Part shown: positions 1 to 34,200 of the stretch, one piece after another | Numbering within the stretch: position 1 is the first letter of the stretch | Layout of the letters: the number at the start of each line of letters is the position of its first letter | DNA from: Candidatus Latescibacterota bacterium | Lineage (GTDB): Bacteria > Latescibacterota > UBA2968 | Assembly (NCBI GenBank): GCA_038279365.1 | Contig: JAYODI010000049.1 | Span: 9,532-43,731, forward strand | Length of the DNA stretch: 34,200 nucleotides | Reading direction: 5' to 3' | Notes under the pieces: generated by a model | Told to the model about the DNA's origin: nothing | The model's input: the letters and a program-made list of their open reading frames with translations, nothing else | The model's database searches: none | Made by a program: the position numbers and the translations under genes

Positions 1-651
1 GACCACGAAAGTGAAGAGCACGATCACGACCACGATCATGAAACAGAAGAAGAGGAAGTCACGTTTCGCGTGGTTGTTAAGTCGGTGCAAAAACGCACCT
101 TGCCAGCTTTGGACGATGAGTTGGCCAAAGATGTGGGTGATTTTGAAACGTTGGAAGATCTTAAGAAGCGTATTCGCGAAGATATGCAGGCCCAATCCGA
201 TCAAGCGGCACGCCGGCGTGTGGAAGAAAATATTATTGATGCGTTGCTTGAAAAGAACACATTTGAAGTGCCTGACAGCATGGTTGAAACGTATTTGGAT
301 GGTGCTGTTGAATCTTACAAACGCGAGCACCAAGGTCACAATCACCCCATTGATGAAGATGCCATTCGTGCCGATGGGCGTGAGCATGCCATTCGGGGTG
401 TGAAGCGTTATTTGTTGCTTGATGCCATTGCCAGTCAAGAAAACATCGAAGTGACAAAAGAAGATTTAGACAAACATTTGGAAACGATGTCTGCACGGCA
501 CAACATTGAAGGCCCGCGCCTTCGAGAAATTTTGGGTCGTTCTGGGCAACTTGATCAGATACAATCCGATTTGAAGGTTGAAAAGACGTTTGATTTTCTG
601 ATTGAGAAGGCCAAGATCAAAGATGTTGAGGAAGTTGTCGAAGCATCCTAA
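1..651 (+). CDS. tig: Trigger factor (5' truncated by window edge; end of FKBP domain plus C-terminal domain)
   Basis: Frame is open from base 1 (DHESEEHDHDHDHETEEEEVTFRVVVKSVQKRTLPALDDELAKDVGDFETLEDLKKRIRE...). LPALDDELAK, FEVPDSMVE and LLLDAIASQENIEVT are trigger-factor motifs. It lies directly upstream of clpP-clpX. Confidence 0.95.
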   Translation, partial: DHESEEHDHDHDHETEEEEVTFRVVVKSVQKRTLPALDDELAKDVGDFETLEDLKKRIREDMQAQSDQAARRRVEENIIDALLEKNTFEVPDSMVETYLDGAVESYKREHQGHNHPIDEDAIRADGREHAIRGVKRYLLLDAIASQENIEVTKEDLDKHLETMSARHNIEGPRLREILGRSGQLDQIQSDLKVEKTFDFLIEKAKIKDVEEVVEAS

Positions 652-731
652 TCACGTCTTGGTCTTTGATCATCTTAATAGACGATAAATTTTGAACTTT
701 AAACGAATCTTAATAAGAGAAAACAATTCTT

Positions 732-1325
732 ATGGCTTTAGTTCCTACCGTATTAGAACAAACCGGGCGTGGTGAACGCGCCTATGATATTTTTTCACGG
801 TTGTTGCGTGACAATATCATTTTTATTGGCACGCCCATTAATGATACCATTGCCAATTTGGTGATTGCGCAGATGTTATTTTGTACATCTGAAACACCTG
901 AAAAACCGATACGGCTCTATATCAATTCACCTGGTGGCAGCATTACGGCTGGTTTGGCCATTTATGATACGATGCAATATGTGCCCAATGATATTGAGAC
1001 GGTTTGTGTGGGCCAGGCGTTTTCAATGGGTGCGGTGTTGTTGGCTGGAGGAACAAAAGGACAGCGTCGTGCATTGCCCAATTCGCGCATTTTGCTTCAC
1101 CAACCCATCGGTGGTGCAGGTGGGCAAGCTTCAGACATTGAGCGTCATGCCGAAGAAATTTTGCAATACCGAGATCGGCTTAACAGAATTTTGGCCGAAT
1201 GCACAGGGCAACCTCAAGAGCGTATTGCCAAAGATGCCGATCGTGACTTTTTTATGTCGGCTGATGAAGCGCAAGATTATGGTTTGATTGATGAAGTTCT
1301 CCAGCCCACTCTCAAAGATGAATAA
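732..1325 (+). CDS. clpP: ATP-dependent Clp protease proteolytic subunit
   Basis: [19 protein letters not shown], catalytic Ser in AFSMG, His in LLHQP, Asp in DRDFFMSA. Confidence 0.98.
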
Positions 1326-1340
1326 TCTCGGATTTCGCGT

Positions 1341-2597
1341 ATGAAACGAAGAACTTCCCGCACAGATGTTCGCTGCTCTTTTTGTGGCAAAAGCGCCGAC
1401 CAAGTCGATAAAATTGTGACGGGGCCAGGTGTCAATATTTGCAGTGAGTGTATCAAGCTGTGCAATGAAGTGCTCAAAGAAGACGATCTTAAAAAGCCCG
1501 TTACTCTGCACAAAGATTTGCCCAAGCCCGCAGAGATCAAAACGCGGTTGGATGACTATGTGATTGGTCAAGAGCGTGCCAAGCGCACGCTGTCGGTTGC
1601 TGTTTACAATCATTATAAGCGCATCCGCTCCAATGAGGTCAGTGATGATATTGAGCTTGATAAAAGCAATATTTTGCTCATTGGCCCGACTGGAACAGGC
1701 AAAACGGAACTGGCGCGTACGCTTGCGCGTATTTTGCAAGTGCCGTTTTCCATTGCCGATGCCACGATCTTAACCGAAGCCGGTTATGTGGGTGAAGATG
1801 TTGAAAACATTTTGGTGCGTTTGCTCCAAGCGGCCGATTATGATGTGGCCCGTGCCGAAATGGGCATTTTGTATTTGGATGAGATCGACAAAATTTCTCG
1901 CAAATCTGCCAACCCATCCATTACCCGTGATGTGTCGGGTGAGGGTGTGCAACAAGCCTTGTTGAAGATTTTGGAAGGCACCGTTGCCAGCATTCCACCC
2001 AAGGGTGGGCGCAAGCATCCTGAACAACCTTTGATCCAGTTGAATACAAAGAACATTTTGTTTATCTGTGGGGGTGCATTTGGTGGTTTGGAAAATATCA
2101 TCAGTGCCCGCATTGGCAAAAAGACCATTGGTTTTGGGTCTGATGCGTCGGCTGTTAGAGATGAGAATGTGGGCGAAATTTTCCAACATGCCGAACCTGA
2201 AGATTTGACAAAATATGGTTTGATTCCCGAGCTTGTGGGGCGTATGCCAGTGGTAAGTGCACTCAATGAGTTGGATGAAGAAACCCTGTTGCGCATTTTG
2301 ACCGAGCCAAAAGATGCGGTGATCAAGCAATATCAAAAGTTGTTCGAGCTTGATGGGGTCGATTTAACATTTGAAGAGGCTGCCCTGCGCGAAATTGTGT
2401 TGGTGACCATGTCTAAGGGAACAGGTGCACGCGGTCTGCGTTCTGTGCTTGAGTCTTTTATGGTCGATTTGATGTTTGATATTCCATCTAATTCAGATAT
2501 CAAAGAAGTGACCATCACACGCGAAATGGTGCGCAATCACAAGCCGCCTCGCATGGAAGTACACGAAGTTGAAGAAGAAAATAAAAAACGGGCGTAA
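1341..2597 (+). CDS. clpX: ATP-dependent Clp protease ATP-binding subunit ClpX
   Basis: C4 zinc finger (CSFC...CSEC), Walker [13 protein letters not shown] pore loop, YLDEIDK, RKHP, IGF loop, GARGLR. Confidence 0.98.
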
Positions 2598-2620
2598 GTT
2601 GTTTTCCCTCATGTTTTTGG

Positions 2621-2656
2621 GAACCGGGGTTGCTCATTGAACCCCGGTTTTCGTTT
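2621..2656 (+). terminator. Intrinsic terminator after clpX
   Basis: Stem aaccggggtt (2622-2631) / aaccccggtt (2640-2649), followed by a T-rich tail. Confidence 0.75.
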
Positions 2657-2785
2657 GTCTGAAAGGGCGTTCAGCAATAAGCGATTGGCGCGTAACCCTT
2701 TCACATTTTTTGAAAATGTGTGAAATAGTTTCCATTTGATGTGAAGGGCAAGTGCCTAACAGCGAACTGTTGATTGTTATGGATT

Positions 2786-3373
2786 ATGAATCTTCGTTCT
2801 GCTGCATTTTTTACGAGTGTTGGTTTTCTCTCACAGTTGCCAACCGATGGAAAATCAGAAATTGCTTTTGCTGGGCGATCCAATGTGGGCAAGTCGTCGT
2901 TGATGAACCGATTGCTTAATCGCAAAAAATTGGTTAAAACGAGTGCGACACCTGGTAAAACCCGCACGCTGAATTTTTTTACGATTAATGACGCCTTTTA
3001 TTTGGTCGATTTGCCAGGTTATGGGTATGCCAAACGCAGCCAAACCGAACGCGCGCAGTGGGGGCAGTTGATTGAAGGATATGTGGACAATCGCGAACCG
3101 TTAAAGGGGTTTGTGTTGTTGATTGATATTCGCCATGCACCCACCGAAGACGATTTGAATATGGTCGAGTGGTTAACCAACTCGGGCAAACGATTTATCA
3201 TTGTGGGCACCAAGGCCGATAAGTTGTCGAACAACAAATTGCAATCGAGCGTAGCACGCACAAAAAAGGTGCTGGCTTGGAAGGGTGAGCACAATGTTTT
3301 GCCTTTTTCGGCCGTGACTGGTCGTGGCAAAGATGAACTTTGGCGGTGGATTGAGGAGACGCTTCATGGATGA
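2786..3373 (+). CDS. yihA: Ribosome biogenesis GTP-binding protein YihA/YsxC (EngB)
   Basis: EIAFAGRSNVGKSS, TPGKT, DLPGYGYA, TKADKL, FSA motifs. Usual position after clpX. ATG at 2786 preferred. Confidence 0.96.
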   Translation: MNLRSAAFFTSVGFLSQLPTDGKSEIAFAGRSNVGKSSLMNRLLNRKKLVKTSATPGKTRTLNFFTINDAFYLVDLPGYGYAKRSQTERAQWGQLIEGYVDNREPLKGFVLLIDIRHAPTEDDLNMVEWLTNSGKRFIIVGTKADKLSNNKLQSSVARTKKVLAWKGEHNVLPFSAVTGRGKDELWRWIEETLHG

Positions 3374-4469
3374 GTATCGGGTGGTAAATGCCGATGAAAT
3401 ACCCACACCCGCGTTGTTGGTGTATCGCGAAGCGGTGGCGCATAATATTAAAACGATTGGTGAGATGTTGGGCGGTTATGAACGGTTGCGCCCCCATATT
3501 AAAACACATAAGATGGCGCAAGTGGCCAAAATGGAAATGGCTGCCGGCATTGATAAGTTTAAATGTGCCACACCCAAAGAAGCCGCCATGTTGGCTGCAT
3601 TGGGTGCCACCGATATTTTGATTTCGTATCATATGGTGGGAGCCAATATCGGCCGGGTGGTGGATCTCAAAAAGAGTTATCCACAAGTTGACTTAAAAGT
3701 GATTGCCGATGATGCAAGTAATATCCAAGCCTTATCTGATGCGTGTGTGGCGGCGCATACCACGCTGGGTGTGATGCTCGATTTGAATACGGGCATGGAT
3801 CGCACGGGTGCCCCCGTGGGTGAACCTGCGGTGGTGTTGGCCAAAAAAATTGCTGAAGCACCTGGGCTCACTTTTGAAGGGTTGCATGTCTATGATGGGC
3901 ATGTGGGCAACCCCGATTCTGAAGTGCGCAAAGAGACGGCGCTGGATTCGATTGAGCAGGCAATTGAAACAAAGTGTTTGATTGTTGCGTCTGGTATAGC
4001 GGTGCCTAAGTTGGTGGCCTCTGGGTCGCCTGGGTTTGAGCATACACGCTTTGTGGATGAGGTGGATGAGGTTTCGCCGGGGACCTGGATTTTTTGGGAT
4101 ATTGGTTATGGCGATCAGTTGGTTGATAGCCCATTTAAGTGGGCGGCTTTGGTTTTGTCGCGTGTGATTAGCACAACACAGGAAGATTTGATAACGTTAG
4201 ACGCGGGCAGCAAGTCGATTGCGCCAGATACACAGGTGCCTCATTTTCGGGCATTGGGTTTGCCCGACGGGGTTGAGTTTGTGCGTCGCAATGAAGAACA
4301 TCAGTTGTTGCGTTTGCCAAAAGGCACACCACGCCCCAAGGTGGGCGATGCGTTTTATTTGGTACCACGCCATGTGTGTACCACCGTGAATTTGTGGGAT
4401 GAGGTGTGTGTGATTGACGAACACGGTCAGTTTGTAGAAACGTGGGCAGTAGATGCCAGAGGGCATTGA
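3366..4469 (+). CDS. DSD1 / D-threonine aldolase family PLP-dependent enzyme (alanine-racemase fold)
   Basis: TPALLV, RPHIKTHK (PLP Lys), GLHVYDGH, NEEH and HVC metal-site motifs. GAGGAG RBS before ATG 3366, which overlaps the end of yihA. Confidence 0.88.
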   Translation: MDEYRVVNADEIPTPALLVYREAVAHNIKTIGEMLGGYERLRPHIKTHKMAQVAKMEMAAGIDKFKCATPKEAAMLAALGATDILISYHMVGANIGRVVDLKKSYPQVDLKVIADDASNIQALSDACVAAHTTLGVMLDLNTGMDRTGAPVGEPAVVLAKKIAEAPGLTFEGLHVYDGHVGNPDSEVRKETALDSIEQAIETKCLIVASGIAVPKLVASGSPGFEHTRFVDEVDEVSPGTWIFWDIGYGDQLVDSPFKWAALVLSRVISTTQEDLITLDAGSKSIAPDTQVPHFRALGLPDGVEFVRRNEEHQLLRLPKGTPRPKVGDAFYLVPRHVCTTVNLWDEVCVIDEHGQFVETWAVDARGH

Positions 4470-4472
4470 TCT

Positions 4473-4544
4473 GTAGGGGCACGGTCCCCGTGCCCTGTCT
4501 TTCATCAAGTGATCCATTCAGGGGCGCGAGAACTGCGCCTTGCG
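4473..4544. repeat. GTAG-type REP doublet (REPIN-like), copy 1
   Basis: gtaggggcacggtccccgtgccc (GTAG plus hairpin), a spacer, then a degenerate inverted REP ggggcgcgagaactgcgccttgc. 4473-4513 matches 11328-11368 at 39/41 nt. Confidence 0.75.
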
Positions 4545-4556
4545 CCGAAAGAATCT

Positions 4557-5690
4557 ATGAAATCGCGTTTGTTTGCACCGGGGCCTACGCCCATTCCCGA
4601 AGAAGTTCAAGTGGCCATGTCTGCGCCGTTGGTGTATCATCGGGGCAGCGATTTCCCCGATTTTATTCGGGATGTGGTGGCCAAGTTGAAGCCCGTATTT
4701 CCAACACAAGATGAGGTGTTGCTGTTGGCGTCGTCGGGTTCGGGTGCAATGGAAGCGGCGGTGGTGAATACGCTGTCGGTGGGTGATCGGGCACTGGTGA
4801 TTCAGGCGGGGCAATTTGGGGCCAAGTGGACGGCCATTTGCCAAGCTTATGGTGTGGATGTGGATGTGATGGATTTGCCGTGGGGCTCGGCGGTAGATGT
4901 TGCGCAAGTGGCACAGCGGTTAAAGGCACACCCTGAAACGCGGGTGGTGTTTGCCACACAAAGTGAAACATCGACAGGGGTGTTACACGATATTGAAGCG
5001 TTGGGTCGTGTGGTGGGTGAAACCGATGCTTTGTTGGTGGTAGATGGTGTGTCGAGTGTGGTGGCGCATCCGTTGCGAACAAATGATTGGGGTGTCGACA
5101 TTGCGGTGACAGCATCGCAAAAGGGGTTGGGTGTGCCTCCAGGTGTGGCGGTGGTGAGTGTGAGTGAACGGGCTTGGGATGTGATGGAACTGTCGAAGTT
5201 ACCCAAGTTTTATTTTGATTTAAAAACCTATCGCACGTCATTTGCAGAAGGGCGTGGGCCTGCCACGTTGCCCATGACGCTCATGGCTGGCATGCGTGCG
5301 GCGTTGGATTTGATTGCGGATGAAGGTATTGAAAATGTGTGGGCGCGTCATGCGCGTCATTCCGAAGCCGTTCGGCAAGCGACGGTGGCGTTGGGTTTGT
5401 CTGTGTTTCCCGATTGTCCGTCAAATGTGTTGACGGCCATTGCTTTGCCGGATGGTGTGGATGGGTTGGCGATTATGGCCGATTTAAAATCGCGTTTTGG
5501 CATTACGGTGGGCGGTGGGTTGGCACATTTGCGTGGGCGTTTGATTCGCATTTCAAATTTGGGTTTTGTCGATGATTTGGATATTTTGACGGTGGTGTCC
5601 GCATTTGAAATGAGTTTGAAAAAAGCCGGTTGGTCGTTTGCGCCGGGGGTTGGGGTTGTGGCGGTTGAGAATGTGTTGGGGAAATCGTAA
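4557..5690 (+). CDS. Class V PLP aminotransferase (alanine-glyoxylate/serine-pyruvate family; probable phosphoserine aminotransferase)
   Basis: LFAPGPTP, HR, SGSGAMEA, SETSTG, VDGVSS, ASQKGLGVPPG, IRISNLG. Directly upstream of serA. Confidence 0.88.
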   Translation: MKSRLFAPGPTPIPEEVQVAMSAPLVYHRGSDFPDFIRDVVAKLKPVFPTQDEVLLLASSGSGAMEAAVVNTLSVGDRALVIQAGQFGAKWTAICQAYGVDVDVMDLPWGSAVDVAQVAQRLKAHPETRVVFATQSETSTGVLHDIEALGRVVGETDALLVVDGVSSVVAHPLRTNDWGVDIAVTASQKGLGVPPGVAVVSVSERAWDVMELSKLPKFYFDLKTYRTSFAEGRGPATLPMTLMAGMRAALDLIADEGIENVWARHARHSEAVRQATVALGLSVFPDCPSNVLTAIALPDGVDGLAIMADLKSRFGITVGGGLAHLRGRLIRISNLGFVDDLDILTVVSAFEMSLKKAGWSFAPGVGVVAVENVLGKS

Positions 5691-5693
5691 GAT

Positions 5694-5728
5694 GGCAAAT
5701 GGCAGACGGCAAACGGCAGACGGCAAAC
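5694..5728 (+). repeat. Heptamer tandem repeat (GGCARAY)x5
   Basis: ggcaaat ggcagac ggcaaac ggcagac ggcaaac. Confidence 0.9.
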
Positions 5729-5778
5729 GAATCAACCGTGTGATTTGATTGCGTGATAGATTTGGTTTTTGTTTTACC

Positions 5779-5886
5779 GATTTTAAAGATTTCACCTTTG
5801 CCGTTTCACGTTTGGCATTTCACAGATCCTAAAGATTTCACCTTTGCCGTTTCACATTTGGCATTTCACAGATTTTAAAGATTTCA
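5779..5886 (+). repeat. 46-bp tandem direct repeat (2.3 copies) built from heptamers complementary to the 5694 array
   Basis: Units start at 5779, 5825 and 5871 (gattttaaagatttcacctttgccgtttcacgtttggcatttcaca). Internal heptamers are tttgccg, tttcacg and tttggca. Confidence 0.9.
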
Positions 5887-5928
5887 AATTTCACTGTTTT
5901 TTCATTTTTCTAATTGTGGTTGGTACAT

Positions 5929-7512
5929 ATGAAAGTTTTAATTGCAGATTCGTTGGCCGATGGTTGGCAAGATGTGTTTCAAACGGTGCCCGATATTCAG
6001 GTGGATGTAAAGACGGGTTTGTCTGAAGATGATTTGTGTGGCATCATTGGTGAGTATGCGGGTTTGATTGTGCGCAGTGCCACCAAGGTGACCCAGCGCG
6101 TGATTGAAGCGGGTCACAATCTCAAAGCCATTGGTCGGGCCGGTGCAGGTGTTGATAACATTGATTTGGATGCGGCCACGGCGCGTGGCATTGTGGTGAT
6201 GAATGCACCCGGTGGCAATACCATTTCTACGGCTGAGCACGCCATGGCCATGTTGTTGTCTTTGTCGCGCAATATTCCACAGGCCACAGCATCTATGAAA
6301 GCAGGCGAGTGGGAGCGCAAAAAGTATACGGGTGTGGAGCTCGATGGCAAAACATTGGGTATTGTTGGTGCAGCAGGTCGCGTGGGTCAACAAGTGGCAC
6401 GCAGAGCGCGGGCATTTGGCATGCGCATTTTGGGTGCCGATCCGTTTTTGTCCGATGATTTGGCACGCCAGCTTCATATCAAACCAGTGACCTATGACGA
6501 GCTGTTTGCTCAGGCCGATTATATTACCTTGCACACGGTGTTGACCGATCAAACACATCATTTGATTTCTAAAGAGGCATTGGATAATTGTAAAAAAAGT
6601 GTGCGCATTATCAACTGTGCACGTGGTGAGTTGATCGATGAAGACGCATTGTTAGAGGCCATTGAATCGGGCAAGGTGGCGGGTGCGGCCTTAGATGTGT
6701 TTCAGGAAGAGCCGCCACGCAAGGACCATCCTTTGGTGAACAGACCCGAAGTGATTTGTACACCGCATCAAGGGGCGTCTACTTTTGAGGCACAAGAAAA
6801 AGTGGCGCGTCAAATTGCAGGTGACTTGCGCGATGCGCTGCTGGGCAAACCCGTTGCAAGTGCATTAAATTTGCCGCCGATCAATGCCGAATACTTTGAT
6901 GCGGTAAGCCCATATCTTTTGTTGGCCGAACGTGTTGGATCTTTACAGGCGCAGTTGATGGGTGGCAATTTGCATCGCATTCACAACCGTTATCAGGGTG
7001 TGATTCAAGAATATGCCACAGCGCCTTTAACGGCAGCAGTTTTAAAGGGTGTTTTTGGGCATTTGTCCAATGAGCCAGTGACATTGGTGAATGCACTTTT
7101 GCATGCCAAAAACAGACACATTGATGTAGAAGAGTCAAAGACCAGTCATGAAGATTATAATAATTTGGTGACGGTTGATGTGGAAACCTCACAAGAAAAC
7201 ACATCCATTTCTGCAACGGTTTTGGGGCGCAATGACCCCCGTTTAATTCGCATTGACGATGTGGAAGTCAAAGCCAAGTTAGAAGGGCACATGCTGTTTT
7301 TGGGCAATCAAGATGTGCCGGGTGTGGTGGGGCATATGGGTAATTTGTTGGCCGAAGAAGGGATCAATATTGCCGACATGGCTTTGGGCCGCAAGGCACA
7401 AGGTGGTGATGCCATTATGGTGTTTAATATTGATGCACCTGTGTCGGAGGCCATATTGAAAAAGATTTTGTCAAAAGATTTCGTTCATTGGGTTAAGCAG
7501 GTCAAACTGTAA
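5929..7512 (+). CDS. serA: D-3-phosphoglycerate dehydrogenase (long type, with ASB and ACT domains)
   Basis: LIVRSATKVT, GRAGAGVDNID, NAPGGNTISTAEH, INCARGELID, AALDVFQEEP, TPHQGAST, and a C-terminal ACT domain (DVPGVVG...INIADM). Confidence 0.96.
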   Translation: MKVLIADSLADGWQDVFQTVPDIQVDVKTGLSEDDLCGIIGEYAGLIVRSATKVTQRVIEAGHNLKAIGRAGAGVDNIDLDAATARGIVVMNAPGGNTISTAEHAMAMLLSLSRNIPQATASMKAGEWERKKYTGVELDGKTLGIVGAAGRVGQQVARRARAFGMRILGADPFLSDDLARQLHIKPVTYDELFAQADYITLHTVLTDQTHHLISKEALDNCKKSVRIINCARGELIDEDALLEAIESGKVAGAALDVFQEEPPRKDHPLVNRPEVICTPHQGASTFEAQEKVARQIAGDLRDALLGKPVASALNLPPINAEYFDAVSPYLLLAERVGSLQAQLMGGNLHRIHNRYQGVIQEYATAPLTAAVLKGVFGHLSNEPVTLVNALLHAKNRHIDVEESKTSHEDYNNLVTVDVETSQENTSISATVLGRNDPRLIRIDDVEVKAKLEGHMLFLGNQDVPGVVGHMGNLLAEEGINIADMALGRKAQGGDAIMVFNIDAPVSEAILKKILSKDFVHWVKQVKL

Positions 7513-7517
7513 GGCTT

Positions 7518-7585
7518 TTAGCACTCAGCCGTCAGCTATTCAGCTTGTGAAAGTTTTGATCACGCAACGCTGATCGCTGTCTGCT
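7518..7585. repeat. Inverted heptamer-arm element between serA and purA
   Basis: Left arm ttagcac tcagccg tcagcta ttcagct. Central tgtga...tcacg. Right arm gctgatc gctgtct gct. Confidence 0.65.
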
Positions 7586-7601
7586 CAAAAGGAGATTGAA
7601 G

Positions 7602-8882
7602 ATGGCTGTTCGGATCGTTTTAGGGGCGCAATGGGGTGATGAAGGCAAAGCAAAAATTGTCGATTATTTAACGACAGATTCCGATATTGTGGTGCGGTAT
7701 CAAGGAGGTGCCAATGCCGGGCATACCATTAAGGCGGGTGATTTGGAGTTTGTGTTTCACCTGATTCCGGCAGGCATTGTGCATCCTGAAAAAGCGTGTG
7801 TGGTTGGCAATGGTGTGGTGCTCGATCCAACGGCTTTGTTTCAAGAAGTAGATGATTTAGAAAGCAAAGGCATTTCGGTAGAAGGCCGCTTGTTTGTGAG
7901 CGATCGGGCTCATTTGGTGATGCCTTATCACAAACGATTGGAAGAAGCCAACGAAAAGAAGATTGGCGACAATGCCATTGGTACAACATTGCGTGGTATT
8001 GGCCCAACGTATCAAGACAAAATCAACCGCTCCACGGGTATTCGGGTGGGTGATTTGTTAGATGCCGAGTTATTGCCTGAAAAGATCCGCGCCAATGTGC
8101 GTATAAAAAATGAGATTTTGAAACATGTGTACGGTGTGGCAGGTTTGGAAGAAGTGCCATTAATTGAAGAATATATGGCATTGGGTGAACGGTTGACCCC
8201 TTATATTACCGATACCTCAGTTTATTTGAATGACGCCATTGAAGCGGGCAAAAATATTTTGTTTGAAGGATCACAAGGCACGTTGTTGGATATTGATCAT
8301 GGGTCTTATCCTTATGTGACGTCGTCAAATACCACCGCAGGAGGTGCTTGCACGGGTTCGGGCATTGGCCCTACGTGTGTGGATGAGGTGGTAGGTGTGG
8401 TAAAGGCGTATACCACCCGCGTGGGCAATGGGCCATTTCCGACAGAGTTGAATAATGAAATGGGGCAACGCATTCGCGATATTGGCCACGAATATGGAGC
8501 CACCACAGGTCGCCCACGCCGATGTGGGTGGTTGGATGTGGTTATTTTGCGTTTGGCTCGGCGCATTAATGGTTTGTCGAGCATGGCGGTAACGCGGGTT
8601 GATATTTTGGATGAAATAGAAGAGATTAAGATTTGTACGCATTATGTGCGCAATGGCAAACGTGTGGATCATTTTCCGAGTGATTTGAATGTGTTAGCCG
8701 AGTGTGAACCAGTTTATGAAACGATGCCAGGATGGCAAACACCCACAACACATATTCGAGCGTATGGTGATTTGCCCGAAAAAACACGGCGTTATTTGGA
8801 GCGTGTTTCTGAGTTGTCACGCATCCCAATTTCCATTGTTTCTGTGGGACCCGATCGGGAAGAGACAATTGTGGTGGAATAG
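7602..8882 (+). CDS. purA: Adenylosuccinate synthetase
   Basis: GAQWGDEGK, RYQGGANAGHT, IGTTLRGIGP, EGSQGTLLDIDHGSYPYVTSS, GATTGRPRRCGWLD. AGGAG RBS 7 nt before the ATG. Confidence 0.98.
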   Translation: MAVRIVLGAQWGDEGKAKIVDYLTTDSDIVVRYQGGANAGHTIKAGDLEFVFHLIPAGIVHPEKACVVGNGVVLDPTALFQEVDDLESKGISVEGRLFVSDRAHLVMPYHKRLEEANEKKIGDNAIGTTLRGIGPTYQDKINRSTGIRVGDLLDAELLPEKIRANVRIKNEILKHVYGVAGLEEVPLIEEYMALGERLTPYITDTSVYLNDAIEAGKNILFEGSQGTLLDIDHGSYPYVTSSNTTAGGACTGSGIGPTCVDEVVGVVKAYTTRVGNGPFPTELNNEMGQRIRDIGHEYGATTGRPRRCGWLDVVILRLARRINGLSSMAVTRVDILDEIEEIKICTHYVRNGKRVDHFPSDLNVLAECEPVYETMPGWQTPTTHIRAYGDLPEKTRRYLERVSELSRIPISIVSVGPDREETIVVE

Positions 8883-8897
8883 GGTTTTGGATAGCAT

Positions 8898-8940
8898 AAA
8901 AAGGCTTCTGTGGTATTTTCCACTGAGCCTTTTTGATTTT
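8898..8940 (+). terminator. Intrinsic terminator after purA
   Basis: aaaaaggct..gtgg / ccac..agccttttt hairpin followed by gatttt. Confidence 0.65.
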
Positions 8941-8959
8941 AACCATAAGATAATGTATA

Positions 8960-9000
8960 CAAAAAGCCGCCCTGAGTTATAAACTCAGGGCGGCTTTTTG
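8960..9000. terminator. Perfect 19-bp hairpin terminator; can act on either strand, probably ends a - strand transcript
   Basis: caaaaagccgccctgagtt / aactcagggcggctttttg, with A and T tracts on both sides. Confidence 0.8.
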
Positions 9001-9110
9001 CCGTTTCGAAACCGTTGGCTCCGTCCCCGCCGAGGTAGGAGGTTTTCGGTTTTTGCGACAAAAAATAGTTAGGCACATTGAGATGATCAATAAAAGAGGT
9101 GGCCTGACCA
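8960..9110 (-). ncRNA. Candidate structured small RNA with an anti-Shine-Dalgarno loop
   Basis: GC-rich structured block in AT-rich spacer DNA. On the - strand it contains the hairpin ccga-aaacCTCCTacc-tcgg and runs into its own terminator. No ORF. The 5' end is a guess. Confidence 0.35.
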
Positions 9111-9559
9111 CTTATACAATTTGCAACATTCGCGATAAAATATTGTTAAATAAAGAATAACATGCTTAATGACGCGACCACCAATAGCCAACGCATAATA
9201 GGTGTTGATCGGTTAGGGTGTTGTTGGTGTGTAATTTCTGGTCGTAAAATGGTTTCTGATGCATCACTGACAAAAGGTGACGAATCACTGTCCATGGGGG
9301 TATGTCTTGGCATTTCGGCGCTCCTTAAAATGAGGGAGATTTGTGGGGATCGCCACCGCAGCACTGTTTGCGCCACACAATAAATGTAAAAAAAAGGGTC
9401 GTGAAACCATGTGATGGGGCACACATTGGATGAAAAAAAGTAATCAAATGAATAGACGCATTGATCGCCTCATGGGTTTCACAGCATTAAATTCTTCACA
9501 AGTATAGACAATAATATGGTACGAGACAATATGTGATCATCAGATTTTACAATTATTTA

Positions 9560-9631
9560 ACAAAAGAAAAGGGTGCCGCTCCATCCTGGATCGGCACCCT
9601 TCGGCGTCCTGCCGTGTTATTCTAAGCTCAC
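9560..9631 (-). ncRNA. Candidate sigma28-dependent CsrA/RsmA-binding small RNA (~70 nt)
   Basis: - strand reads ...aataacaCGGC-AGGAC-GCCG aagggtgccgaTCC-AGGAT-GGAgcggcaccctt ttcttttg. This gives two hairpins with AGGA in the loop; the second doubles as a terminator with a U tract. It sits just downstream of a sigma28-type promoter. Confidence 0.65.
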
Positions 9632-9636
9632 TAATA

Positions 9637-9663
9637 TTATCGTCAGATTTGAAGATGTCTTTA
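9637..9663 (-). promoter_or_regulatory. Sigma28 (FliA/SigD)-type promoter
   Basis: - strand TAAA-gacatcttcaaatct (exactly 15 nt)-GACGATAA versus consensus TAAA-N15-GCCGATAA (1 mismatch). AT-rich DNA lies upstream. Confidence 0.7.
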
Positions 9664-9935
9664 ATAAATAATTCTAAATAACTCTACTTTGTAACATTTA
9701 TTACTATTTTAATATTTTAGGATGGTAAATATAGTAAATAATGGATTGATATTTTGGGATAAATGATTGTATATTCGTCATCATAAGGGAGCCGCTGAGA
9801 CCAACGGTTCAATCATTGAAACATCACATTTTGTGTTTGTTTGGCGTTTTGGATGTGTTGATAGATGGTTGGAGTGTTACCGTAATGTGGTTTCTATTTT
9901 TTTGTACGTTCATTTGGCATCTAAGGGTTTGAAAC

Positions 9936-10085
9936 ATGGCACAACAAAAACAAATTTTTCGCCAAGCGGCATTGGATCGGTTGTCAAGCCCAGATCAATT
10001 GGATCAACTCATGCGGGTGACCACGCCCAAAGGATGGATTGCGCTGATGGCTTTGTGCAGTGTGTTGTTGGCGGCAACCATATAA
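9936..10085 (+). pseudogene. N-terminal fragment of an NHLP/NHLM bacteriocin system secretion protein (HlyD-like membrane fusion protein)
   Basis: Translates as MAQQKQIFRQAALDRLSSPDQLDQLMRVTTPKGWIALMALCSVLLAATI* (49 aa, below the ORF-track cutoff). The FRxxALxRLSSPxQLDQLM.VT.PxGW signature is typical of this family's N-terminus. Confidence 0.75.
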
Positions 10086-10156
10086 AGTATGTGTTCGACT
10101 TTGACAAAGTCGTTGACGGTTTGTTTATGTCCCGTATATTCAAAAGAAATAAGACC

Positions 10157-10273
10157 GTCACAAGTCTCAGGTTAACAAATCACAAGTTTAAAGAAACTGT
10201 CACAAGTCTCAGGTCACCAAGTCACAAGTCTTTTGGTTCTGACCTGTGACTTGCAGACTTGTGACCTGCGACT
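10157..10273. repeat. Inverted heptamer-arm element (GTCACAA/TGACYTG family) upstream of moaA
   Basis: gtcacaa gtctcag ... occurs at 10157 and 10199 (42-nt period). Complementary arm tgacctg tgacttg cagacttg tgacctg cgact at 10240-10273. Confidence 0.85.
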
Positions 10274-10292
10274 GCCTGTTATTGGATATTTT

Positions 10293-11303
10293 ATGTCTTC
10301 TATTCTCGATACCCGAAAACGCCCCGTGCGCGATTTGCGCATTTCTGTAACGGATAAGTGCAATTTTCGATGCCCTTATTGTATGCCGGCAGAGATTTTT
10401 GGGGAGTCGTATGCGTTTTTGCCACGTGAAGAGATTTTGACATTTGAAGAGATTACACGGTTGACGCGGTTGTTTGTGGCGCATGGGGTGAATAAGATTC
10501 GCATTACGGGTGGTGAACCGCTTTTGCGCCGTGATTTGGAAACGTTGATTGGCCAAATTGCAGCGATTGATGGGGTGGACGATTTGACGCTGACGACCAA
10601 TGGCTATTTGTTGGCCGATAAGGCGCAGGCGTTGAAGGATGCGGGATTGCATCGGTTAACGATGAGTTTGGATGCGATTGATGATGCGACCTTTAATATT
10701 ATGAGTGGACGCACACATGGGGCAGATCGCACATTGGCAGGCATTGCGGCGGCAGAAGCGGTGGGTTTTGCGCCCATTAAGATCAATGCGGTGATTCAGC
10801 GTGGGGTAAATGATCATATGGTTGTGGATCTGGCTCGGCATTTTCACGGCTCAGGTCATATTTTGCGTTTTATTGAGTTTATGGATGTGGGCAATCGGAA
10901 CAATTGGAAGATGGATCAGGTGGTGTCTGCGGCAGAGATTATTGAGCGTATTCACGCGGTGTTGCCTTTGGAACCGATTGAGCCCAATTATCGGGGTGAA
11001 GTGGCCAAGCGGTATCGGTATGTGGATGGAGGCGGTGAAATTGGGCTGATTGCGTCGGTGACACAGCCATTTTGTGGGGATTGTACGCGGGCGCGGTTAT
11101 CGACCGATGGCAAGATTTATACGTGTTTGTTTGCCTCCGAAGGCCACGATTTGCGCGATTTGATGCGGTCGGGGGTGTCAGATGAGGCCGTGAGCAAGCG
11201 GATTGTAGAGATTTGGACGGCGCGTGCAGATCGGTATTCGGAGGTGCGGTTTGATCACACGCCGGAAGCGCGGAAGGTGGAGATGTATCAAATTGGTGGA
11301 TAA
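10293..11303 (+). CDS. moaA: GTP 3',8-cyclase (molybdenum cofactor biosynthesis, radical SAM)
   Basis: LRISVTDKCNFRCPYC, RITGGEPLLR, TTNG, RFIEFMDVG, FCGDCTRARL...TCLF, C-terminal IGG. Confidence 0.97.
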   Translation: MSSILDTRKRPVRDLRISVTDKCNFRCPYCMPAEIFGESYAFLPREEILTFEEITRLTRLFVAHGVNKIRITGGEPLLRRDLETLIGQIAAIDGVDDLTLTTNGYLLADKAQALKDAGLHRLTMSLDAIDDATFNIMSGRTHGADRTLAGIAAAEAVGFAPIKINAVIQRGVNDHMVVDLARHFHGSGHILRFIEFMDVGNRNNWKMDQVVSAAEIIERIHAVLPLEPIEPNYRGEVAKRYRYVDGGGEIGLIASVTQPFCGDCTRARLSTDGKIYTCLFASEGHDLRDLMRSGVSDEAVSKRIVEIWTARADRYSEVRFDHTPEARKVEMYQIGG

Positions 11304-11327
11304 TGGGTCATTGGGTGTTTCATTGCC

Positions 11328-11399
11328 GTAGGGGCACGGTTCCCGTGCCCTGTCTTTCATCAGGTGATTTATTTGTGGGCGCGGGCACCGCGCCCTTAC
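11328..11399. repeat. GTAG-type REP doublet (REPIN-like), copy 2
   Basis: gtaggggcacggttcccgtgccc ... gggcgcgggcaccgcgcccttac. The second half read on the - strand is gtaagggcgcggtgcccgcgccc. Confidence 0.8.
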
Positions 11400-11671
11400 G
11401 GTGAATGGGCTTACGCAGGCGATTTGGGAGGTGGGTCAATAATAGGTTGTCCATTTGCCTGCGAAAATCATCCATATACATTTGGTGTTTCAGGGTCTCA
11501 TGGGGCGAGGATATTTCGCCTTTGTGAGCTGTTTTTGTTGGATGTGTTCTGATGGATTTCTGCTTGACAAATTGTTATAATTGCTTAATTTTCACTCATT
11601 CTTTACATTCTATGTATTTCTGATCTGAAAAGTCAACAATAAATTTCTCCCTCTTCAACAGGTGGTGTAAG

Positions 11672-13909
11672 ATGAGTGTGCAAAGTTGGAAAGAGAAGCT
11701 CGATGGGCAATTGCCCGAAGATATGAGTGCCGAAATTGATACATTCGAGGCACAAATTGAGCAAAAGAAAGGCGGTCAAATTGAAGACCGTGTTTTTGCC
11801 GAAACGCGTTTGCGCCGTGGTACATATGGTCAGCGCTATGACAATGGCCAGCGTTTTGATGGCCAAGTGACCAAACGGCTCAAATTCCCAGCGGGTGAGT
11901 TGTTTAAAGGCCCAGATACCTATTGGGATGCGCCGGGTATGCAACGCATTAAGATTCCTTTTGGTGGGCTCACTGCCGATCAGTTGGATGTGATGGCCGA
12001 TTTGGCTGAAGAATATTCAGATGATATTTTGCACATTACCACGCGTCAAGATGTACAATTGCACTTTATACATATTGAAGATACGCCCGATTTGATGCGT
12101 CGGTTGGCGTCTGTGGGCATTACCACGCGTGAAGCTTGTGGCAACTCAGTGCGCAATATCACAGCGTGCCCCATTTCGGGTGTGTGCCGCACCGAAACCT
12201 TTGATGTAACGCCTTATTCGAAGGCATTGGCGGCCTTTTTGTTGGGGCATCCTGATTGCCAAGATTTTGGTCGCAAATTTAAAATTGCCTTTTCGGGCTG
12301 TGCCCACGAAGCGTGTGGCTTAACCAGCATGCACGATATGGGCTTTATTGCCAAAATGCAAGATGGCAAAGTGGGTTTTGAAACGTATGTGGGCGGTGGT
12401 TTGGGGGCCGTGCCTTATCAGGCCAAATTGTTTGCAGACTTTTTGCCTGCCGAAGAAGTTTTGCCCATGGCCCAGGCGGTTTGTCGTGTGTTTGCGCGGT
12501 TGGGTGAAAAGCAAAACCGTGCGCGTGCCCGCGTAAAGTTTTTGTTGGCCAAACTTGGGCTTGAAGAGTTCCAGCGTTTGGTGGCTGAAGAGCGCAAAAT
12601 TTTGCCACACGACGATGCTTGGACGTCTTATTTGGACGATTTGGATTCTTATAAAGAAGAGCCCCTTAAAATTGCGGCTCCGCTCAATGGTGCGGTGCGC
12701 CCCGAAGGTTTTGATGCATGGGCGGCGACCAATGTGTATAAACAACGCCAAGCAGGGTATGCGGCTGTAACGGTGTCGTTGCCTTTGGGCGATATGACGT
12801 CTGATCAGGCGCGTGCATTGGCCGATTTGGCACGTAAATATGTGAAGGATACCATTCGCACAACGGTTGAGCAGAATATTATTTTGCGTTGGGTGAGTGA
12901 ATCGGATTTGGTTCAGCTTTACAGCGAGCTTGTTGCCTTAGGTTTGGGTGAACCGGGTGCGGGTACCATTGTGGATGTGGTGGCTTGCCCTGGCACCGAC
13001 ACGTGCAAATTGGGCATTTCGTCTTCACGTGGTTTGGCCGGTGAGTTGCGCACACGTTTGGCGGCTCAGAGCATGAATTTGGATGAGTCGATTAAAAACT
13101 TCCGCATTAAGATTAGTGGGTGTTTCAACTCTTGTGGGCAACACCACGTGGCCGATTTGGGTTTTTATGGCAACAGTCGCAAAGTGAATGGTTATACCGT
13201 GCCTCATTTCCAAGTTGTGTTGGGTGGCCAATGGACTGAAAATGCGGGTTCTTATGGTTTGGCAATGGGCGCTGTGCCGTCTAAAAATGTGCCCGCCGTG
13301 ATAGAACGCATTACGGGCAGTTATGTATCTGGTCGGCAGGGTGATGAAAGTTTTCAGGACTATGTGAAGCGCATTGGCAAAAAAGAAGTGAAAGATATGT
13401 TAAGCGACTTGACTTCTGTACCTGCGCACGATGTGGATCCTTCGTTTTATGTCGATTGGGGCGAAAGCCGCGAATATACTGTAGGCGATATGGGCAAGGG
13501 TGAGTGTGCGGGTGAAGTGGTCTCGTTGGTTGAGTTTGAACTGTCTGGATGTGAAACAGAAGCTTTTGAAGCCCAACTGCGCTTGGATGAAGGCAAATAT
13601 CAAGAAGCATACGAAACGGCCTACCGTGCGATGTTGCATGCAGCAAAAGCATTGGTGCGCACACAGTGGTTTGATGTACCAGAAACACCCGATGTGGTGA
13701 TTAAAGAATTTCGGGAGCGTTTTTGCGATACAGAGTTGTTTTATAACCAGTTTGCTGGTGCGAAATTTGCCAACTATCTGTTCCGTGTGCATGAAGAAGA
13801 AATTGCGAAGTATACGCAAGATGTGGCGCATCAGGTGGTTGAAGAAGCGCAGCTCTTTATTGAACAGGCATATGCCTGCTATGGTCGTATGAACGTTGTG
13901 AATGCTTAA
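11672..13909 (+). CDS. Siroheme/[4Fe-4S] nitrite/sulfite reductase (probably ferredoxin-dependent) with C-terminal HEPN-like domain
   Basis: MQRIKIPFG, HITTRQDVQLH, ACGNSVRN, RKFKIAFSGC, VACPGTDTCKLG, IKISGCFNSCGQH. Extra helical tail (AYETAYRAMLHAAKALV). Confidence 0.9.
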   Translation: MSVQSWKEKLDGQLPEDMSAEIDTFEAQIEQKKGGQIEDRVFAETRLRRGTYGQRYDNGQRFDGQVTKRLKFPAGELFKGPDTYWDAPGMQRIKIPFGGLTADQLDVMADLAEEYSDDILHITTRQDVQLHFIHIEDTPDLMRRLASVGITTREACGNSVRNITACPISGVCRTETFDVTPYSKALAAFLLGHPDCQDFGRKFKIAFSGCAHEACGLTSMHDMGFIAKMQDGKVGFETYVGGGLGAVPYQAKLFADFLPAEEVLPMAQAVCRVFARLGEKQNRARARVKFLLAKLGLEEFQRLVAEERKILPHDDAWTSYLDDLDSYKEEPLKIAAPLNGAVRPEGFDAWAATNVYKQRQAGYAAVTVSLPLGDMTSDQARALADLARKYVKDTIRTTVEQNIILRWVSESDLVQLYSELVALGLGEPGAGTIVDVVACPGTDTCKLGISSSRGLAGELRTRLAAQSMNLDESIKNFRIKISGCFNSCGQHHVADLGFYGNSRKVNGYTVPHFQVVLGGQWTENAGSYGLAMGAVPSKNVPAVIERITGSYVSGRQGDESFQDYVKRIGKKEVKDMLSDLTSVPAHDVDPSFYVDWGESREYTVGDMGKGECAGEVVSLVEFELSGCETEAFEAQLRLDEGKYQEAYETAYRAMLHAAKALVRTQWFDVPETPDVVIKEFRERFCDTELFYNQFAGAKFANYLFRVHEEEIAKYTQDVAHQVVEEAQLFIEQAYACYGRMNVVNA

Positions 13910-13916
13910 TAAAACA

Positions 13917-14004
13917 AGCGGTCAGCGATTAGCAATCAGCAATCAGTGATCTTTTGCAAAAAAGATAAACTTGAATGTTGTGGGCTGAATGTCTGGAAGC
14001 TGAA
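13917..14004. repeat. Inverted heptamer-arm element (AGCRATY family)
   Basis: agcggtc agcgatt agcaatc agcaatc agtgatc, a central atctttt/aaaagat hairpin, and a degenerate right arm gctgaat...gctgaa. Confidence 0.7.
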
Positions 14005-14018
14005 AATTTGAGGGCTTT

Positions 14019-14594
14019 ATGGATACACATAAAATTGGCGTGAAGTTTTATTTTGAAAAAGGTCAAGATGTGGCACCCGAAGTGTGGTTTAAGACCTTTA
14101 ATACCTGGATATCGGCCCACGAGGGTCCAGATGTTTTGATTGATGTGGTGGATTATCACCATGTTAAAAATGGCCCAGTAACTTTGTTGGTAGCTCATGA
14201 ATATGACATCAGCATCGACGATGGCGATGGCCGACGGGGTTTGTTCTTTAGTCGGAAACAACCCACCGAAGGAAATTTTTTGGCGCGTTTGTCATCGGCC
14301 GTCAAACAAACCTGTGAAATATGCCAACGCATCGAAACCGATGGCAATGTGGGCAGTCAGGTGGCATTTGATGGCAGTGAAGTGCGTTTGGTGTTAAATG
14401 ACCGGCTGTTGGCTCCCAATACAGAGGAAACGCTGCAAGCTATTCAGGCCGATTTGGATGCCGTATTGGGCAAAGCATATGGCGGTGCCAAGGTGTCTGT
14501 TGCGCGTCGTAAGGATGTGAAAGCACGTTTTACATTGGATGTGAAGGCCGATGGGAACTGGTCTGTTGATCAGGTGCTTAAAAACCTTTCATAA
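14019..14594 (+). CDS. Conserved hypothetical protein linked to the nitrite/sulfite reductase
   Basis: 191-aa ORF with genome-typical codon usage and a GAGG RBS. Motif-like stretches FNTWI, LIDVVDYHHVKNGP, LVAHEYD, NDRLLAPNT. Confidence 0.8.
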   Translation: MDTHKIGVKFYFEKGQDVAPEVWFKTFNTWISAHEGPDVLIDVVDYHHVKNGPVTLLVAHEYDISIDDGDGRRGLFFSRKQPTEGNFLARLSSAVKQTCEICQRIETDGNVGSQVAFDGSEVRLVLNDRLLAPNTEETLQAIQADLDAVLGKAYGGAKVSVARRKDVKARFTLDVKADGNWSVDQVLKNLS

Positions 14595-14680
14595 GTCGTC
14601 CATGCACGTAGACTTTTTGCTTTGAAATATGGGTCTTAACCCTTTAATTCTTGCTTTGTGATCTAATTTTGGCACAATGC

Positions 14681-14708
14681 TTGACAAAACTATCATAATA
14701 CTTATATT
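14681..14708 (+). promoter_or_regulatory. Putative sigma70 promoter for the ferredoxin gene
   Basis: TTGACA (14681-14686), 16-nt spacer, TATATT (14703-14708). Confidence 0.5.
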
Positions 14709-14776
14709 TGGCCGGTGATAAACCGGCTAAATATTGAGGTGTTGAAAAACACAGATTTTAGGAAAGGGGTGCAAAA

Positions 14777-15040
14777 ATGGCCTATATCATCGCGGAACCG
14801 TGCGTTGATGTTATGGATCGGGCCTGTGTGGAGGTCTGTCCGGTAGACTGCATCTATGAACCAGATGCAACCAATTTGCCGGAAGATGAGCGAAAAAATA
14901 TGCTCTATATCCATCCGGAAGAATGTATCGACTGTGGTGCTTGTGAACCAGAATGCCCAGTTGAAGCGATCTTTGCTGAAGAAGATACACCGGAAGAATG
15001 GAAAGAGTACATCGAGATCAACGCAAAGGCATTTGAGTAA
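14777..15040 (+). CDS. Ferredoxin, 7Fe ([3Fe-4S]+[4Fe-4S]) FdxA-like type
   Basis: [20 protein letters not shown] (C-x7-C-x3-CP) and [16 protein letters not shown], with an acidic C-terminal tail ([15 protein letters not shown]). Confidence 0.93.
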
Positions 15041-15068
15041 AAGGCATTATTTGTTGTCTGTAGGTATA

Positions 15069-15107
15069 GAAAATGCCAGGGTCAATTTTATAGATCCTGG
15101 CATTTTC
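15069..15107. terminator. Hairpin terminator after the ferredoxin gene
   Basis: gaaaatgccagggtc / gatcctggcattttc. Confidence 0.7.
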
Positions 15108-15489
15108 ATGTCGCAAAACCTATTTGTCTCCCAGACAAAATAGCAAAGCGTTCGCTGTGTATCATAAGCCATCCAAGTTTTAACATCAATTTTTCAATTA
15201 TAAAGATCATTTTGATAGACACGTGCCCATGTTTTTCAATGGGTACTTGCATGTCTATTCCATTCGTTTTATATTAAAAAATCTTATTTTGTGGCATGAG
15301 TTTGATACGTTTTACTCATGTGCAGGGTTTTGTTTGGTCGGTGTCGTTTTGGATGGGATTGTTTTTGTAAACGTATATATAATTATAAGAAGCATTTATA
15401 GTGTAAAGTACAATAATTCATATCTTTTTTGGTTTTCTTAAGCTATTTAAGAGTTTTGGACACACCATATGTTAGAATGAGGTCGCAAT

Positions 15490-18400
15490 ATGGCATATCC
15501 TCCCAAGCAGGGACTTTATAATCCACGATATGAACGCGATGCCTGTGGTATTGGGTTTGTTGTTAATATTAAGGGTGAAAAGTCTAATCAAATTGTAAAA
15601 ATGGCACTTGAGTCTTTGGTTTGTCTCGATCACCGAGGTGCACGTGGTGCCGAAGACACAACAGGCGATGGTGCGGGTATCTTGTTGCAAATGCCACATG
15701 GTTTTTTTGCACATGCCTGTGAGGGATTGGATATTCCGTTGCCAGAGTTGGGACATTATGGCGTGGGTATGGTTTTTTTGACCGATGATGGCAACCGCAA
15801 TGCACGCAATGAAATTCGCAAGCAGATTGAAAATGTGATTGAAGAAGAAGGGCAAGAAGTGTTGGGGTGGCGCAAGGTGCCCACAGACAATTTTTATTTG
15901 GGTCCCACGTCGCGTGCATCTGAGCCAATTGTGTGGCAAATTTTTGTGGGGCGCAATGCCGAGTTAGAAGATGTGTTGGATTTTGAGCGCAAGTTGTATG
16001 TGATTCGCAAACGCATTACCAACATGATTCGACACGGTGGTATTGATAAGAATTTTTATATTCCAAGTTTGTCTGCCCGTACCATTATTTATAAGGGTAT
16101 GCTCACGCCGATGCAAGTTGCTGAGTTTTATCCAGACTTGCAAGATAGTCGCATGGAGTCGGCCATTGCTTTGGTGCATTCGCGTTTTTCGACCAACACA
16201 TTTCCCAGTTGGGAATTGTCTCACCCTTATCGGTATTTGATTCACAACGGTGAAATCAATACGGTGGGTGGGAATTACAACTGGATGAAAACGCGACAAG
16301 CGATGTTTGAATCTGAGCTTTGGAAAGACGATTTAGAAAAACTGTTTCCCATCATTTATGAAGACGGTTCTGATACGGCTAAATTTGACAATTGTTTTGA
16401 ATTTTTGGCTCTTTCGGGGCGTTCGTTGCCTCATGTGGCCATGATGATGATTCCCGAACCATGGGAAAATCATGAAAGCATGAGCGATGACAAAAAAGCA
16501 TTTTACGAATATCATGCCAGTTTAATGGAACCCTGGGATGGTCCTGCTTCTATTGGCTTTACCGATGGCACCGTTGTGGGTGCGTGTTTGGATCGCAATG
16601 GTTTGCGTCCGTCGCGTTATTATGTGACCAAAGATGATATTTTGATTTTGAGTTCAGAAGCGGGTGTGGTGGATATTGAACCTGAGCGTGTGGCTTACAA
16701 GGGCCGTTTGCAACCTGGGCGCATCTTGCTTATTGATACGCAAAAGGGCAGCATCATTAGTGACGATGAAGCCAAAACACAAATTGCATCAGAACATCCT
16801 TATCGCGAATGGTTGAACCAACACTTGGTGCCGCTTGAAAGCTTAACGGATGTGGATCCTATTGCGCCACCAACCGATCATGCAACCATCTTAAAACGCC
16901 AACAGGCTTTTGGTTATACGTTTGAAGATCTGAAAATTTTCTTAGGCCCCATGTCTCACATTGGGCGTGATCCTGTGGGGTCAATGGGCAATGATGCGCC
17001 TTTGGCTGTGTTGTCGAACAAACCCCATTTGCTTTATAACTATTTTAAACAGTTGTTTGCCCAAGTGACCAACCCGCCTCTTGATCCATTAAAAGAAGAA
17101 GTGATCACATCGGCAGATACCACCATTGGGCCCGAGCGCAACTTGCTCAAACCCGAGCCTGAAAGCTGTCGACAGATTCGTTTAAAAACGCCTGTTATTA
17201 CCAACGAACAGTTGGAAAAGTTGAGCAAGGTCGATCAAGAAGGTTTGCGGGCCACAACGATTCCAATGTTGTTTGATGCCAAAACGGGTGATTTGGAAAA
17301 GGCCATGGATGATTTGTTTGCTGCGGCAGACAAAGCCATTGATGAGGGCTACACCATTTTGATTTTGTCTGACCGTGGTGTCGATCAAGACCATGCGGCC
17401 ATTCCTGCGCTGTTGGCCATGGCGGGGTTGCATCATTATTTGATTCGCGAAGGCAAGCGCACCAAGGTGGGCATTGCCCTTGAATCGGGTGAACCACGCG
17501 AGGTGCATCATTTTTGTTTGCTCATTGGTTATGGTGCACAAGCCATCAATCCTTATATGGCATTTGAGAGTTTGGCCGATATGATTGCCGAAGGCCAATT
17601 GCCCGATATTTCTTATAAAGATGCGGTGAAGGGATATATCAAATCGGCCACCAAGGGTACCATTAAAGTTATGGCAAAAATGGGCATCTCTACGATTAAG
17701 TCTTATCGGGGTGCACAAATATTTGAGGCCATTGGTATTAAACAAGAAGTGATAGATAAGTATTTTACGTGGACCGATTCGCGTGTTGAAGGCATCGGCT
17801 TAGACGTGATTGCGCAAGAAGCATTGGCGCGTCATCACAAAGCTTATCCAGAAATTCCTGTCAATGGCAGCACGCTTGATGTGGGTGGGCAGTATCAATG
17901 GCGGCAAGAAGGTGAACATCACTTGTTTAATCCATTGACCATTCACAAACTTCAGCATGCAGCACGCAACAATGATTTTGGTGTGTATAAAGAATATGCC
18001 CAATTGATTAATGACCAGTCGAAAAACATTGGTACCTTGCGGGGTTTGTTGGGGCTTAAGTTTGCAAAAGAACCCATTCCAATCGAAGAAGTGGAGTCGG
18101 TTGAAGCCATTACAAAACGGTTTAAAAGTGGTGCCATGTCATATGGGTCCATCAGCCAAGAAGCCCACGAAGCTTTGGCCATTGCGATGAACCGTTTGGG
18201 AGCCAAGAGCAACACCGGTGAAGGCGGCGAAGACCCTGCGCGTTACACCTTGGAACCCAATGGAGATTCTAAAAACAGTGCCATTAAGCAAGTGGCGTCG
18301 GGGCGATTTGGTGTGACGAGTCATTATCTTGTTAACGCACAAGAGTTGCAAATTAAAATGGCACAAGGTGCCAAGCCAGGTGAAGGCGGTGAATTGCCGA

Positions 18401-20061
18401 GTAAAAAGGTGTATCCGTGGATTGCCAAAGTGCGCCACTCCACACCTGGTGTGGAGTTGATTTCACCACCACCGCATCATGATATTTATTCCATTGAAGA
18501 TTTGGCGCAGTTGATTCACGATTTGAAAAACTCAAATCACAATGCGCGCATCAATGTGAAATTGGTTTCGGAAGTGGGTGTGGGTGTGGTTGCTGCTGGT
18601 GTGGCTAAAGGTCATGCCGATGTGGTGCTCATTAGTGGCATGGACGGTGGCACGGGTGCATCTCCACAAACGAGCATCAAACATGCTGGTTTGCCATGGG
18701 AATTGGGTGTGGCCGAAACCCACCAGACTTTGGTGCTCAACAATTTGCGGTCGCGCATTGTGGTAGAAACCGATGGGCAACTGAAAACGGGTCGCGATGT
18801 GGTTGTTGCTGCGCTTTTGGGCGCAGAAGAATTTGGGTTTGCAACCACAGGTTTGGTGGCGATGGGTTGTATTATGATGCGTGTGTGTCATTTGGATACG
18901 TGTCCTGTGGGTGTGGCCACACAAAACCCTGAGTTGCGTAAAAAGTTTATGGGTACACCCGATCATGTGGTGAACTTTTTAACTTTTATTGCAAAAGATA
19001 TGCGAGAGATTATGGCGCAGTTGGGTGTGCGCACTGTAAATGAATTGGTAGGGCGCACAGACTTGCTTGAACCCGATAAGGCAGTGACACATTGGAAAGC
19101 CAAAGGATTGGACTTGTCAGCCATTTTGCATCGCCCAACCATGGACCCCGAAGTGGATCGTTATTGCAAAATGCAACAAGATCACGGCCTTGAAAATGCC
19201 ATTGACAATCAGATTTTATTGGAGTTGTGTGAACCCGCACTCAAAGATGGCACCCATGTGCATGCTACTTTTGATATCAAAAATACCAACCGCGTGGTCG
19301 GCACTATTTTGGGCAGTGAAATAACAAGACGATTTGGCCCTGATGGATTGCCTGAAGACACGATTGACATCACATTTAAAGGTTCGGCGGGGCAAAGTTT
19401 TGCCGCATTTACACCGCCTGGTTTAACATTTCGAATTGAAGGGGATGCCAACGATTATTTTGGCAAAGGGTTGTGTGGCAGTAAGCTGATTATTTATCCC
19501 CCTAAAGGATCGACATTTACCCCCGAAGACAATGTGATTATTGGCAATGTGTCTTTTTATGGTGCCACCAATGGACAGGCATATATTCGTGGGCAAGCGG
19601 GTGAACGGTTTTTTGTTCGCAACTCGGGCGCACGTGCTGTGGTTGAAGGCATTGGCGATCATGGGTGTGAATATATGACAGGTGGTTTGGCGGTTATTTT
19701 GGGCAAAACAGGGCGCAATTTTGCTGCAGGTATGTCGGGTGGCATTGCCTATGTGTTGGACGAAGACGGCGATTTTCACACGCGTTGTAATTTGGAGTTG
19801 GTGGACTTAGAGCGTGTTGAATTGGCCGATGATGTGGCCGAATTAAAGGCGATGTTGAAAAAACACGCCGATTATACCGACAGCAATTTGGCATTGCGTA
19901 TTTTGAGCAACTGGGAAGAAACATTGCCCAAGTTTGTCAAAGTATTTCCCAAACCTTATAAGCGTATTTTGACGGCATTTGAAGAAGTGAAAAAAGAAGG
20001 TTTAGAAGGTGATGATGCTTGGCTTGAGGCTTTTCGCCGAGGTGTAGAGGCAGAGGCATAA
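15490..20061 (+). CDS. gltB: Glutamate synthase large subunit
   Basis: ERDACGIGF (amidotransferase Cys), [61 protein letters not shown], and a C-terminal GXGXG domain. Confidence 0.98.
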
Positions 20062-20062
20062 T

Positions 20063-20144
20063 AGCGAAACAGCGAAACAGCGAAACAGCGAAACAACGAA
20101 TAGGTTTAGATTCGTCTATTCGTCCATTCGTCCATTCGTCTATT
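20063..20144. repeat. Inverted octamer-arm element between gltB and gltD
   Basis: (agcgaaac)x4 plus aacgaata, then attcgtct attcgtcc attcgtcc attcgtct. The CGAA and TTCG cores are in 8-nt register. Confidence 0.9.
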
Positions 20145-20173
20145 TTTTGGTTTTTAATTGCTAAGGAGAGTGC

Positions 20174-21664
20174 ATGGGAAAACCGACCGGATTTATGGAA
20201 TATCAGCGGGAGCTGCCGGCCGATAGAGACCCTAAGGAACGCATTAAAGATTGGAATGAGTTCCACGATCATCATTCGGAAGAAAAGATTCGCAAACAGG
20301 GTGCGCGGTGCATGGATTGTGGTATTCCGTTTTGCCATACGGGTGTGCCATTAGGCAGCCCAGCGGCAGCAGGTTGCCCCATTAACAATTTGATTCCCGA
20401 GTGGAATGATTTGGTCTACAGAGGTTTGTGGCAAGAGGCGCTTGAGCGCTTGCACAAGACAAATAACTTTCCTGAATTTACTGGTCGGGTTTGTCCAGCA
20501 CCGTGTGAAGGATCGTGTGTACTGGGTATGAACGAGCCTGCGGTGACGATTAAAAATATTGAAGTGTCGATTATTGACAAGGGCTGGGAAGAAGGTTGGG
20601 TGACGCCCGATATTCCTGAAAAACGCACGGGAAAACGTGTGGCAGTGGTTGGCTCTGGCCCGGCAGGTCTTTCCTGTGCGGCGCAGTTGAACAAAGCTGG
20701 TCACAAAGTGACAGTATATGAGCGTGCAGACCGTGTGGGTGGTTTGTTGATGTATGGTATTCCCAATATGAAGTTGGAGAAAAAACGGGTGGTGCAACGC
20801 CGCATTGATTTGATGATTGAAGCGGGTGTTGAATTTGTGACCAACACAGAAATTGGCAAAGACATATCTGCCAAAAAGTTGGTGGATGATTTTGATGCGG
20901 TGGTGTTGTGTGGTGGTGCGACCAAGCCGCGTGATTTGCCCATTGAAGGCCGTGAACTCAAGGGTGTGCATTTTGCCATGGATTTTTTGAAAGCCAACAC
21001 CAAGAGTTTGTTGGACTCCAATCATGAAGATGGCAATTATATTTCGGCTAAAGACAAACATGTGATTGTGATTGGTGGGGGTGATACAGGTACTGACTGT
21101 GTGGGTACGTCGATGCGACATGGGTGTCAAAGTGTGACCCAGTTTGAGATTATGGAACGCAAGCCCGAAAAACGTGCGGCCAACAATCCGTGGCCACAAT
21201 GGCCCAATATTTATTTGTTGGACTATGGCCAAGAAGAAGCCAAGGCGGTTTTTGGTGATGATCCCCGTGAATATTTGACCACTGCCACCAAGTTTGTAGG
21301 CGATGAAAGTGGCCAGGTTAAAGAAATGCACACAACACAAGTGGAATGGGTAAAAGATGATAATGGCCGTTTTTTCCCAAAACCCGTTGCTGGCACAGAA
21401 AAAGTGATTCCTGCCGATTTGGTACTTTTGGCAATGGGCTTTTTGGGCCCAGAAGATACAGTTTTGGAAGAACTCAATGTGGCACGTGATGAACGGTCGA
21501 ATGCCAAAGCAACAGAGGGCAGTTATGCCACAAGCATTTCGGGTGTGTTTGCCGCAGGCGATATGCGACGCGGGCAAAGTTTGGTGGTGTGGGCTTTTAA
21601 AGAAGGCCGAGGCGCTGCACGTGAAGTGGATCGTTATTTGATGGGGGCAACTGATTTGCCATAA
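20174..21664 (+). CDS. gltD: Glutamate synthase small subunit
   Basis: [73 protein letters not shown]. Confidence 0.98.
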
Positions 21665-21680
21665 ATGGTTTGAGTTGTTT

Positions 21681-21717
21681 AAAACCTCGGGCGTGCTTGA
21701 TGCCCGAGGTTTTTTTT
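21681..21717 (+). terminator. Intrinsic terminator after gltD
   Basis: aaaacctcgggc / gcccgaggtttt followed by a poly-T run. Confidence 0.9.
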
Positions 21718-21891
21718 ATGTACCCAAATGAACATCTCAATATTTGTTATGTTCATGTTATAAAAATAATGCTATTTTTCTATCTATAAGCGTTTTATTT
21801 TCAGGGTATACAATTTGTTGTTTGTATAAATGGCGTGTTAAACTATGTTATAAAGGTATTGTGATTGTCTCATTTTGGGAGAGGGTAGCGC

Positions 21892-23967
21892 TTGGTGACT
21901 TTTGTTAAAAACATATGGGTGTGTTTGATTCTTATTGGGCCAATGATCTCCTGTGTGCCTGATGCACAAGCAGAAGATGATTTGCTTGTGTCATTGAGCT
22001 TAGAAGAGTTGATGAACGTTGAGGTGACGTTGGCATCGCGCAAAGAGGAACGTTTGTTTGAAACGGCGGCAGCGATTTTTGTGCTGACGCAAGAAGACAT
22101 TCGTCGCAGCGGTGCCACGAGTATACCGGAAGCTTTGCGTTTGGTACCCGGCATGCAAGTGGCGCGTTTGGATGCCAATAAGTGGGCCATTAGCGCCCGT
22201 GGTTTTAATGATCGATTGGCACAAAAACTTTTGGTGCTCATTGACGGGAGAACGGTATACACACCCATATTTTCAGGTGTTTTTTGGGGTGTGCAAGACT
22301 TGATGCTTGAAGATGTTGAGCGCATCGAATTGATTCGTGGCCCAGGTGCAACGCTTTGGGGGGCCAATGCTGTTAATGGCATTATAAATATTATCACCAA
22401 AAATGCACAAGACACACAAGGTACGCTGATTCGTTTGGGGGCCGGCACGGAAGAACGTGGATTTGGTGCCGTACGTTATGGTGGCAAATGGGGCAAAAAT
22501 ACTTACTTTCGTTTGTATACCAAATATTTTAATCGAGATGCATTTGTAGATGCATCTGGCAAAACCAAAGCCGATGATTGGTCTCAGTTTCGTACGGGTT
22601 TTCGATCGGATTGGCAGCCTTCGCTCCAAGATCATATCACAACACAAGGGGCGATATTTACGGGCAAGGCCGGGCAAACTTTTAAAGTGCCGACACTGAC
22701 GGGATCTTATGAAGATATTTTTGATGCAGATACAGATCAAGTGGGTGGACACTTTCTTGCGCGTTGGGATCACACACTTTCTGCCACATCGGGAACCGTT
22801 TTGCAAACATTTTATGATCGCAATAGGCGAATGGATCCTTTGTCTGCGATTTTGCGTGAGACCTATGATGTTGATTTTCAACATCGCTTTGCATTGGGGC
22901 GTCGACAACATGTTGTTTGGGGAATGGGGTATCGTACCAATCGTGATACCACCCGCGGTAGTTTGAAACTTTCTTTTGATCCACCCAGCCGAAAAACACA
23001 TACATTGAGTGCTTTTGCACAAAATGAAATTTCTGTGATTCAAGATAGACTTCGTTTGACACTGGGTTCAAAAGTAGAACACAATTCCTTTACGGGGATG
23101 GAATATCAACCCAATGCGCGTTTTTTATGGACACCTCGTTTGCACCACACGTTGTGGGGGGCTGTTTCACGCGCTGTGCGTACACCTGCGCGTGCCGATG
23201 ATGATGTGTTGATTGCTTTTCAAACTTTTAAACTTGAAGATATTCTGCCTGAAACGCCGCCGGGTGGGCCGCCCATTTTGGTATTTGTCAAAGGGAATCC
23301 AGATTTTGAGTCGGAAAAAATGATTGCATATGAGTTGGGATATCGGGTGCAACCGCAGGCAAATCTTTTTTTTGATGTGGCAACATTTTATAATGTTTAC
23401 ACCGATTTACGAGCCGGACGCGACAGTCCATTTACTTTTGTGACAAACCCAAACCATTTTGAAAGTACATTGGTGATTGATAACTTGATGGATGGCAAAA
23501 CGCATGGGTTGGAGGTGGTGGTAGATTGGCAAAGCAGCTCAAATCGAACCCGTTTTCGTGCGTCATATTCCTATTTGAATGTTGATTTGGATTTAAAACC
23601 AGGCGCTAATTCGGAAAGTCAGACAGCTGAAGTAGGCAACCCAAAACACCAAGCCTATTTTCATGCATCACTTATGCCTCATCAAAAGGTGCAGTTTGAT
23701 GGTATGATTCGGTTTGTGGCGCGGTCGCCTGCTCGTGCAGATGATATTTCTTTGCCATTTGTTGGGTTGCTTCCACGTATGAATCTGCCGCGATATACCG
23801 AACTGGACTTGCGGATAGGTTTGCATTTATCTCAGGAGCTTGAACTTTCTATTGTGGGCCAAAATTTGTTGCAAGCACACCATGCTGAAGCTGCAGATTT
23901 CTTTTTGGGTGCACAATCTACACAAATACAGCGTGGGGTTTACAGTACACTGTTGTGGTCGTTTTAA
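21892..23967 (+). CDS. TonB-dependent outer-membrane receptor
   Basis: Signal peptide ending AQA. Plug motifs LSLEELMNVEV, EDIRRSGATSIPEALRLVPG, LVLIDGR, IELIRGPGATLWGANAVNGIINIITK. C-terminal aromatic residue (WSF). Start is TTG 21892 or GTG 21895. Confidence 0.93.
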   Translation: MVTFVKNIWVCLILIGPMISCVPDAQAEDDLLVSLSLEELMNVEVTLASRKEERLFETAAAIFVLTQEDIRRSGATSIPEALRLVPGMQVARLDANKWAISARGFNDRLAQKLLVLIDGRTVYTPIFSGVFWGVQDLMLEDVERIELIRGPGATLWGANAVNGIINIITKNAQDTQGTLIRLGAGTEERGFGAVRYGGKWGKNTYFRLYTKYFNRDAFVDASGKTKADDWSQFRTGFRSDWQPSLQDHITTQGAIFTGKAGQTFKVPTLTGSYEDIFDADTDQVGGHFLARWDHTLSATSGTVLQTFYDRNRRMDPLSAILRETYDVDFQHRFALGRRQHVVWGMGYRTNRDTTRGSLKLSFDPPSRKTHTLSAFAQNEISVIQDRLRLTLGSKVEHNSFTGMEYQPNARFLWTPRLHHTLWGAVSRAVRTPARADDDVLIAFQTFKLEDILPETPPGGPPILVFVKGNPDFESEKMIAYELGYRVQPQANLFFDVATFYNVYTDLRAGRDSPFTFVTNPNHFESTLVIDNLMDGKTHGLEVVVDWQSSSNRTRFRASYSYLNVDLDLKPGANSESQTAEVGNPKHQAYFHASLMPHQKVQFDGMIRFVARSPARADDISLPFVGLLPRMNLPRYTELDLRIGLHLSQELELSIVGQNLLQAHHAEAADFFLGAQSTQIQRGVYSTLLWSF

Positions 23968-23980
23968 GAGAGTTAAGTCT

Positions 23981-24008
23981 GGCAAATGGCAAACGTGAAA
24001 CGACAAAT
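23981..24008 (+). repeat. Heptamer array (GGCAAAY family)
   Basis: ggcaaat ggcaaac gtgaaac gacaaat, close to the reverse complement of 5797-5824. Confidence 0.7.
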
Positions 24009-24060
24009 CAAACCGGCCTTTTTAAAAGGTCATTTTTAACATCACAAAAGGAGTGTTAAG

Positions 24061-24810
24061 ATGAGTGCAGCACTGGATTATGGGGTTCAGAGTTTTTGTT
24101 TTCGACATTTTAAAGACAATGCCGAAGTGGCAAGCAAGGTAAAAGAAATTGGGTTGGACAAAATTGAGGTGTGTGCCGTTCATGCCAATTTTAATGATCC
24201 TGACGGTTGGAAAAATGTTGTCAAGACGTATGAAGATTCGGGTGTATCGGTAATTTCGATTGGTGTGCAGACGTTTACGGGCAATCCTTCCGATAAGGAT
24301 TTTTTTGAGTGTGCGGCTATTGCGGGTGCCAAACATATTTCGTGCCATTTTCAACTTGAGTCGTATGCCAAAGCCATTGCACAAGTGCGCGGTTGGAGCC
24401 AAGAATATGGCATTCGGGTGGGCATTCATTGTCATGGCGGTTATCACTTTGGCGGTCAACCCAGTGTGCTTAAACATTTGATGGCCTTGGGTGCACCTGA
24501 AGTGGGTTTGTGCATTGACACGGCTTGGGCCATGCAAATTGGTCCACGCCAAGGCAACCCTGTCAAATGGACAGAAGATTTTGCTGGGCAAATTTATGGT
24601 GTGCATTACAAAGATTTTGTGTTTGATCCCAATGGCCAATGGCACGATACGGTGGTGGGTGAAGGCACATTGGATTTGAAAGCGTTTGTCGATGGGCTTG
24701 AAAAAGGTGGGTTTGATGGTATGGCAGTGATTGAGTATGAAGCCGATGTGGAGAACCCTGTGCCTGCGTTGAAAAATTGTGTGAAAAAAATGCGGGCTTT
24801 GGCAGGTTAA
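24061..24810 (+). CDS. Sugar phosphate isomerase/epimerase family (xylose-isomerase-like TIM barrel, IolE-like)
   Basis: GVQSFCFR, GIHCHGG, GLCIDTAW, VHYKD, GEGTLD, IEYE metal-site pattern. AAGGAG RBS. Confidence 0.85.
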   Translation: MSAALDYGVQSFCFRHFKDNAEVASKVKEIGLDKIEVCAVHANFNDPDGWKNVVKTYEDSGVSVISIGVQTFTGNPSDKDFFECAAIAGAKHISCHFQLESYAKAIAQVRGWSQEYGIRVGIHCHGGYHFGGQPSVLKHLMALGAPEVGLCIDTAWAMQIGPRQGNPVKWTEDFAGQIYGVHYKDFVFDPNGQWHDTVVGEGTLDLKAFVDGLEKGGFDGMAVIEYEADVENPVPALKNCVKKMRALAG

Positions 24811-24828
24811 TTCAGATTAACAGGATAT

Positions 24829-24860
24829 GATCGGGGTAGGTTTTATAACCTGCCCCGATC
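24829..24860. other. Intergenic hairpin (REP-like or terminator-like)
   Basis: gatcggggtaggtt ttat aacctgccccgatc, with no U tract. Confidence 0.45.
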
Positions 24861-24880
24861 TGTTATGGGGTATATGGTTT

Positions 24881-26602
24881 ATGGACCAAAAGCAAAAGTT
24901 GAGGAGCACAGGTTGGTTTGCCAATATGAGCCATTCGGGGTTTGTGGCGCGTGGGTGGTTGAAGAATCAGGGACATCCGGATCAGATGTTTGATGGGCGC
25001 CCCGTGATTGGTATTTGCAACACGTGGTCAGATTTGAATCCGTGCAATGCACATTTGCAAATTTTGGCAGGACAGGTGAAAAAGGGTGTGTATGAAGCGG
25101 GTGGGTTTCCTCTGGAGTTTCCAGTGTTGTCATTGGGTGAAACGCTAATGAAACCAACGACCATGTTATATCGCAACTTGGCGAGCATGGATGTGGAAGA
25201 AGCCATTCGGGCCAATCCGTTGGATGGTGTGGTGTTGTTAACTGGGTGTGATAAAACGACCCCTGCGTGTTTGATGGGTGCGTGTAGTGTCGATTTGCCA
25301 ACCATTGTGGTGCCGGGCGGACCGATGCTGAATGGGAAGCACCAAAACCGTAATATTGGCTCGGGAACAGATGTGTATCGGTTTACAACCGAGTTGCGTG
25401 CAGGCACGATGAGCCAAACGGAATATTTAGAAGCCGAAGGGTGTATTTCGCGCAGTGATGGGCATTGTATGACGATGGGAACGGCTTCGACAATGGCGTG
25501 TATGGTGGAAGCTTTGGGGTTGACATTGCCCAGCGGGGCGGCTATTCCAGCACCTGATTCGCGGCGCAAACGGTTGGGGCATTTGGCGGGCAATCGCATT
25601 GTGGACATGGTGAAAGAAGATTTGCGTTTGTCGAAGGTGCTGACACGACAAGCCATTGAAAATGCGATTGTGGTGAATGCCGCTTTGGGTGGATCCACCA
25701 ATTTTGTGGTGCATCTGTTGGCCATAGCAGGGCGCTTGGGTGTGGCGTTGACATTAGACGATTTTGATCGGTTGGGCAGCCATATGCCGTTGTTGGTCAA
25801 CTTGATGCCTTCGGGTCAATATTTGATGGAAGACTTTTTTTATGCGGGTGGTTTGCCTGCGGTGTTGGCCGAGTTAAAAGATCATTTGCATGGCGATGCC
25901 ATTACGGTAACGGGCAAGTCTGTAGCTGAAAACAATGAAGGTGCGGGGTGTTATAACCGCGAGGTGATTGCATCGATTGACAAGCCACTCAAAGAGGCGG
26001 CAGGCATTGCGGTATTGCGGGGCAATTTGTGTCCCGATGGGGCCATTATTAAACCGTCTGCGGCATCGGCTGAGTTGATGCATCACAAAGGGCGGGCGGT
26101 TGTGTTTGAAGACATTGAAGATTACAAAGCGCGTATTGACGATCCTGACTTGGATGTGGATAAAGATTGTGTGTTGGTGCTTAAAGGCATTGGACCCAAG
26201 GGTTTTCCTGGGATGCCAGAGGCGGGCAAGATGGGGTTGCCAAAGAAGTTGTTGGAACAAGGTGTACGCGATATGGTGTGTATTTCGGATGGGCGCATGA
26301 GTGGCACGGCCTATGGCACCATTGTGTTGCATGTGGCGCCCGAGTCTGCGGTGGGGGGCACGTTGGCATTGGTGCAAAATGGCGATATGATTGAGTTGGA
26401 TGTGAACAATCGCACGTTGACACTGGATGTGCCTGAGGCGGAATTGGAAAAGCGACGTGCGGCGTGGGTAGCGCCCAAACCGCGCGTGGATCGGGGATAT
26501 GCACGGTTATACACAGATCATGTGTTGCAAGCCGATAAAGGGGCCGATTTGGATTTTTTGGTAGGTGGGTCAGGGTCGGATGTGTTGCGGGAGTTTCGGT
26601 AA
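24881..26602 (+). CDS. IlvD/Edd-family dehydratase (L-arabinonate/sugar-acid dehydratase-like)
   Basis: PVIGICNTWSDLNPCNAH, PTTMLYRNL, GCDKTTP, GHCMTMGTASTM, GGSTN, SDGRMSGTAYG, HVAPE, HVLQADKGADLDFL. Confidence 0.9.
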   Translation: MDQKQKLRSTGWFANMSHSGFVARGWLKNQGHPDQMFDGRPVIGICNTWSDLNPCNAHLQILAGQVKKGVYEAGGFPLEFPVLSLGETLMKPTTMLYRNLASMDVEEAIRANPLDGVVLLTGCDKTTPACLMGACSVDLPTIVVPGGPMLNGKHQNRNIGSGTDVYRFTTELRAGTMSQTEYLEAEGCISRSDGHCMTMGTASTMACMVEALGLTLPSGAAIPAPDSRRKRLGHLAGNRIVDMVKEDLRLSKVLTRQAIENAIVVNAALGGSTNFVVHLLAIAGRLGVALTLDDFDRLGSHMPLLVNLMPSGQYLMEDFFYAGGLPAVLAELKDHLHGDAITVTGKSVAENNEGAGCYNREVIASIDKPLKEAAGIAVLRGNLCPDGAIIKPSAASAELMHHKGRAVVFEDIEDYKARIDDPDLDVDKDCVLVLKGIGPKGFPGMPEAGKMGLPKKLLEQGVRDMVCISDGRMSGTAYGTIVLHVAPESAVGGTLALVQNGDMIELDVNNRTLTLDVPEAELEKRRAAWVAPKPRVDRGYARLYTDHVLQADKGADLDFLVGGSGSDVLREFR

Positions 26603-27792
26603 TGAAAATTACAAAGGTGAAGACGTTTATTGTAGATGGCGGATTTCGCCCTTGGACGTTTGTGAAGGTGGAGACGAGTGATCCTGGGGTGATTGGATGG
26701 GGTGATTGTACGGATTGGGGTTCGCCTGGGCCTGTGGCGGCTACGGTAGAACGATATGCCGAATGGGTAGTGGGCAAAGACCCAATGCAGGTGGAGGCGA
26801 TTTGGTGGGATTTGCATGCGGCTTCTGCACGGCACAATGGGGGGATTGCGTATAAAGCGATGTCGGGCATTGATTCGGCTTTGTGGGACATTCGGGGCAA
26901 GGTACTCAATGCGCCGGTGTGGCAATTGTTGGGTGGAAAGATGCGCGATGAGATGCGGTTGTATTGGTCGCATTGTGGGTCGGTACGCGCGCAGCCTGAG
27001 CGAGCCAAGGCCATTGGTGTGCCGCGTGTGGAGACGACAGATGATGTCAAACGGTTGGCCGAAGAAGTACTCAAACGAGGGTTTACGGCCATTAAGACGA
27101 ATTTGTTTCCATTGCAGGATCGCCCCGACACGAAGTGGGTACGCAATGCGTTTTCGACTCATGCCGGTGATGCACCTGGGCCTGTGTTGCGCAATGCCGA
27201 GGCGATAGTGGGGGCGTTTCGCGAGGCACTTGGCCCCGATGTGGGGATTGCGTTGGATGTGGCGTTTACATTTAAGTTGGGTGGGGCGATCAAGTTGGCG
27301 CGGGTTTTGGAGCCGTATGATTTGATGTGGCTGGAAACAGAGACGTTTGATGCAGAGGCTTTGCGCACGATTCGGGAATCGACAACGACGCCAATTTGTA
27401 CGGGGGAGAGTTTGTTTGGGGTGATGGGGTATAAACCGTTTTTGCAGTTGCATGCGCAAGATGTGATTATGCCCGATTTGGCGTGGAATGGGATTACGAT
27501 GGGGAAGAAGATTTGCGATTTTGCACATGCATTTGATACGTTAATTGCACCGCATAATTGTCACAGCCCCATCAATACATTGGTGTCGGCCAATGTGTGT
27601 GCGACGGTGCCGAATTTTTTTGTTCATGAAATAGATGTGGATGATGCGCCGTGGCGCGACGAGATTATGACGCATCCATTTGAGATTCGGGATGGGTATT
27701 TGCAGTTGCCAAATCGACCTGGATTGGGGTCGGATTTGATTGAATCGGAGTTGTTAAAACATCCAGCGGGAACTTATCCGGGGGCTCGGTAA
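26602..27792 (+). CDS. Mandelate racemase/muconate lactonizing enzyme family (galactonate-dehydratase-like)
   Basis: MKITKVKTF, SGIDSALWDIRGK..NAPVWQLLGG, metal ligands in ALDV/WLE/TGES, APHN, PNRPGLG. TAATG overlap with the upstream gene. Confidence 0.9.
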   Translation: MKITKVKTFIVDGGFRPWTFVKVETSDPGVIGWGDCTDWGSPGPVAATVERYAEWVVGKDPMQVEAIWWDLHAASARHNGGIAYKAMSGIDSALWDIRGKVLNAPVWQLLGGKMRDEMRLYWSHCGSVRAQPERAKAIGVPRVETTDDVKRLAEEVLKRGFTAIKTNLFPLQDRPDTKWVRNAFSTHAGDAPGPVLRNAEAIVGAFREALGPDVGIALDVAFTFKLGGAIKLARVLEPYDLMWLETETFDAEALRTIRESTTTPICTGESLFGVMGYKPFLQLHAQDVIMPDLAWNGITMGKKICDFAHAFDTLIAPHNCHSPINTLVSANVCATVPNFFVHEIDVDDAPWRDEIMTHPFEIRDGYLQLPNRPGLGSDLIESELLKHPAGTYPGAR

Positions 27793-27811
27793 TGACCATG
27801 AGGAAAGGTTA

Positions 27812-29293
27812 ATGAATAAACCAAATCTATTGTATATACACTCGGATCAGCACAGTCCTTATGTGACGGGGTGTTATGGTGATAAGGTGGTGCAAACGCC
27901 GCATTTGGATGGGTTGGCAGCGGCGGGGGTGGTGTTGGAGAATGTGTATTGTCCGTCGCCGATTTGTGTGCCGTCGCGGATGTCGATGTTGAGTGGGCGG
28001 TTTCCGTTTGAAAATGAGGTATGGACGAATGGCCATGGATTGGATTCGAGCATTCCGACGTTTGCGCATGCGATGGGGGCTGGGGGGTATCGGCCGGTGT
28101 TGATTGGGCGGATGCATTCGGTGGGGCCTGATCAGTTGCATGGGTATGCCGAGCGTTTGGTGGGTGATCATGGGTCGAATTATGTGGGAGGTAAAGGGGC
28201 CAATCATGGGATGTTGACGGGCACGGCAGGGCCTGGGCGGGTGAGTTTGCGCAAGTCGGGCATTGGGCAAAGCGCGTATCAGGTGCATGATGAAGAGGTA
28301 ACGGTTGCAACGGTGGATTTTTTAAATCGGATGGGGGTGAAGAAGCGGGCTGGGCAACAGACGGCGCCTTTTTGTTTGTCGGTGGGGTTTATGTTGCCCC
28401 ATCAACCTTTTGTGGCACGGCGTGAAGATTTTGAGCGGTACGCAGGTCTGGTGCCATTGCCCAAAGTTGAAGAACCATTTTCAGACAGCTTACATCCGCA
28501 TATTAAGATGTGGCGTGAGAAATGTGGCATTGAACGTGTGACCGAGGCAGAGATTTATCGTGCGCGTACGGCGTATTGGGCACTTGTGGATCGAATGGAT
28601 GATATGATTGGACAAATTTTATTGGCTTTGCGCCAAAATGGTTTGGCGGAGAATACACTGATTGTGTATATGTCTGATCACGGTGAACAAGTGGGTGAAC
28701 ATGGGCTTTGGTGGAAACAAACATTTTATGAACATTCGGTGAAGGTGCCGGCCATTGTTTCTTGGCCAGGCAAATTGCCCGAAGGCAAACGGGTTGGTGA
28801 GGTCATTTCTTCTTTGGATTTGAATGCGACCATGATTGATGCTTTGGATGGGCCACCGTTGCCACATTCGCGAGGGCGTTCGCTGTTGCCTTTGTTGCGT
28901 GGAGAGACGACCCATTGGGAAAATGTGGCGTTTTCTGAATTTTGCCAAGATGCGGCAGGAGCAGGTGGGCCGTTTCCTCAAGAGGGTGTTTATCAACGGA
29001 TGATTCGGCGTGATGAATGGAAATTGAATTATTATCACGGTCAACCGAGCCAGTTGTTCAATTTAAAAGACGATCCCGATGAATGTTATGATCGAATTTT
29101 GGATCCTGCTTGTGCCGATGTGGTCGAGGCATTGACAAAAGAGGTCTTAACAGGGTGGTCGGTGGAAATGATTGTCAATAAGATGGCCCAAAAACGAGCA
29201 GATAATCGGGTATTGTCTGCGTGGGCGCGTCAGACAATACCACAAGATCAGGTAAGGTGGGATTTGCGTCCTGAGATGGATTATTTAGAGTAA
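27812..29293 (+). CDS. Formylglycine-dependent sulfatase (choline-sulfatase-like, cytoplasmic)
   Basis: KPNLLYIHSDQH, CVPSRMSMLSG (CxPxR), GRMH, PHQP, SDHGE, LFNLKDDPDE. No signal peptide. Confidence 0.92.
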   Translation: MNKPNLLYIHSDQHSPYVTGCYGDKVVQTPHLDGLAAAGVVLENVYCPSPICVPSRMSMLSGRFPFENEVWTNGHGLDSSIPTFAHAMGAGGYRPVLIGRMHSVGPDQLHGYAERLVGDHGSNYVGGKGANHGMLTGTAGPGRVSLRKSGIGQSAYQVHDEEVTVATVDFLNRMGVKKRAGQQTAPFCLSVGFMLPHQPFVARREDFERYAGLVPLPKVEEPFSDSLHPHIKMWREKCGIERVTEAEIYRARTAYWALVDRMDDMIGQILLALRQNGLAENTLIVYMSDHGEQVGEHGLWWKQTFYEHSVKVPAIVSWPGKLPEGKRVGEVISSLDLNATMIDALDGPPLPHSRGRSLLPLLRGETTHWENVAFSEFCQDAAGAGGPFPQEGVYQRMIRRDEWKLNYYHGQPSQLFNLKDDPDECYDRILDPACADVVEALTKEVLTGWSVEMIVNKMAQKRADNRVLSAWARQTIPQDQVRWDLRPEMDYLE

Positions 29294-29314
29294 ATTACTT
29301 AAAAGTGTTTTGAT

Positions 29315-29358
29315 AAAAAAAAGCGGAGATTCTCATATTGAGAATCTCCGCTTTTTTT
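29315..29358. terminator. Bidirectional terminator between convergent genes
   Basis: aaaaaaagcggagattctca / tgagaatctccgcttttttt. Confidence 0.9.
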
Positions 29359-29375
29359 CATGATGTTCAAAGGGA

Positions 29376-29738
29376 TTACGTTTCGTCTTTTGGCGCATTC
29401 CCTTTTTTTTCGGCTTTGGACCAAATGAGACGCTCAAATTTGAGTTGGGCTTCTTCTTCTTCTTGGTTGGCTTCTTGTAACATGCGGGAGATGATGCGGG
29501 CCAAACGCTCGGGATCTTTTACGCCGATGCCATACATCGTTTTGAGTTCTTTTACTTGGCGTTGTTTGGCAGTGAGTGGTGCCACCGTTTTTTTGACTGT
29601 TTTTTTGGTTGTTTTGGGGGCCGTTTGGCCTTTGCGCATGGGGGCTTGGTCTTTGCCGGGTTCTGTTAACGTGAGGCGTTGTTTGAGTGGGCGCAACAGG
29701 CGTTCTGTCCATCCTTTGTTGTTTGATTTTTTACCCAT
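29376..29738 (-). CDS. Hypothetical basic protein with a FliF-C-terminus-like motif
   Basis: GAGGA RBS before ATG 29738; ends at the bidirectional terminator. Lys/Thr-rich linker followed by helical KDPERLARIISRMLQE. Confidence 0.7.
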   Translation of the reverse strand: MGKKSNNKGWTERLLRPLKQRLTLTEPGKDQAPMRKGQTAPKTTKKTVKKTVAPLTAKQRQVKELKTMYGIGVKDPERLARIISRMLQEANQEEEEAQLKFERLIWSKAEKKGNAPKDET

Positions 29739-29920
29739 TGGGTGTTCCTCTTGGCGCAAATACCATTCACTAATGGTTGATAACTGTCAATGGGCGGATG
29801 TCTGCCATTGGCAGCAGATATGACTATCTCAATGTTTAATATAGGGATAAAATGGGTTTTATGCCAATGGTACAATTCATGCTATTTGTTTGTGTATATC
29901 ATTTTATTTTGGAGATCAGA

Positions 29921-30286
29921 ATGTTGAAATCGACCGATACTGAGGTTTTAGAGACATTTGGCTCATTACCAGAACTACATACACGCCGATCTTTGGGTGC
30001 GATGCTTGTTTTTAAACGACAAACATCTTCAAAAGAGATTGAAACAGATGTGAATGGGTCATTTGATTTGGATGATCCAGCAATATTAAAACGTTGGGAA
30101 AGGCGTTTGGGAAGTCGAATTTACCGTGTTTACGGTTATGCGCCAGAAGCTGGCTGGGAATTTTTTGCTTTGCTTGAATTTGGTGATTTGGAAGTGTGGC
30201 AACACCTGCAACAATATTTGGATACATCTGGTTTTAGTACATATTATGCGTGGAATATTGTGGCTTTGGGACGTCGCATGAGGTGA
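29921..30286 (+). CDS. Hypothetical protein (possible small alpha+beta fold)
   Basis: GGAG RBS before ATG 29921. Protein-like composition (WEFFALLEFGDLEVWQHL). Followed by a hairpin. Confidence 0.65.
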   Translation: MLKSTDTEVLETFGSLPELHTRRSLGAMLVFKRQTSSKEIETDVNGSFDLDDPAILKRWERRLGSRIYRVYGYAPEAGWEFFALLEFGDLEVWQHLQQYLDTSGFSTYYAWNIVALGRRMR

Positions 30287-30308
30287 GGGCGGTCATCATG
30301 GACGAATG

Positions 30309-30370
30309 AAAGGTCACGCGTTAAAGGTTTTTTTCCGTCACCCCGGGACAACTTTGACGCGTGACCTTTT
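30309..30370. terminator. Long hairpin, probable bidirectional terminator
   Basis: aaaggtcacgcgttaaag / ctttgacgcgtgaccttt with a 25-nt loop, between convergent genes. Confidence 0.7.
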
Positions 30371-31588
30371 TTAATTTGTGAGCGGTGTGTTGGTGGTTAT
30401 GGCCAGTTTTCGAAAGGCTATTTGACGCGGGAAAAACACGCCTCTTATCAGACCTAAAATTTTCCAAGAGGCCAAATCGATAACGGTTACAGCTGGACCA
30501 CCTGCAAGCTGTGAAAACGTGGCCACATAAGCTTTTTTACCATCTGGCGTCAGGCCCAAAACACTGGAATCGTCGGCAATGCGCAAGGTGCGTAAAATTA
30601 GGTTGCGTTGGGCATCAATGGCTAAGAGGATACCATCTGCACTGACATAGAGAATTTGTCCATCGGGTGAAAGTTCGGCACCAAAACCAGATTCTTGATC
30701 TAACTGAATGGCACCCACAATGAGATCTGTGCGGGTATCTATGACATTGACCACACCCCTTGTGAGATTGGTGACATAAGCACGCAGACCGTCATTGGTG
30801 ATTTCCACTTCACCCGGAACGGCACCGATGGCAATATGCTTGAACACAATGAGCGAGCCCACATCAATAACGGCAATATTTTGGTCTGCCTGATTGGCCA
30901 CATAAAGTTTGCGCCCATCGGGGGTGATGTTGATGTCGATGGGGCGGTTGCCAACCAAAACAGAGTCGAGGGTGACACCATTGACCACATCAACAACGCG
31001 TATGAGGTCGGCGACTTCGTCGGTTACGTAGGCACGTGTGCCATCGGGGCTTAAAACGGCTTTGCCACGCGATTTAACGGGCACACTAAAATTAACCAAG
31101 TGGGATGGGGTGATGTTAAAAAAACCAAAAACTTCAGAAACATAGATGTCTTGCTGATTTGGAGAAATGATAACGCCCCCAGGCCCTCGAAATGGCAAAT
31201 AGTCAATAATCAAGTGAGATTCTGAGTCTAAAACCATAACTGCACTGTCGTCGGAGTCGGCAATGTAGATGTTGTATTTTTCACCCGTTGTGGTTTGTGC
31301 TTGGGCTTGTGTGTTGCCATAGTGGGTACTAAAAGAGGTGAAATCGGAGAAATTGGTGGCGCCATTGCCATCAAAGTCGGTTTGTGGGTTGTAATTTGCA
31401 TCACCCGACTGAGCACCAAAACTGCGCAAAAAAATGAGAAAATCGGTAAACCCAACAATACCATCGTTGTCTAAATCGGCGGCGGCGGGACCTGAAGCCA
31501 TCCAGTGAACGGTGGTTTCTGCACGAACGTCCCGCCCGGCCAGGACAAGCATGAGAAAAAGGAGTACCACACAATAGCATTTTCTCAT
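30371..31588 (-). CDS. Secreted YncE/YVTN-type beta-propeller protein with N-terminal dockerin/EF-hand-like repeat pair
   Basis: Signal peptide (VRA). ADLDNDGIVGFTDFLIF...FG and DFDGNGATNFSDF...YG. Repeated (S/T)PDGxxxYV(T/A) blades. Confidence 0.88.
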   Translation of the reverse strand: MRKCYCVVLLFLMLVLAGRDVRAETTVHWMASGPAAADLDNDGIVGFTDFLIFLRSFGAQSGDANYNPQTDFDGNGATNFSDFTSFSTHYGNTQAQAQTTTGEKYNIYIADSDDSAVMVLDSESHLIIDYLPFRGPGGVIISPNQQDIYVSEVFGFFNITPSHLVNFSVPVKSRGKAVLSPDGTRAYVTDEVADLIRVVDVVNGVTLDSVLVGNRPIDINITPDGRKLYVANQADQNIAVIDVGSLIVFKHIAIGAVPGEVEITNDGLRAYVTNLTRGVVNVIDTRTDLIVGAIQLDQESGFGAELSPDGQILYVSADGILLAIDAQRNLILRTLRIADDSSVLGLTPDGKKAYVATFSQLAGGPAVTVIDLASWKILGLIRGVFFPRQIAFRKLAITTNTPLTN

Positions 31589-31658
31589 AGGGACGTTTCC
31601 TTTCTGGTGAAAAGCGAATGAGAAGTGGGAAAATCAGGTAAGAAGTAGCAAGACATGT

Positions 31659-32315
31659 TTAGAGCGCTTCATCTGGGGGTGTCATATTGGTAACGACTTG
31701 AACGAGATTGCCACCCGATGACTTTGCTTTGTAAAGTGCTTCATTCAAGCGGCCAAATATGGTTTCAACTTGTTCTTTTTCATGAGGTGCTTGTGAGGGT
31801 GTCCAAGCGACGATGCCTGCACTGGCCGTAATTTGGGCCGTGGTGTCACCACAGGTAAATGTGTGGCTTCGAATGCGTGCCCGAAGCATGTTGGCACGTG
31901 CTTTGACATCTTCAAGATTTGCTTCGGGTAAGATGATGGCAAAGTGTGAACCGTCGAGATGACCTACTGTTAGGTTTTCGGGCAATAAGGTTTTGAGAAA
32001 CGCTCCCAAACCTTTTAGTACTTGGTCTCCTGCCATGCGCCCATGGGTTTCGTTGATGGGGCCCAAATCGTCGGCTGAGAGTAAGATAAACCCAATGGTT
32101 GTTTGGGTTTGCACTGCATTTTGGATTGCTTGGGGTGCCAATGCACGTAAAAAGGATATTTTGTTGGGTAGGCCTGTGAGGGCATCTGTGCCTGCTAAGC
32201 GTGCCCACCGCCTGTTTTCTGCGCGAAGGCGCGTGACTTCTTGTTGCAACGCCCGATTTTCTTGTTCGAGGTTTTGTAAACGTTGTTCAAGTGGGATATC
32301 GGCCATAAAACCCAT
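31659..32315 (-). CDS. Coiled-coil plus degenerate GGDEF-domain protein
   Basis: TDALTGLPN, INETHGRMAGDQVL, ITASAG, ALYKAKSSGGN. The active-site motif reads HLDGSHF instead of RxGGDEF. Confidence 0.88.
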   Translation of the reverse strand: MGFMADIPLEQRLQNLEQENRALQQEVTRLRAENRRWARLAGTDALTGLPNKISFLRALAPQAIQNAVQTQTTIGFILLSADDLGPINETHGRMAGDQVLKGLGAFLKTLLPENLTVGHLDGSHFAIILPEANLEDVKARANMLRARIRSHTFTCGDTTAQITASAGIVAWTPSQAPHEKEQVETIFGRLNEALYKAKSSGGNLVQVVTNMTPPDEAL

Positions 32316-32385
32316 GGGGTATCTGCGTCTAAATGTGCAGATCCTTCTTTAGAGTGTTTGGTGTGGGATTTGGTTCCTTTAATTT

Positions 32386-32874
32386 TTATGTAGAGCCAAC
32401 AGATCGTAGGAGTTCATATAATATGATGCCACTTGCAACAGAGACATTGAGCGATACTTTTTGTCCACACATTGGGATATGAACAATGCCGTCACAGGCT
32501 TCGAGCGTTGAACGGCTTACCCCTTCTACTTCGTTTCCAACAACAACGGCTACGGGTTTTTGATAGGCAAAGGTGCGATAGTCCACACTTGTAGGGGTTT
32601 TTTCCAGTGCAACAACTTGTATGTTTTGCTCTTGGAGATATTGAATAACTGCAAGGGTATCTCGTTGGTATAAATAAGGAACGGTTTCATCGGCCCCTAA
32701 GGCCACCCGATTGATTTCTTTGCGTGGAGGTTGCCCCGTGAAACCTGTTAGATAAACGCCTGATGCATGGATGCCATCGGCAGATCGGAAGATGGCACCC
32801 ACATTAAAAAGCGACCGCACATTTTCGACTATGATATAAATGGGATGGGTATGTTCACCGGATAATAAATGCAT
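32386..32874 (-). CDS. TrmH/SpoU-family RNA 2'-O-methyltransferase
   Basis: ENVRSLFNVGAIFRSAD, VVGNEVEGV, HIPMCGQKVSLNVSVASGIILYE. Confidence 0.92.
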   Translation of the reverse strand: MHLLSGEHTHPIYIIVENVRSLFNVGAIFRSADGIHASGVYLTGFTGQPPRKEINRVALGADETVPYLYQRDTLAVIQYLQEQNIQVVALEKTPTSVDYRTFAYQKPVAVVVGNEVEGVSRSTLEACDGIVHIPMCGQKVSLNVSVASGIILYELLRSVGST

Positions 32875-32908
32875 AAATTTTAGAACGACAAAGGTCTTAC
32901 TTTGTGTA

Positions 32909-32965
32909 TTAAAGACAAAATAGGCCACCTCGGTTGACCACCAAGGTGGCTTATTTTGTCTTTAA
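32909..32965. terminator. Long hairpin terminator after the YtxH-like gene
   Basis: ttaaagacaaaataggccacctcggt / accaaggtggcttattttgtctttaa. Confidence 0.7.
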
Positions 32966-32972
32966 AAAATTT

Positions 32973-33209
32973 TTAAGATTCAGATGGAAGGTCTTCTGCT
33001 TCGAGCGTTTCTTCAGAACGGGCTTCGTCTGTTTGGGCAACGCCGTTCATTTTGCTTCTGACACGCAAGGTAGCATCTTCGAGTCGGTTTCGTGTGCGGC
33101 GACCTGCTTCTGAACCTAAGAATACGCCAATGACACCGCCAATGATAACGCCAATTAAAATACCTGTCCAAAAAAAGTCGCGGTGTACTTGTACTTCACG
33201 ATGCCACAT
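32973..33209 (-). CDS. YtxH-like small membrane protein
   Basis: GGAGG RBS. Gly-zipper TM segment (FWTGILIGVIIGGVIGVFLG) followed by SEAGRRTRNRL. Confidence 0.75.
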   Translation of the reverse strand: MWHREVQVHRDFFWTGILIGVIIGGVIGVFLGSEAGRRTRNRLEDATLRVRSKMNGVAQTDEARSEETLEAEDLPSES

Positions 33210-33228
33210 GTAATCCTCCAAGGGTTAT

Positions 33229-33585
33229 TTAATGATCGCGTTGGTTCTTAAATTTCTCGTCTTGTTTGAGCATACGCTTTAACACACGTGCGGCGGCTTC
33301 GGCATCTTTGCCTGTTAGATTAAACCGTTCGCCAAGTCGATCTGCAGTACTGAGACCATCGTTCTCACCACCTTTACCCCTAACACTGCTTTTCTTTTTA
33401 CCTGTGTTGCCCGTGAGAAATTCATCTTCTATATTCGTGTCTGATAAAGCATTTGATCCTTTGTTACCCAAGGAAGGCAAATTGAGTGTGCCTCCTCTTT
33501 TGGTCCAAAAATTAACGCCCAAAAGTACCACAAGAAGTGCAACAATGATGATGAGGAGTTGTGAGATTTCTTCGCCAAAAGTCAT
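33229..33585 (-). CDS. Single-pass membrane protein with a FliF-C-terminus-like motif
   Basis: N-terminal TM (LLIIIVALLVVLLGVNFW), Gly/Ser/Lys-rich linker, then helical KDAEAAARVLKRMLKQ. Confidence 0.7.
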   Translation of the reverse strand: MTFGEEISQLLIIIVALLVVLLGVNFWTKRGGTLNLPSLGNKGSNALSDTNIEDEFLTGNTGKKKSSVRGKGGENDGLSTADRLGERFNLTGKDAEAAARVLKRMLKQDEKFKNQRDH

Positions 33586-33734
33586 TGGATTTGATTGGGA
33601 ATAAGGTTTCGAATATTGAACATGATCGCTTGATTTTTGCCACGTTTATAATTTCGCTGATACATTGGGTGAAGTCAAGGAGGAATCGCGCAATGTGATG
33701 GCCGGTGATCTCTGGGGATTCACACGGGTACGTC

Positions 33735-34112
33735 TTATTCAGCCTTTGTGGGTTGAAAAACGGTTTTTGCAGTGTTGAGGGCATCCCAGGTGGCTGGAAA
33801 TCCACCAAAGGCACACATTTGTAAGATGACTTCTTCCAGTTCTTGTTGTGTGGCACCTGCTCCCAAAGCCCGTTGGATGTGAACGCGGAGCTGATCTTGG
33901 CGGCCTAAGACAGTAAGGGCAGAGACAGTACACAGCAGTCGGGTTTTTAAGTCTAATCCATCTCTGGCATAAAGATCTGCCATTACAAATTCCATGACAA
34001 AACGCTCGAAGTCGGGGTGAAGTTCCCGAAAACGCTCACAAATGGCATTTGCTTGGTCGTTGCCAACCATTTCGCGCATCAATTCTAAGCCTTTTTCATA
34101 GCGGTCAGACAT
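33735..34112 (-). CDS. Carboxymuconolactone decarboxylase (CMD) family protein
   Basis: RYEKGLELMREMVG, LYARDGLDLKTR, LRVHIQRAL..GAT..ELEEVILQ...GGFP. AAGGAG RBS. Confidence 0.9.
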   Translation of the reverse strand: MSDRYEKGLELMREMVGNDQANAICERFRELHPDFERFVMEFVMADLYARDGLDLKTRLLCTVSALTVLGRQDQLRVHIQRALGAGATQQELEEVILQMCAFGGFPATWDALNTAKTVFQPTKAE

Positions 34113-34145
34113 TGTCAGCTCCTTTGGGGACAGCAATTAAAAATT

Positions 34146-34200
34146 CAAACGGCAAACGGCAAACGGCAAACGGCAAACGGCAAACGGCAAACGGCAAACG
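34146..34200 (+). repeat. Perfect heptamer microsatellite (CAAACGG)x7+, runs off the window end
   Basis: Seven full caaacgg units plus caaacg. Same unit as the 5694 and 23981 arrays. Confidence 0.95.

Follow-up and report, generated by a model that had tools for sequence, protein, structure and literature searches.

A probable small RNA gene with a sigma-28-type promoter in Latescibacterota and its possible role as a CsrA decoy resembling the flagellin leader

What is encoded in the 1.35-kb gap that separates purA (7596-8882, + strand) from moaA (10233-11303, + strand) in a Candidatus Latescibacterota bacterium, and could its product take part in the control of flagellin synthesis? The window analysed here is the whole stretch of 34,200 nt taken from assembly GCA_038279365.1 (contig JAYODI010000049.1, positions 9,532-43,731 of the forward strand), and its host genome, hereafter G000, comprises 6.0 Mb and is 98.5% complete. 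To our knowledge, no regulatory RNA is known in this lineage. The original prediction for this gap was a sigma-28-driven RNA devoid of ORF, whose two GGA-loop hairpins would act as a sponge for the regulator CsrA.

Every sequence feature of that prediction was recovered base for base on the minus strand (Table 1), with a refinement of the promoter: TAAA-N15-GACGATAA is indeed present at 9663-9637, the -35 box being actually TAAAG, which leaves an N14 spacer. The -10 box and hairpin 1 are about 22 nt apart, the unpaired UGAGCUUA included. Hairpins 1 and 2 abut (9602/9601) and 20 bases separate their GGA motifs; both loops are AGGAY pentaloops with C-G closing pairs. Two GGA sites are the minimum for one CsrA dimer. 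Hairpin 2 is composed, in order, of AAGGGUGCCG (10-bp outer stem), an A bulge, UCC-AGGAU-GGA, a G bulge and CGGCACCCUU, and doubles as intrinsic terminator. It was not listed by a simple terminator scan because the loop and stem rules of the latter disallow a bulged stem. Judging from where the -10 box and terminator lie, the RNA would be about 70 nt long. RNAfold gave -30.3 kcal/mol (z = -3.84), a value that none of 200 dinucleotide shuffles equalled, and left UGAGCUUA unpaired. The predicted lack of a credible ORF also held, since no minus-strand ORF of at least 30 aa overlapped the element. No tRNA was found in the window.

Table 1. Position of the element's features in the window
Feature	Positions	Strand	Details
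Sigma-28 (FliA)-type promoter	9637..9663	-	-35 TAAAG 9663-9659, 14-nt spacer, -10 GACGATAA 9644-9637
Predicted transcription start region and 5' single-stranded UGAGCUUA (9630-9623)	9623..9632	-	Start inferred from -10 distance
Hairpin 1, CGGC-AGGAC-GCCG	9602..9614	-	GGA 9609-9607; candidate CsrA site 1
Hairpin 2	9569..9601	-	GGA 9586-9584; candidate CsrA site 2 and terminator stem
U-tract of intrinsic terminator, UUCUUUUG	9561..9568	-	Sequence read

Tandem pairs of AGGA-loop hairpins occurred four times in the 6.0 Mb of G000, against about two expected under a first-order Markov model, and single AGGA-loop hairpins were not enriched (697 observed, ~1076 expected). The element was alone among the four tandem pairs in displaying CGATAA upstream and a T-run downstream, and blastn-short found no paralogue of it in G000. 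The case for an element beyond chance leans mainly on its conservation.

Eight further copies were recovered, which brings the repertoire to six distinct sequences (G000, G001, G005, L078, to which L079 and L080 are identical, L081 and L082) in at least three gene neighbourhoods. Clear homologues were present in two of 40 relatives, one from the same genus (G001, 82% identity) and one from another genus of the family (G005, 79%); the next best match among these relatives had an E-value of 0.03. Scanning 185,579 species genomes for the two-loop pattern yielded six hits, among which two were true copies (L077 and L072, i.e. the G001 and G005 copies), one was an unrelated fliW leader and three lay in apparent coding sequence. 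The same pattern gave five hits in metagenome contigs, all five being true homologues. Sequences L078, L079 and L080 were identical across the 184 nt compared, L081 was the most divergent and L082 was close to the window copy.

Conservation extended over the promoter, where the -35 AAG and the -10 region CGATAATAT were invariant and at fixed spacing in all six variants, while the spacer itself varied freely; the G005 copy displayed an exact TAAA-N15-GCCGATAA. The 5' segment TGAGCTTA was likewise invariant (6/6), and so were, besides most positions of the stems, the AGGA of both loops. Hairpins and terminator were kept throughout; a lack of conservation of the GGA loops in relatives, which would have counted against the original prediction, was not observed. 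In hairpin 1, GGC/GCC and AGGA did not vary and the last loop base was either C or U. A T-rich tail followed the stem in each variant, the weakest being that of L078. The linker located 5' of hairpin 1 varied not only in sequence but also in length (by 2, 4 and 6 nt), which, together with the lack of a minus-strand ORF, fits a non-coding region. Two plus-strand ORFs of 30 and 32 aa were considered as coding and ruled out by the 2- and 4-nt indels and the pair-preserving substitutions of the homologues.

On the proposed fold, pairing was kept in 96.1% of 102 cells, against 34-62% when the partners were slid, and RNAalifold independently predicted the same structure. Two pairs of hairpin 2 showed compensatory changes (U-A/C-G, with a U-G intermediate, and G-C/A-U), and the mid-stem substitutions of the long stem all preserved pairing. 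Three G-U pairs (in G001, G005 and L078) would be A-C mismatches on the plus strand, and the minus strand is therefore the functional one. The covariation score was reached by 17 of 500 shuffles, a count that is not a probability and that comes from six related sequences, too few for significance. Since about 69% of the transcribed columns were invariant among the six variants, the invariance of the eight AGGA columns would alone be only a 1-in-20 event or so. In our view, the element is very likely a genuine small RNA gene carrying a promoter of the sigma-28 type.

Covariance model R1 scored the G000, G001 and G005 copies at 93-106 bits among the 53 genomes of the order, the next best match reaching 32.6 bits. 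Fourteen weaker matches were inspected as possible distant homologues and all turned out to be plain terminators devoid of hairpin 1 or of a sigma-28 box. Across 132 genomes of the class, seven gave matches with E <= 0.001, and the four new ones (G011, G075, G076 and G125) were again plain terminators. The pattern CGATAA-N15-45-CAGGAYG-N10-30-CAGGAYG matched seven of the 53 genomes of the order; three matches were the known copies and the other four, examined as analogous RNAs, look like GC-rich coding sequence.

In G000, G001 and G005, the element is located between purA and moaA and faces purA. The whole gap amounts to about 390 bp in G005, where the element runs directly into the convergent purA end and purA's own hairpin, and the nearest convergent gene end in G000 (purA, 8882) is about 680 nt away. 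Elsewhere, the element adjoins an intact upstream HlyD-like gene (L082) or is positioned after a peptidase M28 gene (L078-L081). Its own promoter and terminator accompany it at every locus: the element is a stand-alone gene, independent of its neighbours. G002, from the same genus, displayed no element; purA and moaA were not found either in this 88%-complete assembly, and since the locus is apparently unassembled, this absence is uninformative.

Other features of the gap deserve mention. On the plus strand, a 49-aa ORF (9936-10085) corresponds to the N-terminal end of a HlyD-like protein, whose gene is intact (at least 376 aa) at the equivalent place in L082; by this comparison, the ORF of the window appears to be a deletion remnant. 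On the minus strand, at a distance of about 250 nt downstream from the element, a 54-aa ORF (9146-9310) is found with AAGGAG as its ribosome-binding site. Its product starts with MPRHTPMDSD, ends with a hydrophobic C-terminal helix and matches no Pfam family; it is conserved in G001 and L082 and absent from G005. Six metatranscriptome runs shared 7-19% of the words of 7600-11300, and contigs from four of them covered parts of purA, positions 9001-9287 and parts of moaA, leaving 9336-10079, and with it the element, uncovered; these contigs carry no strand information, and libraries of this kind usually lose short RNAs. Positions 9001-9287 were covered by contigs of three runs from three studies, which suggests that RNA libraries do contain something from there. 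Just after purA (8897-9005, + strand), Rfam's 'trpB ncRNA motif' gave a match below threshold (37.1 bits for a gathering score of 59, E = 0.004) that may simply reflect the purA terminator region.

As to the promoter, a single FliA in G000 passes the family cut-off of 189.6 bits, with a score of 277 bits, and seven genes of the flagellin family are present in addition to flgL. The motif T[ACT]AAG-N14-NNCGATA[AT] occurred at 33 sites in this genome, 17 of which lay outside long ORFs according to a crude test. Three of these 17 were found upstream of flagellin genes (C20, C36 and C46) and one is the element; the ORFs downstream of the other 13 included, on the basis of Pfam, FlgM, a chemoreceptor (MCP), SprA-related and DksA/TraR-like proteins, and nine without family. 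With a looser promoter pattern, 62 hits were obtained for about 35 expected from base composition; the signal is carried by the strict motif, not by the loose one. With a FliA-type promoter in a fliA-bearing genome, the element is a candidate FliA-dependent small RNA. It has TGACGATAATATT in common with the C20 flagellin promoter of G000, and in G005 CGATAATATC is found in the element as well as in the promoter of the orthologous flagellin gene. Such sharing of promoter and first transcribed bases suggests an origin by duplication and hints that the RNA gene may have arisen from a flagellin promoter and its leader.

The proposed protein partners were found as well, since csrA, fliW, fliA and flagellin, the genes by which the original prediction could be checked, are all present in the genome. 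Genes fliW (C194:20332-20691) and csrA (C194:20737-20889) adjoin, directly after flgL. The 82-aa CsrA displays MLVLTRK, VSVHRGEVY (R6, R44, E46), N55 and a C-terminal extension, the last two features being described as marks of FliW-regulated CsrA in a study of Geobacter (PMC11934962). Hfq was not found in G000 (98.5% complete). At the level of the order, CsrA and FliW occurred in the same 12 of 53 genomes, encoded by adjacent genes, and were absent from two species-rich genera (g5, 0/21; g7, 0/15), which suggests that these genera lost the whole flagellar switch. The element was recorded in three of the 12 CsrA-bearing genomes and in none of the 41 others, counts that lend weak support to the association since the genomes compared are related. 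Nine of the 12 (among which G002, with its seemingly unassembled locus) do not have the RNA, and control by CsrA and FliW evidently works without it.

Another link with CsrA came from the flagellin leaders. In three of them in G000, GGC-AAGGAY-GCC comes first and ACAAGGAGG is then found at the ribosome-binding site. The corresponding motif, GGCAAGGAYGCC-N10-45-AAGGAGG, was found in 12 of the 53 genomes of the order, i.e. in 11 of the 12 CsrA-bearing ones and in one of the 41 others (G036), and the reversed pattern used as control gave 0 in all 53. In G005, the CsrA-bearing genome without exact match, the leaders deviate to GGC-AAGGAA-GCC in one case and GGGC-AUGGAC-GCUC in the other, with a GGAGG ribosome-binding site after each. 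Since the motif tracks csrA/fliW across the order, it is very probable that, in this clade, the GGC...GCC hairpin and its GGA loop serve flagellin mRNAs as their upstream site for CsrA. The 97%-complete G036 harbours the motif as GGCAAGGATGCC...ACAAGGAGG (C1:1555462-1555512), yet gave no CsrA/FliW match.

Hairpin 1 of the element, (C)GGC-AGGAY-GCC(G), is this leader hairpin minus one loop A, the loops thus differing as AGGAY pentaloops in the element and AAGGAY hexaloops in the leaders. The idea of a stand-alone mimic of the flagellin leader gained substance here, as hairpin 1 matches the very hairpin that tracks csrA/fliW in the order. The sequence GGCA(A)GGAYGCC occurred at ten sites in the 6.0 Mb of G000: three flagellin leaders, the element, one intergenic site (C172) and five apparently coding ones. 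The spacing of 20 bases from GGA to GGA is common to the element and the C20 flagellin leader. A spacing of about 20 bases is reportedly near the optimum for bridging by one CsrA dimer.

Related hairpins were encountered at two other places. The intergenic C172 site (near 45252, + strand) forms an AUGGC-AGGAU-GCCAU hairpin, and neither a sigma-28 box nor a clear downstream gene was found around it; it could be another CsrA site, or due to chance. In an unrelated uncultured bacterium (L073, ~1280-1400, - strand), hairpins GGGC-AGGAC-GCCC and then AUCC-AGGAC-GGA, with a GAGGA ribosome-binding site, directly precede an ORF starting with MLINTSRFGEV, which looks like FliW. These hairpins would then be a possible CsrA operator on fliW itself.

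What, then, would the RNA do? The best explanation, to which we give about an even chance, is that the element is a sigma-28-timed, two-site CsrA decoy mimicking the flagellin leader. FliA (sigma-28) RNA polymerase would transcribe it together with the flagellin genes. The RNA would then display its two AGGAY pentaloops, hairpin 1 imitating the GGA hairpin that lies upstream in flagellin leaders, and one CsrA dimer would occupy both loops. At the late flagellar switch-on, the RNA would compete with flagellin leaders for CsrA and would thereby constitute a second antagonist, added to the protein FliW. In this scheme, what is inferred is that the RNA is transcribed, that CsrA binds it and which way flagellin synthesis responds. 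With two GGA sites, i.e. one dimer per RNA, titration of CsrA would need a high abundance of the RNA. The decoy role gives no account of the conservation of the 5' UGAGCUUA; this segment and the TGAGCTTA it relates to could be a base-pairing seed or reflect a constraint on the initial transcribed sequence.

The first of these two possibilities leads to a different reading, which we hold to be unlikely though worth keeping in mind: a sigma-28-dependent base-pairing sRNA, with UGAGCUUA as seed like in FlmR/CJnc170 and with GGA loops that would be structural or would recruit CsrA, like in SR1 of Bacillus subtilis. Such a function would suit a segment, TGAGCTTA, that is invariant in 6/6 variants and unpaired though the following linker varies in sequence and length; invariant 5' bases could, however, equally reflect promoter or initial-transcript constraints. 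FliA-dependent base-pairing sRNAs are known (PMC11187230) and CsrA has been reported to promote sRNA-mRNA pairing in B. subtilis (cited in PMC7652899). Yet the complement of the heptamer had 188 sites in the genome, of which, in a crude search carried out without gene models, 12 were near plausible starts and none of these 12 was in a flagellar-looking gene. The failure to find Hfq in G000 also speaks against base pairing, which moreover leaves both the likeness between hairpin 1 and the leaders and the spacing of the GGA loops unaccounted for.

The sequences shared with flagellin promoters (TGACGATAATATT with C20, CGATAATATC in G005) would be expected if the element were a relic or by-product, namely a duplicated piece of flagellin promoter and leader that ends in a terminator, perhaps transcribed but with no regulatory role of its own or with another binding factor. 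This is improbable: two genera as well as other lineages from metagenomes keep the element, which occupies at least three neighbourhoods and shows pair-preserving substitutions and invariant loops, and such conservation across neighbourhoods combined with paired substitutions is unexpected for a decaying relic. Nor is the element likely to act in cis, and we regard as highly improbable that it is a leader or attenuator of the downstream minus-strand 54-aa ORF (9310-9146) or a mere terminator for its neighbours. G000, G001 and L082 do have, on the same strand, a small conserved ORF preceded by a ribosome-binding site, and RNA contigs cover part of it; but G005, L078 and L081 have the element without this ORF, and the copy of G005 directly meets the convergent purA end. 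Also against a role in cis are the ~680 nt that separate the element from the nearest convergent gene end in G000 and the G-U pairs, which mark the minus strand as the functional one.

If the decoy reading is right, the element would be part of a dual control of CsrA in an uncultured lineage outside Proteobacteria, exerted by FliW and by a dedicated sigma-28-timed, one-dimer RNA decoy derived from a duplicated flagellin promoter and leader minus the coding part; we put this wider scenario forward tentatively and would not yet call it probable. With it, Csr systems of the FliW type would gain a first antagonist in the form of a stand-alone sRNA. It would also show the birth of a sponge RNA from a target mRNA, as an evolutionary intermediate between a CsrA-titrating target mRNA (Campylobacter flaA) and a dedicated sponge (CsrB, RsmZ). 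Should the decoy reading be false, the element would still be a conserved sigma-28-dependent small RNA. It is a compact candidate (~70 nt, two loops) whose promoter ties it to the step of flagellin synthesis and whose hairpin 1 mirrors that of the flagellin leaders, so that the question of an sRNA acting beside FliW comes down to one protein and one short RNA.

The sponge RNAs CsrB/CsrC and RsmX/Y/Z of Gammaproteobacteria carry many GGA sites in CAGGAYG-like loop motifs and are thought to sequester CsrA/RsmA dimers. A GacA/UvrY box (TGTAAG-N6-CTTACA) is located upstream of CsrB/RsmZ-type sponge RNAs. The element resembles them in being non-coding and in presenting GGA motifs in hairpin loops, but differs by its two sites, its sigma-28-type promoter, the lack of a GacA/UvrY box and its FliW-bearing host. 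Allowing up to three mismatches, no such box was found between 2836 and 16089, and the eight matches recorded in the window at three mismatches compare with 9.8 expected by chance. Likewise, no Rfam family reached its gathering score in the whole window, and a permissive Rfam search of 8800-10300 retrieved none of CsrB, CsrC, RsmX, RsmY and RsmZ. The permissive matches overlapping the element were ctRNA_p42d (22.8 bits against a gathering score of 50), BjrC68 (17.7 against 39), RUF6-5 (16.4 against 70) and EF0408_EF0409 (13.3 against 440). A Moco riboswitch or another known RNA upstream of moaA was also considered, and no Rfam match was obtained. In published work, the presence of FliW is described as anti-correlated with BarA-UvrY (PMC7652899) and with CsrB/C sRNAs (PMC4894983).

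FlmR (CJnc170) of C. jejuni is a 47-nt, FliA-dependent RNA thought to base-pair with class II flagellar mRNAs (PMC11187230). It is described as short and unprocessed and as feeding back on flagellar biogenesis; the element likewise is short and has a sigma-28-type promoter. In the cited passages (PMC11187230), neither a GGA-loop nor a CsrA mechanism is ascribed to FlmR, in contrast to what is proposed for the element, and the Rfam search revealed no sequence relation between the two.

An sRNA antagonist of CsrA in FliW-bearing organisms was presented as an open question in a 2020 review (PMC7652899), and CsrB-like sRNAs have been predicted by software in FliW-bearing Geobacter (PMC11934962). 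The original prediction came with the remark that no described system of this kind was known to its author outside Proteobacteria. This claim has to be softened in view of the sponge role of the C. jejuni flaA leader and of the Geobacter predictions. For organisms having FliW, our full-text literature search retrieved no description of a CsrA antagonist in the form of a stand-alone sRNA; predictions for FliW-bearing genomes relevant to this point may be contained in the InvenireSRNA lists (Fakhry et al. 2017).

In the Hag-FliW-CsrA switch of B. subtilis, the hag leader is described as having a sigma-D promoter, a GGA hairpin site and a second site at the ribosome-binding site (PMC7652899, PMC13443453). 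The flagellin leaders of G000 display the same two-site layout, of which the element copies the hairpin site: as in hag/flaA-type leaders, a sigma-28-type promoter is followed by a GGA hairpin (site 1). Its second GGA is located in the apical loop of the terminator, without overlapping a ribosome-binding site and with no ORF thereafter, and the element therefore cannot be a translational operator or a flagellin leader itself.

The C. jejuni flaA mRNA leader has been described as an antagonist and sponge of CsrA beside FliW (Dugar et al. 2016, PMC4894983). From that description, it shares with the element a late flagellar promoter, a host having both FliW and CsrA, and two GGA hairpin loops about 20 nt apart. 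The flaA loops are hexaloops for which CsrA binding has been shown (PMC4894983), whereas those of the element are AGGAY pentaloops for which it is proposed. The flaA leader is moreover part of a flagellin mRNA, being both target and sponge, while the element is a separate gene with neither ribosome-binding site nor ORF, and its second loop lies, unlike that of flaA, within its own terminator. By analogy, it is the C. jejuni flaA leader that the element would most resemble in its working.
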